Origin: Escherichia coli
Lineage (GTDB): Bacteria; Pseudomonadota; Gammaproteobacteria; Enterobacterales; Enterobacteriaceae
NCBI RefSeq assembly: GCF_003334405.1
Contig: NZ_QOWM01000002.1
Reading direction: 5' to 3' (one strand)
DNA length: 64,000 bases
Shown here: one piece after another, positions 1 to 64,000 of the stretch
Position numbering within the stretch: the stretch's first letter is position 1
How the letters are laid out: the number at the start of each line of letters is the position of its first letter
The notes under the pieces: model-generated
Databases searched by the model: none
Seen by the model: the letters and a program-made list of their open reading frames with translations, nothing else
Told to the model about the DNA's origin: nothing
Translations under genes and position numbers: made by a program

Positions 1-1667
1 GTGAACCGCCTGAAGAACCAAGCCTGCTGGCTTCTATCTTCATCTCCTGGTTCCCGATGCTGTTGCTGATTGGTGTCTGGATCTTCTTCATGCGTCAAAT
101 GCAGGGCGGCGGTGGCAAAGGTGCCATGTCGTTTGGTAAGAGCAAAGCGCGCATGCTGACGGAAGATCAGATCAAAACGACCTTTGCTGACGTTGCGGGC
201 TGCGACGAAGCAAAAGAAGAAGTTGCTGAACTGGTTGAGTATCTGCGCGAGCCGAGCCGCTTCCAGAAACTCGGCGGTAAGATCCCGAAAGGCGTCTTGA
301 TGGTCGGTCCTCCGGGTACCGGTAAAACGCTGCTGGCGAAAGCGATTGCAGGCGAAGCGAAAGTTCCGTTCTTTACTATCTCCGGTTCTGACTTCGTAGA
401 AATGTTCGTCGGTGTGGGTGCATCCCGTGTTCGTGACATGTTCGAACAGGCGAAGAAAGCGGCACCGTGCATCATCTTTATCGATGAAATCGACGCCGTA
501 GGCCGCCAGCGTGGCGCTGGTCTGGGCGGTGGTCACGATGAACGTGAACAGACTCTGAACCAGATGCTGGTTGAGATGGATGGCTTCGAAGGTAACGAAG
601 GTATCATCGTTATCGCCGCGACTAACCGTCCGGACGTTCTCGACCCGGCCCTGCTGCGTCCTGGCCGTTTCGACCGTCAGGTTGTGGTCGGCTTGCCAGA
701 TGTTCGCGGTCGTGAGCAGATCCTGAAAGTTCACATGCGTCGCGTACCATTGGCACCCGATATCGACGCGGCAATCATTGCCCGTGGTACTCCTGGTTTC
801 TCCGGTGCTGACCTGGCGAACCTGGTGAACGAAGCGGCACTGTTCGCTGCTCGTGGCAACAAACGCGTTGTGTCGATGGTTGAGTTCGAGAAAGCGAAAG
901 ACAAAATCATGATGGGTGCGGAACGTCGCTCCATGGTGATGACGGAAGCGCAGAAAGAATCGACGGCTTACCACGAAGCGGGTCATGCGATTATCGGTCG
1001 CCTGGTGCCGGAACACGATCCGGTGCACAAAGTGACGATTATCCCACGCGGTCGTGCGCTGGGTGTGACTTTCTTCTTGCCTGAGGGCGACGCAATCAGC
1101 GCCAGCCGTCAGAAACTGGAAAGCCAGATTTCTACGCTGTACGGTGGTCGTCTGGCAGAAGAGATCATCTACGGGCCGGAACATGTATCTACCGGTGCGT
1201 CCAACGATATTAAAGTTGCGACCAACCTGGCACGTAACATGGTGACTCAGTGGGGCTTCTCTGAGAAATTGGGTCCACTGCTGTACGCGGAAGAAGAAGG
1301 TGAAGTGTTCCTCGGCCGTAGCGTAGCGAAAGCGAAACATATGTCCGATGAAACTGCACGTATCATCGACCAGGAAGTGAAAGCACTGATTGAGCGTAAC
1401 TATAATCGTGCGCGTCAGCTTCTGACCGACAATATGGATATTCTGCATGCGATGAAAGATGCTCTCATGAAATATGAGACTATCGACGCACCGCAGATTG
1501 ATGACCTGATGGCACGTCGCGATGTACGTCCGCCAGCGGGCTGGGAAGAACCAGGCGCTTCTAACAATTCTGGCGACAATGGTAGTCCAAAGGCTCCTCG
1601 TCCGGTTGATGAACCGCGTACGCCGAACCCGGGTAACACCATGTCAGAGCAGTTAGGCGACAAGTAA
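1..1667 (+). CDS. ftsH: ATP-dependent zinc metalloprotease FtsH, 5'-truncated by window start
   Basis: Track ORF 57..1667 stays open to the window start; translation has Walker A GPPGTGKT, Walker B IIFIDEID and zinc-binding HEAGH. Confidence 0.95.
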
Positions 1668-1698
1668 GTTCCCGCATCAGATGACTGTATTTGTACCG

Positions 1699-1729
1699 AA
1701 AACCCCGGGGCGTGCTCCGGGGTTTTTTC
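1699..1729 (+). terminator. Rho-independent terminator-like GC hairpin plus T-run after ftsH
   Basis: aaaaCCCCGGGGcgtgCTCCGGGGtttttt read directly; coordinates approximate. Confidence 0.5.
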
Positions 1730-1756
1730 TTATCAATTCATACCAGGGATAACATC

Positions 1757-2605
1757 ATGAAACTCTTTGCCCAGGGTACTTCACTGGACCTTAGCCATCC
1801 TCACGTAATGGGGATCCTCAACGTCACGCCTGATTCCTTTTCGGATGGTGGCACGCATAACTCGCTGATAGATGCGGTGAAACATGCGAATCTGATGATC
1901 AACGCTGGCGCGACGATCATTGACGTTGGTGGCGAGTCCACGCGCCCAGGGGCGGCGGAAGTTAGCGTTGAAGAAGAGTTGCAACGTGTTATTCCTGTGG
2001 TTGAGGCAATTGCTCAACGCTTCGAAGTCTGGATCTCAGTCGATACATCCAAACCAGAAGTCATCCGTGAGTCAGCGAAAGTTGGCGCTCACATTATTAA
2101 TGATATCCGCTCCCTTTCCGAACCTGGCGCTCTGGAGGCGGCTGCAGAAACCGGTTTACCGGTTTGTCTGATGCATATGCAGGGAAATCCAAAAACCATG
2201 CAGGAAGCTCCGAAGTATGACGATGTCTTTGCAGAAGTGAATCGCTACTTTATTGAGCAAATAGCACGTTGCGAGCAGGCGGGTATCGCAAAAGAGAAAT
2301 TGTTGCTCGACCCCGGATTCGGTTTCGGTAAAAATCTCTCCCATAACTATTCATTACTGGCGCGCCTGGCTGAATTTCACCATTTCAACCTGCCGCTGTT
2401 GGTGGGTATGTCACGAAAATCGATGATTGGGCAGCTGCTGAACGTGGGGCCGTCCGAGCGCCTGAGCGGTAGTCTGGCCTGTGCGGTCATTGCCGCAATG
2501 CAAGGCGCGCACATCATTCGTGTTCATGACGTCAAAGAAACCGTAGAAGCGATGCGGGTGGTGGAAGCCACTCTGTCTGCAAAGGAAAACAAACGCTATG
2601 AGTAA
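1757..2605 (+). CDS. folP: dihydropteroate synthase
   Basis: Track ORF 1691..2605 trimmed to the ATG giving MKLFAQG; 8-nt overlap with the following glmM. Confidence 0.92.
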
Positions 2606-3935
2606 TCGTAAATATTTCGGTACCGATGGGATTCGTGGTCGTGTAGGGGATGCGCCGATCACACCTGATTTTGTGCTTAAGCTGGGTTGGGCCGCGGGTA
2701 AAGTGCTGGCGCGCCACGGCTCCCGTAAGATTATTATTGGTAAAGACACGCGTATTTCTGGCTATATGCTGGAGTCAGCACTGGAAGCGGGTCTGGCGGC
2801 AGCGGGCCTTTCCGCACTCTTCACTGGCCCGATGCCAACACCGGCCGTGGCTTATCTGACGCGTACCTTCCGCGCAGAGGCCGGAATTGTGATATCTGCA
2901 TCGCATAACCCGTTCTACGATAATGGCATTAAATTCTTCTCTATCGACGGCACCAAACTGCCGGATGCGGTAGAAGAGGCCATCGAAGCGGAAATGGAAA
3001 AGGAGATCAGCTGCGTTGATTCGGCAGAACTGGGTAAAGCCAGCCGTATCGTTGATGCCGCGGGTCGCTATATCGAGTTTTGCAAAGCCACGTTCCCGAA
3101 CGAACTTAGCCTCAGTGAACTGAAGATTGTGGTGGATTGTGCAAACGGTGCGACTTATCACATCGCGCCGAACGTGCTGCGCGAACTGGGGGCGAACGTT
3201 ATCGCTATCGGTTGTGAGCCAAACGGTGTAAACATCAATGCCGAAGTGGGGGCTACCGACGTTCGCGCGCTCCAGGCTCGTGTGCTGGCTGAAAAAGCGG
3301 ATCTCGGTATTGCCTTCGACGGCGATGGCGATCGCGTGATTATGGTTGACCATGAAGGCAATAAAGTCGATGGCGATCAGATCATGTATATCATCGCGCG
3401 TGAAGGTCTTCGTCAGGGCCAGCTGCGTGGTGGCGCTGTGGGTACATTGATGAGCAACATGGGGCTTGAACTGGCGCTGAAACAGTTAGGAATTCCATTT
3501 GCGCGCGCGAAAGTGGGTGACCGCTACGTACTGGAAAAAATGCAGGAGAAAGGCTGGCGTATCGGTGCAGAGAATTCCGGTCATGTGATCCTGCTGGATA
3601 AAACTACTACCGGTGACGGCATCGTTGCTGGCTTGCAGGTGCTGGCGGCGATGGCACGTAACCATATGAGCCTGCACGACCTTTGCAGCGGCATGAAAAT
3701 GTTCCCGCAGATTCTGGTTAACGTACGTTACACCGCAGGTAGCGGCGATCCACTTGAGCATGAGTCAGTTAAAGCCGTGACCGCAGAGGTTGAAGCTGCG
3801 CTGGGCAACCGTGGACGCGTGTTGCTGCGTAAATCCGGCACCGAACCGTTAATTCGCGTGATGGTGGAAGGCGAAGACGAAGCGCAGGTGACTGAATTTG
3901 CACACCGCATCGCCGATGCAGTAAAAGCCGTTTAA
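2598..3935 (+). CDS. glmM: phosphoglucosamine mutase
   Basis: 445-aa ORF with phosphoserine-site motif SASHNP and start [14 protein letters not shown]. Confidence 0.95.
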
Positions 3936-3952
3936 AGCGTTAGATAACTGGC

Positions 3953-3982
3953 TAAAAAGGCGGCGATTGTCGCCTTTTTTCT
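3953..3982 (+). terminator. Rho-independent terminator-like hairpin after glmM
   Basis: aaaaaGGCGGCGAttgTCGCCttttttct; approximate. Confidence 0.5.
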
Positions 3983-4162
3983 CAGCGAACACATCGGTTT
4001 TGCTGTTTTTTTCCGCAGTTGATACAATGCGATAAAATTGCCCTTGCGAAGGTCATTCGCTTTGGTTAGTATTCACACCCGCTTCAGTGGGAAAGATTAA
4101 AAACTCCCGCTTTATTGGTTGAAGCATTGGTACGCGGCAACTCCGCAAGGAACAGGTTGATT

Positions 4163-4495
4163 ATGTATGAAGCTCTTTTAGTAGTTTTCCTTATTGTGGC
4201 AATTGGCCTTGTTGGTCTGATCATGCTGCAGCAAGGTAAAGGCGCTGATATGGGAGCCTCCTTCGGAGCAGGCGCTTCCGCTACGCTGTTTGGTTCAAGT
4301 GGTTCTGGTAACTTCATGACCCGCATGACGGCGCTGCTGGCAACGTTATTCTTCATCATCAGTCTGGTGCTGGGTAACATCAATAGCAACAAAACCAATA
4401 AAGGTAGCGAATGGGAAAATCTGAGTGCACCGGCGAAAACCGAACAAACTCAGCCAGCTGCTCCGGCTAAGCCGACCAGCGATATCCCGAACTAA
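4163..4495 (+). CDS. secG: protein-export membrane protein SecG
   Basis: Track ORF 4115..4495 trimmed to MYEALLVVFLIV; two hydrophobic segments and a Gly/Ser-rich loop. Confidence 0.92.
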   Translation: MYEALLVVFLIVAIGLVGLIMLQQGKGADMGASFGAGASATLFGSSGSGNFMTRMTALLATLFFIISLVLGNINSNKTNKGSEWENLSAPAKTEQTQPAAPAKPTSDIPN

Positions 4496-4508
4496 AAAGT
4501 AGTATCCG

Positions 4509-4595
4509 TGCCGAGGTGGTGGAATTGGTAGACACGCTACCTTGAGGTGGTAGTGCCCAATAGGGCTTACGGGTTCAAGTCCCGTCCTCGGTACC
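4509..4595 (+). tRNA. leuU: tRNA-Leu, anticodon GAG
   Basis: Cloverleaf readable: acceptor GCCGAGG/CCTCGGT, anticodon loop CTTGAGGT, long variable arm, 3' ACCA; sits 13 nt after the secG stop. Confidence 0.88.
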
Positions 4596-4603
4596 AAATT
4601 CCA

Positions 4604-4633
4604 GAAAAGAGACGCTGAAAAGCGTCTTTTTTC
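4604..4633 (+). terminator. Rho-independent terminator after leuU
   Basis: aaaagAGACGCtgaaaaGCGTCTtttttcg. Confidence 0.55.
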
Positions 4634-5054
4634 GTTTTGGTCCTGGTCTGAGGAATGGTTGTCAGGTATCTGTATCTCGTCCAGTTGCTTTACTCGTAGC
4701 TGGTACCTTGAAACGATGGTGCCGGTACGCCTTAGTTATAAATTTTTCCCTTCTACTGACATAATTGGCACTTTATTGTGTCAACTCCAGTTCCGGTACG
4801 AATACGGATATGTTTACTTCTCGATAAACCATCCTGCTCCTGTCAGTATAACGACTGATGGCTACGTTCTGCGTAATGTTTAGAGACGCATTGATAATGT
4901 TATTTAATTACTGAGAACGCAATGGCCGCATCATTTAAAAAGAAAAAACTAACAGTGTTTCGTTCTGATATGGATCAGAGTTGAAAAACATGTCTGATAT
5001 AAAATTAAACATTGTTGATAATTGTTTATATTGGTTGTGAACTTGGATTTCTGG

Positions 5055-6680
5055 ATGACAGTATTCAACAAATTTGCTAGAACTTTTAAATCTCATTGGT
5101 TGTTGTATCTTTGTGTTATTGTTTTTGGTATTACGAACTTAGTCGCTTCTTCCGGAGCGCATATGGTTCAGCGCTTGCTGTTCTTCGTTCTGACCATCCT
5201 GGTTGTAAAACGTATATCATCCCTTCCGCTTCGCCTGCTTGTTGCCGCACCATTTGTGTTACTGACTGCGGCAGACATGAGTATTAGCCTCTATTCATGG
5301 TGTACCTTTGGTACAACTTTCAATGATGGATTTGCGATTAGTGTGCTCCAGAGTGATCCGGATGAAGTTGTCAAAATGCTGGGGATGTATATCCCTTATC
5401 TATGTGCCTTTGCTTTTTTATCCCTTCTTTTTTTGGCAGTAATAATAAAATATGATGTTTCCTTGCCGACAAAAAAAGTGACAGGAATATTATTGCTGAT
5501 TGTCATTTCGGGCAGTTTATTTTCCGCTTGTCAATTTGCTTATAAAGATGCAAAAAATAAAAAAGCGTTCAGTCCATATATACTAGCGTCGCGATTTGCT
5601 ACCTATACGCCGTTTTTCAATCTCAACTATTTTGCTTTAGCAGCGAAAGAGCATCAAAGATTACTCTCAATTGCAAACACGGTGCCGTATTTTCAATTAT
5701 CAGTCAGGGATACAGGTATTGATACCTACGTGTTGATTGTGGGGGAGTCTGTACGTGTCGACAATATGTCTTTGTATGGATATACACGCTCTACGACACC
5801 GCAAGTTGAAGCACAAAGAAAACAGATCAAACTGTTTAATCAAGCAATAAGCGGCGCACCTTACACTGCGCTGTCGGTTCCCCTTTCTTTAACTGCTGAT
5901 TCTGTTTTGAGTCATGACATTCATAATTACCCCGACAACATTATTAATATGGCTAATCAAGCAGGATTTCAGACTTTCTGGCTAAGCTCGCAATCCGCTT
6001 TTCGGCAGAATGGTACAGCAGTTACCAGTATCGCCATGCGCGCCATGGAAACAGTTTATGTCAGAGGATTTGATGAATTGTTGTTGCCGCATTTATCGCA
6101 AGCATTACAGCAAAATACGCAGCAAAAGAAACTGATTGTTCTTCATTTAAATGGAAGCCATGAACCGGCTTGTAGCGCCTATCCGCAATCCAGCGCCGTG
6201 TTTCAACCGCAGGACGATCAGGATGCCTGCTATGACAACTCCATTCATTACACAGATAGTTTGCTAGGTCAGGTTTTTGAATTATTAAAAGATCGCCGCG
6301 CCTCGGTCATGTATTTTGCCGACCACGGCCTGGAACGTGACCCTACGAAGAAGAACGTCTATTTTCATGGAGGCAGGGAGGCTAGCCAGCAGGCATATCA
6401 TGTCCCGATGTTTATCTGGTATAGCCCCGTTCTTGGGGATGGCGTGGATCGCACAACGGAAAACAACATCTTTTCGACAGCTTACAATAATTACCTTATT
6501 AATGCGTGGATGGGGGTAACAAAGCCGGAACAGCCGCAAACGCTTGAGGAAGTGATTGCACACTATAAAGGAGACTCACGGGTTGTGGATGCAAACCATG
6601 ATGTTTTCGATTATGTGATGCTCAGAAAGGAGTTTACAGAGGATAAGCAAGGTAACCCCACCCCTGAAGGGCAGGGTTGA
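5055..6680 (+). CDS. yhbX: EptA/sulfatase-family inner-membrane protein (putative phosphoethanolamine transferase), AT-rich gene
   Basis: Track ORF 5022..6680 trimmed to MTVFNKFARTF; N-terminal multi-TM region then a sulfatase-like soluble domain; visibly AT-rich. Confidence 0.8.
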   Translation: MTVFNKFARTFKSHWLLYLCVIVFGITNLVASSGAHMVQRLLFFVLTILVVKRISSLPLRLLVAAPFVLLTAADMSISLYSWCTFGTTFNDGFAISVLQSDPDEVVKMLGMYIPYLCAFAFLSLLFLAVIIKYDVSLPTKKVTGILLLIVISGSLFSACQFAYKDAKNKKAFSPYILASRFATYTPFFNLNYFALAAKEHQRLLSIANTVPYFQLSVRDTGIDTYVLIVGESVRVDNMSLYGYTRSTTPQVEAQRKQIKLFNQAISGAPYTALSVPLSLTADSVLSHDIHNYPDNIINMANQAGFQTFWLSSQSAFRQNGTAVTSIAMRAMETVYVRGFDELLLPHLSQALQQNTQQKKLIVLHLNGSHEPACSAYPQSSAVFQPQDDQDACYDNSIHYTDSLLGQVFELLKDRRASVMYFADHGLERDPTKKNVYFHGGREASQQAYHVPMFIWYSPVLGDGVDRTTENNIFSTAYNNYLINAWMGVTKPEQPQTLEEVIAHYKGDSRVVDANHDVFDYVMLRKEFTEDKQGNPTPEGQG

Positions 6681-6687
6681 TGTCGAA

Positions 6688-8046
<1,359 letters not shown>

Positions 8047-8256
8047 TTAATTAACTGATGATGAGCCTGGATTTCCGCTCTCACTGAATTTTTATGCAAA
8101 ATAAATGAGTTTTCATTTAATCATCTTTTATCGGAGACAGGAAGAGTTTAGTGTGTTTTTTGTAAAATAATGCGCTTAAGGGAGAGCAGGAGAAGGCAAA
8201 AGTATTCAACAAATGAAAGTGAACTGGATATTCATTCACATGATTAGCAATAAACG

Positions 8257-8286
8257 TTGACAAAATGTGGCGTGGATCACTATAAT
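8257..8286 (+). promoter_or_regulatory. Near-consensus sigma70 promoter (TTGACA, about 18 nt spacer, TATAAT) upstream of metY
   Basis: ttgacaaaatgtggcgtggatcactataat read directly; about 95 nt upstream of the tRNA. Confidence 0.5.
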
Positions 8287-8378
8287 GCCTGCAGATTTTA
8301 CGTCCCGTCTCGGTACACCAAATCCCAGCAGTATTTGCATTTTTTACCCAAAACGAGTAGAATTTGCCACGTTTCAGG

Positions 8379-8455
<77 letters not shown>

Positions 8456-8577
8456 CTTTCCCTTAGAGTCCTTTTTCAAATATACTGTGAAGACTTCGGC
8501 CTTCGTAGTGGGATTTGAAAAAATCCTTCTGGAAAGTGCTCCAGACCGCAGTTGCGGTTATAGGGTTCAGTTATATA

Positions 8578-8606
8578 AAGCCCCGATTTATCGGGGTTTT
8601 TTGTTA
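8578..8606 (+). terminator. Rho-independent terminator after metY
   Basis: aaaGCCCCGATttatCGGGGttttttgtt. Confidence 0.5.
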
Positions 8607-8661
8607 TCTGACTACAGAATAACTGGGCTTTAGGCCCTTTTTTTATGTCTTGGGGGTGGGC

Positions 8662-9114
8662 TTGTCCACATTAGAGCAAAAATTAACAGAGATGATTACT
8701 GCGCCAGTTGAGGCCCTGGGTTTTGAACTGGTTGGCATCGAATTTATTCGCGGTCGCACATCCACACTGCGCATCTATATTGATAGTGAAGATGGCATCA
8801 ATGTTGATGATTGTGCTGATGTGAGCCACCAGGTAAGTGCTGTGCTGGATGTTGAAGATCCCATCACCGTTGCTTATAACCTGGAAGTCTCCTCACCGGG
8901 TCTCGATCGCCCACTGTTCACGGCTGAACACTACGCCCGTTTTGTCGGAGAAGAGGTGACTCTGGTTCTCCGTATGGCGGTACAAAACCGTCGTAAATGG
9001 CAGGGCGTTATCAAAGCGGTAGACGGTGAAATGATCACAGTTACCGTCGAAGGTAAAGATGAAGTGTTCGCGCTGAGTAATATCCAGAAGGCGAACCTGG
9101 TTCCCCACTTTTAA
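8662..9114 (+). CDS. rimP: ribosome maturation factor RimP
   Basis: Track ORF 8650..9114; N-terminus [12 protein letters not shown] suggests a UUG/GUG start near 8656-8662; first gene of the nusA-infB operon. Confidence 0.8.
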
Positions 9115-9141
9115 TAGTCTGGATGAGGTGAAAAGCCCGCG

Positions 9142-10629
<1,488 letters not shown>

Positions 10630-10653
10630 TAAACTGTAGCAGGAAGGAACAGC

Positions 10654-13326
10654 ATGACAGATGTAACGATTAAAACGCTGGCCGCAGAGCGACAGACCTC
10701 CGTGGAACGCCTGGTACAGCAATTTGCTGATGCAGGTATCCGGAAGTCTGCTGACGACTCTGTGTCTGCACAAGAGAAACAGACTTTGATTGACCACCTG
10801 AATCAGAAAAATTCAGGCCCGGACAAATTGACGCTGCAACGTAAAACACGCAGCACCCTTAACATTCCTGGTACCGGTGGAAAAAGCAAATCGGTACAAA
10901 TCGAAGTCCGCAAGAAACGCACCTTTGTGAAACGCGATCCGCAAGAGGCTGAACGCCTTGCAGCGGAAGAGCAAGCGCAGCGTGAAGCGGAAGAGCAAGC
11001 CCGTCGTGAGGCAGAAGAATCGGCTAAACGCGAGGCGCAACAAAAAGCTGAACGTGAGGCCGCAGAACAAGCTAAGCGTGAAGCTGCTGAACAAGCGAAA
11101 CGTGAAGCTGCGGAAAAAGACAAAGTGAGCAATCAACAAGACGATATGACTAAAAACGCCCAGGCTGAAAAAGCCCGCCGTGAGCAGGAAGCTGCAGAGC
11201 TCAAGCGTAAAGCTGAAGAAGAAGCGCGTCGTAAACTCGAAGAAGAAGCACGTCGCGTTGCTGAAGAAGCACGTCGTATGGCGGAAGAAAACAAATGGAC
11301 TGATAACGCGGAACCGACTGAAGATTCCAGCGATTATCACGTCACTACTTCTCAACATGCTCGCCAGGCAGAAGACGAAAGCGATCGTGAAGTCGAAGGC
11401 GGCCGTGGCCGTGGTCGTAACGCGAAAGCAGCGCGTCCGAAGAAAGGCAACAAACACGCTGAATCAAAAGCTGATCGTGAAGAAGCACGCGCAGCAGTAC
11501 GTGGCGGTAAAGGCGGAAAACGTAAAGGTTCTTCGCTGCAGCAAGGCTTCCAGAAGCCTGCTCAGGCCGTTAACCGTGACGTTGTGATCGGCGAAACTAT
11601 CACCGTTGGCGAACTGGCGAACAAGATGGCGGTTAAAGGCTCTCAGGTCATCAAAGCGATGATGAAACTGGGCGCAATGGCAACCATCAACCAGGTTATC
11701 GATCAGGAAACCGCACAGCTGGTTGCTGAAGAGATGGGCCATAAAGTTATCCTGCGTCGTGAAAACGAGCTGGAAGAGGCGGTAATGAGCGACCGTGACA
11801 CGGGTGCTGCGGCTGAACCGCGCGCGCCGGTTGTGACCATCATGGGTCACGTTGACCACGGTAAAACCTCTCTGCTGGACTACATTCGTTCAACGAAAGT
11901 GGCCTCTGGCGAAGCGGGCGGCATTACCCAGCACATTGGTGCATACCACGTTGAAACTGAAAACGGCATGATCACCTTCCTGGACACCCCGGGGCACGCC
12001 GCGTTTACTTCAATGCGTGCTCGTGGTGCGCAGGCAACGGACATCGTAGTCCTGGTTGTTGCTGCCGACGACGGTGTGATGCCGCAGACCATCGAAGCAA
12101 TCCAGCACGCGAAAGCGGCGCAGGTACCGGTGGTGGTTGCAGTGAACAAGATCGATAAACCAGAAGCTGATCCGGATCGCGTTAAGAACGAACTCTCCCA
12201 GTACGGCATCCTGCCGGAAGAGTGGGGCGGTGAAAGCCAGTTCGTACACGTATCTGCGAAAGCGGGTACCGGTATCGATGAACTGCTGGACGCTATCCTG
12301 CTGCAGGCGGAAGTTCTGGAGCTGAAAGCGGTACGTAAAGGTATGGCGAGCGGTGCGGTTATCGAATCCTTCCTCGATAAAGGTCGTGGTCCGGTTGCTA
12401 CCGTTCTGGTACGTGAAGGTACTCTGCACAAGGGCGATATCGTTCTGTGTGGCTTCGAATACGGTCGTGTTCGTGCGATGCGTAACGAACTGGGTCAGGA
12501 AGTGCTGGAAGCGGGTCCGTCCATTCCGGTGGAAATCCTCGGCCTGTCCGGCGTACCGGCTGCGGGTGATGAAGTTACCGTTGTACGTGACGAGAAGAAA
12601 GCGCGTGAAGTTGCACTCTATCGTCAGGGTAAATTCCGCGAAGTTAAACTGGCGCGTCAGCAGAAATCTAAACTCGAGAACATGTTCGCCAACATGACCG
12701 AAGGCGAAGTTCACGAAGTGAATATCGTCCTGAAGGCAGACGTACAGGGTTCTGTCGAAGCGATCTCCGACTCCTTGCTGAAACTGTCTACTGACGAAGT
12801 TAAAGTGAAGATCATCGGTTCTGGCGTAGGTGGTATCACCGAAACCGACGCCACCCTGGCTGCGGCGTCCAACGCCATCCTGGTTGGCTTTAACGTACGT
12901 GCTGATGCCTCTGCACGTAAAGTGATTGAAGCGGAAAGCCTGGATCTGCGTTACTACTCCGTCATCTATAACCTGATTGACGAAGTGAAAGCGGCGATGA
13001 GCGGTATGCTGTCTCCGGAACTGAAACAGCAGATTATCGGTCTGGCGGAAGTTCGTGACGTGTTCAAATCGCCGAAATTTGGTGCCATCGCAGGCTGTAT
13101 GGTTACCGAAGGTGTGGTTAAACGTCACAACCCGATCCGCGTTCTGCGTGACAACGTGGTTATCTACGAAGGCGAGCTGGAGTCCCTGCGCCGCTTCAAA
13201 GATGACGTTAACGAAGTCCGTAACGGTATGGAATGTGGTATCGGCGTTAAGAACTACAACGACGTCCGCACTGGCGATGTGATCGAAGTATTCGAAATCA
13301 TCGAGATCCAACGTACCATTGCTTAA
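10654..13326 (+). CDS. infB: translation initiation factor IF-2
   Basis: 890-aa ORF; GTPase motifs [25 protein letters not shown]; Glu/Ala/Arg/Lys-rich repeat region near the N-terminus. Confidence 0.95.
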
Positions 13327-13337
13327 GGTTTTTAGGG

Positions 13338-13420
13338 TTCCATGCGGGATAAGGCGTTTACGCTGCATCCGGCATGGATTGCCTGATGTGACGCTGGCGC
13401 GTCTTATCAGGTCAACGTGA
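13338..13420. repeat. REP-like palindromic units between infB and rbfA
   Basis: gcgggataaggcgtttacgctgcatccggca and gcctgatgtgacgctggcgcgtcttatcaggtc resemble REP consensus. Confidence 0.45.
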
Positions 13421-13447
13421 ACAGCCCTTCCACCTGAAATTAATTTT

Positions 13448-13476
13448 AAAAAGGGGCTAACAGCCCCTTTTTTGTC
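13448..13476 (+). terminator. Terminator/attenuator-like hairpin immediately upstream of rbfA
   Basis: aaaaaGGGGCTaacAGCCCCttttttgtc; ends about 14 nt before the rbfA ATG. Confidence 0.45.
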
Positions 13477-13489
13477 AGGAGAATTTATT

Positions 13490-13891
13490 ATGGCGAAAGA
13501 ATTTGGTCGCCCGCAGCGCGTAGCGCAGGAAATGCAAAAAGAGATCGCTCTCATCCTGCAGCGTGAAATTAAAGATCCTCGCCTGGGCATGATGACCACC
13601 GTTTCCGGTGTCGAAATGTCTCGCGACCTGGCGTATGCCAAAGTATATGTGACGTTCCTCAACGACAAAGATGAAGACGCGGTTAAAGCGGGCATCAAAG
13701 CGTTGCAAGAAGCTTCTGGTTTCATCCGCAGCCTGCTGGGGAAAGCGATGCGCCTGCGTATCGTGCCGGAACTGACCTTCTTCTACGACAACTCTCTGGT
13801 TGAAGGGATGCGCATGTCAAACCTGGTGACCAGCGTGGTCAAACATGACGAAGAACGTCGTGTTAACCCGGACGACAGCAAGGAGGACTAA
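13490..13891 (+). CDS. rbfA: ribosome-binding factor A
   Basis: Track ORF 13472..13891 trimmed to [14 protein letters not shown]. Confidence 0.92.
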
Positions 13892-25916: not shown

Positions 25917-26413
25917 TTCGAGTAGAAATTCCCATTGATGCGCCGGGTATTGATGCCCTGCTGCGTCGCTCATTCGAAAGTGATGCGGAAGCGAAGCTGG
26001 TTCACGATCTGCGTGAAGATGGCTTTCTGACGCTGGGGCTGGTGGCGACAGATGACGAAGGTCAGGTCATTGGCTATGTGGCATTTAGTCCGGTTGATGT
26101 GCAGGGCGAAGACCTGCAATGGGTCGGCATGGCACCGTTGGCGGTTGATGAAAAATACCGTGGACAGGGGCTGGCACGCCAACTGGTCTATGAAGGACTC
26201 GATTCGCTTAATGAGTTCGGCTATGCCGCAGTGGTGACGCTGGGCGATCCGGCGCTGTACAGTCGTTTCGGCTTTGAACTGGCGGCGCATCACGATCTGC
26301 GTTGCCGCTGGCCGGGCACTGAAAGCGCCTTCCAGGTACATCGTTTAGCGGATGACGCGCTGAATGGCGTTACCGGCCTGGTTGAGTATCACGAGCATTT
26401 CAATCGCTTTTAA
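25910..26413 (+). CDS. yhbS: GNAT-family N-acetyltransferase
   Basis: 167-aa ORF; acetyl-CoA-binding-like [11 protein letters not shown]; overlaps ubiT by 7 nt. Confidence 0.85.
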
Positions 26414-26702
26414 TCTCCGGGGTTTGCAGACTGCTTAACAGCTCTGCAAACCCTGCGCCTTCCGCTACCAGACGCTCTTTTTGCCGTTTGGTCAGTTGCT
26501 TAACGCGATATTCCGCCCGTAACGCCAGCGAACGATCGCCCACTGGCGCGGAAAACACCAGCGTTAGTTCTCCTTTCCCGCGCAGTGCTTTCGCCCCTTT
26601 GCCGCTTTGGTGCTGCTGATAGCGGCGTTCGACATCCGTGGTGATCCCGGTATAAAGCTTATTGTCGGCGGTACGGATCAAGTAAAGAAACCAGGGTGTC
26701 AT
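26400..26702 (-). CDS. yhbQ: GIY-YIG nuclease-superfamily protein
   Basis: 100-aa ORF; GIY-YIG-like [25 protein letters not shown]; 3' end overlaps the yhbS 3' end by 14 nt. Confidence 0.85.
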
Positions 26703-26752
26703 CGTCTGCGTCGCATGTTAAGGTCAGGCCCACAGTATAAAAGAGAACAGCA

Positions 26753-27175
26753 ATGGAAACACTCATCGCCATCAGCCGTTGGCTGGCAAAACAACATGTT
26801 GTCACTTGGTGTGTGCAGCAGGAAGGGGAACTCTGGTGCGCTAATGCCTTTTATCTTTTTGATGCGCAGAAAGTCGCCTTCTACATTTTGACGGAAGAAA
26901 AAACGCGCCACGCGCAGATGAGTGGGCCGCAGGCTGCGGTTGCCGGAACGGTAAACGGTCAGCCGAAAACGGTAGCGTTAATTCGCGGTGTGCAGTTTAA
27001 AGGTGAGATCCGCAGGCTGGAAGGTGAGGAAAGCGACCTCGCGCGCAAGGCGTACAATCGTCGCTTTCCGGTTGCCAGAATGCTGTCGGCCCCGGTGTGG
27101 GAAATCCGGCTCGATGAAATCAAATTCACCGACAACACGCTGGGCTTTGGTAAAAAAATGATTTGGCTACGCGAC

Positions 27176-27196
<21 letters not shown>
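26753..27196 (+). CDS. yhbP: UPF0306 / PNPOx-like FMN-binding fold protein
   Basis: 147-aa ORF; fold assignment recalled, not verified. Confidence 0.78.
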
Positions 27197-27768
<572 letters not shown>

Positions 27769-27769
27769 A

Positions 27770-28457
<688 letters not shown>

Positions 28458-28529
28458 TTATTCCCAAGAATTGATAGTGAGCGTAATATTCACGCGCTCA
28501 ATTATCATAACTTATTCCTGGGGAATGCT

Positions 28530-29570
28530 ATGACTGGTCAGTCTTCATCTCAGGCGGCAACGCCCATTCACTGGTGGAAACCCGCGCTTTTCTTTCTCGT
28601 TGTCATTGCCGGTCTCTGGTATGTGAAATGGGAACCTTACTACGGCAAAGCGTTTACTGCTGCCGAAACCCACAGTATCGGTAAATCTATCCTTGCGCAG
28701 GCGGATGCTAACCCATGGCAGGCGGCGTTGGATTACGCGATGATCTATTTCCTCGCGGTATGGAAAGCGGCGGTGCTGGGGGTGATCCTCGGTTCGTTGA
28801 TTCAGGTGCTGATCCCGCGTGACTGGTTGTTGCGTACGCTTGGGCAATCGCGCTTTCGCGGCACGCTGCTGGGAACGCTGTTTTCGTTGCCGGGCATGAT
28901 GTGTACCTGCTGTGCGGCTCCGGTCGCGGCGGGAATGCGTCGCCAACAGGTGTCGATGGGCGGTGCGCTGGCATTCTGGATGGGCAATCCGGTGTTAAAC
29001 CCGGCGACGCTGGTGTTTATGGGCTTTGTCCTCGGCTGGGGTTTTGCGGCGATTCGTCTGGTGGCCGGGCTGGTGATGGTGTTGCTGATTGCGACGCTGG
29101 TGCAAAAATGGGTGCGTGAAACACCGCAAACGCAGGCACCGGTCGAAATTGACATACCGGAAGCACAGGGCGGGTTTTTTAGCCGCTGGGGCAGGGCGCT
29201 ATGGACGCTTTTCTGGAGTACGATCCCGGTTTACATCCTTGCAGTACTGGTGTTGGGTGCCGCTCGCGTCTGGTTATTCCCCCATGCCGATGGTGCTGTC
29301 GATAACAGCCTGATGTGGGTGGTGGCGATGGCGGTAGCAGGATGCTTGTTTGTCATTCCCACGGCAGCAGAAATTCCGATTGTACAAACGATGATGCTGG
29401 CAGGTATGGGAACCGCTCCGGCGCTGGCATTGTTGATGACGCTCCCGGCAGTGAGTTTGCCGTCACTGATTATGCTGCGCAAAGCGTTCCCGGCGAAAGC
29501 CTTATGGCTGACAGGGGCGATGGTGGCAGTGTCTGGTGTGATTATCGGCGGGCTGGCGCTGTTGTTCTGA
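28530..29570 (+). CDS. yraQ: putative permease (UPF0718 family)
   Basis: 346-aa polytopic membrane ORF with a CxxC pair (MMCTCCAAP). Confidence 0.85.
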   Translation: MTGQSSSQAATPIHWWKPALFFLVVIAGLWYVKWEPYYGKAFTAAETHSIGKSILAQADANPWQAALDYAMIYFLAVWKAAVLGVILGSLIQVLIPRDWLLRTLGQSRFRGTLLGTLFSLPGMMCTCCAAPVAAGMRRQQVSMGGALAFWMGNPVLNPATLVFMGFVLGWGFAAIRLVAGLVMVLLIATLVQKWVRETPQTQAPVEIDIPEAQGGFFSRWGRALWTLFWSTIPVYILAVLVLGAARVWLFPHADGAVDNSLMWVVAMAVAGCLFVIPTAAEIPIVQTMMLAGMGTAPALALLMTLPAVSLPSLIMLRKAFPAKALWLTGAMVAVSGVIIGGLALLF

Positions 29571-29584
29571 TTTGAGGGAAAACA

Positions 29585-29670
29585 TGTCGGATGCGGCGTA
29601 AACGCCTTATCTGACCTACGGTTTGTATCGTTGTAGGCCTGATAAGACGCGGCAAGCGTCGCATCAGGCA
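29585..29670. repeat. REP/BIME palindromic units between yraQ and dolP
   Basis: gtcggatgcggcgtaaacgccttatctgacctac and gtaggcctgataagacgcggcaagcgtcgcatcaggca. Confidence 0.5.
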
Positions 29671-29683
29671 TTACAAGGGGCTG

Positions 29684-30259
29684 CTATTTAATAAACGTAA
29701 ACGCCGTAGTTACCCGCTTCACGCCGCTCACCCGGCTGGCAATATCTGCCGCCGCTTTCGCTTCACGTTCAGTCACCAGCCCCATCAGGAACACTTCACC
29801 GTTTTCGGTGGTCACTTTCACGTTGGACGATTTCACCAGGTCGCTGGTTAAGAGCTGCGAACGCACTTTGGTGGTGATCCACGTATCGTTAGATGCTTCG
29901 CCCAGACCAATCGGCTGGCCCTGACGAATCTCGTTATACACTTCGTTGGCACCGTCTACGCCCATAGCAATCTGTTTGGCGCGAGCCGAAAGTTCAGCAT
30001 TTGGTGACTGCCCAACCAGCAGCACTTTGCCCTGATAGGCCGTTACATTAATGCGCGCTTCTTTCTTAATCTGTTCGTCTTTCGACAATGCGCTGTTCAC
30101 GCGCACTTCCAGGGTACCATCGTCCACCTGGGTGCCGACACTGCGTGGGTCAGTTGCGGCTTTGGTACCCACAGCAGCGGTACCCACTACGGCAGCGGCA
30201 ACACAACCTTGCAACAGCAGCGCGGAAATAAGGACTGCGATTGGCGATAATGCCTTCAT
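29684..30259 (-). CDS. dolP: outer-membrane BON-domain lipoprotein DolP (YraP)
   Basis: 191-aa ORF; lipobox LLLQGC; two BON-like repeats. Confidence 0.9.
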   Translation of the reverse strand: MKALSPIAVLISALLLQGCVAAAVVGTAAVGTKAATDPRSVGTQVDDGTLEVRVNSALSKDEQIKKEARINVTAYQGKVLLVGQSPNAELSARAKQIAMGVDGANEVYNEIRQGQPIGLGEASNDTWITTKVRSQLLTSDLVKSSNVKVTTENGEVFLMGLVTEREAKAAADIASRVSGVKRVTTAFTFIK

Positions 30260-30268
30260 GTATTCTCC

Positions 30269-30859
30269 TTAATCATCCTGGTGAGGGAAAAGCGTGTTAT
30301 CGATCAGATCGCACAGGCAATTTACCGTCAGCATATGCATTTCCTGAATGCGAGCACTACGATGCGAAGGAATGCGGATCTCCACATCCTGTGGCCCTAA
30401 CAAACCTGCAAGTTCGCCGCCGTCATAGCCGGTCAATGCCACAATGGTCATATCACGCGTAACGGCGGCTTCAACTGCTTTAACAATATCGCGGCTGTTG
30501 CCACGGGTGGAAATGGCTAACAATACATCTCCCGCATGACCCAGCGCCCGCACCTGTTTTGCATACACTTCATCATGTAAGCGATCGTTGGCAATCGCCG
30601 TTAAGACAACATTATCAGTATTTAGTGCAATGGCAGGTAAGCTGGGCCGCTCCGTTTCGAAACGGTTGATCATGCTGGCAGCAAAATGCTGTGCATTGGC
30701 AGCGGAAGTTCCATTACCACAACAGAGGATTTTGTTGCCATTGAGCAGAGACTGAACCAGCGTCATGGCTGCACGGGAGATGGCATCCGGAAGCGCCTCT
30801 GCCGCCGCAATTTGAGTTTGAATGCTTTCAGTGAAGCAAGCTTTAATTCTTTCTTGCAC
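30269..30859 (-). CDS. diaA: DnaA initiator-associating protein DiaA (SIS domain)
   Basis: 196-aa ORF starting [16 protein letters not shown]. Confidence 0.9.
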
Positions 30860-30878
30860 GCTAATCCTTAAACCTTAA

Positions 30879-31274
30879 TTATGAGTGGTCATTAAAGGCA
30901 TCCTTAATCCACTCAACCTCATTCCCGGTGAAGGCTACCACATCGAACCGGCAATCCACAGTATCAAAACTCCCATTATGACGCGCGAGCCACAAGCGGG
31001 CAGTCTGTAATAATTTGTGTTGTTTGCTGCGGGTCACACTGGCTGCCGCGCCGCCATAAAGCGCAGAGCGGCGATAGCGTACCTCGACAAAAATGGTGGT
31101 CCGGCCTTCACGCATTATCAGATCGATCTCGCCGCCACGCTCGTTCACGTTAGCGGCGATAAACCGCAGTCCTTTGCCTTCCAGCCAGCGACGCGCTTGT
31201 GCTTCCCACGCATCGCCGGTCTGTTTGGTGGTTAACTGACGGGGACTACCTGACCTTGTTGGTACTGTAGCCAT
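30879..31274 (-). CDS. yraN: UPF0102-family protein (restriction-endonuclease-like fold)
   Basis: 131-aa ORF; its 5' end overlaps the lpoA 3' end by 43 nt. Confidence 0.85.
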
Positions 31275-33268
31275 GATAAGTTCCTGTTAATCACGCAATC
31301 CGGGTTAGCCGTCAGGCTTCCGGTATTACCGTTGATTTCAAAACCCTGAACCTGGCGCATTTGTGAGAAATGATTTGCCAGCGACCAGGCATCGACGCCC
31401 ATCGCATACATGCGAGCCAGTGAATAATCGTTATTCACCGCGCTGAGTGCCTGCTGCATTAACGGTAGATTACCGCCTGCCAGCATCGGGATTTCGCTGT
31501 ACTGCAAGCCTTCCATCTCCAGTCGGAAATCCGGGCCAGCGGTCCCTTGCGCACTGCGGGAGCTGGCGTACAGCGTTGCACCGCTCTGGCTACCGTTACG
31601 CATGGCGATCATCGGTTTGATAAAAGCGATTTCACCCGGCGTTGCCACAATGTACACCGCATCGACACGACCGCCATTATTGGTGAACTGGTCATCGGTT
31701 GGCGTGGTTTGCAGCGTTGGATTGTTGGTCGTCATGCCGGAGTCGGTTGTCGCTCTGAGAGTAATCGGGCTACCCGTTAAAGCAATACCAGAACCGCCGT
31801 TAACACCCGCGCGTAATTCGCTGGTGGAACCAAATTTTTGTTGCAGAACGGTGCCGCCGCCCAGTTTCTGCCACTCTTGCGCAAACGCATTGGCTACGCG
31901 ATCGCCCAATGAACTGCGTGGGATCAGCACCAGCGGCGCTTGTTTACCCTGGTCACGAATATGACGCGCTGCATCGCGCGCTTCGTCTTCCGGTGAAAGC
32001 GCGAAGTAACAAATATTGACGCGATTTTCGATATTCTCCGGCTGGTTCAGTGCCAGTACGTTCAGCGGAGTGTTGCTCTTCAGCAACTCTTCAACGTTAT
32101 TTTTCAGCAACGGACCGACCACAATACTCGCGCCATCCTGCTGAACCTGGCTTAAGATCTGGCTAAGTGGTTGTGATGAGGTATCGTAGATTTTCAGCTC
32201 TGCGGATGGATTTGCGGGTGCGCTTACCGCTGCGGTGCTTGTCGCCGGGGCGCTTACAGGCACCGGCTGGGCTGCAGGCTGTTCACCGGTCAGATCGCTA
32301 ACCGAGGCTTGTGCCGGGCTGGCAACGCCATCCACGGTTTGCGGCTGAGGTTGTTCAGCTACGTCTGCGGCAGGTGCGGCAGCTACCTGAGCTGCCACTG
32401 GCTGAGTGCCGATATTTTTCGCCGCTTCAAAGCCTTGCTGAATAGTGCGACCAAATACCGCTGCCTGGCCATTCAGTGGCAACAGCAGGGCGATTTTGTT
32501 GGTCGAGGCTGGTTTAAACGCTTTTACGTTAACCAACTGCGTTGGCAGCATTTTCGCGCCCGGATTGTTCGGATAACGTTTCTGCCAGTCGGCGATCCCG
32601 GCTTTCATCATGTCGGGATCGTTACGGTTATCAAACCAGACGCGCTGCAGATCCAGCCAGCCTTGCAGAATATTTTCGTCGGCGTTGATCACCAGCGTAT
32701 TCGCCTGTTCCTGAGTCATGGAGGAGAGCGCCTGCCAGGTGGCATCAATATTCTGCTGTTTTTCTTTCGCGCCAAGCAGCGGTTCCTGAGCAATTAACGC
32801 GCGCAGTAAATCAATGGAAGGACGCCCCTGGCTGGCATCGATTTTTGCCTGCCAGTAACGCGCTTGCTGGTTTTGTTCTAAATCGGCAGGTGTGATTTTC
32901 GCCAGCAAGTTTTGCGCGCCAGCAAAATCTTTCTGCGCCAGTTTAATCTCTACCGCCAGCAGTGTTTTCTCGCGACGCTGAGCATCGTTCAGTTCTTGCG
33001 GTAGTTGGTTAAACAACTCAACCGCCTGCCCGGTTTTACCTTCTTTCACCAGTGCACGAATGGCGAGTAATTGCCAGTTGATCCTGGTATCATCAGAGCT
33101 TTGCTGCATCTGCTGAAGATAAAAGGCAGAATCAGCCTGCGCCGTGCCCTGCATATAAGCAGTGGACTGATCGGGAGTATGGGTGCCACAACCGGCGAAA
33201 ATCAGGGCTGCCAGAACAACAGGCAGACAACGCGCGGCTTTCAAACGAGAAAATGTTGAGGGTACCAT
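31232..33268 (-). CDS. lpoA: outer-membrane lipoprotein LpoA, activator of PBP1A
   Basis: Track ORF 31232..33298 trimmed to [27 protein letters not shown] (lipobox); TPR-like N domain; Ala/Pro/Gln-rich linker. Confidence 0.88.
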
Positions 33269-33332
33269 AATGTATCCAGTGATATTTTTTTTACGCAATG
33301 CTCAATATTAAATCGGCAATACGGACGACACA

Positions 33333-34193
33333 ATGAAACAACACCAATCGGCGGATAATTCTCAGGGCCAGCTTTACATTGTACCGACGCCAATCGGCAA
33401 TCTGGCGGATATCACCCAGCGTGCGTTAGAGGTATTACAGGCCGTTGATCTGATTGCCGCCGAGGATACTCGTCACACCGGTTTATTGCTGCAACATTTT
33501 GGGATTAATGCCCGGTTGTTTGCGCTGCACGACCATAACGAACAACAAAAAGCTGAAACGCTGCTGGCGAAGCTGCAAGAGGGGCAAAACATTGCGCTGG
33601 TTTCCGATGCCGGAACGCCGCTAATTAACGATCCTGGCTACCATCTGGTGCGTACCTGCCGTGAAGCGGGGATCCGCGTGGTGCCGCTACCCGGGCCGTG
33701 TGCTGCTATCACTGCGTTAAGCGCAGCGGGTTTACCCTCTGACCGTTTCTGTTACGAAGGCTTTTTACCTGCCAAATCAAAAGGCCGCCGTGATGCGCTA
33801 AAAGCCATTGAAGCGGAGCCGCGCACGCTGATTTTTTATGAATCTACCCACCGTCTGTTAGATAGCCTGGAAGATATCGTTGCGGTATTAGGCGAATCCC
33901 GCTACGTGGTTCTGGCGCGTGAGCTGACCAAAACCTGGGAAACCATTCACGGCGCGCCCGTTGGCGAGCTGCTGGCGTGGGTAAAGGAAGATGAAAACCG
34001 TCGCAAAGGCGAAATGGTGCTGATTGTCGAAGGTCATAAAGCACAGGAAGAAGACTTACCCGCCGATGCCCTGCGCACGCTGGCGCTGCTACAGGCAGAA
34101 CTGCCGCTGAAAAAAGCGGCGGCGCTGGCCGCAGAAATTCACGGCGTGAAGAAAAATGCGCTGTATAAGTATGCGCTGGAGCAGCAGGGGTAA
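33333..34193 (+). CDS. rsmI: 16S rRNA (cytidine1402-2'-O)-methyltransferase
   Basis: 286-aa ORF; motif [14 protein letters not shown]; divergent from lpoA. Confidence 0.92.
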
Positions 34194-34202
34194 CAGTGCC
34201 GA

Positions 34203-34240
34203 AGCGTTGCGTTAATCAAAACGCAACGTCTTCTTTTACC
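34203..34240. terminator. Hairpin between convergent rsmI and yraK (possible bidirectional terminator)
   Basis: aaGCGTTGCGTTaatcaaAACGCAACGtcttctttt. Confidence 0.4.
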
Positions 34241-35327
34241 GCACGATGACGGTAATGGTGGCTGTGCCCTGAAATTTTCCTGTTTCCAGCTCACCACCGA
34301 CCAGATTAACTGGCCAGGCGCGCATATTGACGGTGCCATGCCCGGAAGGATCAACGGGAAGGATACCGTTCTGAAAAGGAATATTTGCAACTCCGCCGCC
34401 GAGATTTTCAATACGAATACCGACATCGGGCACATTGTCTGAACTTCTTCGCCTGGCGACCAGGTTGTACTGGTCTACTACCCCAGTTGTACCGTCGATG
34501 CGCATTTGCAACGAGTTTTTAATCTTTGAAGTATCACCACAGTCATAAGTGATATCAAAGTCTACTGGAGTAAAACCGTCTGGCATGGCATTGCGGGTGG
34601 TAAACTTCTGACCATTGATGAATCCAAAATTAACCTTAATAACATCGCCCTGATTAATTTTGCACGACTGTGGGGCGGTGAGATTTCCCTGAATCGATAA
34701 CTTGACTAAATCATGGAAGTCACCTGTAGACGGGCTTCCCATTCCATCGACCCACGCGCCTTTAATGACGGCAATATCCGTTTTCGGAATGGTCATCGAG
34801 CCGAGAAATGGCTTGGTGACATACAGGGTAAAGGTGGTGTTCGCACCAATATTAACGGGTCCATAACGAGACGTATCACCCTGGCAAACACCCGTTTGGG
34901 TTGCAGCAGAATATACCGTGTTGTTTTTTATCTGTGTGAATCGGGTGTTAACAGAGACAACCTGGTCGGTTGTGAGTCCTGGAATGTCGTTTGCCTGTAA
35001 TGTGGTTTTAATATCCAGGCTGTCATTGAGTTTGTAATATCCTGTCTGATGTCCAGTGGTGGTAAGTACGGGGCTGACCATATAGACAAGTTTAACTGCC
35101 TTACCCGCAGAGCAGGAACAGGCGTATTGCCAGTTAGTGCTACTTAGCGTTGCAGAGGTAAACTCCCGTCCTGTCACGTTATCTGTCTGGTTCACCGTAA
35201 CATCATCAACCACACTGCTGTAATTTGTCGCACCGCTAGTGCTGTCGGCTCCACACCCTCCTGAGGAGGCATAAGCGCAGGATGTGGATATCAACAAAAG
35301 ACCTGTTATAAGAGGCGCTCTTTTCAT
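34236..35327 (-). CDS. yraK: fimbrial adhesin-like protein of chaperone-usher fimbriae
   Basis: Track ORF 34236..35585 trimmed to MKRAPLITGLLLISTSCAYA (signal peptide); last gene after the usher. Confidence 0.8.
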   Translation of the reverse strand: MKRAPLITGLLLISTSCAYASSGGCGADSTSGATNYSSVVDDVTVNQTDNVTGREFTSATLSSTNWQYACSCSAGKAVKLVYMVSPVLTTTGHQTGYYKLNDSLDIKTTLQANDIPGLTTDQVVSVNTRFTQIKNNTVYSAATQTGVCQGDTSRYGPVNIGANTTFTLYVTKPFLGSMTIPKTDIAVIKGAWVDGMGSPSTGDFHDLVKLSIQGNLTAPQSCKINQGDVIKVNFGFINGQKFTTRNAMPDGFTPVDFDITYDCGDTSKIKNSLQMRIDGTTGVVDQYNLVARRRSSDNVPDVGIRIENLGGGVANIPFQNGILPVDPSGHGTVNMRAWPVNLVGGELETGKFQGTATITVIVR

Positions 35328-35337
35328 TTTTTTATCC

Positions 35338-37854
35338 TTAATGGCACTGCGCTGTGCCTTGTAATACAGAGGTTGTAGGTTCTGAATCCGGTGTACTGAA
35401 AGCAAACTGACATTGTTGATCTGCCTGATTTCCCCAGCGTACAGTCCAGCTTTGTGATTTACTCGATATCCCAGAGAGATATAGTATGCCGCCCTCATCG
35501 ACGATACTTTGTTGCCCTGTATCATCGTTGCTGGCAAGAGCGCCAAAGGGCAACGGTTTACCGTTGCGATCGCTGACTGTAACAAGTACGCGATAACCGA
35601 TATTGGCGTTGAAACGCGCCGCTACCATTGCACCTCTGTTGGGCACCACAAACTGTGTTGTTTGTTCAAGATCGACGTTATCGGGCAGCTGCGTAGTATC
35701 TACCGAGAGACGGTTTTCCTGATAAGTTGTGAGATAAGGAACCACTGCATAGCCAAAAGGATCGGTAGCAATCCCCGGATAGTTTTGTATCCTCACGCCA
35801 GATGCTCCGTTAGCATCGATAAGCGCAAAAGCGTTGCCCAGATATTGCGAGAGCGTCACGCCATGAGGATGGATAACCACGCCGCCGGTAACGCCGTAAT
35901 TGTATTGGCTGCTGTCATTACCGTAGCTGTATCCGGCACTGAAGGTGCCATAAGGTGAACGGTAACTGGCGTTCAGGCTACTGTTATGGTTGTTATCGTC
36001 ATCCAGACTTTGTTCCAGGCTATAGCTCAGGCGACCATCATCCAGCAGTGAGCCATCAAGACGCATTTCATGTTGGGTTGGGCGATCTTTCTGGCTGGTC
36101 ATCTGATAGGAAACCCGGCTACGCGGTAACCAGCGTTCTAACGGAATACTGAGATTCAAAGAGAGTGCGCGGTCATTATTTTGATCAGTGTAGCGGCTGT
36201 ATTGATAATTCAGGCTGTAACCAACTCCCCATTGCTGGCCGGAAACCCCAACAGAGATATTCCTGTTTTTATCGTTATTGCCCCAATAGTCTTGCTGCGA
36301 ACCGGAGGCATACAGACTTACCCCATCAAATATTGTCTGGCTGATGTTGAATTGAATTTCACTTTTTTGGCGACTGTTATAGTCCCAATTGCGGGTATTG
36401 GCTTCATTAAAACTAAAATAGCCATCGTTGGTATAGCGATAGTAGCTGACAGCGATATTGGTGTTGGTTTCCGGGATATCTTTGATGTACTGCGTACGCC
36501 ATTGATAGCCATGAAAAGAGTGCTGGTTATCGAATTGGGTGTCAGCTCTGTTGATATCCATCGACAACGCGCCCAGTGCGCCAAGTGTGCCGCCGATACC
36601 GATCCCCAGCGCATAATAATCTTCAGAACCGAGCAGGCCGCCATACAGCGTAAAAGTATTATTCAAACCATATATTGCCGTGGCTTCAGCAAATTCGGGT
36701 TCCTTGCTATCACTGTTTGCATCAGCGCGATAGCGTCCAGCGGTCGCGCTATACTTTAGATGCCCAGGTCGCTGCATCATGGGTAATGAAGAATAAGGCT
36801 GGATAAAGCGACGTTGTGTACCGTCACTTTCTTCAATCGTGACTTCTAAATCGCCGCTGTTGGAAGAGGGGTAGAGATCGTTAATTTCAAAGGCACCCGC
36901 TGACACGTTGCTTTGATAGATCACATAACCATTTTGCCTGATAGTCACGATTGCACTACTGTTTGCGATACCGCGTACCGTTGGGGCAAATCCGCGCTGG
37001 CTGTTTGGCAACATATTATCGTCGGAAGCGAGTTGCACGCCAGTAAAGGTGTAGCTGGAAAAAATACTGCCGCTGGTGGCGCTTTCTCCCAGAAGCAACT
37101 GAGACTTCAACGCCTTGATATCACGTTGTAAATAACTACTGATGGTATTCCAGCTTGATGTCTGATCGTTGCGTGTCCATGTGGAATAGTTGCGTAATCG
37201 CCAGGGGCCAAAATTAGCACCATTTTGCATATTCAGGTACTGTCGTTGGCTACGATTGCCCTGGCGGTAACGGTTATCAGAACCTGTAAACGAGTAGTTG
37301 GTAAACAGCGTTGGTATACCATCGTCCCAACGAGAAGGGGAGACGTAACCTCTTGCATCACGGTACAGTGCAATTTGGGGAATGCTCAAATTAAGTTGCT
37401 GATGATTGAAATCAAATTCAGCAGCTGTACCGGGAATGATTTGTTCAAGCGAGTTGATCACGCTATCGTCATCTTTTTCAGCCAGCGCCGGGATTTCATC
37501 CACCTTAATACCCAGCTCACGTAGTTGTTCTACCGTAAACTGTGGCTGCAGAAGTTGCTCTGCATTGGCGGTAAATGTAATTTTTTTCTGTGAAACCTTC
37601 TTTTTATTCAGCCAGATATCAACCTGATAAGTTCCTGGTAGTTGTGCATATTTTTTTGAAAAACGCGACAGATCGGTTGTTTGCATACCACTTTTTGTGG
37701 TTTCCAGCATAATGGGGTCGAAATAATACTCTTCGGCGTTAGCGGTAGTGCAAAGCATGCCGCTGCCAGTGAGCACCATCGGCAAACAACGTTTGATGAT
37801 GAGCGCCAACTGTTTCGGTGTGCGTTTATGTCCCTGGTGGTGTCGTTGTGGCAT
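35338..37854 (-). CDS. yraJ: fimbrial outer-membrane usher protein
   Basis: Track ORF 35338..37929 trimmed to MPQRHHQGHKRTPKQLALIIKRCLPMVLTGSGMLCTTANA; FimD/PapC-like size. Confidence 0.88.
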   Translation of the reverse strand: MPQRHHQGHKRTPKQLALIIKRCLPMVLTGSGMLCTTANAEEYYFDPIMLETTKSGMQTTDLSRFSKKYAQLPGTYQVDIWLNKKKVSQKKITFTANAEQLLQPQFTVEQLRELGIKVDEIPALAEKDDDSVINSLEQIIPGTAAEFDFNHQQLNLSIPQIALYRDARGYVSPSRWDDGIPTLFTNYSFTGSDNRYRQGNRSQRQYLNMQNGANFGPWRLRNYSTWTRNDQTSSWNTISSYLQRDIKALKSQLLLGESATSGSIFSSYTFTGVQLASDDNMLPNSQRGFAPTVRGIANSSAIVTIRQNGYVIYQSNVSAGAFEINDLYPSSNSGDLEVTIEESDGTQRRFIQPYSSLPMMQRPGHLKYSATAGRYRADANSDSKEPEFAEATAIYGLNNTFTLYGGLLGSEDYYALGIGIGGTLGALGALSMDINRADTQFDNQHSFHGYQWRTQYIKDIPETNTNIAVSYYRYTNDGYFSFNEANTRNWDYNSRQKSEIQFNISQTIFDGVSLYASGSQQDYWGNNDKNRNISVGVSGQQWGVGYSLNYQYSRYTDQNNDRALSLNLSIPLERWLPRSRVSYQMTSQKDRPTQHEMRLDGSLLDDGRLSYSLEQSLDDDNNHNSSLNASYRSPYGTFSAGYSYGNDSSQYNYGVTGGVVIHPHGVTLSQYLGNAFALIDANGASGVRIQNYPGIATDPFGYAVVPYLTTYQENRLSVDTTQLPDNVDLEQTTQFVVPNRGAMVAARFNANIGYRVLVTVSDRNGKPLPFGALASNDDTGQQSIVDEGGILYLSGISSKSQSWTVRWGNQADQQCQFAFSTPDSEPTTSVLQGTAQCH

Positions 37855-37882
37855 TCCCTGATGACCTGTGTTTTTATATTTT

Positions 37883-38578
37883 TTATTGCAGTGGACGAGT
37901 TTCTGTCCCGGAACTGCCGCCATAATCATTGATCGCAGCCCATTTCACGTTCTTTCCGCCAGATGCAGGAAGTGGTAACTGTTTATGTTCTCCGGGCGCG
38001 ATATATTCAATTTTGCTTGTGAGATCGGTTTTATCGACTGCCAGTCCGGCAAATACGACGTAATATTCAGTTGGGTTATATATATTGAGTGAATGGTCAC
38101 TACGTTTAAATTCCAGTGATTTCCACGCATCGTTTACCCGTCCCTTCAGGTGTGCGGGGCGATAAAACATTTTGATCCGTGTTTTAAATACCAGCGTCAA
38201 CTCGTTAGCATTAACATCATCTGATTTTTTCTTTGCTGGAATGGCACGAACATTAATGTAGAACAGCGACTCTTTATTTTCAGGCAGGTTATCAGCTGTT
38301 TTAATAATTCGCAGTGATGAGTCATCGCCAGCCTCAAGACGAAATAGCGGTGGGGTTATAATAAATGGGGCACGGCTTTTACCATCTATATTATCTACCC
38401 ATGATTGCAGTAAATAAGGCGTTTCTGCGCCTTTGTTTGCGACAGGTAACGCAGCCTCTTTGCGGCTGGCATCATAGATCACTCGCGTTCGCTGTAAAAC
38501 GATTCCTCCTGCAAGCGCCTGGCCAATACAGAAGCTACACAACAAGGTTAATATCACCGCGAATGTTCGTTTTGACAT
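37883..38578 (-). CDS. yraI: fimbrial periplasmic chaperone (PapD-like)
   Basis: 231-aa ORF with signal peptide [23 protein letters not shown]. Confidence 0.88.
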
Positions 38579-38657
38579 AGTTATTTTTCAACCTGATACA
38601 ACGAGAAAGAGGAAGGAAAAGGGCGTTATCTGACAGGTCAGATAACGCCCTAACGTA

Positions 38658-39242
38658 TTAACGGTAATCCAGCGTTACGTTAACGATAGCGTCTGCTTCC
38701 CCTGGGGTGATTTCTGATGGAACTACGGTTGATACGTAGTAAGCGATGAGGTCAACATTGACAATACCATTGGATTCCGCCGGGATCTGATAAACCGTGT
38801 TATCATTGCCCATAGCATTCAGTGGCATAATGTTTCCGCTTTCCGCATCGTCAATACGGATACCCACACCTGTTGCCGCTATGCCAGCAAAAGAGCCTAC
38901 TTTTGCCAGATTAGGGAAGTTAGGGACGGTGCCATTATCTCGCGTTTCCAGCCATAGACGGAAAGACGCTTCAACGTTGCCGTTATCGTGCTCCCACCCA
39001 GTCATTGGGCAGTTAACTAAAGGAATAGTGAATGGAATTTTTGGGCTACGCTCGCCAATATTACGAAACTGTTCGGCATTATAGTGACCAAGAGCAACTT
39101 CAATTTTCTTATCAGAGTCATTGATTTCACAAGCGGATTTTAAAATCTCGCCATCAAAAACTATTTCACCATCGGTTGCAGCGGCATTACCTGCGAAAAG
39201 CGCAAGTAAGCCCGCAATAGCTGTTTTTGTAACTTTATTCAT
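38658..39242 (-). CDS. yraH: fimbrial major-subunit-like protein
   Basis: 194-aa ORF with signal peptide MNKVTKTAIAGLLALFAGNAAA; first gene of the operon, preceded by a 400-bp AT-rich region. Confidence 0.85.
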   Translation of the reverse strand: MNKVTKTAIAGLLALFAGNAAATDGEIVFDGEILKSACEINDSDKKIEVALGHYNAEQFRNIGERSPKIPFTIPLVNCPMTGWEHDNGNVEASFRLWLETRDNGTVPNFPNLAKVGSFAGIAATGVGIRIDDAESGNIMPLNAMGNDNTVYQIPAESNGIVNVDLIAYYVSTVVPSEITPGEADAIVNVTLDYR

Positions 39243-39642
39243 ATATAACCTTATCCTTGTAACAAGTACATAATCATATTTAATGTGAATATATGTTCAA
39301 CATCTTTAAAGATTATACAGGCAGAAATATTTCATTGAACATTAAATAGACTGAACTTTAAGATTATATTTATATGCAAATATTTGATATTTTCATTATA
39401 TTGATATCAATTTTCTATGTATTCAAAAGAGTATAAATGCCTGACTTTGCTGCGCCAGGGGGCGAGTCAGAATACGAGGTGATTTATTAATAGAACAAGT
39501 TATATGTATATCTAAAATTAAATTGTTGAACATAACTCCTTTTGCTATCGGCGTTATGTTCAACCCAGTCAAATGTTATTTAATATAATGCGTGACTGTT
39601 ACATAAGTTAATTTAAACATTTTGAGCAAATTTTTCATCTGG

Positions 39643-40398
39643 TTAGGTGTTAATTAAACAAATAAAGTTACTGTGCAGCCATAAAAATGAAGCCGGGATA
39701 GCGGTAGAGACTTTAGCCGTGAGAAAACGATCTGTCGCATCCTGCTTTCCTTCGCCAGTCACCAGTAACAAAACTTCGCGGGCATTGAGAATATCCTTCA
39801 GGCCTAAGGTGATCCCACGAGTCACGGGGCGACCCGCGGTTTTTAACATCTCATGTTGCTGTGTTCTGGCATCAAGTTGACTGATATGGCAGGCCGGTTG
39901 CAGGCTTTCTCCCGGTTCGTTCAGCCCAAGATGACCGTTTTTCCCCAATCCGAGAACGCATAAATCCAGACCGCCTTTGCGCGCAATCAGGTTCGTTACC
40001 CGTTCGCACTCTGTCTCATTTATCTCTTCGGAGCGAAAGCTGATGAGCTGGTCTTCACGTAGCCCCAGCGGCTGCACGATATGCTGTTGCAGGAAAGTTT
40101 CGCAGGTGCCTGGCATCGTTAATGGCAGATCCACCCATTCGTCGAGCTTCACGAAGGTGAGCTGGCTGACATCAACCTGCTGCTGGTGGATTTTTTCTAC
40201 CAGATAATGATACGTCAGTAATGGCGTGGCTCCGGTCGCCAGGCAAATCACGGCATTCGGTTTGCTACGGATCACGGCCAATAAATATTCGCTGGCACGT
40301 TCACTTAACGCCGTATAGTTTTCAACTTGCTGAAGGGTTTGCACAGGATGAAATTCCTTAAGTAAAGAGGCACCACCAGACGCAGTGCCTCGTTCCAT
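39643..40398 (-). CDS. agaI: galactosamine-6-phosphate deaminase/isomerase (NagB-like)
   Basis: 251-aa ORF; last gene of the aga operon. Confidence 0.88.
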   Translation of the reverse strand: MERGTASGGASLLKEFHPVQTLQQVENYTALSERASEYLLAVIRSKPNAVICLATGATPLLTYHYLVEKIHQQQVDVSQLTFVKLDEWVDLPLTMPGTCETFLQQHIVQPLGLREDQLISFRSEEINETECERVTNLIARKGGLDLCVLGLGKNGHLGLNEPGESLQPACHISQLDARTQQHEMLKTAGRPVTRGITLGLKDILNAREVLLLVTGEGKQDATDRFLTAKVSTAIPASFLWLHSNFICLINT

Positions 40399-41190
40399 TT
40401 ACAAAATGCCGAATGCGGAACAAACAATAGAGAGCATAAAAGTCACGCCGATTAACAGCACCGGATGCGCTTTTTTCACCCGCAGGAAGTAATACATCAG
40501 CAGGGTGTAGGCCATCGGTAAAATGTTCGGGAAGACTTTATCGAAGAAATCCTGCTGCAGCGCAACGCTGTGGGTATTGTCGATGGCAAACGATGTCACC
40601 ACGTTAATATGCACATACGAAGCGATCAGCCCGCCGATTACCGTGATCCCGAGGATGGTTGCCGAACGGGCAATCATCTGCGAGTTCTCTCGCACTTTAT
40701 CGATCGCCTTCACGCCGACTGAATAACCGACGTGGGTCCAGCCGACGCGCAGGAAAAAGATAAGCAGGTAAACGGCGAAAAATAGAATCGGCCCCAGCAG
40801 GTTTCCCTGGCTGGCAAATGATGAGCAAATTCCCGCCATAATCGGCAACAAAGTAAACCAGAAAATCGCATCGCCAATCCCGGCGATTGGGCCAAACAGT
40901 GCCACTTTGAGGCCTTTAATGGTGTCGCGGTTTTCTCCTTTTTCTTCCATCGAAATTAATAACCCCATCAGGAATCCGACCAGATTCGGGTGGGTATTAA
41001 TAAATTCGAGGTTATCTTTCATCGCCGCGCTTAAGCCCGGTTTGTCGTCCTTATAAATCTTTTTCAGGATCGGCAACATCGCCCAGGTAAAACCGCCCGC
41101 CTGCATCCTTTCGTAGTTAAAGCTCGCTTGCAGCAGCGACGAACGAAAGCCCAGACGGGTGATATCTTTTTTACTGATTTCAGATCCCAT
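40399..41190 (-). CDS. agaD: PTS mannose-family EIID component (galactosamine)
   Basis: Track ORF 40399..41337 trimmed to MGSEISKKDITRLGFRS. Confidence 0.88.
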   Translation of the reverse strand: MGSEISKKDITRLGFRSSLLQASFNYERMQAGGFTWAMLPILKKIYKDDKPGLSAAMKDNLEFINTHPNLVGFLMGLLISMEEKGENRDTIKGLKVALFGPIAGIGDAIFWFTLLPIMAGICSSFASQGNLLGPILFFAVYLLIFFLRVGWTHVGYSVGVKAIDKVRENSQMIARSATILGITVIGGLIASYVHINVVTSFAIDNTHSVALQQDFFDKVFPNILPMAYTLLMYYFLRVKKAHPVLLIGVTFMLSIVCSAFGIL

Positions 41191-41983
41191 TGCTGTAGTC
41201 CTCTTCTTCATTTTTACTGGCAACGGGCTGCGGTTGCGCTTGCTGCCGGGATTTCGCATTGAAAAACTCATACACCGCAAAGCCTGCGCCCAGTACGGCA
41301 ACCGGCAACAGGTTGCTGACCTGGATGTAGCAAACAAACAGGAAACCGGCGATCAGGTAAGGGATATATTGCGCTTTGAACATTACGCGCAGCAGCAAGC
41401 CAAAACCAACGGCAGGCAGAATACCGCCAGCCACTTCAAAGCCGTGGGTCAGCCAGGCGGGCATCGCTTTCACCAGCGCCTGCATCGCCCCCTGTGCCAG
41501 GTAAGTACAGAGGAAAGCAATCACCGCATACGCTGAAGCGACGATGAGCATCGTTGTCCAGTTAAGCCGGGAAAACGCTGCCGTATCCGCCTCTTTCGCG
41601 CATTTATCGGCTTTGGTCATAAATAATGAGAAAGCGGAATAGAAGAACAGAATGACGTACTGCATTAACAAACTAAACGGCAGGCCAAGACCAATTGCTG
41701 TTTTGGCATCAACGCCCGTAGACCATGCAATGACGGTGGTCATCAGACCCGCCATAATCGGGTTGGGCGGCTGAACACCACCTGCAGGGGTTAATCCGGC
41801 GAAAGCCAACTCTGTCAGACCACCGGTAATTAAGCCAGTCTGAATATCACCGAGAATAGCGCCAGTTAGGGTACAAACGATTATCGGGCGGAATAAAAAT
41901 AAGGCTTCCAGCCAAAAATCAATCCCCAGAACAAAAACTAACGCCGCCAGGGATAATCCCTGAAGTAGGGTTATTTCATGCAT
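41180..41983 (-). CDS. agaC: PTS mannose-family EIIC component (galactosamine)
   Basis: 267-aa membrane ORF; overlaps the agaD start. Confidence 0.88.
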   Translation of the reverse strand: MHEITLLQGLSLAALVFVLGIDFWLEALFLFRPIIVCTLTGAILGDIQTGLITGGLTELAFAGLTPAGGVQPPNPIMAGLMTTVIAWSTGVDAKTAIGLGLPFSLLMQYVILFFYSAFSLFMTKADKCAKEADTAAFSRLNWTTMLIVASAYAVIAFLCTYLAQGAMQALVKAMPAWLTHGFEVAGGILPAVGFGLLLRVMFKAQYIPYLIAGFLFVCYIQVSNLLPVAVLGAGFAVYEFFNAKSRQQAQPQPVASKNEEEDYSNGI

Positions 41984-42021
41984 TTTTATTACCTCAAACC
42001 AATATTAAGGCGATTTTAGAT

Positions 42022-42498
42022 TTAGTCAGGGATTTGTTCTTTTTGATCGCCAGGGACGTCCTGAATGAAAACATTCACGCCACGTTGTTTAATAAAACGT
42101 AAGTCCGTGAGATCCTGGTCATCGACATAAACTTTACTGCTGATTTGCTTTTTCCCTTCCGAGAAATGCATATTGCCGACGTTGACATCTTTCAGGTCAA
42201 TACCACCTTCTACCAATTTACGTACCGTTTGTGGCGTACGGCAAATCAGGAAGATCTTCTGATGTGGTGCAGCTTTGCCGATGACGTTAATGGTTTTTTC
42301 GATAGTAAAGAAACGAATGCCAAAGCCGTAGGTTTCCGCGGTAATACCCATTAATTTCTGTTGAATATCATCGTTAGCGACAACATCATCCACGACTACC
42401 AGCAGATTTGCACCGATGGTGGATGTCCAGGTCACGCCAACCTGACCGTGAACCAGACGGTTATCAATACGGGTTAAGAGAATATTTGGACTGGTCAT
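42022..42498 (-). CDS. agaB: PTS mannose-family EIIB component (galactosamine)
   Basis: 158-aa ORF; phosphorylatable His context NRLVHGQV. Confidence 0.88.
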   Translation of the reverse strand: MTSPNILLTRIDNRLVHGQVGVTWTSTIGANLLVVVDDVVANDDIQQKLMGITAETYGFGIRFFTIEKTINVIGKAAPHQKIFLICRTPQTVRKLVEGGIDLKDVNVGNMHFSEGKKQISSKVYVDDQDLTDLRFIKQRGVNVFIQDVPGDQKEQIPD

Positions 42499-42664
42499 TG
42501 TGTAATCCTCACCATAAAGTTGAATAATATAATTTTTTTAAATATATTATTGTTGCGATATTGTAGTGATGTATTTATTAAGGTTTAGTTATCTCCTTTT
42601 CCATTAAGGCACTCCCCGATATTAATCGGGAAGTACATTGGGATAAATCATAAAAAACTAATGA

Positions 42665-43537
<873 letters not shown>

Positions 43538-44692
43538 TTATGCCTGCCACGGATGAATGATTACGCCTTGCACCACGCGGTTAACGGTGCCACTGGCTGA
43601 TGGGGTATCCGGCGTATTGCCCATGTGCAGCGACTGCATCAGTGCAAACGTCTGGGCGTACATCAGGAAGCAAAATGCCTGCTCAACGTCGATAAAGTGA
43701 CGTGACGGTGGCAGGATGATATGTGGACCGGCAGCGACGATGTCGCTGCTTTCCGCGGCGATGGCGATTACACGCATTGCCTGGTTGTCACGGCGAAGTT
43801 CAGCCAGCAGATCAAGATCATACTGACGGGTGTAAGGGTGGCTGGAGACAAATACCACCACCAGCGTTTCGTCATCGACCAGCGATTTTGGTCCATGACG
43901 GAATCCGGTTGGAGAATCATAAAAGGCCGCCAGTTTACCCGCCGTCAGTTCCAGCACTTTCAGCGCCGACTCGCGTGCTGCGCCCTGTAAGCCACCGCTA
44001 CCGAGATAAACGATCCGTTTCCACGGTGCGTAACCAAACACACCTTCGCTGAAATCGCCCAGTGAGGTCAGGATCGCCTGGCAACGATCCGCCACGTCGC
44101 GGAAGGTTTGGCTGTTGATCGTCTCAGGTGCGAAAACCGCGAGGCAGCTGGCCATCATGGTGGTAATGCTGCTGGTCATCGCAAAGCCGCGATCGTGCGT
44201 TTCTGCGGGCATCAGCAGGGCAAACGCGTTATCGCTGTTGATCGCGTTTTGGTAAAGAGCGCCCGCTTCGTTGCAGGTGATCGGCAGGTGATAGCATTCC
44301 GGTACAAATTGATTTGCCAGTTCCACGGCTGCGACGCTTTCCGGGCTGTTGCCGGATCGACCGAAGGAGATCAACAGCAGCGGATGAGCTGGGTTCAGGT
44401 AGTCCATCGGATTGGTGACCAGATCGGTGGTCGGTACGGCGCTGAAGTTTTTACCGGTATGGCTGGCGAGCCACGGCGCGATGATGTCACCGATAAATGC
44501 CGACGTTCCGGCTCCGGTCAGGATGATCCGCAGATTCTCTTTGCGCAGTAACGGTTCAAGGAAGTTATTGAGCGCGGAACGTAGCGCGTCGATGTTGGTG
44601 AGTGAACGGATCCATGCGCGAGGCTGATGGCGGATCTCTTCTTCAGTCCATGTACCGGTTGCGGCGGCAGCAGGGGTGTAATTTTCTGGCAT
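43538..44692 (-). CDS. agaS: SIS-domain sugar-phosphate isomerase/deaminase AgaS
   Basis: 384-aa ORF with tandem SIS domains. Confidence 0.9.
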   Translation of the reverse strand: MPENYTPAAAATGTWTEEEIRHQPRAWIRSLTNIDALRSALNNFLEPLLRKENLRIILTGAGTSAFIGDIIAPWLASHTGKNFSAVPTTDLVTNPMDYLNPAHPLLLISFGRSGNSPESVAAVELANQFVPECYHLPITCNEAGALYQNAINSDNAFALLMPAETHDRGFAMTSSITTMMASCLAVFAPETINSQTFRDVADRCQAILTSLGDFSEGVFGYAPWKRIVYLGSGGLQGAARESALKVLELTAGKLAAFYDSPTGFRHGPKSLVDDETLVVVFVSSHPYTRQYDLDLLAELRRDNQAMRVIAIAAESSDIVAAGPHIILPPSRHFIDVEQAFCFLMYAQTFALMQSLHMGNTPDTPSASGTVNRVVQGVIIHPWQA

Positions 44693-44729
44693 AACTCAAT
44701 CCTTAGTCTGATGAACTTGACGTCGGGCG

Positions 44730-44880
44730 TTGTCGCTTTCACTTGCCTTTCGTTTCATTTCACTTGGTGATGTCTTTCGTTGATTAAAATCTATAGAAAA
44801 GAAACTGAAAGTTCAATGGAGAAAAAAGAAATAAAACGAAATTTGTGATCGTTGAAAGAAAAGATAAAGGAAGCAAAAGG
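44730..44880. promoter_or_regulatory. agaS promoter region with DeoR-type (AgaR) operator-like repeats
   Basis: Repeated CTTTCGTTTCATTTC / GAAACTGAAAG / AAACGAAAT motifs upstream of agaS. Confidence 0.4.
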
Positions 44881-44884
44881 GATT

Positions 44885-44990
44885 GCTGGATGCGGCGCAA
44901 ACGCTTTATCCGGCCTTGCGGTCACCAACTGTAGGTCGGATAAGACGCGTTAGCGTCGCATCCGACACCGCTGCACAGATCAAAACGAAA
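44885..44990. repeat. REP-like palindromic units between agaA and agaS
   Basis: gatgcggcgcaaacgctttatccggcc and gtaggtcggataagacgcgttagcgtcgcatccgaca. Confidence 0.5.
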
Positions 44991-45042
44991 GAAAAAGAAA
45001 GGCCTTACGGGGGAAGTGAAGGCCCAATAAAGGAGCAAACTA

Positions 45043-46176
45043 TCAAAACGAAGCTAATTGACCCTGAATCCAGATTTGTTGCACATGTAGCCCGCTATCC
45101 AGCGCAACGACGCTGGCGCGTTTGCCCGGTTTAAGCGATCCCAGAACACCATCAACACCCAGCATTCGCGCCGGATGCAGCGACGCCATATGGATGGCTT
45201 CCGCAGGCGTTACGCCCGTCAACTCGACCATATTGCGCACTGCCGCATCAACAGACAGCGTACTGCCCGCCAGCCCACCAGACGCGGTACGGACAACGCC
45301 ACCGTGCATCTGCACTTCTTCACCACATAACGTATAGCGACCATCCGGCATCCCAGCTGCCTGCATCGCGTCGGTGATCAGTACGATTCTCTCTTTCGCA
45401 CAGCAACAACACAGCGACATTGCCGCCGGATGCACATGATGACCATCGGCTATCAGTTCCAGCCAGGCGCGCTTGTCCGTTAATCCCGCGCCAACCATTC
45501 CCGGTTCGCGGTGATGTAAACCTGTCATCCCGTTATAGCAATGCACCAGGCCGTCGGCACCAGCATCAAATGCGGCGCGGGTTTGTTGCCAGGTCGCCGC
45601 GCTATGCCCCAGCATCACCCTTACGTTTTGCTGTTTAAGATGGCGGATGGCCTGCAATGCCCCTTCTTTTTCCGGTGCCAGCGCTACCACACGTAAGGTG
45701 TGCTGAGAAACGGCAATCAACTGATCCAGCTCGGCAATTTCAAGCTCGCGAAACAACTCCGGCGGATGCGCGCCTTTATTCTGCGGCGTGAAGTACGGTC
45801 CTTCGAGATAACTCCCCAGCACTTGCGCACCAGGTCCGCCGCGTTGGCAACGTTGAGCAATACGTTTCAGCGCCGCATGAATGGTATTAAGCGGCGTGGT
45901 TACGGTGGTCGGTAACCAACTGCCGACACCTTCGCGTGCCTTGTGCATTGCCAGCTTGTCGAGTACATCCGGCGCGTCATCCATTACATCAACGCCCGCA
46001 CCACCGTGTACATGGGTGTCGATGTAAGCAGGGCAGAGCAGTTCCGCATCGCGTTCAGTCACGCCCGCTGGAATCGGTTCGATTGCTGCGATGACACCGT
46101 CAGCAATACGCAACTGATGGTCATCGAGCCATCCCTCTTCAGTCAGCAGCCTTCTGGCGCGCAGAACGTGTGTCAT
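45043..46176 (-). CDS. agaA: N-acetylgalactosamine-6-phosphate deacetylase, full length
   Basis: Track ORF 45043..46197 trimmed to MTHVLRARRL; metal-binding HVHGG near the N-terminus; not truncated as in K-12. Confidence 0.86.
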   Translation of the reverse strand: MTHVLRARRLLTEEGWLDDHQLRIADGVIAAIEPIPAGVTERDAELLCPAYIDTHVHGGAGVDVMDDAPDVLDKLAMHKAREGVGSWLPTTVTTPLNTIHAALKRIAQRCQRGGPGAQVLGSYLEGPYFTPQNKGAHPPELFRELEIAELDQLIAVSQHTLRVVALAPEKEGALQAIRHLKQQNVRVMLGHSAATWQQTRAAFDAGADGLVHCYNGMTGLHHREPGMVGAGLTDKRAWLELIADGHHVHPAAMSLCCCCAKERIVLITDAMQAAGMPDGRYTLCGEEVQMHGGVVRTASGGLAGSTLSVDAAVRNMVELTGVTPAEAIHMASLHPARMLGVDGVLGSLKPGKRASVVALDSGLHVQQIWIQGQLASF

Positions 46177-46607
46177 ATTCCTTCCTCGACCGGACATTCT
46201 TCATGGCAGCGGCCTAACTCGTCCACCAGACTGGTCAGCCCTCGGTGTCCACACTCCAGCGCCTGTACACGGAATTCTTCACCGCTTAACCCTTCGCGCT
46301 CCAGCACCATCTCCAGTAGCAGTTGCAAATTGGTGCCGGTGATCACTTCACAGCCCGGTTTTTGCATCGCCAGCGTTGAAGCTACGCGAAACGGCGTGCC
46401 GCCCAGCAAATCCGTCAGAAAAACAATGCCGTCTTCACAATCCAGTTGGGCGATGGCCTCTTCAAGCTGCGATGTAAGCAGCGCGGTGCTTGAGGTTTCC
46501 GGAAAATCGATGGCGATAAACTGCGATTGCTCACCGAGAATTTGCTTCATTGCTTTTTCCATGCCGCTGGCAAACCCGCCATGCCCTGTCAAAATAATAC
46601 TTAACAT
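46173..46607 (-). CDS. agaF: PTS mannose-family EIIA component (N-acetylgalactosamine)
   Basis: 144-aa ORF starting MLSIILTGHGGFASG; this gene is absent from K-12. Confidence 0.85.
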   Translation of the reverse strand: MLSIILTGHGGFASGMEKAMKQILGEQSQFIAIDFPETSSTALLTSQLEEAIAQLDCEDGIVFLTDLLGGTPFRVASTLAMQKPGCEVITGTNLQLLLEMVLEREGLSGEEFRVQALECGHRGLTSLVDELGRCHEECPVEEGI

Positions 46608-46624
46608 CTAATACCTCATTGTAT

Positions 46625-47509
46625 TTAAAGGAAATGGCAGAATTTACCGACGATGCCGAGAACCACGGTAACTGCAATCAGACGCAGCGGACTCCAGCCG
46701 CGGCGTACCAACCAAAACATGGTCAGGGTGTAGACCAACGGTAAGAAGGCCGGCATCAGTTTGTCGATAACATCAGCCTGTAACTTAACCACTGCGTCGC
46801 CCGCCGTGATTTCCAGCGTGGTGCTTAAACGAACATAGGTTGCCACCAGCGCACCGATTACCGTCATCCCAACGATAGACGCAGCATGGCCGACTTTTTT
46901 GGTATTCGCTTTAATCAGTGGAATCGCCGCCACGCCCATGCGGTAAGCATAATGCGCCAGACCAAAACGCAGCCCCAGGTGTACCACGTTGAACAGCACA
47001 ATAAAGACGACTGCGCCAAGAATGGAGCCTTGCAATGCCAGACTGGCTCCAATCCCGCCACAAATCGGCAGTAGCGTTAGCCAGAACATTGCATCGCCAA
47101 TCCCGCCAAGCGGCGCACCGACGGCAATTTTGGTGCTCTGAATACTGTTAACGTCCTGCTTAGAACGCTCCATCGCAAGGATAATGCCGATAACAAACGT
47201 CACCAGAAACGGATGGGTATTGAAGAAACCCATATGCCCCTTCATGGCGCGCGCCAGGTCGCGTTTATTAGTGTGGATCTTTTTCAGAGCAGGCAGCAGA
47301 CCGTACAACCAGCCAGAAGCCTGCATACGTTCGTAGTTAAAAGACGCTTGTAACAGCATGGAACGCCAGGCGACGCGGTTGATATCTTTTTTCGTCAGCT
47401 CCGCGCCAATGCTCTGATCTTCATACACGTTTTCATTGACGCCAGTCAGCAATGTTTCTTCGTTTTCACTGACGTTCGGCAGGGTGGTTTGATTAGATGC
47501 CATCTTCAA
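46625..47509 (-). CDS. agaE: PTS mannose-family EIID component (N-acetylgalactosamine)
   Basis: 294-aa ORF homologous in layout to agaD; absent from K-12. Confidence 0.85.
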   Translation of the reverse strand: MKMASNQTTLPNVSENEETLLTGVNENVYEDQSIGAELTKKDINRVAWRSMLLQASFNYERMQASGWLYGLLPALKKIHTNKRDLARAMKGHMGFFNTHPFLVTFVIGIILAMERSKQDVNSIQSTKIAVGAPLGGIGDAMFWLTLLPICGGIGASLALQGSILGAVVFIVLFNVVHLGLRFGLAHYAYRMGVAAIPLIKANTKKVGHAASIVGMTVIGALVATYVRLSTTLEITAGDAVVKLQADVIDKLMPAFLPLVYTLTMFWLVRRGWSPLRLIAVTVVLGIVGKFCHFL

Positions 47510-48272
47510 ATTCCTCTTTCTGTGCCGCAGGTTGAGTCGGTTCAGGAGATTTACGCAGCAAGTCGATCAGCGCCATCGCCAGCGCAGCGGCAGCAATAGC
47601 CAGCACTGGTAACTTGAGCCAGGCGGCGGCAACAAAGCCCAGGATGAAGTAGGGGATGTAGACGTTTTTCATCATGATTTTCAGCAGCACGGCAAAACCG
47701 ATTGCTGGCATGATGCCGCCCGCGACGCCGAGGCCGTCGATTAATCGTTGCGGCAGGACATCAATGATGGTTTTTGCATGTTCCGCGCCGAAGTAGATAG
47801 GCAGGAAAGCGCAGAGAAAATAGAAAATGCCGAGTGCCAGCAGTGCCAGATAGTTCACGCGTTCAATGCCGCGAGTATCGGCGTTCTCCGCCATCCGGTC
47901 GCAGCGAGACATCACGCCGGACATCACCGAGAACAGGAAGGTAATCCCCATCTGTACTGCGACAGCGAAAGGTACGGCGACACCTACTGCGACATCGGGT
48001 TTCACGCCAGTAGTAATGGCAAACGCCGTGCCGACGATAGTACCGATAATCACGTTAGGCGGCTGTGCGCCCGCCAGCGGGGCCAGCCCCATCCACACCA
48101 GTTCCAGCGTACCGCCGGTTAAAATTCCGGTATGCAGATCGCCAAGTACCAGCCCGACCAACGGGCCGAGGACCACCGGGCGGTGCATATGGGTTAGGCC
48201 GTTAAACATATCCAGGCCAGCGATAAAGGCGATAATGCCCAACGCAAATGCCTGCAACAGGCTGATTTCCAT
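47493..48272 (-). CDS. agaW: PTS mannose-family EIIC component (N-acetylgalactosamine), full length
   Basis: 259-aa membrane ORF; truncated in K-12. Confidence 0.85.
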   Translation of the reverse strand: MEISLLQAFALGIIAFIAGLDMFNGLTHMHRPVVLGPLVGLVLGDLHTGILTGGTLELVWMGLAPLAGAQPPNVIIGTIVGTAFAITTGVKPDVAVGVAVPFAVAVQMGITFLFSVMSGVMSRCDRMAENADTRGIERVNYLALLALGIFYFLCAFLPIYFGAEHAKTIIDVLPQRLIDGLGVAGGIMPAIGFAVLLKIMMKNVYIPYFILGFVAAAWLKLPVLAIAAAALAMALIDLLRKSPEPTQPAAQKEEFEDGI

Positions 48273-48282
48273 GATGAATCCC

Positions 48283-48756
48283 TCAAAGTAATTTAAAGAG
48301 GTCCACAGCAGGCTCTGTCGGGACGCCCTGAACGAAGCATTCCACCCCAGCGGTTTTCAGGTCGTTAAATGCTGCGATATCGCCCGCATCCACAGAAACC
48401 GTTTTGGCGATTTGTTGTTTGCCATTGGCGTAGTGCATATTGCCAACGTTAATGCGATTCACCGGAACGCCACCTTTCACCAGCGTCAGGAAATCGGCGG
48501 GTGTTTTACAAACCAGCAGGATTTTCTGTCGATCGGCGGCGCGATGAATGTTGTCGATAACTTTTTGCAGCGTCCAGAAACGTACGGCGATCCCTTCTGC
48601 CAGTACCATTTCCATCAGGTTTTGTTGTACCGGATCTTCGGCAACCTCATCGTTGGCTACCAGCACCAGATTTGCCCCCGCAAATCCGACCCATTGAACG
48701 CCGACCTGACCGTGAATCAAGCGTTCATCAATCCGGCTTAAAACAATATTTGGCAT
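48283..48756 (-). CDS. agaV: PTS mannose-family EIIB component (N-acetylgalactosamine)
   Basis: Track ORF 48283..48792 trimmed to MPNIVLSRIDERLIHGQV. Confidence 0.85.
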   Translation of the reverse strand: MPNIVLSRIDERLIHGQVGVQWVGFAGANLVLVANDEVAEDPVQQNLMEMVLAEGIAVRFWTLQKVIDNIHRAADRQKILLVCKTPADFLTLVKGGVPVNRINVGNMHYANGKQQIAKTVSVDAGDIAAFNDLKTAGVECFVQGVPTEPAVDLFKLL

Positions 48757-48778
48757 AGCGTGTTCCTCTTTGTTTTGC

Positions 48779-64000: not shown

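Follow-up and report, generated by a model that had tools for sequence, protein, structure and literature searches.

The secG–leuU operon of Escherichia coli: a known mRNA–tRNA co-transcript, its conserved gene order, and a possible origin of its terminator by integration into leuU

The 64,000-nt stretch of Escherichia coli DNA analysed here (contig NZ_QOWM01000002.1, hereafter the window) contains a locus that is almost certainly the E. coli secG–leuU operon, which yields an mRNA–tRNA co-transcript. As the window thus holds a system that already bears a name, this finding is already known. The operon was published by Nishiyama and Tokuda in 2005 (BBA 1729:166; PubMed 15951035), and its processing was worked out by Mohanty and Kushner in 2008 (NAR 36:364; PMC2241853); the northern, primer-extension, and end-mapping evidence for the co-transcript is already published. 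The sequence-only reading that this analysis followed up correctly recovered a classic case of a tRNA cut out of the 3′ portion of an mRNA; as stated, it contained nothing new. The evolutionary piece presented below, namely the old linkage of the two genes and a terminator that tracks insertions at the 3′ end of leuU, is a small and modest addition. On balance, we lean towards the view, drawn from the comparison of sequences, that the terminator was not an original part of the operon and may have come with DNA integrated into the leuU 3′ end.

Identity of the Locus and Gene Order

Coordinates refer to the window and, unless otherwise stated, to features on the + strand. The coding sequence of secG (4163–4495, ATG to TAA; RefSeq) encodes the 110-aa SecG subunit of the SecYEG translocon; its product matches E. 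coli SecG with 100% identity, and homologues carry the PF03840 domain. On the same strand follows leuU (4510–4596), the 87-nt gene for tRNA-Leu2 with anticodon GAG and an encoded CCA at 4594–4596, which was called by ARAGORN, matched the Rfam tRNA model with 52.8 bits (E = 4e-10), and is annotated in RefSeq as well. The tight linkage of the two genes read from the sequence was, thus, borne out. The spacer had been given as about 13 nt; the closeness holds and the exact length does not, as the spacer AAAGTAGTATCCGT (4496–4509) measures 14 nt, the same length as in the published description (PMC2241853). The tRNA reads the codons CUC and CUU and has been reported to be essential (PMC2241853).

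The order of the neighbourhood in RefSeq is ftsH, folP, glmM, secG, tRNA-Leu, yhbX, argG (on the opposite strand), tRNA-Met, and rimP. The region 3900–5050 is 100% identical to that of E. coli K-12 MG1655, and the locus was found in all of the complete E. coli genomes searched (5426 of 5426). Because the query (3900–5050) was <80% covered in one piece in about 250 of these 5426 genomes, the interval around leuU is somewhat variable within the species. In strains BY63 and BY68 (NZ_CP090570.1 and NZ_CP090212.1), a copy of IS1A breaks the glmM–secG–leuU–yhbX region. Nothing in the window sequence contradicts the identity of the operon.

Promoter, Start Sites, and 5′ UTR

The upstream boundary of the secG–leuU unit is marked by a terminator-like hairpin with a T-run after glmM (GGCGATTGTCGCC followed by TTTTTT, 3962–3981). 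The published sigma-70 promoter (PMC2241853) consists of a −35 element TTGCGA (4044–4049) and, at a spacing of 17 nt, a −10 element TAGTAT (4067–4072), each matching the consensus at 4/6 positions. Among 12 Enterobacterales (alignment A6), hardly any change is seen in the two hexamers, in the T-tract upstream of them, or in the GC-rich region at the start. Within 4000–4081, the conserved T-tract GCTGTTTTTTTCCGCA is located upstream of the promoter and the GC-rich segment TCACACCCG between the −10 element and the start. These two segments are presumably reminiscent of stable-RNA promoters under growth-rate control.

Transcription starts mainly at the G at 4081 and, to a minor extent, at the C at 4078, which correspond to the published positions −81 and −84 mapped by primer extension and TAP-dependent 5′–3′ ligation as ends carrying 5′ triphosphates (PMC2241853). 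Counted from the A of the ATG, the two bases are located 82 and 85 nt upstream, and the published numbers are one base lower; this offset is a counting convention. The resulting secG 5′ UTR of ~82 nt (4081–4162) contains conserved stems, in which the 5′-terminal GCUUC pairs with a GAAGC ~45 nt downstream, together with an inner hairpin, while a GCGG/CCGC hairpin immediately precedes the Shine–Dalgarno sequence. Since these stems show little variation, with a covariation term of ~0, the structure of the 5′ UTR is only suggested. A SELEX site reported between yhbX and leuU (PMC5493296) was considered as a leuU promoter and discarded, as it is located downstream of the tRNA.

Maturation of the Co-Transcript

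The proposal that the tRNA is cut out of an mRNA–tRNA co-transcript is supported and has been demonstrated on this very sequence by published northerns, end mapping, and mutants. Two large transcripts, GU1 and GU2, hybridise with the secG probe as well as with the leuU probe, and both begin at the triphosphorylated ends described above (PMC2241853). According to the literature, the primary transcript of ~555 nt comprises a leader of ~82 nt, secG, the 14-nt spacer, and leuU, and stops at the terminator. [quoted passage not shown] If kept, the terminator hairpin inhibits RNase P, as described in the literature. A single RNase P cut between positions 4509 and 4510 then generates the mature 5′ end of the tRNA and leaves the 14-nt spacer intact on the secG mRNA (PMC2241853), whereas the sequence GUAGUA (4499–4504) serves as an inefficient RNase E site when RNase P is inactive (PMC2241853). 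The final 1–2 nt at the 3′ end of leuU are trimmed by RNases T, PH, and D (literature), and the freed secG mRNA undergoes exonucleolytic decay with a half-life of <30 s (PMC2241853). In northerns, only full-length co-transcripts, pre-leuU extended by 6–11 nt, and mature tRNA were detected, and the sole 5′-extended leuU precursors seen were RNase E products of the co-transcript (PMC2241853). [quoted passage not shown] No gene other than leuU encodes this essential tRNA, and its output depends on the secG promoter, on terminator removal by RNase E/G, and on cleavage by RNase P.

The catalytic RNA of RNase P (M1 RNA) is also encoded in the window, by rnpB (58381–58757; Rfam RNaseP_bact_a, 318.6 bits), ~54 kb downstream of its secG–leuU substrate, and acts in trans on the co-transcript at the cut between 4509 and 4510 (PMC2241853, PMC7049720). 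Further Rfam matches above gathering were the sRNA SraG (15270–15441, − strand), the S15 leader (14926–15040, + strand), and naRNA4/CssrE (13343–13413, + strand), which are expected features of the rpsO–pnp/infB–truB region.

The Terminator after leuU

A consensus scan found no terminator-like site on the + strand across 4163–4603, in agreement with the statement that no terminator separates secG from leuU. The strong terminator that had been placed 3′ of the tRNA is equally evident: a Rho-independent terminator occupies 4604–4639, with an extended hairpin at 4604–4633 that comprises 13 pairs, 5 of them G–C, followed by a T-run, and constitutes the strongest site in 3700–5200. Its core pairs AGACGCT with AGCGTCT around a GAAA loop (4610–4627), and on the 3′ side a TTTTTT run is followed by CGTTTT. 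The hairpin folds with −19.5 kcal/mol vs −8.0 ± 2.3 for shuffled sequences (z = −5.05, with none of 200 shuffles as good). Furthermore, in an alignment of homologous terminators from 14 genera (A5), 100% of the cells are paired and compensatory changes occur at 5/9 pairs; this level of pairing was reached by 0/500 shuffles, and slid controls were 32–68% paired. The published terminator is 36 nt long, and GU1 exceeds GU2 by ~40 nt (PMC2241853).

Several other matches around these hairpins were discarded. A − strand terminator-like site at 4473..4447 is located inside secG and was taken as chance. STnc50 (22.6 bits vs a gathering threshold of 55) and isrK (17.4 bits vs 50), both over the tRNA 3′ end and terminator, as well as SAM_alpha and CsrC at the glmM terminator, were rejected, since they are far below the Rfam gathering thresholds and are explained by generic terminator hairpins.

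Alternative Explanations

If leuU were expressed from its own promoter in secG or in the spacer, the adjacency of the two genes would merely reflect gene packing and the co-transcript would be a minor by-product. A relaxed scan does return two 8/12 matches inside secG (GTGGCA-17-GATCAT at 4196 and ATGACG-16-TATTCT at 4325), and a marginal 9/12 match occurs between the secG start and leuU in 14/80 of the species compared. However, the standard consensus scan of 4163–4509 detected no promoter-like site, those found in other species are weak and lack a conserved position, and a promoter within the spacer is impossible because 14 nt are too short to hold one. An independent tRNA promoter with no read-through from secG, named beforehand as what would speak against co-transcription, is at odds with the data, as no consensus promoter was found between the two genes. 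Moreover, the published northerns contain no intermediate-size primary leuU transcripts and the 5′–3′ ligation data point away from a primary end in 4163–4510 (PMC2241853), which makes this explanation scarcely credible. A transcript beginning further upstream and reading through from folP–glmM, of which secG–leuU would be only the tail, is very improbable. In its favour, folP, glmM, secG, and leuU share one strand, and with 5 pairs in the consensus scan the hairpin downstream of glmM is a short one that could leak, but primer extension in secG gave no products longer than those of the −81/−84 starts, whose ends are triphosphorylated (PMC2241853). In addition, the near-invariance of the secG promoter hexamers across Enterobacterales argues that this promoter is in use.

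The remaining explanation concerns the hairpin at 4604–4633, which might serve mainly as a stability or processing element or as the terminator of a convergent gene. It also scores as terminator-like on the − strand, and in Citrobacter and Enterobacter it lies between A-runs at one flank and T-runs at the opposite flank and faces the 3′ end of a convergent argG, so in those genera it may act both ways. In E. coli, however, no convergent gene ends at 4604–4633, since yhbX, which comes next, is located on the + strand, and 60% of the co-transcript 3′ ends map just after the hairpin in the wild type and 93% in the rne-1 mutant (PMC2241853). A hairpin that is not primarily the terminator of the operon is, thus, exceedingly unlikely, and the preferred reading remains a single unit that starts at the secG promoter and stops at the terminator after leuU.

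Conservation of the secG–leuU Linkage

The surroundings of secG were compared across species by scanning one genome per species with a SecG alignment (A3, 7 sequences) and keeping the best 80 loci, in which SecG showed 57–95% identity and which belong to Enterobacterales, Vibrionales, Aeromonadales, and Alteromonadales. A tRNA-Leu(GAG) gene follows secG on the same strand in every one of these best gammaproteobacterial loci (80/80), at a distance of 6–297 nt with a median of 27. Only in Shewanella atlantica (L068) does the secG–leuU spacer contain a terminator-like site (1/80), and five further weak matches among the 80 loci share one position inside the secG coding sequence. A positionally conserved internal promoter between the secG start and leuU was not found in these 80 loci. 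We infer from this pattern that the linkage of secG and leuU, with no terminator between the two genes, was present in the ancestor of at least four gammaproteobacterial orders. The co-transcription architecture is, therefore, ancient rather than an oddity of E. coli. Pseudomonas presumably has the same order, i.e., secG, tRNA-Leu, tRNA-Met, and rimP.

The leuU–metY Junction

Downstream of leuU, the loci fall into two states. In the compact state (48/80 loci), metY is located 48–133 nt after leuU and is followed by rimP–nusA, with no insert. Compact loci occur among L016–L081, e.g., at L019:2969–3029 and L034:2992–3053. None of these 48 compact loci contains a terminator-like site after leuU, and in its place their spacer carries a promoter-like site in front of metY that reaches the 9/12 scan threshold in 17/48; in most Enterobacterales compact spacers, a TTGCA-17-TAGTAT ahead of metY is visible by eye only. 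In the other state, metY is far away or unseen, and a terminator follows leuU in 29/33 of such loci. These leuU terminators constitute one homologous family, in which AGACGYY and RRCGTCT enclose the loop and are followed by T6–8 (alignment A5).

In the window, metY (tRNA-Met, 8379–8455) and the rimP leader (8544–8644) precede rimP–nusA–infB. The segment 8321–8378 aligns with the compact spacers as a homologue of the ancestral ~59-nt leuU–metY spacer and holds a promoter-like site for metY, TTTGCA-18-TAGAAT. Immediately 5′ of it, 8302–8320 (GTCCCGT-CTCGGTACACCA) represents a relic of the leuU 3′ end; including the trailer, the relic extends over 8302–8328 (GTCCCGT-CTCGGTACACCAAATCCCAG) and forms a direct repeat with 4579–4604, which comprises about 18 nt of the tRNA 3′ end and 8 nt of the trailer. 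A blind scan of 7.5 kb for a leuU relic was not significant (score 25 vs a null of 20.4 ± 2.1 with a maximum of 30), while at its specified position the score was reached by 0/5000 shuffles. In Citrobacter, Superficieibacter, Enterobacter, and Phytobacter, the relic is better kept, with 18–25 identical nt at the same place. It was accepted on account of the position-specific test, the better copies in relatives, and its continuity with the conserved spacer. The relic, which probably marks the far edge of inserted DNA, and the 3′ end of leuU itself thus form a direct repeat on either side of the leuU–metY DNA, enclosing the terminator, yhbX, and argG in the window. A different direct repeat (D5), between 4704–4723 and the leuU anticodon arm at 4538–4557 (75% over 20 nt), was unsupported, and it was rejected because the best + strand Smith–Waterman match of leuU against 4641–8378 is located elsewhere and the scores are within the shuffle range.

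The bracketed DNA consists of argG in Citrobacter, Superficieibacter, Enterobacter, and Phytobacter, and of argG plus yhbX in E. coli. While argG is host-like in composition, yhbX (4900–5700) has a GC content of ~0.37 vs about 0.50–0.55 in its flanks, and of the 81 loci compared, YhbX was found in that of E. coli alone. These two features are consistent with a later, separate acquisition of yhbX inside the leuU–argG interval.

Other genera carry different genes at this junction. In Rosenbergiella gaditana (L031:3141–4406) and Budvicia aquatica (L049:3117–4445), leuU and its terminator are directly followed by a gene for a protein with a P4-type integrase domain (E = 1e-73; 248 and 245 bits, respectively, under the NCBIfam curated cut-off of 434). 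The loci with integrases or cargo are near contig ends, and their inserts were, thus, seen from the leuU side. Unrelated cargo after leuU in other genera (L018, L005, L051, L043, and L032) includes SfnB, a PrpA/B-like phosphatase, a TOMM cyclodehydratase, a reductase, and a HisS-like protein. The E. coli leuU–metY segment contains no integrase, only yhbX and argG, and a search within one collection of papers for leuU in connection with an integrase or an island returned nothing relevant. Taken as a whole, these observations suggest that the 3′ end of leuU is a hotspot for integration.

A sequence of events can be proposed for this region. The ancestral secG–leuU unit, with no terminator of its own, would have run into the ~59-nt spacer holding the metY promoter and then into metY–rimP–nusA–infB. 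In the Escherichia/Citrobacter/Enterobacter lineage, DNA would have integrated into the 3′ end of leuU, leaving a terminator of the conserved family on the left and the 27-nt leuU relic (8302–8328) on the right, and the integrated segment would now carry argG and, in E. coli, also yhbX. If this is correct, the removal of the terminator by RNase E before the action of RNase P would be a lineage-specific consequence of the insertion, and species with the compact layout would produce secG–leuU–metY(–nusA–infB) read-through transcripts. The compact and inserted states would also offer a natural comparison to understand why a 3′ terminator inhibits RNase P.

Comparison with Related Systems

The closest known system is the published E. 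coli secG–leuU operon, whose promoter, 14-nt spacer, AAUU site, and terminator are all as in the window, with no difference from the window locus. The metT operon shares the order of processing, in which RNase E removes a Rho-independent terminator and RNase P then separates the units (PMC2241853). However, metT contains only tRNAs and no protein-coding cistron, unlike secG–leuU.

With respect to the leuU–metY DNA, genomic islands and prophages that enter tRNA genes at the 3′ end by means of P4-type tyrosine integrases provide the nearest parallel. They are accompanied by a second, directly repeated copy of that end, as found around the leuU–metY DNA, their cargo varies, as does that of the leuU junction between genera, and their empty-site state is matched by the 48/80 compact leuU–metY loci. 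In contrast to these islands, the E. coli leuU–metY segment contains no integrase, carries the housekeeping gene argG, and has no evident mobility.

Units that mix tRNA and mRNA also occur elsewhere in E. coli. The thrU–tyrU–glyT–thrT–tufB operon is a mixed, co-transcribed tRNA–mRNA unit, and in metY–rimP–nusA–infB of the window the tRNA and the mRNA are, as we take it, likewise co-transcribed. Both are mixed units like secG–leuU. In these two, the tRNA comes first, at the 5′ end, so that the mRNA is left on the downstream side of the RNase P cut. In secG–leuU, by contrast, the tRNA is located at the 3′ end and the mRNA is left upstream, which makes this operon the mirror image of metY–rimP–nusA–infB. 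The secG–leuU operon has been called “unique in E. coli” for combining a protein gene with a tRNA gene (PMC2241853), a description that looks too strong in view of metY–rimP–nusA–infB.

Follow-up and report, generated by a model that had tools for sequence, protein, structure and literature searches.

The yhbX gene of Escherichia coli lies between the leucine tRNA gene leuU and the convergent argG and raises two questions: how an AT-rich gene came to stand between core genes of ordinary composition, and which molecule the encoded protein modifies. We analyzed a 64 000-nucleotide stretch of E. coli DNA (assembly GCF_003334405.1, contig NZ_QOWM01000002.1; hereafter, the window), of which positions 4400-6900 are 100% identical to K-12-type E. 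coli chromosomes, where secG, tRNA-Leu, yhbX and argG are annotated. yhbX is an already known E. coli gene with a known open question, that of its acceptor; beyond the junction analysis, our results repeat existing genome annotation. [quoted passage not shown] We consider it highly probable that yhbX is a functional gene on a foreign single-gene cassette, encoding an EptA-like phosphoethanolamine (pEtN) enzyme with a conserved acceptor and low or conditional expression. The features of the locus are summarized in Table 1. The yhbX frame stays open 5' of its start codon as far as a TTG at 5022. Elsewhere in the window, the aga cluster is 2.3 kb longer than in MG1655.

Table 1. Features of the leuU-yhbX-argG region (positions in the window).
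Feature	Position	Strand	Basis and remarks
leuU, tRNA-Leu(GAG)	4510-4596	+	ARAGORN; Rfam tRNA match; annotation; core gene directly upstream of the cassette
leuU intrinsic terminator	4604-4638	+	Terminator scan; 13-bp stem and T-run
Upstream non-coding part of the cassette, 416 bp	4639-5054	+	GC 0.385
yhbX CDS	5055-6680	+	Open reading frame and annotation; ATG start; 541 aa
yhbX membrane domain	5055-5690	+	aa 1 to ~210
yhbX sulfatase-fold catalytic domain	5724-6455	+	aa 224-467
GC-rich hairpin, 11 bp	6654-6678	-	RNA fold; read on the strand of argG, 12 nt past its stop codon
Right junction	6681-6696		Spacer 6681-6687 (7 bp), argG stop 6688-6690, last two argG codons 6691-6696
argG, convergent core gene	6688-8031	-	Annotation

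YhbX consists of a membrane-spanning N-terminal part and a C-terminal catalytic domain. The Pfam Sulfatase family (PF00884) covers residues 224-467 (3e-56) and five hydrophobic segments lie within residues 14-163, while the Pfam EptA_B_N membrane domain has no match in YhbX. The AlphaFold model (pLDDT 91.2, pTM 0.90) contains long helices at residues 2-29, 34-52, 57-85, 102-131 and 139-167, with short ones at 91-98, 174-183 and 190-207. In Foldseek, the full-length TM-score of the model is 0.61 to 5fgn and 0.62 to 9nww; the best domain-level match is the catalytic domain of EcEptC (TM 0.76-0.77), and target-normalized values (TMt) of 0.70-0.77 were obtained with the catalytic domains of EptC, EptA, MCR-1 and ICR. 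A phmmer search against the PDB matched YhbX to NmEptA, EcEptC and MCR-1; the GE(T/S), T-nucleophile, GSH, DHG and H(V/I)P motifs coincide in these alignments. Residues E231, T271, H369, D423, H424 and H449 align with the motif residues of NmEptA, and E104, G230-E231-S232, T271, H369, D423 and H424 are invariant across 44 members of the YhbX subfamily. The Pfam assignment, the hydrophobic segments, the PDB matches and the predicted structure all agree with the initial annotation, which had described a multi-TM N-terminus followed by a sulfatase-like domain of the EptA/pEtN-transferase family.

Within this family, YhbX stands apart. Its best NCBIfam matches are all pEtN transferases, and every curated cutoff is missed widely: 122 bits against 561 (NF007160) and 94.5 against 660 (NF008619) for the EptA equivalogs, 156.5 against 500 for the lipid A transferase model NF028537, 105 against 493 for EptB (NF008593), and 142 against 404 (NF007933) and 124 against 900 (NF012179) for CptA/EptC. 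Among the E. coli paralogues, BLASTP places OpgE closest (30% identity over 268 catalytic-domain residues) and gives the longest alignment with EptC (24% over nearly the full length); identity to E. coli EptB is 32%, in the catalytic domain only. The similarity to OpgE is below the level of orthology, and E. coli has a separate opgE gene. YhbX thus constitutes a sparse subfamily of its own, orthologous to none of EptA, EptB, EptC and OpgE. These comparisons bear on the possibility that YhbX is a lipid A pEtN transferase redundant with EptA/MCR and thus a latent polymyxin-resistance gene, which we regard as unlikely. Its top NCBIfam match is indeed the 'phosphoethanolamine--lipid A transferase' domain model, and EptA and MCR-1 are the structures that it matches best over its full length; however, the 156 bits obtained stand against a cutoff of 500 and the EptA equivalog cutoffs are likewise far from being reached, the N-terminal domain is unrecognized by Pfam, BLASTP favors OpgE and EptC rather than EptA, and BasR and PhoP boxes were not found in 4640-5054. 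That interval had been put forward as a place for such boxes, and we scanned it for the PhoP box (KGTTTA-N5-KGTTTA) and the PmrA/BasR box (YTTAAK-N5-YTTAAK). The PhoP-like matches all have three mismatches, and the only BasR-like match (4760-4776) has two. Window-wide, there are 171 PhoP-like matches against 136 ± 11 in shuffles, none of which reached 171, and 400 BasR-like matches, near the shuffle expectation of 362 ± 21. No box in 4640-5054 rises above chance, and the matches were dismissed as a sign of regulation by PhoP or BasR.

The 416 bp between the leuU terminator and yhbX presumably hold the promoter and 5' UTR of the gene. The sole promoter-like match on the + strand of 4639-5054 is at 4994-5022, in a scan whose yield was at chance level (six sites against 4.9 ± 2.3 expected); no Shine-Dalgarno match for yhbX is better than chance, and a permissive Rfam scan of 4000-9000 returned nothing between leuU and yhbX. 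For the RpoH holoenzyme, a weak SELEX peak has been reported in this spacer (PMC5493296). All six frames of the upstream region contain stops. The longest open reading frame (74 aa, 4659-4883) has no homology and was discarded as an unsupported gene; a 65-aa two-TM open reading frame that precedes the plasmid/island paralogue of YhbX has no counterpart in 4597-5060, and a hidden small upstream reading frame was also rejected. In six alleles, the upstream region looked far more conserved than four-fold sites (Fisher 2e-11), but an eleven-sequence control gave a π of 0.0157 against 0.011-0.022 for neighboring spacers; special conservation was therefore rejected, and the constraint on 4639-5054 is at the usual intergenic level. 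A published list of convergent genes with overlapping transcripts includes the argG-yhbX pair (PMC12288877). Expression of yhbX is probably low or conditional, as suggested by its AT-rich, rare-codon-rich sequence, the absence of any good match to a promoter or Shine-Dalgarno sequence and the convergent overlap with argG transcription.

Low expression might also mark a silent, functionless relic, xenogeneically silenced and heading for decay, a reading to which we assign little probability. Codon adaptation is poor, with a CAI-like value of 0.372, the minimum among the window's 40 validated genes, and 8.7 rare codons per 100 compared with 0.4-1.4 in glmM, argG, nusA and infB. The promoter and Shine-Dalgarno matches at chance level and the lack of a reported function point the same way; IS insertions interrupt yhbX in several strains, which indicates that the gene is dispensable, and the locus is in routine use as a neutral integration site. 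Against decay, dN/dS among six E. coli alleles comes to 0.088 for the whole gene and 0.05 for the catalytic domain, the catalytic residues are all intact and invariant across the subfamily, a full-length open reading frame is present in all 16 alleles examined, and the gene is kept in 5167 of 5426 E. coli genomes (~95%). yhbX is under purifying selection. Its four-fold π of 0.058 falls among the values for ftsH, folP, glmM and argG (0.046-0.091); within E. coli, it is as old as its flanking genes.

The composition of yhbX sets it off from this neighborhood. Its GC content of 0.431 and GC3 of 0.421 compare with 0.52-0.54 for neighboring genes, and no other of the 40 validated genes has so low a GC content; together with the CAI-like value, this agrees with the initial description of an AT-rich gene between GC-normal core genes. 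The segment 4639-6687 has a GC content of 0.421 and is thus atypical relative to its 2 kb flanks (0.524 on the left and 0.492 on the right); only 6.5% of 2049-bp segments across the 64 kb are equally AT-rich. The upstream region had likewise been singled out as some 400 bp of AT-rich DNA; its GC content of 0.385 over 416 bp accords with this, but spacers elsewhere in the window range from 0.27 to 0.61, so that AT-richness by itself does not make this region exceptional. Along yhbX, AT-richness is uneven: GC3 rises from 0.374 over the membrane part (aa 1-230) to 0.455 over the catalytic part.

The cassette extends from 4639 to ~6696, is roughly 2.05 kb long and indel-polymorphic, and fits the 4640-6680 first delimited. 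On the left, an E. coli without yhbX is identical up to 4638 and unalignable from 4639, so that the leuU terminator is the last sequence common with genomes lacking the gene; the E. fergusonii alignment stops at the same point. On the right, yhbX ends 7 bp from argG, as initially noted, and the cassette ends inside the last two argG codons. The C-terminus of ArgG reads NKGQ-stop here, NKVK-stop in the alternative E. coli allele and NKAK-stop in Citrobacter and E. fergusonii. In this allele, argG is without its ancestral intrinsic terminator (AAAAAAGGCCGC...GCGGCC), which is kept in Salmonella, Citrobacter and the alternative E. coli allele. A hairpin just past the argG stop codon is a putative terminator that also codes for GNPTPEGQG, the additional C-terminal tail found in E. 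coli YhbX. In E. fergusonii, by comparison, YhbX ends with DKQ, and CCCTGCCCATAAAAGGGCAGGG follows the gene; the E. coli hairpin is a degenerate version of the bidirectional terminator that the E. fergusonii cassette carries. We propose that, in the Escherichia lineage, a foreign cassette displaced the short leuU-argG spacer of the ancestor and that this replacement would have removed the terminator of argG together with its last two codons. The list of open reading frames contains no integrase or transposase in 4639-6696, no flanking direct repeats or att-like duplication were found around the cassette, and the sole tRNA-like repeat (20 nt, 75% match) is compatible with chance.

The distribution of the gene bears on the same point. 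An unrelated HTH gene occupies the site in 237 of the 5426 E. coli genomes (4.4%), and the leuU-argG spacer is only 180-210 bp in Salmonella and Citrobacter (two Citrobacter genomes). The outgroups came from an exact leuU scan of a genome-contig collection (16 loci, no Escherichia), and within Escherichia the comparison covers E. coli and E. fergusonii; a peptide-pattern scan of the same collection returned no relative, and absences there are not evidence. The E. fergusonii yhbX at the same site is 69% identical, compared with 95% for the left flank, and its upstream region is unrelated and unalignable. A further YhbX-like lineage (65% identity) is carried both by a plasmid and by a pap pathogenicity island, and the closest other relatives (41-48%), in Buttiauxella, Mixta and Microvirgula, are solitary genes at different loci. 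The homologues in the Buttiauxella, Mixta-like, Proteus and Microvirgula genomes stand alone among unrelated neighbors, which ruled out assigning a function from conserved neighborhood. The yhbX cassette is thus polymorphic for presence and absence and has sharp junctions, and its site is empty in sister taxa. That yhbX is instead ancestral and vertically inherited, was lost in Salmonella and Citrobacter, and is AT-rich only as a low-expressed hydrophobic membrane protein is very improbable. Its presence in ~95% of E. coli, its core-like four-fold diversity, the E. fergusonii homologue at the same site and the concentration of AT-richness in the membrane-domain half would suit such a history. 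It is opposed by the short spacer and argG terminator in Salmonella and the two Citrobacter genomes, the terminator being present in yhbX-less E. coli too, by the divergence of the E. coli and E. fergusonii genes (69%, against 95% in the flank) with unrelated upstream regions, by a GC3 that is also low in the soluble catalytic domain, by nearest relatives in distant genera at other loci and by the chromosomal paralogues eptA, eptB, eptC, opgE and bcsG, which encode membrane proteins too and have GC contents of 0.49-0.53. The exact junctions, the absence from Salmonella and Citrobacter, the alternative cassettes and the core-like four-fold diversity instead favor the initial view of an old, horizontally acquired gene.

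yhbX would encode an inner-membrane enzyme with five N-terminal TM helices and a periplasmic alkaline-phosphatase/sulfatase-fold domain. Judging from the aligned motifs, a metal-activated T271 (ligands E231, D423 and H424, plus H369 and H449) would take phosphoethanolamine from phosphatidylethanolamine, and YhbX may, by homology with EptA, MCR-1 and EptC, hand it to a periplasmic or envelope acceptor. That the same fold instead carries out another chemistry, as a phosphoglycerol transferase (OpgB-/LtaS-like) or a hydrolase (sulfatase, phosphodiesterase), is scarcely credible: the Pfam family is the generic Sulfatase, older annotations read 'hydrolase, inner membrane' or 'arylsulfatase', and LtaP, YejM and sulfatases occur lower in the fold-search list, but all 17 significant PDB sequence matches (to E 7e-11) are pEtN transferases, the nucleophile is Thr and not the Cys/Ser that becomes formylglycine in true sulfatases, and LtaS-/YejM-type structures have much lower TM-scores and 13-16% identity.

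The acceptor of a YhbX pEtN transferase is probably a species-conserved structure, such as the LPS inner core/lipid A region or an OPG-type periplasmic glycan, because ~95% of E. coli keep yhbX irrespective of their O-antigen or core type and purifying selection on the gene is strong. To our knowledge, every pEtN decoration known in K-12 is already assigned to an enzyme (EptA, EptB, EptC, OpgE or BcsG), so that none is left over for YhbX to account for, which counts against the proposed activity. In one study, knock-outs were set aside for either of two reasons, one being an envelope or permeability effect; that of yhbX was among them, with its reason unspecified (PMC4551910), and this is a weak link of yhbX to the envelope. 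A further idea, which we hold tentatively and consider rather doubtful, is that leuU-argG may be a cassette-exchange site at which divergent YhbX types (that of E. coli, the 69% identical type of E. fergusonii and the 65% identical plasmid/island type) replace one another among Escherichia lineages, and that these enzymes decorate a conserved envelope molecule, not so far known to carry phosphoethanolamine in E. coli, with a sixth, undescribed pEtN modification, expressed only when silencing is relieved.

YhbX is one of few E. coli members of the phosphoethanolamine-transferase family without an assigned acceptor, in a family that is important for the polymyxin resistance and envelope remodeling brought about by its members EptA and MCR. 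That yhbX is a foreign acquisition selected species-wide and that it is not orthologous to EptA, EptB, EptC or OpgE confine the search for its acceptor to those structures of the envelope that are conserved and justify targeted mass spectrometry. At the argG-yhbX site that is used for engineering as 'neutral', argG is without its ancestral terminator and overlaps yhbX.

The yhbX cassette resembles tRNA-associated genomic islets in its position directly 3' of a tRNA gene and its terminator, its atypical composition and the alternative cargo at the site; unlike these, it has no integrase, direct repeats or tRNA 3'-end duplication and its cargo is one gene. EptA/LptA/MCR-1 (5fgn, 9nww) have in common with YhbX a 5-TM N-terminal domain followed by a periplasmic sulfatase-fold domain, the Thr nucleophile, the metal ligands and a Glu of a periplasmic helix (E104 in YhbX), but their identity to YhbX is only 19-27%, the NCBIfam scores fall below the cutoffs and EptA_B_N is unrecognized; also unlike EptA, yhbX does not adjoin basRS and has no detected BasR box. 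YhbX has been grouped with YbiP and CptA, and in the same protein list YbiP and CptA, but not YhbX, are present in Salmonella and Citrobacter (PMC4013655). EptC/CptA and OpgE/YbiP are the closest chromosomal paralogues, with identity too low for orthology, and their genes, unlike yhbX, have core-genome composition (GC 0.49-0.50). PMI3040 of Proteus mirabilis and the 'phosphoethanolamine transferases' of Buttiauxella, Mixta, Microvirgula and Providencia are fellow members of the YhbX subfamily, with 33-48% full-length identity and invariant catalytic residues; their genes are solitary and have a long upstream spacer as yhbX does, but lie at another locus in each genus. The Lpt-O/Opt protein of Shigella flexneri is a plasmid-borne serotype-converting pEtN transferase (PMC3458804). 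Lpt-O/Opt and the small-plasmid pEtN transferases are likewise mobile single genes, which decorate a surface glycan; the latter are 28-31% identical to the YhbX catalytic domain, no nearer than OpgE. Unlike Lpt-O/Opt, YhbX is nearly universal in E. coli regardless of serotype, which argues against a serotype-specific acceptor.

The yhbX gene lies in a segment (4400–6900) that is 100% identical to K-12-type E. coli genomes and whose flanks have a match in every one of the 5426 complete genomes of E. coli. The RefSeq annotation of the identical record gives the gene order ftsH, folP, glmM, secG, tRNA-Leu (leuU), yhbX, argG (convergent), tRNA-Met, rimP, nusA and infB, and the distance of 7 bp between yhbX and argG given in the initial annotation is exact. 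Although the yhbX locus is identical to K-12, the source strain is not MG1655, as shown by 2.3 kb of additional sequence in the aga (N-acetylgalactosamine) cluster (45601–47896) and by a G instead of an A at position 8425 in the tRNA-Met gene compared with the K-12-type record. The rimP leader (8544–8644, upstream of rimP) was matched by Rfam with 102 bits, as expected for a rimP operon.

Coordinates of the features at the leuU–argG site and of related or alternative cassettes in comparison loci
Feature	Sequence	Position	Strand	Context
leuU, tRNA-Leu	window	4510–4596		
leuU terminator	window	4604–4638		
yhbX CDS, 541 aa	window	5055–6680	+	
argG	window	6688–8031	-	
65%-identical YhbX-like lineage	L006	188–2099		plasmid pRHB40-C01_2
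65%-identical YhbX-like lineage	L023	8459–9363		pap island, integrase adjoining, at glnH
Alternative HTH cassette	L005	2533–3486		E. coli O91 RM7190
Alternative HTH cassette, IS1-disrupted copy	L004	9272–11001		

The AT-rich segment noticed in the initial annotation is a real cassette between leuU and argG. With a GC content of 0.431 and a GC3 of 0.421, yhbX has the lowest GC of the 40 window genes with validated coordinates and is AT-rich compared with its GC-normal neighbours (0.524 and 0.492 in the 2-kb flanks of the cassette). Codon analysis agrees: the codon-adaptation value, with the window's own translation genes as reference, is the lowest of these 40 genes (0.372), and rare codons number 8.7 per 100 versus 0.4–1.4 in glmM, argG, nusA and infB. 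GC3 is uneven within the gene, at 0.374 in the membrane-domain part (residues 1–230) and 0.455 in the catalytic part. The 416-bp upstream region, also described as AT-rich, does have a GC of 0.385, but taken alone this is unremarkable, lying inside the range of the other window spacers (0.27–0.61). The other phosphoethanolamine (pEtN) transferase genes of E. coli (eptA, eptB, eptC, opgE and bcsG) have a core-like GC of 0.49–0.53. Elsewhere in the window, the yraHIJK fimbrial operon (34236–39642; GC 0.44–0.48, GC3 down to 0.39, low codon adaptation), with a spacer of GC 0.273 upstream of it (39243–39642), is likely to be another foreign segment, and the lowest-GC 2-kb stretch (∼59450–61500, GC 0.33) is probably in the tdc regulatory region.

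The yhbX segment is present in 5167 of the 5426 complete genomes. In 237 others (about 4.4%) yhbX is absent and the site carries an alternative cassette, also AT-rich (GC 0.373), which codes on the opposite strand for a 317-residue protein; only an N-terminal helix-turn-helix (HTH) domain is recognized in it, and the remaining ∼270 residues have no match in Pfam, PHROGs or PADLOC. In the alignment, the two alleles are identical as far as 4638, where the T-run of the leuU terminator ends, and identity resumes only inside argG, with ArgG ending in NKGQ* in the K-12 type and in NKVK* in the alternative allele. The latter keeps an ancestral-like ArgG C-terminus together with the ancestral argG terminator, which is missing from the yhbX allele. 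Neither an integrase nor a flanking repeat marking the yhbX cassette was found among the ORFs or by repeat search at the locus. A 20-nt stretch of the upstream region (4704–4723) resembles the anticodon/variable-arm part of leuU (4538–4557) with 75% identity; chance could account for this likeness, and further tRNA remnants were not seen.

Searching for exact matches to the 87-nt sequence of leuU yielded 16 outgroup loci from other Enterobacterales. In Salmonella enterica subsp. diarizonae, Citrobacter amalonaticus and Citrobacter sp. MGH106, leuU and the convergent argG are only 180–210 bp apart, and this spacer contains the canonical argG terminator (AAAAAAGGCCGC...GCGGCC). ArgG ends in NKAK* in both Citrobacter genomes (the Salmonella C-terminus was not picked up by the pattern search). 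Since this short spacer and conserved terminator occur in the outgroups, and the terminator is kept in yhbX-less E. coli, the ancestral state in the Escherichia/Salmonella/Citrobacter group is an empty site and yhbX an insertion into it. In Edwardsiella, Hafnia, Tenebrionibacter and an Enterobacteriaceae MAG (loci L007, L011, L015, L017, L018 and L020), leuU is followed directly by rimP–nusA, and in the three named genera argG is absent from the locus. This suggests that argG, too, was inserted here in the lineage of Escherichia, Salmonella and Citrobacter.

Six diverse E. coli alleles give an overall dN/dS of 0.088 for yhbX (membrane domain 0.17, catalytic domain 0.05). Four-fold diversity, from a second sample of eleven sequences, is 0.058 compared with 0.046–0.091 in ftsH, folP, glmM and argG; this core-like value argues that yhbX has been in the species for as long as its neighbours have diverged, and the gene is old and maintained. 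The initial annotation, which read yhbX as an old, horizontally acquired gene, was right in both observation and interpretation, given the empty ancestral site, alternative cassettes, exact boundaries and core-like diversity. The cassette boundaries, the empty site, the alternative cassettes, the selection and age estimates and the structural assignment are additions to that reading.

In E. fergusonii this site is occupied by a yhbX-family gene (locus L037, 5727–7640), encoding a protein 69% identical to YhbX. Its left flank, 95% identical to that of E. coli, breaks off past the leuU terminator at precisely the same position; the coding regions are 59–77% identical per 100 nt and the upstream regions are not alignable. 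With a dN/dS of 0.09 within E. coli, 31% protein divergence against a 5% flank difference fits an exchange of divergent alleles better than vertical inheritance, and the combination of this gene with an unrelated upstream region, an intact terminator and a closely similar left flank likewise points to allele exchange here. In E. fergusonii the reading frame ends after ...DKQ, with a clean bidirectional terminator (CCCTGCCCATAAAAGGGCAGGG) behind it; the ArgG of this species ends in NKAK*. E. coli yhbX lacks that stop codon, and nine further codons (GNPTPEGQG, 6654–6680) extend across a degenerate version of that terminator hairpin, which on the argG strand lies 12 nt beyond the stop codon of argG. 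The YhbX-like proteins of E. fergusonii and of a plasmid lineage end ∼10 residues earlier, and these nine codons at the end of E. coli yhbX represent read-through into the degenerate terminator.

This third lineage, 65% identical to YhbX and with ∼2955 database members, occurs on an E. coli plasmid of 62 kb and on a pap-carrying island. The plasmid/island gene is always preceded by a conserved hydrophobic ORF of 65 residues, for which the upstream region of chromosomal yhbX has no equivalent. Among 1.84 billion representative proteins, searched exhaustively, no other cluster was more than 50% identical to YhbX. The nearest full-length relatives beyond that are 41–48% identical (Buttiauxella, Mixta gaviniae and Microvirgula first; P0123, one of the 48% matches, is from Pectobacterium sp.), with those of Providencia and Proteus at 35–36%. 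In each genus examined the genes are solitary, between unrelated housekeeping genes.

PhoP or BasR boxes, which the first reading had proposed to look for in 4640–5054, do not occur above chance in the yhbX upstream region. Promoter-like matches there are at the count expected from shuffling, no small ORF with homology was found, and the leuU–yhbX spacer contains no Rfam family. The upstream region seemed strikingly conserved compared with four-fold sites, but neighbouring spacers proved equally conserved. Published data place a weak RpoH-holoenzyme SELEX peak in the spacer (PMC5493296) and argG–yhbX among convergent overlapping transcript pairs (PMC12288877); a GalR-like site inside yhbX has been predicted computationally. 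The gene and the question of its acceptor were already known, and the view that its substrate is not established matches the searchable literature, where papers mention yhbX but none characterizes it. YhbX is without established function in PMC4013655, which lists no YhbX among the compared proteins of Salmonella LT2 and Citrobacter rodentium. In a sigma-54 study (PMC4551910) a yhbX transposon knock-out was discounted on one of two grounds, one being an envelope/permeability effect, with the ground for yhbX unstated; the locus otherwise serves as a neutral integration or marker site.

As first proposed, YhbX combines a multi-TM N-terminus (five membrane segments by hydropathy) with a sulfatase-like domain of the EptA/pEtN-transferase family. 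Pfam recognizes only the Sulfatase domain (residues 224–467, 3e-56), and the NCBIfam matches are all pEtN transferases, with scores at least three-fold below every curated cutoff. The solved structures matched by sequence are NmEptA, EcEptC, CjEptC and MCR-1/2, with catalytic motifs aligned at Glu231, Thr271, His369, Asp423, His424 and His449; Glu104, Glu231, Thr271, His369, Asp423 and His424 are invariant across 44 subfamily members. A confident AlphaFold model built on the subfamily alignment (pLDDT 91.2, pTM 0.90) superimposes on full-length EptA and MCR-1 with TM 0.61–0.62 and on the EcEptC catalytic domain with TM 0.76–0.77. By sequence and predicted fold, YhbX is a genuine pEtN-transferase superfamily protein. 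Its target is most likely a conserved envelope structure, since almost every E. coli carries yhbX, under constraint, irrespective of serotype and core type. Comparison with the E. coli paralogues shows a separate subfamily, orthologous to none of the enzymes whose acceptor is known: BcsG gives no match, OpgE, EptB and EptA are 30%, 32% and 27% identical to YhbX in the catalytic domain only, and EptC is 24% identical over nearly the full length.

Follow-up and report, generated by a model that had tools for sequence, protein, structure and literature searches.

The metY-rimP-nusA-infB-rbfA region of Escherichia coli, which lies within the 64,000-nucleotide stretch of DNA that we analysed (hereafter the window), carries two G+C-rich hairpins followed by T-runs, one shortly upstream of rimP and the other shortly upstream of rbfA. 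The question raised by this locus is whether these hairpins are ordinary terminators, attenuators or processing sites, and whether their proximity to ribosome-binding sites has anything to do with their function. Both have long been known as t2 and t3, leaky transcription terminators of the metY-rimP-nusA-infB-rbfA operon that limit the amount of transcription reaching rimP and rbfA, and they represent nothing new.

In the RefSeq annotation, argG, on the minus strand, is followed by an initiator tRNA-Met gene at the metY locus (8379-8455, plus strand) and by rimP, nusA, infB, rbfA, truB and rpsO. The rimP coding sequence extends from a TTG at 8662 to 9114 and the rbfA coding sequence from an ATG at 13490 to 13891, both on the plus strand; they are preceded by an SD-like GGGGGT (8652-8657) and by the SD sequence AGGAG (13477-13481), respectively. 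A consensus scan recovered two sigma-70 promoter-like sites on the plus strand, TTGACA-18-TATAAT at 8257-8286 (12/12, about 93 nt 5' of the tRNA gene) and TTTGCA-18-TAGAAT at 8334-8363, which, judging from the description in PMC6511841, are probably the published promoters P-1 and P0. The consensus scan detected no promoter-like site from either hairpin to its start codon, so that translation of rimP and rbfA would depend entirely on read-through. An Rfam scan by E-value over positions 7000-20000 returned only the rimP leader, the tRNA, a naRNA4 match, the S15 leader (RF00114, 14926-15040) and the antisense sRNA SraG (RF00082, 15270-15441); no riboswitch, T-box or ribosomal-protein leader family was found 5' of the terminators in this interval.

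We compared the locus with that of K-12 MG1655, whose coordinates are obtained by subtracting the window position from 3326668. Between positions 8200 and 14000 of the window there were two base differences only, one at 8425 in the tRNA and one at 10291 in nusA. Both the metY-rimP spacer (8456-8661) and the infB-rbfA spacer have exactly the K-12 MG1655 sequence, and the K-12 literature is thus directly applicable to them. A query of about 1 kb around the site of the first hairpin matched all of the complete E. coli genomes (5,426/5,426), mostly with at least 99% identity. Position 8425 of the tRNA at the metY locus is a G here and an A in K-12; G at that position corresponds to the tRNA-fMet1 type present in E. 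coli B strains such as MRE600 (Brandi et al., PMC6511841), which means that the DNA does not come from K-12.

The first hairpin, t2, occupies positions 8625-8644 on the plus strand and is made of GGGCTTTAGGCCC (8625-8637) followed by seven T (8638-8644). Its stem, running from G8625 to C8637, comprises 5 bp, GGGC paired with GCCC plus one U.G pair, and encloses a TTA loop. The hairpin and T7 run reported before rimP by the initial annotation are therefore present, and it is their distance to the gene that had been misjudged. They had been placed a few nucleotides from the rimP start, a distance that fits only an ATG at 8645 and a TTG at 8650, the former out of frame and the latter in frame with rimP. 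The rimP start is TTG 8662, as annotated in RefSeq and as supported by comparison between species, and it lies 17 nt past the end of the T-run, with the SD-like GGGGGT in between. At the position aligned to 8662, we observed ATG in Vibrio-like and TTG in Photobacterium-like and Pseudoalteromonas-like metagenome loci. The SD at rimP is the canonical GGAGGT in two loci.

The other two candidate starts were both rejected. ATG 8645, considered either as the rimP start or as the start of a regulatory uORF, is out of frame and is replaced by ACG in six genera; TTG 8650, albeit in frame, is CTG in five loci, and both RefSeq and the aligned Vibrio-like ATG favour 8662. The ORF opened by ATG 8645 (ATG TCT TGG GGG TGG GCT TGT CCA CAT TAG, nine codons, 8645-8674) begins just after the T7 run and extends across the SD and start codon of rimP; the loss of its ATG in these six genera makes a function improbable.

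Another and stronger terminator, t1, which had been overlooked in the initial annotation, lies 22 nt 5' of t2. It covers positions 8577-8602 on the plus strand and is formed by AAAGCCCCGA-TTTA-TCGGGGTTTT and a T-run at 8597-8602. Together, t1 and t2 belong to the Rfam family RF01770 "Gammaproteobacteria rimP leader", which matched positions 8544-8644 on the plus strand over the entire model (positions 1-102/102) with a score of 102 bits, well above the gathering score of 47 (E-value 2e-18). The match ends at 8644 and rimP begins at 8662, so that the leader is located directly 5' of rimP-nusA-infB. The rimP-leader motif was defined by Naville and Gautheret (2010, PMC2965389) as a GGGc..gCCC hairpin plus a U stretch, separated from the start codon by an interval of 4-130 nt that "may encompass the RBS", and was accompanied in Gammaproteobacteria by a second terminator upstream, CCCg(...)cGGG. 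We recovered both elements, the GGGC/GCCC stem being invariant in 62 loci and a CCCCG..CGGGG stem being present 5' of it. The same authors proposed NusA as the factor recognising the motif and included the "nusA attenuator (E. coli)" and the "rbfA attenuator (E. coli)", with their exact sequences, among the known systems (PMC2965389).

Two smaller structures are also present in the leader. At 8544-8559 (plus strand), a small stem-loop ACCGC-AGTT-GCGGT showed compensatory changes among many genera, its variants being GACCGC/GCGGTT, GATCGC/GCGATC, GGCCGC/GCGGCT, GGCCAC/GTGGCT and GGTCAC/GTGACT. Between t1 and t2, a spacer hairpin formed by GTTATCTG and CAGAATAAC (8603-8623, plus strand) has a 3' strand that overlaps the 3' strand of a candidate antiterminator helix (8619-8630) discussed below. 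We also considered a pairing of the t1 5' arm with the 5' arm and loop of t2, which have 8 nt of perfect complementarity, and rejected it, as the complementarity beyond GGGC:GCCC was lost in Klebsiella-like and Vibrio sequences.

The second hairpin, t3, corresponds to the "rbfA attenuator" and lies at 13448-13473 on the plus strand. It has the form A5-GGGGCTAACAGCCCC-T6, with A5 at 13448-13452, the hairpin GGGGC-TAACA-GCCCC at 13453-13467 and T6 at 13468-13473, and its stem can be extended to a perfect 11-bp inverted repeat (-15.2 kcal/mol). Table S4 of PMC2965389 gives AAAAAGGGGCTAACAGCCCCTTTTTTGTCAGGAG for E. coli rbfA, which is the t3 sequence of the window. The stem and T6 run that the initial annotation had described before rbfA were thus confirmed; the rbfA ATG, in turn, is 16 nt away from the end of the T6 run, not 14, and the two do not abut, since AGGAG lies between them. 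Our consensus scan missed t3, apparently because the stem was extended into the T-run, leaving too few T in the tail. A REP/BIME element, detected as an Rfam naRNA4 match (13343-13413, plus strand; 68.1 bits vs 59.5), fills most of the infB-rbfA spacer directly 5' of t3, the infB stop codon ending at 13326. The symmetry of t3 (A5-stem-T6) gives it a terminator pattern on both strands, and it could consequently also stop antisense transcription. Its loop differs among E. coli strains, being TAACA here and TTATG in another of the loci collected (L002).

All three elements exhibit the anatomy of intrinsic terminators, each consisting of a G+C-rich stem, a short loop and a T-run (of 6, 7 and 6 T in t1, t2 and t3, respectively). 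The consensus scan listed t1 and t2, and t3 was confirmed by folding and as an inverted repeat. Relative to composition-matched shuffles, t1 (-14.1 kcal/mol, z -4.35) and t3 (z -3.08) were more stable, and t2 taken alone folded weakly (-7.4 kcal/mol, z -1.14), 25 of 200 shuffles being equally stable.

The rimP leader was strongly conserved. Among 58 Enterobacteriaceae loci that could be aligned without indels, out of the 80 described below, 79 columns were invariant in the 100 nt upstream of rimP, compared to 8 of the 50 third positions of rimP codons. The leader varied only in the loops of t2 and of the spacer hairpin and at a few positions that separate t1 from a conserved box located 5' of it (see below). 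In 62 loci, the t2 stem was invariant and its loop variable. A metagenome DNA-pattern scan provided at least 19 true rimP leaders among the 120 matches listed.

For rbfA, the scan of species-representative genomes with RbfA produced 80 loci (85-100% identity), all from Enterobacteriaceae, which limits the diversity of this set. A G-rich/C-rich hairpin was present 5' of the gene in 85 of the 87 rbfA loci, its loop taking more than 20 different forms; an Idiomarina-like locus had no hairpin in its 25-nt spacer. The t3 stem was mostly GGGGC/GCCCC and, depending on the lineage, GGGGGGC/GCCCCCC, GGGGGCC/GGCCCCC or GGGAGGCC/GGCCUCCC. Strong t3 stems (-15 to -16 kcal/mol) were followed by an interrupted U-run (GATTTG, GTTTTG or GAATTATT) and a weak one (-9.5 kcal/mol) by a perfect T6. 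This inverse relation between stem strength and U-run quality, seen in loci L002-L081, L142, L178, L186 and L193, fits a selection that would have favoured partial, not complete, termination.

Termination in vivo and its dependence on NusA are here taken from the literature, and the assignment of the NusA effect to one or another terminator comes from secondary citations. Bylund and co-workers reportedly described NusA-dependent termination in this operon, and a t3 deletion was reported to raise RbfA (Bylund et al. 2001). Brandi et al. (PMC6511841) described t1, t2 and t3 as internal intrinsic terminators of an operon under NusA negative feedback. They reported a 6.7-kb RNA spanning rimP through rbfA and a 4.8-kb RNA without rbfA, observed by northern blot and "likely" ending at t3, as well as an rbfA mRNA about twofold less abundant than the infB mRNA (PMC6511841). 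The same paper cites Bylund (2011) for an increase of the operon transcripts in mutants with reduced NusA-stimulated termination.

The DirectRNA-seq Rho-score table of Adams et al. (2021, PMC7815308) contains the coordinate 3318065(-), which converts to position 8603 of the window, where the U-run of t1 ends. The 800-nt intervals on either side of this coordinate had a coverage of 4269 (upstream) and 196 (downstream) in the absence of bicyclomycin, and of 3527 and 481, respectively, in its presence (PMC7815308), a ratio that cannot be read as a termination efficiency because the upstream interval includes the abundant tRNA. Neither t2 nor t3 appears among the ends called in the Term-seq peak lists examined from that study (PMC7815308): in two conditions, there was no minus-strand row from 3311708 to 3318213, and no coordinate beginning with 33131 or 33132 was found in any of the files examined. 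In these data, support for termination in vivo is thus direct for t1, provided by the northern blot for t3 and only second-hand for t2. In Salmonella, the rimP leader RNA was found among the ProQ-associated sRNAs (PMC5391140) and a transposon screen scored it among the non-coding elements that are required (PMC3632133).

The metY-rimP interval also contains a long hairpin at 8472-8522 (plus strand), an inverted repeat with a stem of about 20 bp. The RNase III cleavage mapped in this spacer, at K-12 position 3318176 (PMC5371410), corresponds to position 8492 of the window and falls within this hairpin, about 130 nt 5' of t2. The forward primer of the rimP fusion of Adams et al. (2021) begins near this hairpin and the RNase III position. 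A lacZ fusion carrying the rimP 5'UTR and ORF was lower, not higher, in a rho mutant, which indicates that additional layers of control exist.

The terminator anatomy, Rfam membership, strong conservation and identity with K-12 established here, combined with these published data, lead us to conclude that both hairpins are very probably Rho-independent terminators that act as leaky internal attenuators of the metY-rimP-nusA-infB-rbfA-truB unit. A polymerase starting upstream of metY or just after it would meet t1 first and t2 next. Some polymerases would terminate at these sites, with release of a tRNA precursor or of a short leader RNA, and the remaining ones would read into rimP-nusA-infB. 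A further fraction would stop at t3, with the consequence that rbfA-truB would be transcribed less than infB. NusA, itself encoded by the operon, would stimulate hairpin-dependent termination at these sites and would thus exert a negative feedback on its own synthesis. The read-through transcripts would carry a U-run directly 5' of the SD. The way in which t1 and t2 may share the load, as well as any role of the nearness of the ribosome-binding sites, is inferred.

The suggestion of attenuation made by the initial annotation was right, and is indeed documented: the catalogue names of the two elements are "nusA attenuator/rimP-leader" and "rbfA attenuator" (PMC2965389; RF01770). The reasoning behind it needs to be amended on two points. 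Opposing attenuation signals to "simple terminators" is a false contrast, as these hairpins are structurally plain intrinsic terminators. Their closeness to the ribosome-binding sites, from which attenuation had been deduced, is not what makes t2 and t3 attenuators either; they act as such because they are leaky and located inside the operon, and their proximity to the start codons is best explained by the compactness of the spacers.

By setting the level and the ratio of RimP, NusA, IF2 and RbfA, these terminators connect factors of transcription elongation, translation initiation and 30S assembly. We take t1, t2 and t3 to be the site of the classical NusA autoregulation known since the 1980s; as this is, in addition, catalogued in Rfam, our analysis adds no new biology on this point. 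The point that it touches is how the t1/t2 tandem reads out the NusA feedback, and whether the conserved box of the leader takes part in it.

Several other explanations of these hairpins were weighed. That they would be chance inverted repeats without function is practically inconceivable. Loosely defined terminator-like sites are admittedly common in the window (18, versus 12.5 +/- 3.3 in shuffles), and t2 alone, as mentioned above, folds no better than many shuffles, but the exact patterns are not expected by chance: the pattern GGGCN{3,7}GCCCTTTTT occurred once in the 64-kb window versus 0.02 times expected from shuffles, and the t3 pattern was expected 0.00 times. The Rfam match and the published transcript ends also speak against chance, and the conservation in different genera, in which the loops vary and the stems are either kept or compensated, refutes it. 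The initial annotation had proposed processing signals as the other possible role. In this reading, RNase III or RNase E would use the hairpins to separate the tRNA, rimP and rbfA segments. RNase III does process this operon, but we consider the idea very improbable. RNase III requires roughly two helical turns of stem. The stems of t2 (5 bp) and t3 (5-11 bp) are far below this length and the mapped site, at 8492, sits in the separate hairpin at 8472-8522, so that processing at t2 and t3 was not supported; furthermore, the canonical U-runs that follow both hairpins are a signature of terminators. We also regard as unlikely that the position next to the ribosome-binding sites reflects an additional role of these elements in translation or in the stability of the mRNA. 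Here, the U-run 5' of the SD would serve as an S1-binding enhancer for the weak TTG start of rimP, and t3 would act together with the neighbouring REP element to protect the infB mRNA at its 3' end. The location of the REP element directly 5' of t3 would suit such a role, as would the spacings: the 17 nt from T7 to TTG are almost invariant, the U-run-to-start spacing at rimP is 17-19 nt from E. coli to Vibrio-like and Pseudoalteromonas-like loci, the rbfA stem ends 21-23 or 27-30 nt 5' of the ATG, and the interval may include the RBS (Naville and Gautheret, PMC2965389). Across bacteria, however, values between 4 and 130 nt have been reported for this distance (PMC2965389), and t3 is located 39-40 nt from the ATG in more distant loci. 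A pairing between the 3' arm of t2 and the SD and start region of rimP, which we tried as a candidate and rejected, was no better than in shuffles (z -0.41), and the proximity may simply reflect compact intergenic space.

A further reading would make t2 a conditional terminator. An invariant box, AGGGTTCAG (AGGGTYCAG; AGGGTCCAG in other orders), is located at 8562-8570 on the plus strand and is complementary to the t2 5' arm. By pairing with (A)CUGGGCU in this arm, the box would form a helix that encloses t1 and blocks t2, the spacer hairpin at 8603-8623 or a factor such as NusA possibly shifting the balance between the two folds. We consider this switch possible, though less than an even prospect. 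The predicted minimum free energy fold of the whole E. coli leader contains the helix between the box and the t2 arm (12 bp, 8563-8574/8619-8630), not t2, with predicted equilibrium probabilities of 0.77 for this helix and 0.21 for t2. CAGTTAT (8568-8574) is perfectly complementary to ATAACTG (8619-8625), and the box was invariant in every leader collected. Some compensatory changes were observed in the CAGTTAT/ATAACTG extension in other taxa. Among 41 distinct sequences, the proportion of pairing cells was 85.4%, versus 81.1 +/- 0.8% in shuffles (0/500 reached it) and only 26-51% when the partner was slid, and changes on both sides were found in 16 cells versus 7.2 +/- 2.0 in shuffles; the duplex formed with the own partner had an energy of -13.0 kcal/mol, versus -11.5 with the partner of other species (0/10,000 permutations as low), although these controls are inflated both by the use of a structure obtained from E. 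coli and by the relatedness of the sequences. The core pairs of the box never vary, and many are G.U, so that they are uninformative on structure. In addition, the predictions favour t2 (P >=0.9) in Photorhabdus, Yersinia and V. cholerae as well as in several leaders from metagenomes, the best partner of the Vibrio CCAGCAR lies 10-15 nt upstream of t2 without overlapping it, and Naville and Gautheret (PMC2965389) mention an antiterminator for the upstream terminator only and none for GGGc/gCCC. These predictions thus designate the box as a possible antiterminator strand of t2, a candidate with modest support. It seems rather doubtful that the box makes t2 a near-isoenergetic switch where NusA or another signal would set the read-through into rimP-nusA-infB, and that, more broadly, the recurring GGG(G)C..G(C)CCC+U form, shared by t2, t3 and the terminator of rpsO, would mark co-regulated attenuators in a supra-operon extending from metY to pnp. 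Neither the antiterminator role of the box nor the idea of co-regulated attenuators was found stated in the accessible literature. We looked for a GGGC/GCCC signature specific to the attenuators of the nusA operon and did not establish one, as the rpsO terminator has the same form and the window contains only approximately ten good terminators, several of them with C-first stems.

The interpretation of t1, t2 and t3 as leaky intrinsic terminators inside the nusA operon can finally be compared with known systems. RF01770, or "nusA attenuator", is the same locus with the same sequence as the t1/t2 tandem and shows no difference from it, the initial annotation having seen its t2 half only. The "rbfA attenuator", which has no Rfam family of its own, is likewise identical to t3 in locus and sequence. 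The trp, his and pheST leader-peptide attenuators similarly combine a premature intrinsic terminator before the first structural gene with possible alternative pairings; unlike them, the rimP leader has no conserved leader peptide, since we found no conserved short ORF 5' of t2 in this leader, and its only short ORF (ATG 8645, 9 codons) lies 3' of t2 and has lost its ATG in 6 genera. In B. subtilis, the ylxS(rimP)-nusA leader mediates NusA autoregulation via a terminator, according to the summary of Mondal et al. (2016) given in PMC12288461, and an equivalent NusA autoregulation by a leader terminator was proposed in S. agalactiae (PMC4448216). These leaders have a single terminator, with neither the tRNA gene nor the tandem t1 that are both present in E. 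coli. Moreover, the NusA dependence was measured directly in B. subtilis, by depletion Term-seq, whereas we found no equivalent genome-wide data for E. coli. Within the window itself, the rpsO terminator (15275-15296) resembles t3 in stem style, with a GGGGCC..GGCCCC stem and a T-run between co-transcribed genes (GGGGCC-TGAGT-GGCCCC+T6), and differs from it in being located 3' of rpsO, shared with the antisense SraG and linked to the processing by RNase III that takes place 5' of pnp.

Follow-up and report, generated by a model that had tools for sequence, protein, structure and literature searches.

Results

The infB locus

The window, that is, the whole stretch of 64,000 nucleotides analysed here, comes from the chromosome of Escherichia coli. 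It contains infB, the gene of translation initiation factor IF2, as an open reading frame of 2673 nt (890 codons and a stop) which is 100% identical to the infB of many E. coli genomes; the gene was found in 5426 of 5426 complete genomes of the species. Around it lie, as expected, argG, tRNA-Met (metY), rimP, nusA, rbfA, truB, rpsO and pnp, and it occupies its place in the operon metY-rimP-nusA-infB-rbfA-truB. The primary start codon is preceded by AGGAAGGA and forms an anti-Shine-Dalgarno duplex of -6.5 kcal/mol; N-terminal peptides beginning with MTDVTIK are reported for it in PMC13245402. The coordinates of all the features are collected in Table 1.

Table 1. Features of infB and of its surroundings (positions are those of the window)
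Feature	Position	Strand	Basis
rimP leader	8544-8644		Rfam
infB CDS (IF2-alpha / IF2-1, 890 aa)	10654..13326	+	ORF list, 100% identity to annotated infB
Primary ATG start of IF2-alpha	10654..10656	+	upstream element (given in the text) at 10641-10648
Upstream tandem repeats, 24-nt period (8 aa, AEEQAKRE-like), domain I	10962..11119	+	Tandem Repeats Finder
A-rich, predicted unstructured region with both internal starts	11105..11165 (approximate boundaries)	+	opening energy
GCGGAA (codons 153-154), weak putative SD-like element	11110..11115	+	9 nt upstream of GTG158
GTG, codon 158: start of IF2-beta (IF2-2, 79.7 kDa)	11125..11127	+	sequence, conservation, literature
ATG, codon 165: start of IF2-gamma (IF2-3 / beta', 78.8 kDa)	11146..11148	+	sequence, literature
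Downstream repeat array, 24/21-nt period (EEARR-like), domain II	11206..11289	+	Tandem Repeats Finder
naRNA4 (REP-type element between infB and rbfA)	13343-13413		Rfam
S15 leader	14926-15040		Rfam
SraG sRNA, antisense between rpsO and pnp	15270-15441	-	Rfam
RNase P RNA	58381-58757		Rfam

Five elements of the window match Rfam families at the gathering score, and all of them are expected for this region of E. coli. In the same operon as infB, the mechanically listed reading frame of rimP starts at the TTG at 8650 while RefSeq places the start at the TTG at 8662, which is preceded by GGGGGTGGG; either way the start is not an ATG.

Two in-frame start codons between two repeat arrays

An earlier note on this DNA, made from the letters alone, had pointed to a GTG and an ATG inside infB as the known starts of IF2-beta and IF2-gamma. 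Both positions turned out to be exact: the GTG is codon 158 (10654+471 = 11125; nucleotides 472-474 of the coding sequence), the ATG is codon 165 (10654+492 = 11146; nucleotides 493-495), both are in frame, and the same two codons are named as the starts in PMC13245402, PMC12297416 and PMC3334882. Taken alone, the position of these codons is uninformative and does not rise above chance, since infB contains 45 in-frame start-like codons (21 ATG, 21 GTG and 3 TTG).

The earlier note had also placed the two codons just downstream of the repeat-rich N-domain. This holds for the upstream array, detected by Tandem Repeats Finder in two overlapping rows (10962-11018 and 11005-11119), which stops 6 nt before GTG158; the description was incomplete, as a second array follows downstream. 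Because repeats flank them on both sides (10962-11119 and 11206-11289), GTG158 and ATG165 lie in a unique spacer. The length of the upstream part may itself vary: in E. coli strain E5, isolated from a donkey, infB measures 2649 nt instead of 2673 and diverges just upstream of the position corresponding to 11101. The difference of 24 nt points to the absence of one repeat unit, and to a number of copies which is not fixed in E. coli; the codon numbers of the internal starts would therefore shift in this strain.

Accessibility of the mRNA and pairing with the anti-Shine-Dalgarno sequence

We calculated RNAplfold-type opening energies for the interval from -15 to +14 around each codon; these are thermodynamic predictions and not probing data. 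The predicted energy is 3.5 kcal/mol at codon 158 and 3.3 kcal/mol at codon 165, against a median of 11.0 kcal/mol for the gene. These are the two lowest values among the 45 in-frame start-like codons, and both fall below the 1st percentile of all codon positions. The same prediction made for the 38 orthologues retained below puts the codon-158 site at a median percentile of 0.8 and at 2.4 at most, in 38 of 38 cases, with a fraction of A between 0.35 and 0.57. By prediction, the two starts thus lie in the unstructured, A-rich kind of initiation region in which accessibility would be the driving feature.

The pairing with the 3' end of the 16S ribosomal RNA is a different matter. The best duplex with ACCUCCUUA reaches -3.5 kcal/mol for codon 158, where it involves GCGGAA, and -1.9 kcal/mol for codon 165. 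We found no GGAGG-like element with substantial anti-Shine-Dalgarno pairing 5-10 nt upstream of either codon, and several internal codons of infB which are not starts pair better than these two. Hence, we rejected the explanation of the internal starts by a strong Shine-Dalgarno sequence. As the pairing at codon 158 is weak when compared to that of the primary start (-3.5 against -6.5 kcal/mol), the role of GCGGAA as a Shine-Dalgarno element is only putative.

Conservation of the two codons

A scan with one genome per species gave 80 infB loci, of which we kept the 38 from Enterobacterales that align through the start region. Codon 158 is a start codon in every one of them: GTG in 36 and TTG in the other 2, Enterobacter sp. 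BIGb0383 and Acerihabitans arboris (loci L013 and L042), where the encoded amino acid becomes Leu and yet the start codon is kept. There are 69 conserved Val columns in this alignment, with an overall GTG share of 33%, and codon 158 is the only one of them in which every Val codon is GTG.

The neighbourhood of this codon is constrained as well. Synonymous variation is absent from codons 153 (GCG), 154 (GAA), 157 (AAA) and 158 in the 38 Enterobacterales: GCG153 is found in 36 of the 36 taxa which have Ala in that column and GAA154 in 38 of 38, while Ala, Lys and Glu codons nearby (143, 148, 149 and 152) vary freely. Over the whole gene only 5.2% of 699 scorable codons are synonymously invariant, and four invariant codons within six are met at two places only, codons 3-7 and codons 153-158 (permutation p ~0.02, a cluster which is modestly significant when taken alone and comes from 38 phylogenetically related taxa). 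At the first of these places, codons 3, 4, 6 and 7 (positions 10660-10674) are invariant; this presumably reflects a constraint on the primary translation initiation region.

In E. coli itself, 5299 of 5426 genomes show at least 99% identity over the 71-nt context of the internal starts. The two variants sampled (one of the 127 with 95-99% identity and one partial match) both keep both codons; one variant carries a synonymous change from AGC to AGT at codon 159, and the other has the infB shortened by 24 nt that is described above.

Codon 165 behaves differently from codon 158: among the 38 Enterobacterales it is ATG in 27, GTG in 2 and a non-start codon (GTA, AAA, ACT or CAA) in 9. The non-start codons occur in Shimwellia, Edwardsiella, Rahnella, Rouxiella, Photorhabdus, Providencia and Arsenophonus (they were noted at loci L010, L015, L018, L023, L035, L037, L046 and L075). 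IF2-gamma is therefore not universally maintained, and in the lineages deprived of a start at codon 165 a single short form of IF2 is predicted from the alignment. A constraint on the start codon beyond the one on the amino acid is found at codon 158, and partly at codon 165. Since ATG165 is the less conserved of the two, GUG158 would seem to be the selected site and AUG165 a secondary one.

Across Enterobacterales, the identity of codon 158 as a start codon, its GCGGAA…AAA context and the open structure around it are constrained. Laursen et al. (2002, Genes Cells) reportedly worked on enterobacterial infB before us and probably described much of this conservation. The comparative and structural footprints which we observe at the internal start are consistent with such earlier work.

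Published experiments on the internal starts

The genetic evidence comes from Madison et al. (PMC3334882). Their del2/3 allele, which combines g474c (GTG to GTC) and t494c (ATG to ACG), eliminates IF2-2 and IF2-3, and the two altered nucleotides map to positions 11127 and 11147 of the window. Their del1 deletion begins 14 nt ahead of the primary start codon and stops 32 nt short of GUG158, where IF2-2 starts; the short forms are still made from this allele (PMC3334882). Hence, the short forms are initiated internally and do not require the upstream start.

Ribosome profiling with an initiation inhibitor and N-terminal proteomics, the two checks proposed in the earlier note, both have published outcomes which bear out the assignment. 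Meydan et al. describe Ribo-RET peaks as "well-defined and highly-specific" at the known internal site of infB (bioRxiv 10.1101/520783), and in the TRAINSPOTTER supplement (PMC13245402) the rows of the GTG158 aTIS are flagged "Ribo-RET". The N-terminomics data of PMC13245402 give three initiation sites for infB, at +0, +157 and +164 codons, the internal ones being placed at K-12 coordinates 3315543 and 3315522, which lie +471 and +492 nt after the primary start. The supplement gives the 60-nt context as GCGAAACGTGAAGCTGCGGAAAAAGACAAAGTGAGCAATCAACAAGACGATATGACTAAA, and positions 11095-11154 of the window carry the identical sequence.

Among the infB peptides of this source (PMC13245402) are found one covering residues 158-175, which begins with Met where the genome encodes Val158, one beginning with SNQQDD… (159-), and others beginning with MTKNAQAEK… (165-, including 165-175) and TKNAQAEK… (166-); formyl-Met-derived peptides thus begin at both 158 and 165. 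Since the only possible source of a Met in place of Val158 is the decoding of GUG by the initiator tRNA, we concluded that this codon is read as a start.

The names alpha, beta and gamma are those in current use; IF2-beta and IF2-gamma differ by 7 residues only, and similar concentrations are given for the large and the small isoforms (PMC12297416). The internal starts of infB were among the first examples of in-frame internal initiation found in bacteria (10.1101/520783). They are real, they were read correctly from the sequence, and they are already known, being textbook sites. The primary papers on tandem in-frame initiation in E. coli infB are those of Plumbridge et al. (1985, EMBO J), Morel-Deville et al. 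(1990), Nyengaard et al. (1991) and Sacerdot et al. (1992).

Discussion

Origin of the short forms

We hold it as practically certain that GTG158 and ATG165 of this window are the pair of intracistronic initiation sites already characterised in E. coli infB, and nothing in the data considered contradicts their assignment as the starts of IF2-beta and IF2-gamma. One could still imagine that they are ordinary Val and Met codons which match the published positions by coincidence, or that the window carries an allele foreign to E. coli. The abundance of start-like codons in the frame and the weak Shine-Dalgarno pairing upstream of both sites would agree with this. However, the gene is fully identical to E. 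coli infB and its 60-nt context is the very one to which the peptides were mapped; Val158 is the sole Val column fixed as GTG, replaced only by TTG; both sites are outliers in accessibility; and coincidence is refuted by the mutational data (PMC3334882) as well as by the N-terminomics of PMC13245402, so that we grant it next to no probability. The same can be said of the idea, considered historically, that the short forms are cut from IF2-alpha by a protease near residue 158, or are translated from an mRNA of their own with its promoter within infB. A flexible, repeat-rich linker of low complexity would indeed be accessible to proteases, but a protease cannot account for the peptide from 158 which carries Met where Val is encoded (PMC13245402), and silent or missense changes at the two codons abolish the short forms (PMC3334882). 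As for a separate transcript, it would still need GTG158 and ATG165 as starts; moreover, a search of 10600-11400 gave 0 sigma-70-like promoters, against 0.4 expected from shuffled sequences, and we rejected the internal promoter. Both origins of this second kind are, in our opinion, extremely improbable.

A last alternative bears on the standing of IF2-gamma only, and it refines the explanation by internal initiation at the two codons without contradicting it. Selection may keep a single internal start, made of GUG or UUG at codon 158, the invariant GCGGAA…AAA context and an obligatorily unstructured region, and preserved in nearly all the Enterobacterales sampled, AUG165 being an opportunistic product of the same open stretch of mRNA, repeatedly lost, and IF2-gamma a dispensable by-product without a function of its own. 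The contrast between the codon 165 column, with ATG in 27 of 38 taxa and a non-start codon in 9, and the codon 158 column, which always holds a start, speaks for it, as do the negligible pairing of -1.9 kcal/mol and the small difference of 7 residues between the two products (PMC12297416). On the other hand, AUG165 is demonstrably used in E. coli, as seen with the mutants and the N-terminal peptides, ATG165 is kept in most of the sampled Enterobacteriaceae, Erwiniaceae and Pectobacteriaceae, and in 2 taxa it is GTG which replaces it. We regard this restriction of selection to codon 158 as a serious possibility, which nevertheless falls a little short of an even chance.

Three terminator-like matches on the minus strand are at the level of chance (3 against 1.8 expected) and were ignored.

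Proposed mechanism

Internal initiation at the two codons could proceed in the following way. The 30S subunits would bind the infB mRNA internally, independently of any translation coming from the primary ATG, by loading directly onto the short, A-rich and unstructured spacer between the two repeat arrays of 24-nt period. The site would be selected mainly by its accessibility, with the help of a weak contact between GGAA and the anti-Shine-Dalgarno sequence. The subunit would then choose either GUG158, which gives IF2-beta, or, 21 nt downstream, AUG165, which gives IF2-gamma; both products are devoid of domain I (residues 1-157 of IF2-alpha). As the two codons are only 21 nt apart, within the footprint of a single ribosome, they compete on one mRNA. 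GUG158 would here be the selected site, and AUG165 a secondary start taking advantage of the same open stretch.

Domain I has been linked to the binding of NusA (PMC12297416) and to functions in genome integrity (PMC3334882). Because the isoforms differ by this domain, the ratio of IF2-alpha to IF2-beta which is set at the internal site has physiological consequences.

Comparison with other genes and other bacteria

With respect to the IF2-alpha/-beta/-gamma system of E. coli, the sites described here are not an analogue: gene, species, codons and context are the same, this is the same locus, and no difference was found. In E. coli, clpB, mrcB, clpA, cheA and speA resemble infB in that an in-frame internal start gives an N-terminally truncated proteoform; the internal starts of such genes are visible as a Ribo-RET peak (10.1101/520783) and in N-terminomics (PMC13245402). 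Unlike these five genes, infB has a close pair of internal starts with a spacing of 21 nt, and the upstream one is a GUG.

Since the infB starts were already known, they are no discovery, and their use is rather that of a positive control for a genome scan. Three statistics which require the sequence only recover this site: the fixation of a start codon in a Val column, the clustered synonymous invariance and the conserved minimum of mRNA structure. The same three could serve for candidate internal starts in other genes.

In Bacillus, Pseudomonas, Streptococcus and Sarcina, as in E. coli, a single infB gene yields several forms of IF2 with different N-termini (PMC12297416); the positions of the starts in other bacteria are however not homologous to those of E. 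coli. In our alignment only Enterobacterales carry the motif around GTG158 (AAEK-D/E-K-V-S/T); Budvicia lacks it, and so do, outside the order, Aeromonas, Vibrionaceae, Pasteurellaceae, Shewanella and others. No conserved start was found at the aligned position outside Enterobacterales, and the accessible in-frame candidates there are inconsistent from one family to another.

Finally we must note two groups in which such candidates are seen. The infB genes of Aeromonas (loci L040, L041, L043, L045 and L052) have a very accessible in-frame TTG near the position of E. coli codon 110, with GAGGAAA before it in three of these five, and those of Vibrionaceae (L051, L068, L048 and L073) have accessible in-frame ATGs near the positions of E. 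coli codons 209 and 223. Judging from these sequences, the TTG of Aeromonas and the ATGs of Vibrionaceae are possible candidates for internal starts of independent origin.

Follow-up and report, generated by a model that had tools for sequence, protein, structure and literature searches.

The tandem repeats in the 5' part of Escherichia coli infB are very probably the coding sequence of a periodic, charged helical spacer in translation initiation factor IF2, within its non-essential N-terminal part; in-frame alleles, probably products of slippage, occasionally arise in this sequence. The window, the whole 64,000-nucleotide stretch of DNA that was analyzed, carries infB on the plus strand at 10654-13326, encoding the 890-aa alpha form of IF2 as identified by the TIGR00487 profile, Pfam and the genome annotation. 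TIGR00487 matches residues 306-889 of the product with 987.9 bits against a cutoff of 424.4. Pfam places two IF2_N domains at residues 1-50 and 314-364, IF2_assoc at 56-94, GTP_EFTU at 393-549 and IF-2 at 665-779. An infB annotation is present in all 5,426 of the E. coli genomes, and the segment 10900-11350 is 100% identical to its counterparts in K-12 MG1655 and BL21(DE3). Upstream lies nusA (9142-10629); the ORFs 3' of infB are consistent with rbfA and truB, and with rpsO at 14984-15253.

The initial annotation had assigned the repeats to the N-domain of IF2, and the profile matches bear this out; the 52-residue peptide that it quoted corresponds to residues 104-155 of the 890-aa ORF. The repeats thus lie in the N-terminal, non-catalytic part of the protein, between the first IF2_N/IF2_assoc block (residues 1-94) and the second IF2_N domain (314-364). 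This layout of IF2_N, IF2_assoc, helices and IF2_N resembles a type listed for Pseudomonadota in a published survey of IF2 N-terminal extensions, which covers extension length across phyla rather than repeat units or variation within a species.

Anatomy of the two repeat arrays

The region had been described as a single stretch of imperfect tandem near-repeats at 10950-11300. The repeats are real and the DNA motifs quoted for them were found, but they form two arrays, at 10939-11130 and 11188-11289, separated by a non-repetitive segment of 57 nt (11131-11187). Tandem Repeats Finder reported a period of 24 at 10962-11018 (84% matches), 11005-11119 (74%) and 11206-11269 (78%), and a period of 21 at 11242-11289 (85%). 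A direct-repeat search returned eight in-register copies at 24-nt spacing, and the same search found no inverted repeats in the repeat region. The self-comparison proposed in the initial annotation gave a clear periodicity: 12-mer matches with at most one mismatch pile up at offset 24, and self-identity over 10950-11130 was 0.675 at a lag of 24, 0.594 at 48 and 0.55 at 72. At the level of individual motifs, GAAGCGGAAGAGCAAGC occurs at 10984-11000 with a one-mismatch copy at 10960-10976, and CGTGAAGCTGCTGAACAAGCGAAA occurs at 11077-11100 with in-register neighbors that differ from it by 4-5 mismatches.

Array 1 (10939-11130, plus strand) consists, by Tandem Repeats Finder and register analysis, of eight 24-nt, 8-codon units with the consensus AAEQAKRE. 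The array opens at 10939 with a degenerate unit, U0 (PQEAERLA), followed at 10963-11106 by the full units U1-U6, the last two of which read AAEQAKRE; the final unit, U7 (AAEKDKVS, 11107-11130), is again degenerate. Neighboring units share 58-83% DNA identity. Two sites within the array carry longer exact repeats. Site A (10962-11000) is a 15-nt direct repeat, AGCGGAAGAGCAAGC, present at 10962-10976 and 10986-11000, at which the +24 and -24 alleles of U1/U2 have their breakpoint. Site B (11059-11111) comprises U5 and U6, with direct repeats CGTGAAGCTGC at 11077-11087 and 11101-11111 and GAACAAGC at 11065-11072 and 11089-11096; among strains it holds one, two (as here), three or four copies of AAEQAKRE.

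Array 2 (11188-11289, plus strand) was delimited by Tandem Repeats Finder and the repeat search, and has units of 24, 24 and 21 nt of the form EEEARRxx, its peptide units reading AAELKRKA / EEEARRKL / EEEARRVA / EEARRMA. Its direct repeats are GAAGAAGAAGC at 11215-11225 and 11239-11249 (lag 24) and GAAGAAGCACGTCG at 11242-11255 and 11263-11276 (lag 21).

Origin of the DNA periodicity

The 24-nt periodicity is far above chance. Lag-24 identity over 10951-11127 is 0.693. Shuffling the bases of the same segment 2,000 times gave best-lag identities that averaged 0.383 and never exceeded 0.464; when its codons were shuffled 2,000 times, the average was 0.461 and the highest value 0.581. The DNA periodicity is nevertheless mostly the shadow of a protein repeat, because resampling of synonymous codons reproduces it and each unit is conserved at its own position. 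When codons were drawn from the gene's own usage for an unchanged protein, lag-24 identity was 0.657 +/- 0.023 (P = 0.085 for the observed value). Where a residue recurs one unit further on, its codon is also the same in 18 of 33 cases, with 16.4 expected, and lag-24 identity falls from 0.77 and 0.78 at the first and second codon positions to 0.53 at the third. Across 81 Enterobacteriaceae species, orthologous units share 0.79-0.94 DNA identity while paralogous units share 0.66, and the positional orthologue is the best match for 88.5% of units. The distance from K93 to V158 is identical in 65 of these species and exactly 8 aa longer in 12. Together, the synonymous resampling and the comparison of orthologues with paralogues rule out homogenization of the units at the DNA level. 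The periodicity probably stems from an ancient protein repeat and codon bias rather than from recent amplification.

The tandem arrangement of the units and the existence of copy-number alleles could also suggest a young DNA minisatellite, homogenized by gene conversion or repeated amplification and acting as a true hypervariable or contingency locus. We find this scarcely tenable, and the present data already contradict it: similarity between units is not above what the protein repeat demands, and orthologous units are far more alike than paralogous ones. The arrays do share with coding-region minisatellites (VNTRs) and contingency loci their tandem units of at least ~10 nt, copy-number polymorphism among strains and breakpoints at direct repeats. 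They differ in that the units are only 58-83% alike, ancient and positionally conserved, and bear no mark of concerted evolution at the DNA level. Variation is also rare, with ~99% of the 5,426 genomes sharing one length and only ~1% departing from it, and in one apparent clone all 29 of 29 genomes have a single allele, a span shorter by 24 nt (the sequence of one of these was read). Unit lengths of 24 or 21 nt are divisible by three, so alleles stay in frame, with no shift of frame or promoter spacing and nothing switched on or off.

The initial annotation also held that the repeats generate two spurious reverse-strand ORFs. The coordinates and the verdict of spuriousness stand: neither ORF matched a family in a search against NCBIfam, and both are antisense to a strongly supported gene. 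The repeats are not, though, the cause of the longer one. This 214-aa ORF (10813-11457, minus strand) lies in the codon-aligned frame, and infB contains only four TCA codons and no TTA or CTA; two of the TCA codons, at 10813 and 11464, bound the ORF exactly. Antisense ORFs of 571 aa over the non-repetitive part of infB and of 489 aa over nusA arise in the same way, and we therefore attribute the 214-aa ORF to codon usage. Only the 109-aa ORF (10803-11132, minus strand, another frame) plausibly owes its length to array 1, which it overlies and which is poor in T (8.9%), with 1.0 antisense-stop trinucleotides per 100 nt versus 2.6 in the whole gene. As candidate genes, the antisense ORFs were rejected, having no family matches and being accounted for by codon usage.

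Helices, charge pattern and the IF2-beta starts

An AlphaFold2 model computed with 33 species predicts two long helices in the repeat region, at residues 96-158 (pLDDT 81-88) and 167-214 (pLDDT 73-83), with a break at 159-166; array 2 encodes part of the second. Residues 215-313 were modeled with pLDDT below 50. The pTM is only 0.24, so the arrangement of the helices cannot be read from the model. In NMR work on a 1-157 fragment of IF2, a helix spans residues 98-157, and it is repetitive, mostly hydrophilic and moves independently of the N-terminal subdomain (PMC4611024). This domain I helix of K-12 IF2 is the same object as the helix of array 1, with no sequence difference; to it the present analysis adds the anatomy at the DNA level, a test of whether the repeat originates in the protein or in the DNA, array 2 and the series of alleles among strains.

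Opposite charges four residues apart (i,i+4) are strongly over-represented: 17 such pairs occur in array 1, against 8.4 +/- 2.2 in composition-matched shuffles, and 20 in array 2, against 8.0 +/- 2.1. No shuffle out of 5,000 had as many pairs as observed, and the excess is ~4-6 sd. The unit A-(E/A)-E-Q-A-(K/R/Q)-R-E sets opposite charges at this spacing. All of the full units U1-U6 have A, A, R and E at positions 1, 5, 7 and 8, respectively. One of the 60 residues of array 1 is hydrophobic, Pro and Gly are absent, and the hydrophobic moment over the whole array is very low (0.094).

Single-alpha-helix (SAH) domains serve as rigid spacers in myosins. Like the ER/K type of such domains (PMC5812594), the IF2 arrays are rich in Glu and Arg/Lys, have an excess of opposite charges at i,i+4, lack a hydrophobic seam, a heptad and helix breakers, and form a long continuous helix by AlphaFold2 and NMR that links folded domains. 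In contrast to classic E4K4-like SAHs, the IF2 helix is richer in Ala and Gln, follows a strict 8-residue unit and is bacterial. A literature search for a link between IF2 and charged single alpha-helices returned nothing specific. From the charge pattern and the structure prediction we infer that the native protein may adopt this single-alpha-helix state. An ER/K-type helix would remain helical without a hydrophobic core and could serve as a semi-rigid spacer, each unit adding ~12 Å. Array 1 would make up the last ~60 residues unique to the alpha isoform and would connect the small N-terminal domain with the remainder of IF2, and array 2 would be part of a second helix that begins just after the IF2-beta start.

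An alternative is that the region is simply a disordered, low-complexity charged stretch whose function, such as RNA-dependent condensation in the cold, is set by composition and length, the 8-residue period being structurally meaningless. In its favor, the N-terminal region of IF2 has been described as disordered and driving phase separation, with the beta isoform losing condensation (10.1101/2025.02.02.631968), the extension has been predicted to be largely unstructured (PMC12919033), and residues 215-313 are indeed modeled at low confidence. We nonetheless consider it unlikely, given the NMR helix at 98-157, the high pLDDT of the 96-158 helix, the invariant unit positions, the excess of i,i+4 pairs, and a unit number kept in 65 of 81 species with units conserved by position. 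The alternative is also compatible with the helical spacer, since a charged helix can be mobile and still favor condensation.

Alternatively, the helices at 96-158 and 167-214 could pack against each other as an antiparallel hairpin or coiled coil with an Ala-based seam. The short break of only 8 residues between two long helices and the invariant Ala at unit positions 1 and 5 are consistent with such packing, yet we judge it quite improbable. Array 1 has a single large hydrophobic residue among its 60 and a low hydrophobic moment, and an 8-residue period is neither heptad nor hendecad. Moreover, the 1-157 fragment is helical at 98-157 without the second helix, the beta isoform naturally carries helix 2 without helix 1, and natural alleles alter helix 1 by -32 to +16 aa with no matching change in helix 2.

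The charged helical spacer encoded by array 1 would end where the second isoform begins. Two in-frame codons, GTG (Val158, 11125-11127) at the end of array 1 and ATG (Met165, 11146-11148) within the 57-nt segment between the arrays, lie with U7 in a plus-strand feature at 11107-11148; we take these to be the exact start codons of IF2-beta. They are present as candidate starts at the end of the first helix, their use being ascribed from the literature. The break between the predicted helices (159-166) coincides with them. IF2-beta is described as the isoform without the first ~158 residues (10.1101/2025.02.02.631968).

An RNA-level role for the repeats, as a purine-rich, unstructured leader that enables internal initiation at the beta GTG and ATG, is a further alternative. 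Array 1 terminates exactly at GTG158, and synonymous-codon entropy across the 81 species reaches its lowest value of the whole N-region, 0.09, at codons 153-160. This constraint is, however, limited to the degenerate U7; entropy elsewhere in the N-region, U1-U6 included, is an ordinary 0.3-0.6. Natural alleles freely gain and lose units among U1-U6 and never touch U7, which is intact in every length-variant allele whose sequence was read. The predicted folding energy of the RNA from 10939-11160 is unremarkable (z = -0.70), and we regard a selected RNA role as very doubtful. On the same value, special structure or openness of the repeat mRNA was rejected. A search within the repeats for promoter-like sites found none, and terminator-like matches were at chance level.

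Length alleles among E. coli genomes

The repeats had been flagged as potential slippage sites, and the comparison of strains that this called for confirmed length variation. Whole-unit indels of -96, -48, -24, -21, +21, +24 or +48 nt occur in at least 55 of 5,426 complete E. coli genomes, always in frame and in an infB annotated as intact. The larger changes include -96 nt in N68, -48 nt in STEC2018-553 and +48 nt in OkiPb01695 and SY033. This census is a lower bound, obtained with composite queries containing several unit deletions, which lift variants above the wild type. The ranking of variants by the queries was simulated first; a second design was less clean, with duplication alleles not ranking above the wild type. 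Array 1 has 2, 4, 5, 6, 7 or 8 full units among E. coli genomes, and array 2 has alleles of -24, -21 and +21 nt. At site A, +24 alleles occur in BS74R-D, AST198 and SY033, and -24 alleles in N18-04097, Z1323PEC0008, ETEC4077 and ETEC4079; the -24 allele is also the standard IF2 of Shigella flexneri (882 aa).

All but two of the alleles have breakpoints at the longest exact direct repeats of matching lag: 15 nt (lag 24), 14 nt (lag 21), 11 nt (lag 24), 10 nt (lag 96) and 8 nt (lag 48). The exceptions are the +48 allele of OkiPb01695 and the +24 allele at U4 of NR301, where the flanking homologies, judged by eye, fall below the 8-nt cut-off. One and the same allele sits on 2-4 distinct haplotypes of flanking SNPs, suggesting that it arose more than once. 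We count ~19 independent events, a rough lower bound based on 526 nt of flank, since alleles could also have been carried between backgrounds by recombination.

The variant genomes include many recent long-read assemblies, and one Nissle 1917 assembly has a plainly odd extra infB fragment, which raises the question of assembly or sequencing artefacts in repeat DNA. Such an origin is highly improbable. Every variant is an exact whole-unit difference with the frame kept, and the arrays, at less than 200 nt, are far below read length. The variant proteins also recur on contigs of independent origin: the 882-aa IF2 on at least 1,000 contigs as the reference S. flexneri protein and on a further record of 353 contigs, and the 898-aa IF2 on 398. 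Even the rarest allele, the 858-aa IF2, is on record under a second, separate NCBI accession, on a 717-kb contig.

Slippage appears to be real but rare, although its mechanism and the near-neutrality of the alleles are conditional readings. Neighboring units share exact words of 8-15 nt, at which replication slippage or unequal exchange could add or remove whole units. In-frame alleles would survive at low frequency because the helix is modular and the region dispensable for core IF2 function, and at least one length allele has become standard in a lineage, that of Shigella flexneri. Units that are only 58-83% alike are a poor substrate for slippage, which fits the low frequency. Our literature search turned up no relevant prior report of infB repeat-length polymorphism; others cite Steffensen et al. 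1997 (FEBS Lett 419:281), whose title calls IF2 "an extremely conserved protein".

There is a slim prospect that the length of the alpha-specific helix is a tunable trait under selection and that the recurrent alleles reflect adaptation. If so, a change of ~12 Å per unit would alter the reach from the NusA-binding N-terminal domain to the ribosome-bound core, or cold-induced condensation. Candidates are the standard S. flexneri allele (-8 aa) and, from the three cerebrospinal-fluid isolates N10, N25 and N68, alleles of +8 and -32 aa.

Textbook E. coli biology already includes infB, the repetitive N-terminal helix of IF2 and the IF2 isoforms. For annotation, the periodic DNA in infB should carry no flag for a satellite or mobile feature, and the long antisense ORFs over the gene should not be annotated. 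For IF2 itself, the natural alleles with 2-8 units, among them the 858-aa form and the 882-aa form of S. flexneri, provide a ready series for testing the effects of helix length, for which possible readouts are IF2-NusA coupling, cold adaptation, condensates and the roles in DNA repair that have been reported for IF2-alpha.

Repeat arrays in the N-region of IF2

The repeats lie within infB, an 890-codon open reading frame (ORF; 10654-13326, + strand) that contains both arrays and, at 987.9 bits, far exceeds the cutoff of 424 for the NCBIfam IF-2 equivalog, with nusA (9142-10629) directly upstream. A Pfam scan of IF2 placed IF2_N at residues 1-50, IF2_assoc at 56-94 and a second IF2_N at 314-364, followed by the GTPase and IF-2 domains; residues 95-313 are without any Pfam domain. 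The segment 10900-11350 shares 100% identity with E. coli K-12 MG1655 and BL21(DE3) and matches infB in every one of the 5,426 complete E. coli genomes in the search. One of the 5,433 places it matched is an infB N-region fragment on a plasmid record. Upstream of the nusA operon, a 447-aa ORF (6688-8031, - strand) resembles argG (argininosuccinate synthase) by eye, and a 120-aa ORF (8117-8479, - strand) preceding a rimP-like ORF (8650-9114) may overlap a tRNA gene.

The initial annotation described imperfect repeats encoding the IF2 N-domain, and we confirm this description, clarified as a repeat driven by the protein. The peptide it reported is IF2 residues 104-155, within the infB ORF, and its DNA motifs are present at 10984-11000 and 11077-11100. 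Tandem Repeats Finder recovered period-24 arrays at 10962-11018, 11005-11119 and 11206-11269 and a period-21 array at 11242-11289, in agreement with a separate repeat search that found eight in-register copies at 24-nt spacing. The periodicity expected on self-comparison was seen across 10950-11130, with base identity of 0.675, 0.594 and 0.55 at lags of 24, 48 and 72. Lag-24 identity over 10951-11127 is 0.693, while the best lag of 2,000 base shuffles reached at most 0.464 and that of 2,000 codon shuffles at most 0.581. Given the repeat finders and lag identities above those of the shuffles, the periodicity is real. Array 1 (10939-11130) consists of a degenerate first unit (U0), six full units (U1-U6) and a degenerate last unit, AAEKDKVS (U7); array 2 (11188-11289) is built of EEEARRxx-type units of 24 and 21 nt.

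A conserved protein repeat and its shadow in the DNA

The array 1 unit reads A-(E/A)-E-Q-A-(K/R/Q)-R-E, with A1, A5, R7 and E8 invariant in the six full units. Opposite-charge pairs four residues apart number 17 in array 1 and 20 in array 2, compared with 8.4 ± 2.2 and 8.0 ± 2.1 in composition-matched shuffles, and in array 1 large hydrophobic residues are limited to one in 60, with proline and glycine absent. This charge pattern and the absence of a hydrophobic seam fit an ER/K-type single alpha-helix, and we infer that the arrays form such a semi-rigid spacer. Using a 33-species alignment, AlphaFold2 predicts two continuous helices, residues 96-158 (pLDDT 81-88) and 167-214 (pLDDT 73-83), with a break of low confidence between them at 159-166. 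The prediction agrees with NMR work summarised in PMC4611024, in which a compact subdomain (residues 2-50) is followed by an irregular stretch (51-97) and a helix at 98-157. Elsewhere the N-region as a whole has been described as disordered and as forming condensates (PMC12919033; 10.1101/2025.02.02.631968), a view that is compatible with a single helix.

When the protein was held fixed and every codon redrawn from infB's own codon usage, lag-24 DNA identity was 0.657 ± 0.023, which the observed 0.693 does not significantly exceed (P = 0.085). Where residues match one unit apart, their codons are also identical in 18 of 33 cases (16.4 expected), and lag-24 identity by codon position is 0.77, 0.78 and only 0.53 at the first, second and third positions. 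Comparison with 80 other Enterobacteriaceae species (81 in total) showed the same K93-V158 distance in 65, eight additional residues in 12 and one fewer in four. DNA identity is 0.79-0.94 between orthologous units versus 0.66 between units within one species, and for 88.5% of units the best match is the positional orthologue. With a conserved span and orthologous units closer than those of the same species, the array is ancient. By these sequence comparisons, each array 1 unit has a separate history without concerted evolution, and the DNA periodicity is a shadow of the conserved protein repeat.

Array 1 ends in GTG (Val158, 11125), followed by ATG (Met165, 11146); these two codons are the in-frame starts of the shorter IF2-beta forms. 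Across the 81 species, codons 153-160 have the lowest synonymous-codon entropy (0.09) of the 365-codon infB N-region, entropy in U1-U6 is ordinary (0.3-0.6), and RNA folding predicted for 10939-11160 shows nothing unusual (z = -0.70). RNA-level constraint therefore sits on the terminal degenerate unit, the region of internal initiation, and not on the repeats as such. A second pocket of very low synonymous variability (0.166 across the 81 species) covers codons 329-336 (11638-11661), within the second IF2_N domain. Variability is also low at codons 1-24 (10654-10725; 0.17-0.30), as would be expected where translation initiates or at the nusA-infB junction.

Both reverse-strand ORFs that had been ascribed to the repeats exist, and neither matches a family, but the repeats do not account for the 214-aa ORF (10813-11457). 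infB has no TTA or CTA codons and only four TCA codons (10813, 11464, 11890 and 12010), whose positions are the exact limits of the codon-aligned antisense ORFs 10813-11457, 11464-11859 and 12010-13725; the 214-aa ORF is thus an artefact of codon usage. Long codon-aligned antisense ORFs also cover the non-repetitive rest of infB and nusA. The T-poor array 1 (8.9% T; 1.0 antisense-stop trinucleotides per 100 nt versus 2.6 gene-wide) underlies only the 109-aa ORF (10803-11132), which is read in a different frame. The codon-aligned ORFs of 489 aa over nusA (9328-10797, - strand) and 571 aa over infB (12010-13725, - strand) are annotation traps, not genes, those over infB arising because TTA, CTA and TCA codons are near-absent.

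Length alleles and their breakpoints

A plain search with 10900-11350 returned two genomes with a 24-nt longer span and one odd partial match. In a local simulation, one 24-nt indel gave ~94.8% identity, in line with the 44 genomes that scored 90-95% in that search. Composite queries lacking several units, which rank variant genomes above wild type, then provided a census in which 24 representative variant loci were read and aligned and all counts are lower bounds. Variants occur in at least 55 of 5,426 genomes (1.0%; ~26 non-redundant strains), bearing out the suggestion that this segment varies in length across strains. Every allele found involves whole units, in frame, with infB annotated as intact, and U7, which holds the beta start, is unaltered in every allele whose sequence was read.

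Array 1 varies in at least 21 genomes. Losses comprise 96 nt (U2-U5; an 858-aa IF2) in N68, 48 nt (U3-U4) in STEC2018-553, and 24 nt at site A (U1/U2, 10962-11000; at least four genomes) or site B (U5/U6, 11059-11111; at least six). Gains comprise 24 nt at site A (at least two genomes), at U4 (duplicated in NR301) or at site B (at least four), 48 nt at site B in OkiPb01695, and 24 nt at both sites in SY033. Array 2 varies in at least 34 genomes, with -24 nt in at least 29 (apparently one clone), -21 nt in at least four records (three strains) and +21 nt in at least one genome. Three of the 21 array 1 variant genomes, strains N10, N25 and N68 (loci L016, L017 and L022), are cerebrospinal-fluid isolates with adjacent accessions, apparently from one collection; two carry +8 aa and one -32 aa, which may reflect lineage structure or a coincidence of sampling.

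Assembly artefacts were ruled out as the source of the alleles by recurrence in an exact-sequence look-up of the variant proteins in a 15-billion-protein collection. For site A, the -24 protein (882 aa), named there as Shigella flexneri IF2 (IF2_SHIFL), occurs on at least 1,000 contigs; for site B, the -24 form occurs on 353 and the +24 form (898 aa) on 398. The 858-aa protein is also recorded under its own NCBI accession, on a 717-kb contig that seems to belong to an assembly other than that of the N68 chromosome. Separately, the Nissle 1917 assembly GCF_000714595.1, in which the query matched five places in the record, has an extra, divergent partial infB copy (L025; NZ_CP007799.1, 5112175-5113221) with other repeat units and one unit fewer. 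This copy comes after a partial, nusA-like helix-hairpin-helix fragment and carries a pseudogene annotation ('partial in the middle of a contig'); it seems to be foreign or misassembled DNA, not a genuine second infB.

Most breakpoints fall on whichever exact direct repeat is longest at the lag in question. AGCGGAAGAGCAAGC (15 nt, lag 24) accounts for site A ±24, CGTGAAGCTGC (11 nt, lag 24) for site B ±24, AGCGTGAAGC (10 nt, lag 96) for -96 and CGTGAGGC (8 nt, lag 48) for -48; in array 2, GAAGAAGCACGTCG (14 nt, lag 21) accounts for ±21 and GAAGAAGAAGC (11 nt, lag 24) for -24. The exceptions, site B +48 (OkiPb01695) and U4 +24 (NR301), are by eye apparently flanked only by homologies below the 8-nt cut-off. 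The overall pattern is as expected from slipped-strand mispairing, or from unequal exchange between short direct repeats, in keeping with the earlier proposal of potential slippage sites. Because identical alleles occur on differing flanking SNP haplotypes (four for site B -24, three for site B +24 and two each for site A -24 and -21), the 526 nt of flank would indicate ~19 or more independent events; recombination may instead have placed some identical alleles on differing haplotypes.

The repetitive helix of IF2 domain I is already known, from E. coli K-12 itself, and as a feature of infB the repeat is of low interest overall. As far as our limited literature searches show, the allele census and breakpoint map are undescribed, and they represent an incremental addition to what is known of it.

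Follow-up and report, generated by a model that had tools for sequence, protein, structure and literature searches.

The agaI-yraH spacer of Escherichia coli is a catalogued, H-NS-bound promoter island that probably also carries the terminator of the aga operon

Related systems and published binding to the spacer

The yraHIJK operon is reportedly one of the cryptic chaperone-usher fimbrial operons of K-12 that were studied by Korea et al. in 2010. The AT-rich DNA upstream of the operon and its binding of H-NS fit the pattern of H-NS xenogeneic silencing known for the cryptic K-12 fimbrial operons. As at fimS of type 1 fimbriae, an AT-rich region of approximately 300-400 bp lies upstream of the major-subunit gene, short inverted repeats occur, and a candidate sigma-70 promoter is located within the region. 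In contrast to fimS, the yra tract has no inverted allele (more than 5,000 genomes) and no adjacent recombinase, and its inverted repeats are unrelated in sequence to those of fimS and may well be due to chance. The counter-silencing of SPI-1 by pervasive transcription in Salmonella (bioRxiv 10.1101/2022.04.26.489344) offers another parallel: at both loci a co-directional upstream operon, here aga, adjoins an H-NS-bound promoter. At yra only a weak-looking terminator parts aga from the promoter region, and read-through at this locus is purely an analogy.

The closest described system is the class of E. coli promoter islands (Shavkunov et al. 2009; PMC3661553), of which the yra spacer is literally a list entry, with nothing that sets it apart. 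Promoter islands are characterized by a very high density of transcription start points predicted by PlatProm across at least 300 bp, and have been linked to horizontally acquired genes (PMC3661553). Panyukov and Ozoline (2013) listed 78 of them in MG1655, and the agaI-yraH spacer is their entry 3285165_325 agaI(+)yraH(+); other islands of the same list lie beside sfmA, yadN, ybgD, elfA, yehD, yfcV and fimB/E/A (PMC3661553). For all 78 islands it was stated in general that they bind RNA polymerase with scant productive transcription, and promoter islands were reported to yield abortive oligonucleotides of 9-14 nt (PMC3661553). The agaI/yraH island carries the H-NS code 'K', which stands for binding in vivo according to the ChIP-seq data of Kahramanoglou 2011 and the ChIP-chip data of Oshima 2006; the Grainger H-NS data set has no call at this island, which is coded 'K' and not 'A' (PMC3661553 Table 1). 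The island was marked as foreign by all four of GIST, Nakamura, Lawrence and Price (PMC3661553).

Further binding data come from the genomic-SELEX experiments of Shimada et al. (2014), who found in vitro a site for the sigma-70 (RpoD) holoenzyme (PMC3946193 Table 3) as well as an H-NS site (PMC3946193) in the agaI>yraH spacer. With respect to expression, yraH mRNA was increased on overproduction of BolA (PMC4337573), and HUS-associated STEC isolates showed higher expression of yra genes (PMC6033998). The suggestion of the sequence-only reading, that the AT-rich tract upstream of yraH is typical of H-NS-silenced fimbrial promoters, is supported by the listing as a promoter island bound by H-NS in vivo (PMC3661553) and by the RpoD and H-NS SELEX sites (PMC3946193). 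Further support comes from the location of the tract within a strain-variable, low-GC fimbrial segment (see below). The tract is an already catalogued and published H-NS-bound promoter island ahead of a horizontally acquired, silent fimbrial operon.

Composition, promoter-like motifs and hairpins

All positions given here refer to the window, i.e. the whole 64-kb stretch of DNA that was analysed; window positions are obtained by subtracting the MG1655 (U00096.3) coordinate from 3,326,668. By sequence comparison, the tract is identical base for base to MG1655 3287026-3287425. A comparison over MG1655 3286200-3288100 showed one base difference, at window position 40437 in agaD (sense strand: A here, G in MG1655), which indicates that the DNA is from a near relative of MG1655 within K-12 and not from that strain. 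For the published island, the offset between U00096.2 and U00096.3 was taken to be 1,978, an assumption on which its placement in the window depends. Mapped in this way, the island consists of the ~285 bp nearest yraH and of ~42 bp of yraH itself, and the ~117 bp nearest agaI lie outside it. The features are collected in Table 1.

Table 1. Position and basis of the features in and around the agaI-yraH spacer
Feature	Window position	Strand	Basis
agaI, final gene of the aga operon, which lies upstream in the same orientation	39643-40398	-	ORF and RefSeq annotation
AT-rich intergenic tract, 400 bp, agaI stop to yraH start	39243-39642	-	27.25% GC
Hairpin, arms 39525-39539 and 39550-39564, then AAUUUAAUUUU	39512-39564	-	inverted repeat, RNA fold
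Published promoter island, U00096.2 3285165-3285489	39201-39525		PMC3661553 Table 1 and Table S1, with assumed offset
Small GC-rich island in mid-tract, weak hairpin	39440-39475	-	fold z = -2.15 (minus strand), -1.06 (plus strand)
TTGATA-17-TCAAAT, promoter predicted by Shimada et al. in the RpoD SELEX peak	39382-39410	-	PMC3946193 Table 3; located by reading the sequence
Promoter-like pair ATATCA-16-TATAAT, pointing to yraH	39390-39363	-	consensus match
Promoter-like pair TGTTCA-18-TATAAT, perfect -10 hexamer, 70 bp ahead of the ATG	39312-39341	-	consensus match only
Proximal promoter-like pair TTGAAC-16-TATGAT	39273-39300	-	consensus match only
Ribosome-binding site AAGG, 6 nt ahead of the yraH ATG	39249-39252	-	read from the sequence
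yraH, fimbrial subunit gene, first of yraHIJK	38658-39242	-	ORF and RefSeq annotation
Strain-variable segment, yraHIJK and tract, ~5.5 kb	34190-39674		empty-site alignment; 90 bp instead in yra-less strains

The GC content of the tract compares with 50.4% over the whole window, and only 0.1% of all 400-bp intervals of the 64 kb are as low in GC. The 400-bp GC minimum of the entire 64 kb begins at 39224, and low GC extends ~140 bp beyond the tract into the 5' end of yraH. The AT-rich gap between yraH and agaI that had been noticed from the sequence was thus borne out at exactly 400 bp. The "many A/T runs" ascribed to it are loosely true at best: there are 14 A/T tracts in the 400 bp, all of them short (4-8 bp), and the longest homopolymer has five residues. 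The statement that the tract has no convincing ORF holds, the longest reading frame being 49 codons long with a TTG start, and the tract is unannotated in the MG1655 record. Elsewhere in the window, ~59174-60330 and ~61191-61830 have 27-28% GC over 400 bp, matching the low GC of the yra tract. In a rough wedge-model calculation, the mean curvature of the tract ranked among the highest 4% of the 400-bp intervals, with a peak at 39627. The high-affinity H-NS motif TCGATAAATT had no match within the tract when up to two mismatches were allowed.

Promoter-like motifs were counted as hexamer pairs with at least 8 of 12 matches, a threshold count that served as a proxy for PlatProm density. By this measure the tract has 23 sigma-70-like pairs, the maximum of the 64 kb, as opposed to 2.7 per 400 bp on average. 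In a second scan, 3 promoter-like sites were found versus 4.1 expected from dinucleotide-preserving shuffles. Since promoter-like sites are not enriched over such shuffles, the motif density is a by-product of AT-richness. The pairs given in Table 1 are, by their match to the consensus, candidates for the promoter that drives yraH. Two Cappable-seq supplements contain no start sites at the coordinates of the tract among the entries listed, and promoter-island mutagenesis data published in eLife in 2024 contain neither the island coordinate nor any of four stretches of the tract that were searched for.

The palindrome ATGTTCAACAT at 39293-39303 overlaps the -35 hexamer of the proximal pair. As an operator, the palindrome ATGTTSAACAT was rejected: the window has 3 matches (1.44 expected), a number that was reached in 15 of 100 shuffles and is not significant. 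CRP-like sites were likewise discarded; the tract has one weak match (3 mismatches in 10 positions), and the two matches with 2 mismatches fall inside yraH.

Conservation was assessed in an alignment of five alleles (K-12, O157, APEC and two more). Of the 400 columns of the tract 21 were variable, as were 6 of 100 columns in the adjoining part of the agaI coding sequence. The last ~140 bp ahead of the yraH ATG were nearly invariant (3 of 141 columns variable), and the pairs at 39312-39341 and 39273-39300 were both invariant in all five alleles. In the CRE1540/CP66-6 alleles there are 6-7 clustered substitutions over the promoter predicted by Shimada et al., with both hexamers changed (TTGATA to TTCATA; TCAAAT to TAAAAT or TAGAAT). 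These substitutions weaken the -35 hexamer and improve the -10 hexamer.

A hairpin is located on the agaI side of the tract, ~80 nt past the agaI stop codon. It has a 14-bp stem and a U-rich tail, and its predicted fold (-18.9 kcal/mol, z = -4.9) was not equalled in stability by any of 200 shuffles. The hairpin arms are invariant in the five alleles. The stem is AU-rich, the U-tract AAUUUAAUUUU is interrupted, and a pattern-based terminator scan gave no call. Because of the AU-rich stem and the interrupted U-tract, termination of aga transcription at this site may be inefficient. The features of the sequence suggest that the hairpin is probably the intrinsic terminator of the aga operon and that this terminator came with the acquired segment. 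The ~117 bp nearest agaI are better read as the 3' region of the aga operon than as yra promoter DNA.

Several insertions and a further hairpin were seen in the vicinity. An IS1A element is located just past the hairpin, at window position 39516-39524, in at least four genomes (L9, ES1, HS30-1 and 2017.10.01CC); in strain L9, the one genome read, it is accompanied by a 9-bp duplication, AATTAAATT. In strain 2017-01-4CC an IS1B element stands in place of yraH, yraI and the whole tract. Between yraH and yraI, at 38620-38651 on the minus strand, there is a strong, GC-rich terminator-like hairpin with a 14-bp stem followed by UUUUCCUUCCU. This structure may attenuate transcription past the first subunit gene, and so may set the stoichiometry of the subunits.

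The strain-variable segment and its relatives

Among 5,426 complete E. coli genomes, 3,375 carry the tract (identity of 96% or more in nearly all cases); the yraHIJK segment with the tract is missing from about 38% of the 5,426. Approximately 1,800 further genomes match the agaI side alone, from about window position 39671 onward. The tract is single-copy in nearly every carrier genome (median 1 place, at most 2), and no paralogous copies were found outside the yra locus among the matches listed. A patchy distribution of YraJ over E. coli lineages has already been published (PMC5717340).

In strain 5CRE51, which has no yra genes, agaI directly adjoins rsmI. In the alignment of the two loci, the window from 34190 to ~39660-39674 corresponds to just 90 bp of 5CRE51, and homology ends within the final codons of rsmI on one side and of agaI on the other. 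The last ~10 codons of agaI thus belong to the strain-variable segment. These homology breakpoints place the tract at the leading edge of a fimbrial segment that is low in GC and varies between strains. The 90 bp of 5CRE51 (L002, 5902-5991) are unrelated in sequence, i.e. yraHIJK with the tract is a replacement rather than a clean insertion, and no target-site duplication is visible at the segment ends when the window is compared with 5CRE51. AgaI has 255 amino acids in 5CRE51 and 251 here, and RsmI ends in ...QQGE there and in ...QQG here. In the O157:H7 strain H2495 the annotation gives agaI as a pseudogene, interrupted by an internal stop (L005, 1101-1800).

A search of genome contigs with YraH yielded two loci only, a homologue in Ewingella and a probable E. 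coli contaminant contig. The yraH-like gene of Ewingella americana encodes a product of 44% identity and is preceded by a tract of ~600 bp with 27-35% GC (L010, 2300-3000). It follows from this one example that AT-rich leaders may be general for this fimbrial clade. The second locus, the 2.2-kb contig NZ_NIBV01000010.1 assigned to Xenorhabdus szentirmaii DSM 16338 (L009), is 100% identical to window positions 38023-38917 (yraH/yraI), the match being split by an insertion of ~1.33 kb with a 9-bp duplication (38448-38456). This contig is almost certainly contamination of the Xenorhabdus assembly by an E. coli laboratory strain.

Proposed function of the tract and alternative explanations

We consider it very probable that the tract has two parts, of which the one on the agaI side ends aga transcripts and the other, a promoter island coated by H-NS and bound by RNA polymerase, keeps yraHIJK silent. 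The tract would then be a non-coding regulatory region of composite nature, located at the leading edge of the yraHIJK segment that was acquired horizontally. Its first ~117 bp (39642 to ~39526, minus strand) would form the untranslated 3' end of the aga operon, in which the hairpin would terminate aga transcripts. The remaining ~285 bp (39525 to 39243) together with the start of yraH would constitute the promoter island, with overlapping sigma-70-like -35/-10 pairs. RNA polymerase would bind to this island and an H-NS filament would coat it, and because of this filament yraHIJK would be hardly transcribed in laboratory conditions; expression would require relief or counter-silencing of H-NS. 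In this proposal the base composition, the density of promoter-like motifs, the variation between strains, the hairpin and the lack of phase-variation features come from the present analysis, and the binding of H-NS and RNA polymerase is taken from the literature. What we infer is which promoter is in use, that the hairpin acts as a terminator, and that silencing by H-NS is the cause of yraHIJK crypticity.

Alternatively, the tract could be inert AT-rich filler left from the insertion, in which case the motifs and the binding of H-NS would be compositional and yraHIJK would have no working promoter of its own. Promoter-like sites are indeed no commoner than in dinucleotide-preserving shuffles, the proportion of variable columns is similar to that of the agaI coding stretch (see above), and insertions of IS1 as well as IS1-mediated deletions are tolerated. 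We nevertheless regard this explanation as improbable, as it does not agree with the near invariance of the ~140 bp ahead of the ATG (3/141 columns), with the selection of the spacer by RNA polymerase holoenzyme in vitro (PMC3946193), or with yraH mRNA being inducible (PMC4337573) and higher in some STEC isolates (PMC6033998).

By analogy with SPI-1, aga transcripts reading through the AU-rich terminator at 39512-39564 might open the H-NS-coated island and thereby couple amino-sugar use to Yra fimbriae. The aga operon is under AgaR and responds to N-acetylgalactosamine/galactosamine, so that amino sugars derived from mucin would lead to Yra expression. The gene order is compatible with such coupling and the terminator lies inside the acquired segment; still, we assign this idea a low probability.

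A small RNA or a small protein that has escaped annotation, both of which had been raised from the sequence, is very unlikely to be encoded in the tract. The longest ORF of the tract has 49 amino acids and a TTG start (39423-39572, minus strand), the others 20-21 amino acids; the sole sense-strand ORF that begins with ATG encodes 20 amino acids (39576-39638, minus strand), and in the CRE1540/CP66-6 alleles a natural deletion of 1 nt shifts its frame. With none of the ORFs conserved, the small-ORF proposal failed. For a small RNA it may be said that the hairpin at 39525-39564 could close a short transcript, and the abortive oligonucleotides of promoter islands (PMC3661553) were also counted in its favour. 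A search of Rfam at permissive E-values gave in-tract scores of 17.7-20.5 bits at best, versus gathering scores of 100-102, with E-values of at least 3. The tract is unannotated not only in the MG1655 record but also under the match in every genome among the matches listed, and the two Cappable-seq supplements list no start site within it (see above). With nothing annotated in MG1655 and no Rfam match near the gathering score, the small-RNA proposal fared no better.

The sequence-only reading also suggested a phase-variable promoter and a search for inverted repeats flanking an invertible element. Such repeats do exist: one perfect 11-nt pair (39229-39239 / 39661-39671) encloses the entire tract and another (39292-39302 / 39524-39534) encloses the segment with the promoter predicted by Shimada et al., as would suit a fimS-like invertible promoter flipped by a site-specific recombinase. 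However, a perfect inverted repeat of at least 11 nt occurs in 12.7% of composition-matched shuffles, and the arms of the outer pair fall within the coding sequences of yraH and agaI. Both hypothetical inverted alleles were constructed and searched for in complete E. coli genomes, requiring at least 80% coverage; they were found in 0 of 5,281 and 0 of 5,161 genomes, respectively. The fimS-type inverted-repeat sequence is not present in the tract, and no recombinase gene lies within the segment or adjacent to it, the annotation around the tract consisting of yraKJIH and aga genes only. Thus, the search did yield repeats, but no inverted allele in more than 5,000 genomes, and an invertible promoter at this locus is extremely unlikely. 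Phase variation by a Pap-type Dam/Lrp methylation switch or by slipped-strand repeats, for which nothing speaks except that many fimbrial operons vary in phase, is refuted at the sequence level and has a negligible probability, as the 400-bp tract contains no GATC site, of which a Pap-type switch would need two, no homopolymer above five residues and neither tandem (TRF) nor simple repeats. The absence of inverted alleles, GATC sites, repeats, an adjacent recombinase and a fimS-like repeat speaks against the suggested phase-variable promoter as a whole.

The preferred reading, a probable aga terminator followed by an H-NS-coated promoter island, makes the yra region a textbook example of a fimbrial operon that was acquired horizontally and has an AT-rich leader to which both RNA polymerase and H-NS bind, and the region is already contained in genome-wide lists. 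What the present analysis adds is that neither repeat pair has an inverted allele among the complete genomes with the locus, which number over 5,000, and that the aga operon probably takes its terminator from the acquired segment. The same segment rewrote the final codons of both agaI and rsmI.

Follow-up and report, generated by a model that had tools for sequence, protein, structure and literature searches.

Conserved elements in the AT-rich kbaY–agaB spacer of the Escherichia coli aga operon: a stem-loop downstream of kbaY and candidate promoters possibly silenced by H-NS

The aga/gam regulon is a textbook-level yet thinly studied sugar system, in whose operon map the genes are taken to be simply co-transcribed from the promoter Ps. 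The agaS-kbaY-agaBCDI unit nevertheless contains one long gap, between kbaY and agaB, and the question raised by this locus is whether that gap is merely crossed by transcripts started at Ps or whether it carries signals by which the expression of agaBCDI is set apart from that of agaS and kbaY. A preliminary description of the locus had raised the latter possibility, suggesting that an internal promoter or a processing site could uncouple the PTS-component genes from those of the catabolic enzymes. To address the question, the gap was analyzed within the 64-kb window (the whole stretch of E. coli DNA under study, 64,000 nucleotides) and compared with its counterparts in other genomes, as well as with published transcription data.

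Location, distribution and conservation of the spacer

In the window kbaY (42665-43525) and agaB (42022-42498) both lie on the minus strand, leaving between them the gap 42499-42664, which measures exactly 166 bp (Table 1). The coordinates and the AT-richness given in the preliminary description were thus accurate; with a GC content of 27.7%, the spacer ranks among the 0.9% of 166-bp windows in the 64 kb that are poorest in GC, and the AT-rich string cited in that description corresponds to 42541-42583, read on the plus strand. The claim that most genes of the operon are tightly packed or overlapping was also borne out: elsewhere in the two aga units, neighboring genes are separated by 22, 10, -11, 17, -4, 12, 38, -11 and 0 bp, so that none of these gaps exceeds 38 bp, and the kbaY–agaB gap is the sole long one within the agaS-kbaY-agaBCDI unit. 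One bigger gap is found elsewhere in the aga cluster, the 350 bp between agaA and agaS, where the Ps promoter and AgaR sites are known to lie.

The window has the full 13-gene aga cluster. Since agaW, agaE, agaF and agaA are intact in it, the strain is not K-12; the spacer nonetheless matches positions 3284004-3284169 of K-12 MG1655 base for base. Among 5426 complete E. coli genomes, 5247 were found to have it between neighbors annotated as kbaY and agaB, at a median of one place per genome. As it is single copy, a dispersed repeat of the REP, BIME or ERIC type was ruled out.

Table 1. Positions, in the 64-kb window, of the kbaY–agaB spacer and of the features in and around it
Feature	Position	Strand	Remarks
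kbaY–agaB intercistronic spacer	42499..42664	-	166 bp, GC 0.277
kbaY stop codon TAA	42665..42667	-
Conserved stem-loop GUACUUCCCGAU-UAAU-AUCGGGGAGUGC	42609..42636	-	ΔG -19.2 kcal/mol; begins 27-28 nt downstream of the kbaY stop codon
Hairpin-loop -10-like TAATAT	42619..42624	-	-35-like TTTATC at 42642-42647; 7.1 bits; predicted TSS ~42612
Conserved purine box AAGGAG	42593..42598	-	from the alignment; no start codon downstream
Conserved block CTTAATAAATACATCA	42567..42582	-	in Citrobacter, supplies the -35 region for the weak sense arm (TTAATG, TTCATG or TTAATA)
Symmetric -10 core TAATATA	42543..42549	.	sense TAATAT 42549-42544, antisense TATATT 42543-42548
Antisense sigma-70 promoter-like site TTGAAT-17-TATATT	42520..42548	+	12.4 bits; also found by consensus scan
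Near-invariant block TTTATGGTGAGGATT	42504..42518	-	99% identity in both Escherichia and Citrobacter
agaB Shine-Dalgarno GAGGA	42506-42510	-	within TTTATGGTGAGGATT, 7 nt before the ATG
agaB start codon	42496..42498	-
kbaY-internal antisense -10 TATAAT	42748-42753	+	outside the spacer; 7 nt before the published TSS MG1655 3283908(-) = window 42760

A scan of species-representative genomes for AgaB yielded 27 enterobacterial loci. The adjacency of kbaY and agaB, in this order, is maintained nearly everywhere among them, and the junction itself is very plastic: the spacer measures 38-113 bp in Enterobacter, Lelliottia, Phytobacter, Pluralibacter and Kosakonia, 164-167 bp in Escherichia, 173-200 bp in Citrobacter, Trabulsiella and Pseudocitrobacter, and 335 bp in one C. 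amalonaticus, owing to a dispersed (MITE-like) repeat. In two taxa (loci L012 and L018) the junction extends over ~2.9 kb, with an inserted malX-like PTS gene and a gene for a PatB/MalY-family lyase; L012 displays in addition a full terminator directly before agaB. The 143-bp insert at locus L016 has a median of 5 copies per genome, and a few E. coli strains carry IS1 and IS4 insertions or a 16-bp deletion of the -10 block. The idea that the spacer is the scar of a malX/malY-like insertion was rejected, as the flanks of these insertions have no similarity to it.

The spacers of Escherichia and Citrobacter could be aligned (11 sequences, six from the former and five from the latter). Several blocks run through the whole alignment: the stem-loop after kbaY, the AAGGAG box, a CT-AAT-AAT block, ATAATAAT(A/G)TAT, ATTCAA exactly 17 nt further on, and TTTATGGTGAGGATT. 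The hairpin and the promoter blocks were found in these two genera only. Enterobacter, Lelliottia, Phytobacter, Kosakonia and others retain kbaY-agaB with short spacers from which these blocks are missing, indicating that they are not needed for operon function. Two of the conserved boxes, ATTCAA and AAGGAG, could serve other roles.

The stem-loop downstream of kbaY

In the sequences compared, the stem downstream of kbaY is 12-15 bp long, with folding energies of -9 to -21 kcal/mol. RNAalifold predicted this helix as the sole structure in the spacer, and the 3' half as unstructured. When the proposed pairs were examined over the 11-sequence alignment, 87.3% of the alignment cells were paired, compared to 31-45% when the partner was slid by 1-3 columns, and 8 of the 15 pairs were changed on both sides. 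Among the non-Watson-Crick cells, G·U pairs on the operon strand outnumbered A·C, which is equivalent to G·U on the opposite strand, by 22 to 7. On these comparative grounds, the compensatory changes together with the strand bias of the G·U pairs show the stem-loop to be a feature selected in the sense RNA. A second hairpin, AATAATATA-N11-TATATTATT, was predicted in E. coli and discarded; it is unconserved in Citrobacter and was not predicted by RNAalifold.

The hairpin is similar to an intrinsic terminator in that a GC-containing stem of 12 bp, with a folding energy of -19 kcal/mol, follows a stop codon. It differs from one in having no U-tract in Escherichia, where the tail after the stem, CUUAAUGGAAAAG, has one or two U in the next 10 nt. 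No canonical intrinsic terminator was called in the spacer by a terminator scan, and in the absence of a U-tract termination by the hairpin is not predicted. In Pseudocitrobacter, the positional equivalent of the hairpin has a U5 tract.

Intercistronic stem-loops that confer segmental mRNA stability are known from the REP hairpins of malE-malF, from Rhodobacter puf and from E. coli papBA. The spacer hairpin is like these in being a stable structure located just 3' of an upstream cistron which is needed in amounts above those of a downstream membrane transporter, and in being followed by AU-rich single-stranded RNA. Unlike the malE-malF element it is single copy, with no REP or BIME, it occurs in Escherichia and Citrobacter only, and it is known here from sequence. 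AgaS and KbaY serve the catabolism of both GalNAc and GalN, and AgaBCD the uptake of GalN only (PMC3668189); since the enzymes are shared by two pathways and the transporter is not, an unequal dosage is plausible. We infer that the hairpin is a 3' stabilizer or barrier, or possibly a weak pause, which closes the agaS-kbaY segment. Of the two functions put forward in the preliminary description, the processing site may therefore survive in this form, as the conserved hairpin could be a stability or processing element of that kind.

Searches for other elements acting at the RNA or protein level were negative. A covariance-model search against Rfam 15 gave chance-level matches only (E of at least 1.4), none of them in the spacer, and no conserved small ORF was found in it among the relatives compared. 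Two reading frames were considered in this respect and rejected: an 8-codon ORF beginning ATGGAAAAGGAG, which is missing in Citrobacter, frameshifted in E. albertii and preceded by an unconserved Shine-Dalgarno sequence, and a 22-aa ORF on the plus strand, which begins with a TTG codon and displays no conservation. A BglG-type RAT antiterminator hairpin was also rejected; as judged by eye, the spacer does not resemble one in sequence, and the cluster has no antiterminator gene. Pairing of Spot 42 with the agaB leader, sought by hand, amounted to 6 bp only and was dropped.

Promoter-like sites and published transcription data

Sigma-70 promoters were scored at every position of the window and on both strands, approximately 640,000 configurations in all, using a simple -35/-10 weight matrix with assumed base frequencies. 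The top score, 16.3 bits, was obtained for TTGACA-18-TATAAT at 8257, ~90 nt upstream of a tRNA-Met gene, and its location before this gene provides a positive control for the matrix. The candidate in the Ps region scored 11.1 bits. The second best site of the 64-kb window, above the Ps candidate, lies in the spacer and points away from agaB; transcription from this antisense site is predicted to start at ~42555 (+), which corresponds to MG1655 3284113 (-). Its position, 56-60 nt from the agaB ATG, is the same throughout the 11 sequences of Escherichia and Citrobacter, where it scores 9.0-12.4 bits. Between E. coli and Citrobacter its hexamers are 93-100% identical and the 17-bp spacing is fixed, the 17 intervening nucleotides being 64% identical. 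In other genera with kbaY-agaB the site is absent.

The antisense -10 hexamer overlaps a sense hexamer in the symmetric core, with an offset of 1 bp between the two, and the TSSs predicted from the core, 42537 (-) and 42555 (+), are 18 bp apart. In bidirectional promoters a TSS separation of 18 bp is the commonest class, with 10 or 23 bp also encountered (PMC12825309). The predicted core fits this geometry, and it is geometry alone that is compared. In its overlapping TAATAT and TATATT, as in the distance between its predicted TSSs, the core is similar to the -10-symmetry bidirectional promoters of Warman et al. (2021), as these are summarized in PMC12825309. It differs from them in that its TSSs are predicted only and that a good -35 is present on the antisense arm only; unlike bidirectional promoters between divergent genes, it is situated inside an operon.

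The candidates on the sense strand score 6-8.6 bits, and their positions shift between taxa. Relative to the agaB ATG, the predicted TSSs are at -114 for TTTATC-17-TAATAT, at -142 for TTCAGC-16-TATGAT and at -39 for the sense arm of the symmetric core. The TAATAT in the hairpin loop is kept in all six Escherichia sequences; among the five from Citrobacter it is intact in one and replaced by GAATAT in another. AT-rich DNA readily yields promoter-like matches. As the preliminary description had supposed, promoter-like sites are present in the spacer; those in the sense direction are weak, and the best site in the spacer points antisense.

That description had also suggested a search for AgaR operator repeats. 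The AgaR operator consensus WRMMTTTCRTTTYRTTTYNYTTKK (Ray & Larson 2004) was searched for in the whole 64-kb window, allowing up to 3 mismatches. Six matches were obtained, as compared to 0.1 expected by chance, all of them either in the agaA-agaS region (44744-45004) or in the agaR-kbaZ region (50091-50291). The recovery of sites in both known control regions is a positive control for the motif; under the same threshold there were zero matches in 42499-42664, so that no such repeats were found in the spacer. An AgaR operator at this place is refuted, and AgaR does not act there. The spacer is in this respect unlike Pz, Pr and Ps, with which it shares the gene cluster and an AT-rich intergenic location. 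The spacer also contained no match to the CRP box with up to 2 mismatches, no sigma-54 -24/-12 element (the best spacer match having at least 4 mismatches out of 11), and no match with up to 1 mismatch to the high-affinity H-NS motif TCGWTWWATT.

Pz, Pr and Ps are the AgaR-repressed promoters of the aga regulon (Ray & Larson 2004, as cited in PMC3668189). A ΔagaS lesion in E. coli C has a polar effect on agaBCD and none on kbaY, and its complementation requires agaS through agaD (Hu et al.; PMC3668189). This polarity indicates that agaBCD expression depends on Ps, and that the kbaY–agaB interval makes read-through fragile. Over-expression of SlyA raises agaS-agaI 2.5-fold (PMC5797941). The Term-seq tables of PMC7815308 are without kbaY or agaB entries, the operon not being expressed in the media used.

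In the study of Forrest et al. (2022; PMC8894471), agaB served as a model target for H-NS. Their report gives Δhns logFC values of -0.43 for agaS, +2.88 for kbaY, +4.02 for agaB, +2.08 for agaC, +1.08 for agaD and +1.01 for agaI; agaB is thus up 16-fold, with agaS unchanged. Among the H-NS-bound segments listed there, 3283857-3283947 and 3284318-3284863 flank the spacer and exclude it. The H-NS-repressed TSSs among those listed are 3283908(-), 3284569(-), 3284673(+) and 3284823(+), and none of the listed H-NS-bound TSSs falls in the spacer. Converted to window coordinates, 3283908(-) lands exactly 7 nt past a TATAAT located inside kbaY, a fact which validates our conversion of coordinates. The published H-NS-repressed TSSs near the spacer score 2.8-8.1 bits on the weight matrix; because sites as weak as these are proven starts, the 12.4-bit antisense site is very likely to be competent, at least without H-NS.

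PMC8894471 also describes an in vitro template made up of the 3' end of kbaY, the spacer and agaB, from which an 'agaB mRNA' of 684 nt was expected. In the window this template spans 42848 to 42023. With a vector share of ~89 nt, which we estimated from the published 155-nt veg transcript, our own arithmetic places the assumed sense start at 42612-42617 (±6 nt). This is 114-119 nt upstream of the agaB ATG, in the right arm of the hairpin and beside the TAATAT of its loop.

One possible explanation for these observations is that the spacer contains an internal sense promoter in physiological use, from which agaBCDI would be expressed independently of Ps and AgaR, much as the preliminary description had it. 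A gap of 166 bp is of a length typical at transcription-unit borders, and the three weak sense sites are available to such a promoter; at locus L012, the terminator before agaB means that agaB requires a promoter of its own there. The expected 684-nt RNA, which implies a start in the spacer, and the 16-fold rise of agaB in Δhns cells with agaS unchanged (both from PMC8894471) also speak for a promoter that uncouples the PTS genes. Against it, the sense sites are low in score and differ in position between taxa, neither an AgaR operator nor a CRP or sigma-54 site was found in the spacer, and the polarity of ΔagaS in E. coli C indicates that any such promoter is insufficient for growth on galactosamine (PMC3668189). 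Moreover, the Δhns data can be explained in another way. The libraries of PMC8894471 are strand-specific, the strandedness of the gene counts is not stated, and the rises could therefore be due to antisense RNA; the antisense TSSs 3284569(-) and 3283908(-) alone can explain an increase in agaB and kbaY with agaS unchanged. We consider an internal sense promoter of this kind unlikely; taken together, the preliminary idea of an internal promoter or a processing site is supported in part.

An alternative scenario is that the antisense promoter is functional, and that a cis-antisense RNA running over the hairpin and the 3' end of kbaY modulates either kbaY or the read-through into agaBCD. The rank of the site in the window argues for this, as does the conservation of its hexamers and spacing in 11 out of 11 sequences around a variable intervening stretch; weaker neighboring sites, furthermore, are proven H-NS-repressed TSSs. 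On the other hand, no terminator or conserved structure was found on that strand (z-score -1.0), the G·U pairs of the hairpin favor the operon strand, the other genera carrying the operon lack the site, and in one natural strain (FXCREC180) the symmetric -10 core is deleted. This scenario appears distinctly unlikely to us. A similarly doubtful proposal joins the two directions into a bidirectional, H-NS-gated switch inside the operon: antisense RNA across the hairpin at the 3' end of kbaY would determine the amount of Ps transcription or of kbaY message that survives, and through the sense arm the galactosamine transporter, acquired horizontally, would be expressed independently of AgaR.

The spacer as an operon seam

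The extent to which the spacer is constrained was assessed from the divergence among seven Escherichia lineages. Per site, this was 0.165 in the 5' half and 0.075 in the 3' half; four-fold degenerate sites diverged by 0.242 in kbaY and by 0.152 in agaB. Compared with such sites, conservation of the 3' half is two- to threefold higher, and this extends well beyond the Shine-Dalgarno block, which indicates that the 3' half is under purifying selection; it was at least 95% identical in all of the 5249 E. coli genomes that contain it. With the exception of the hairpin, the 5' half seems to evolve about neutrally; it is dimorphic in E. coli, and ~540 genomes are too divergent there for megablast.

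These figures bear on a further reading, according to which the spacer is a neutral relic, the scar of a module fusion or of horizontal transfer, where the agaB ribosome site alone is functional and the promoter-like sites are due to chance. The roughly neutral and dimorphic 5' half agrees with it, as do the plasticity of the junction (38-335 bp, with a MITE-like repeat and the two 2.9-kb malX/malY-like insertions) and the IS1 and IS4 matches in E. coli. A foreign origin of the downstream genes would fit as well: AgaB, AgaC and AgaD share 57-74% identity with Firmicutes homologues, next to which AgaS and KbaY homologues are ~40% and 50-58% identical, respectively, and of all genes in the aga cluster agaB has the highest AT content (GC 0.44). 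It is opposed by the constraint on the 3' half, by the covariation and strand-specific G·U pairs of the hairpin, and by the occurrence of common blocks in two genera, and we regard it as very unlikely. There is only a slim chance that the spacer acts as a post-transcriptional control leader, an unstructured AU-rich target of CsrA, sRNA or RNase E with GGA and AAGGAG motifs that would tune agaB translation apart from kbaY; the leader is conserved and predicted to remain single-stranded, and its AAGGAG and GAGGA boxes are conserved with no ORF attached, but there was no Rfam match and no candidate partner was identified.

We think that the spacer joins two modules, as the seam at which the catabolic genes meet an AT-rich, H-NS-targeted galactosamine PTS module. 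The explanation that we prefer, with a probability of about 0.5, is that it is an untranslated operon seam which combines read-through from Ps, a hairpin after kbaY, and an agaB leader with H-NS-silenced cryptic promoters. Under induction, as the published genetics show, agaBCD is transcribed mainly by Ps read-through. With the stem-loop probably acting in a stabilizing or attenuating role, as a 3' barrier or a weak pause for agaS-kbaY, messages whose 3' ends arise by cleavage or termination within the AU-rich stretch that follows it would keep agaS-kbaY and lose agaBCD, and the outcome would be an excess of enzyme message over transporter message. The 3' part of the spacer is a conserved AU-rich leader, predicted to be unstructured, that bears the agaB ribosome-binding site. 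Upon this leader the symmetric core would be overlaid as a predicted bidirectional sigma-70 promoter, whose strong arm, with the TTGAAT -35, is directed antisense toward kbaY and whose weak arm would fire toward agaB. Judging by the neighboring sites, H-NS would keep these promoters, as well as the weak promoter of the hairpin loop, largely silent. For the overlay of the core on the leader the sequence evidence is strong; the promoter activity is predicted.

The spacer is an intergenic region already known, though unannotated, in the best-studied bacterium, and its elements fall into familiar categories: hairpins between cistrons, sigma-70 promoters that are bidirectional or cryptic, and, as proposed here, AT-rich seams under H-NS silencing. 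With the spurious promoters silenced by H-NS (PMC8894471), the core shares the locus itself, which is derepressed in Δhns cells and has documented neighboring TSSs at 3283908(-), 3284569(-) and 3284673(+), as well as the AT-rich context and the many sigma-70-like sites; unlike typical promoters of this class, the core is conserved between genera, and the spacer is located outside the H-NS segments listed there. In the literature searched, no published description of the conserved hairpin or of the antisense promoter was encountered.

If this explanation is true, the hairpin and the promoter core would account for differing amounts of the shared AgaS and KbaY on the one hand and of the galactosamine-only transporter on the other, and the polarity of ΔagaS on agaBCD but not on kbaY would be explained. 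It would also mean that a 'spurious' promoter silenced by H-NS can be conserved across genera. General principles would be unaffected; the value of the finding would lie in the local annotation and in a test case for models of bidirectional promoters and of xenogeneic silencing.

Transcription starts flanking the kbaY–agaB spacer

Two transcription start sites described as repressed by H-NS in MG1655 (Forrest et al. 2022, PMC8894471) fall close to the 166-bp spacer. The first, 3283908(-), is antisense and corresponds to window position 42760. A perfect TATAAT lies 7 nt ahead of it, and the 3' end of kbaY therefore harbours an antisense promoter (see table). The second, 3284673(+), is a sense start equivalent to window position 41995, placing it in the short gap between agaB and agaC; a promoter-like site matching it was found there (CTGACT-16-TAATAT, 7.6 bits by the simple sigma-70 weight matrix). 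It is possible that this gap provides a second internal start, serving agaCDI. The sigma-70 match located approximately 90 nt upstream of the tRNA-Met gene, which is probably the promoter of the metY operon, was used solely as a positive control. Inside the spacer, no start codon was found after the AAGGAG box.

Features of the window and of comparison loci (L) from other genomes
Feature	Location	Strand	Remarks
Perfect TATAAT up to the antisense start	window 42748-42760	+	within kbaY
agaB-agaC gap	window 41984-42021		38 bp, GC 0.26
AAGGAG box	window 42593-42598	-	kept in Escherichia and most Citrobacter
TTGACA-18-TATAAT	window 8257-8286	+	top sigma-70 consensus match in the whole window
tRNA-Met gene	window 8379-8455	+	
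Spacer 5' half	window 42582-42664		
agaB, agaC, agaD	window 40399-42498		
Spacer variant	L085:2891-3040		E. coli FXCREC180
Spacer variant	L086:2197-4566		E. coli ECONIH5
Spacer variant	L087:2248-3005		E. coli DXMF6-3R
143-bp insert	L016:3830-3975		C. amalonaticus S646; between ATTCAA block and agaB SD
Two-gene insertion	L012:1021-4000		Escherichia sp. MOD1-EC7003; between kbaY and agaB
Two-gene insertion	L018:1090-4000		Enterobacteriaceae bacterium 89; between kbaY and agaB

Variation and insertions at the spacer

Two forms of the spacer's 5' half occur among E. coli. The alternative haplotype, carried by approximately 540 genomes, diverges from the window sequence by approximately 16% and is nearer to E. 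whittamii. This pattern suggests that the polymorphism is ancient or that recombination has taken place in the 3' flank of kbaY. Three uncommon variants were also observed in E. coli. FXCREC180 has lost the symmetric -10 block AATAATATATTTAAAA through a 16-bp deletion; in ECONIH5 an IS1 interrupts the left arm of the hairpin and a second element, IS4, precedes a truncated agaB; and in DXMF6-3R a deletion linked to IS1 has removed the region from garP to the 5' end of agaB.

The insert in C. amalonaticus is a dispersed intergenic repeat, present in every E. coli genome with a median copy number of 5 and an identity of 80-90%, and as such it resembles an ERIC or MITE element. In two other taxa, MOD1-EC7003 and bacterium 89, the same gene pair was seen at the exact kbaY/agaB junction: a malX-like PTS IICB gene (TIGR02004, 732 bits) and a C-S lyase gene of the PatB/MalY family (TIGR04350). 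The DNA flanking this insertion is unrelated to the E. coli spacer. The MOD1-EC7003 locus has a canonical terminator immediately ahead of agaB, and its kbaY contains a premature stop.

Origin of the agaBCD module

AgaB, AgaC and AgaD share 57-74% identity with homologues from Clostridia, Bacilli and Erysipelotrichia (loci L031-L083); at the same loci, the homologues of the adjacent genes are much more distant (AgaS approximately 40%, KbaY 50-58%). The GC minimum of the aga cluster is agaB, at 0.44. Judged from these comparisons, the sequences suggest that the galactosamine PTS module (agaB, agaC and agaD) has moved between phyla.

Follow-up and report, generated by a model that had tools for sequence, protein, structure and literature searches.

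The 64,000-nucleotide stretch of DNA analysed here (the window) very probably carries a complete aga/gam regulon of the ancestral type, with 13 genes, from a relative of K-12 and E. coli C that is predicted to be Aga+ and Gam+, the deletion seen in K-12 being the derived state. None of this is unusual or new, both the complete regulon and the K-12 deletion having been in the literature since 2000. The finding has little discovery value, RefSeq annotates the aga/gam genes routinely, and its practical use lies in annotation, including the statement that the window DNA does not come from a laboratory strain of K-12.

The preliminary description had placed full-length agaW, agaE, agaF and agaA genes between agaV and agaS, and we indeed found all four there as uninterrupted minus-strand open reading frames (Table 1). 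They belong to a run of 13 uninterrupted and intact genes, from agaI at 39643 to agaR at 51117, that comprises agaR, the divergent kbaZ-agaVWEFA operon and then the agaS-kbaY-agaBCD-agaI operon. No internal stop codons occur in the reading frames of the regulon, and identical sequence is annotated in RefSeq without pseudogene flags. The agaA and agaF genes overlap by 4 nt (ATGA). The length of 294 aa given earlier for AgaE holds for the longest open reading frame, which opens at an upstream TTG, but not for the gene, which has 292 codons from its ATG; the NCBIfam AgaE model covers residues 1-292 of 292. For agaA, the longest frame opens at an upstream ATG and has 384 aa, and the RefSeq annotation of identical sequence has 377 aa.

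Table 1 Features of the aga/gam regulon and of the K-12 deletion in the window.
Feature	Position	Strand	Description
agaI	39643-40398	-	second operon, intact; no internal stop
agaD	40399-41190	-	second operon, intact
agaC	41180-41983	-	second operon, intact; codon 8 is Gln
agaB	42022-42498	-	second operon, intact
kbaY	42665-43525	-	second operon, intact
agaS	43538-44692	-	second operon, intact
agaA-agaS spacer	44693-45042		three AgaR-box-like sites: 44744-44767, 44822-44845, 44981-45004
agaA	45043-46176	-	N-acetylgalactosamine-6-phosphate deacetylase, 377 aa; PGAP label 'nagA'
GGTCGC, left copy	45592-45597		6-bp direct repeat at deletion end-point
Segment missing from K-12	45598-47902		2305 bp; base-by-base comparison with K-12 NZ_CP043185.1
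agaF	46173-46607	-	EIIA common to the Aga and Gam PTS transporters, 144 aa
agaE	46625-47503	-	EIID, N-acetylgalactosamine PTS, 292 aa from ATG; 11-nt overlap with agaW
agaW	47493-48272	-	EIIC, N-acetylgalactosamine PTS, 259 aa; ATG start, frame uninterrupted
GGTCGC, right copy	47897-47902		6-bp direct repeat; a single copy kept at the K-12 junction
agaV	48283-48756	-	EIIB-Aga, 157 aa; second gene of kbaZ-agaVWEFA operon
kbaZ	48779-50059	-	426 aa; first gene of kbaZ-agaVWEFA operon
Divergent agaR/kbaZ control region	50060-50307		three AgaR-box-like sites: 50091-50114, 50173-50196, 50268-50291
agaR	50308-51117	+	DeoR-family repressor of the regulon, 269 aa

Orthology was called for the four proteins when their scores exceeded the curated NCBIfam equivalog cut-offs, and all four passed: AgaW with 410.5 bits against a cut-off of 300 (NF040757), AgaE with 617.6 against 500 (NF040760), AgaF with 219 against 130 (NF040761) and AgaA, in a full-length match, with 290 against 225.65 (TIGR00221, nagA). 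In AgaF, His9 aligns with the GTHG-motif histidine of E. coli IIA-Man (1pdo/1vrc), which we take to be His10. AgaA aligns end to end with solved structures of the NagA deacetylase, and its putative metal-binding HxH motif, DTHVHGG, stands opposite DIHIHGG of Bacillus subtilis NagA (2vhl). The segment is a real conserved gene set: annotated E. coli genomes match the 4.3-kb stretch that holds the four genes with 100% identity.

Base-by-base comparison confirmed the earlier statement that K-12 has lost agaE and agaF and retains truncated agaW and agaA. The missing 2305 bp take in all of agaE and agaF and cut 134 codons off the end of agaW and 193 off the start of agaA; owing to the repeat at the junction, the deletion can equally be placed at 45592-47896. 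K-12 has no full-length frames here and is annotated instead with two pseudogene fragments, agaW' and agaA'. The agaW'-agaA' fusion junction of the K-12 allele, TTGCCAGGTCGCAGCGAG, is not in the window, which has the full 2305 bp in its place. Brinkkötter et al. in 2000 reportedly described the deletion as site-specific recombination. The 2305-bp loss is a derived event between the two GGTCGC hexamers; illegitimate recombination at short homology or slippage during replication would account for such a pattern, a route suggested by the 6-bp repeat only. The 2.3-kb deletion has been described before and renders K-12 Aga- Gam- (PMC3668189, PMC9628945). With the exact end-points and the GGTCGC repeat, the K-12 allele can be tested for cleanly by PCR or in silico.

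The agaWEFA segment is present in 4931 of the 5426 complete E. coli genomes (about 91%), and the K-12 junction in 371 genomes of this set. All junction carriers inspected (60 listed and 5 sampled) are K-12 laboratory derivatives; MG1655, C600, J53, DH5alpha, DH1, NCM3722 and JM83 are among them. The intact segment is thus the default state of the species, from which laboratory K-12 departs through the known deletion. Being the default, the presence of agaWEFA is unsuitable as a lineage marker, and the earlier inference of a lineage from the intact cluster is weak, since a segment found in so many complete genomes does not point to any one lineage.

We further examined the two control regions. 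The AgaR-box consensus is said to be that of Ray and Larson from 2004. The motif has 6 matches in the whole window, where 0.10 would be expected, and all of them fall within the agaR/kbaZ and agaA-agaS spacers. The sites in the agaA-agaS spacer mark what is predicted to be the promoter region of agaS. A scan of 44600-50400 for consensus promoters returned no more sites than shuffled sequence, and within that range no minus-strand site was found upstream of agaS or kbaZ; promoter placement here therefore rests on the AgaR boxes and the literature. The agaA-agaS spacer also holds a REP-like palindromic element (about 44885-44972), and bases 44930-44967 of this spacer match elsewhere in one genome that lacks the cluster.

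The pathway set out here is drawn from the family assignments above and from genetic work published for E. coli C and O157:H7. AgaV (IIB), AgaW (IIC) and AgaE (IID), with the common IIA protein AgaF, would take up and phosphorylate N-acetylgalactosamine; AgaA, with NagA as a back-up, would deacetylate the resulting Aga-6-P to galactosamine-6-P, which AgaS would deaminate and isomerise to tagatose-6-P. After a further phosphorylation, tagatose-1,6-bisphosphate would be cleaved by KbaY/KbaZ. Galactosamine would be imported by AgaBCD with the same AgaF, and AgaR would probably repress both operons through the boxes in the two spacers. E. coli C is Aga+ Gam+ by experiment (PMC3668189). The Aga+ phenotype proposed in the preliminary description is a reasonable prediction, because the RefSeq protein accessions of AgaW, AgaE, AgaF and AgaA are those of the E. 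coli C proteins (WP_001326623.1 for AgaA). On this protein identity we predict the source strain to be Aga+ and also Gam+, the latter because agaF encodes the EIIA common to both transporters; the Gam+ prediction had been missed earlier. Both amino sugars, N-acetylgalactosamine and galactosamine, derive from mucin and should be usable by such a strain.

Two other readings of the locus were weighed against an ancestral and functional regulon. A bare difference of presence and absence, and nothing further, would be equally expected if the 2.3 kb were an insertion gained by the source strain and K-12 had suffered no deletion. However, the truncated agaW and agaA of K-12 are continuous with the full genes, the segment occurs across divergent lineages at the frequency given above, neither mobile-element genes nor a break in composition was found in the window, and the K-12 junction is confined to K-12 derivatives among the genomes inspected. 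We consider an insertion to have next to no probability and rejected it, as K-12 keeps remnants of the genes. It is also improbable, though less so, that the strain is Aga- and/or Gam- despite its intact frames, through a point mutation or a defect elsewhere. There is a precedent for this in spinach-outbreak isolates of O157:H7, which are Aga- and carry a G91S change in AgaF that alone gives the Aga- phenotype (PMC4809568). In addition, AgaD carries a private missense change, V252M (position 40437; found in 0 of the 5426 complete genomes with a 99-bp query), which could affect galactosamine uptake only. Against this, Gly91 of AgaF is kept, as read from the translation, all proteins of the Aga pathway have identical alleles in other genomes, E. 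coli C included, the AgaR boxes are intact, the valine-to-methionine exchange is conservative, and AgaD is dispensable for Aga.

For the origin of the DNA, the preliminary description had called the locus unlike K-12 and had suggested E. coli C, B or O157. The first statement holds for the deletion only: relative to K-12, the flanks around the cluster have 3 SNPs in 14 kb, and the window, the deletion aside, has 13 SNPs in about 61 kb. Identity of the window to K-12 and E. coli C is 99.95-99.98%. A B or O157:H7-type source, for which the intact agaWEFA of BL21(DE3), O157:H7 and O55:H7 might speak, has very little probability. The window is only 98.70% identical to BL21(DE3) (172 mismatches and 11 gap openings in an alignment of 14.1 kb) and 98.6% to O157:H7. 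Moreover, codon 8 of agaC and codon 72 of agaI are amber in O157:H7 (PMC3668189) but not in the window, and yhaV has an internal stop in BL21(DE3) and is intact in the window. Given a divergence of 1.3-1.4% and the absence of these lineage marker mutations, both sources were rejected. E. coli C (NZ_CP020543.1) is the member of the earlier list that fits: neither the 2305 bp nor the four genes show a single difference, and the window as a whole is 99.95-99.97% identical, but E. coli C is only marginally more credible as the source itself. About 20 or more differences separate it from the window. The AgaV allele of E. coli C (WP_081508768.1) is its own, whereas the window has the K-12 allele; its yhaC is broken by an internal stop, whereas that of the window (59258-60445) is intact; after rnpB it carries an additional copy of the 113-bp repeat; and it does not share the V252M SNP in AgaD. 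With several marker differences, E. coli C itself was also rejected.

Taken together, near-identity to K-12 and E. coli C and the divergence from BL21(DE3) and O157:H7 identify the source, on similarity over 64 kb, as a K-12/C-like strain, neither B nor O157, and it would be a close relative of both that was never struck by the deletion. Positions 1-25000 of the window are 100% identical in many phylogroup-A-like genomes and so cannot discriminate strains. It is possible, although we put this forward tentatively, that the source is a strain outside the 5426 complete RefSeq E. coli genomes, near-identical to K-12 over the 64 kb and with the ancestral aga genes kept, because of the private SNP in agaD. 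If this is true and the closeness extends genome-wide, the source would be among the nearest wild-type relatives of K-12, and the GGTCGC-to-GGTCGC deletion would have arisen very late, inside the K-12 lineage itself.

Compared with known systems, the window agrees with the regulon of E. coli C (Brinkkötter et al. in 2000; Hu, Patel and Mukherjee in 2013, PMC3668189) in its 13 genes, their order and their orientation, with AgaR-box-bearing spacers in both, and agaW, agaE, agaF and agaA (45043-48272) do not differ by a single nucleotide. For 12 of the 13 cluster proteins, E. coli C shares accessions with a genome that lies one SNP from the window, and the K-12 accessions for kbaZ, agaV, agaS, kbaY, agaB, agaC, agaI and agaR are likewise those of that genome. 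The agaVWEFA segment of O157:H7 is full length, as in the window; the O157:H7 strains EDL933 and Sakai are Aga+ Gam-. AgaW and AgaE match the Man/Fru/Sor IIC and IID subfamily models, where their scores do not reach the cut-offs, although they exceed those of the Aga-specific equivalog models, and the Aga proteins appear to be paralogues of ManXYZ and NagA with Aga/Gam specificity. AgaF can be aligned with IIA-Man, and in contrast to ManXYZ the IIA domain is a separate polypeptide that is common to two transporters.

The four genes agaW, agaE, agaF and agaA, which a preliminary description had proposed to be full-length, were indeed found uninterrupted on the minus strand, both in a six-frame ORF list and when each gene was translated in the frame annotated in an identical genome, and the interval it assigned to them, 45043-48272, is bounded precisely by the agaA stop codon and the agaW start codon. 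Its length for AgaE, 294 aa, is that of the longest ORF with an upstream TTG start; the product is 292 aa from the ATG. Translation of all 13 genes of the aga/gam cluster revealed no internal stops. The overlaps of agaW with agaE (11 nt) and of agaF with agaA (4 nt) are as expected for a single operon, and composition over the cluster region is unremarkable.

Genes and structured RNAs, in window coordinates
Feature	Coordinates	Strand	Remarks
tRNA	4510-4593		Rfam gathering threshold
tRNA	8379-8452		Rfam gathering threshold
rimP leader	8544-8644		Rfam gathering threshold
naRNA4	13343-13413		Rfam gathering threshold
S15 leader	14926-15040		Rfam gathering threshold
SraG	15270-15441		Rfam gathering threshold
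agaI	39643-40398		intact
agaD	40399-41190		intact
agaC	41180-41983		intact
agaB	42022-42498		intact
kbaY	42665-43525		intact
agaS	43538-44692		intact
agaA	45043-46176	minus	377 aa, uninterrupted; longest ORF 384 aa
agaF	46173-46607	minus	144 aa, uninterrupted
agaE	46625-47503	minus	292 aa from ATG, uninterrupted
agaW	47493-48272	minus	259 aa, uninterrupted
agaV	48283-48756		intact
kbaZ	48779-50059		intact
agaR	50308-51117	divergent from rest	intact
prlF-yhaV	51172-51971		intact; adjoins agaR
RNase P RNA	58381-58757		Rfam gathering threshold
yhaC	59258-60445		intact

In an NCBIfam search judged against the curated equivalog cut-offs, AgaW (410.5 bits versus 300), AgaE (617.6 versus 500, aligned over 1-292 of 292) and AgaF (219 versus 130) all scored above threshold. 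Unlike for these three, no Aga-specific equivalog model for AgaA turned up in this search, and AgaA scored 290 bits on TIGR00221 (nagA; cut-off 225.65). Solved NagA structures align with AgaA end to end, its DTHVHGG motif falling on DIHIHGG of B. subtilis NagA, and a solved IIA-Man domain aligns with AgaF, where His9 pairs with the GTHG-motif histidine. RefSeq/PGAP labels agaA as "nagA: N-acetylglucosamine-6-phosphate deacetylase" in all genomes inspected, though it is the agaA paralogue.

The proposed contrast with K-12, which is already in the literature and is nothing new here, was borne out by alignment, K-12 having none of these four ORFs at full length. The K-12 genome NZ_CP043185.1 (O16:H48) covered only 47% of the 4.3-kb query in two pieces of 100% identity, and its RefSeq annotation has a 5'-truncated deacetylase and a 3'-truncated IIC pseudogene. 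Base-by-base comparison revealed that exactly 2305 bp, window 45598-47902, are absent from K-12, which is thereby left without the first 193 codons of agaA (HxH motif included), all of agaF and agaE and the final 134 agaW codons. The "2.3 kb deletion" of the literature, to which K-12 owes its Aga- Gam- phenotype (PMC3668189, PMC9628945), matches this result. The window has GGTCGC at each end of the missing stretch (45592-45597 and 47897-47902) and K-12 has it once, at the junction, so the deletion can equally be written 45592-47896; such a 6-bp direct repeat would fit short-homology illegitimate recombination or replication slippage.

Of 5426 complete E. coli genomes, 4931 (about 91%) cover at least 80% of the 4.3-kb query at a single site, an upper bound on truly intact copies, as a few have IS insertions. 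The K-12 junction was spanned in 371 genomes, among which all 60 listed and all five sampled were laboratory K-12 derivatives, including MG1655, C600, J53, DH5alpha, DH1, NCM3722, RR1 and JM83. For the species, then, an intact segment is the default state, from which K-12 departs; its presence rules out K-12 and points to no lineage.

The earlier suggestion of a C, B or O157 lineage stood only for C; a B or O157 source was rejected. E. coli C (NZ_CP020543.1) is 99.95-99.97% identical to the window, with zero differences over 45043-48272 and only three in the entire cluster (40437, 44666 and 48423). The window is equally K-12-like, differing outside the deletion by 13 SNPs in about 61 kb and one fewer copy of a 113-bp repeat. 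BL21(DE3) carries the intact segment but is 98.70% identical to the window over 14.1 kb; O157:H7 has 98.6% identity, and its amber codons in agaC and agaI (PMC3668189) are absent from the window on translation. An internal stop interrupts yhaV in BL21(DE3) and yhaC in E. coli C, whereas yhaC and the prlF-yhaV toxin-antitoxin pair are intact here, so that both serve as helpful minor markers against a B or C origin. E. coli C itself was rejected as the source, as it has a private AgaV allele, the yhaC stop and an extra repeat copy. Window 1-25000 is 100% identical in many genomes.

From these family assignments and published genetics (PMC3668189), N-acetylgalactosamine would be imported and phosphorylated by AgaVWE with AgaF and the product deacetylated by AgaA, which NagA could replace. 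AgaS would then deaminate and isomerise it to tagatose-6-P, followed by phosphorylation and KbaYZ cleavage of tagatose-1,6-bisphosphate. Galactosamine would enter through AgaBCD with the same AgaF, both operons being presumably repressed by AgaR. All Aga-pathway proteins are identical to alleles of E. coli C and other genomes, and E. coli C has been shown by experiment to be Aga+ Gam+ (PMC3668189). AgaF retains Gly91; Ser at this residue is what renders the O157:H7 isolates of the spinach outbreak Aga- (PMC4809568). The sequence thus predicts an Aga+ strain and, beyond the preliminary claim, a Gam+ one. At 40437 the window departs by one base from K-12, E. coli C and CFSAN061761, changing agaD codon 252 from Val to Met; a 99-bp query centred there had no perfect match in the 5426 complete genomes, which places the source genome outside that set. 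This allele is either private to the source or a sequencing error, and the conservative V252M could bear on galactosamine uptake only.

A scan of the 64-kb window with the AgaR-box consensus attributed to Ray & Larson 2004 gave six matches against 0.10 expected, all in the agaA-agaS (44744-45004) and agaR-kbaZ (50091-50291) spacers. A REP-like palindromic element likewise lies in the 350-bp agaA-agaS spacer, at about 44885-44972, of which 44930-44967 matches another locus in a genome without the aga cluster. All Rfam matches at the gathering threshold are expected E. coli elements. Directly downstream of rnpB, the 113-bp tandem repeat (58735-59014, 2.5 copies), presumably the repeats already known to lie 3' of the RNase P RNA gene, has a terminator-like hairpin in each unit; K-12 and E. 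coli C each carry one copy more and are 113 bp longer.
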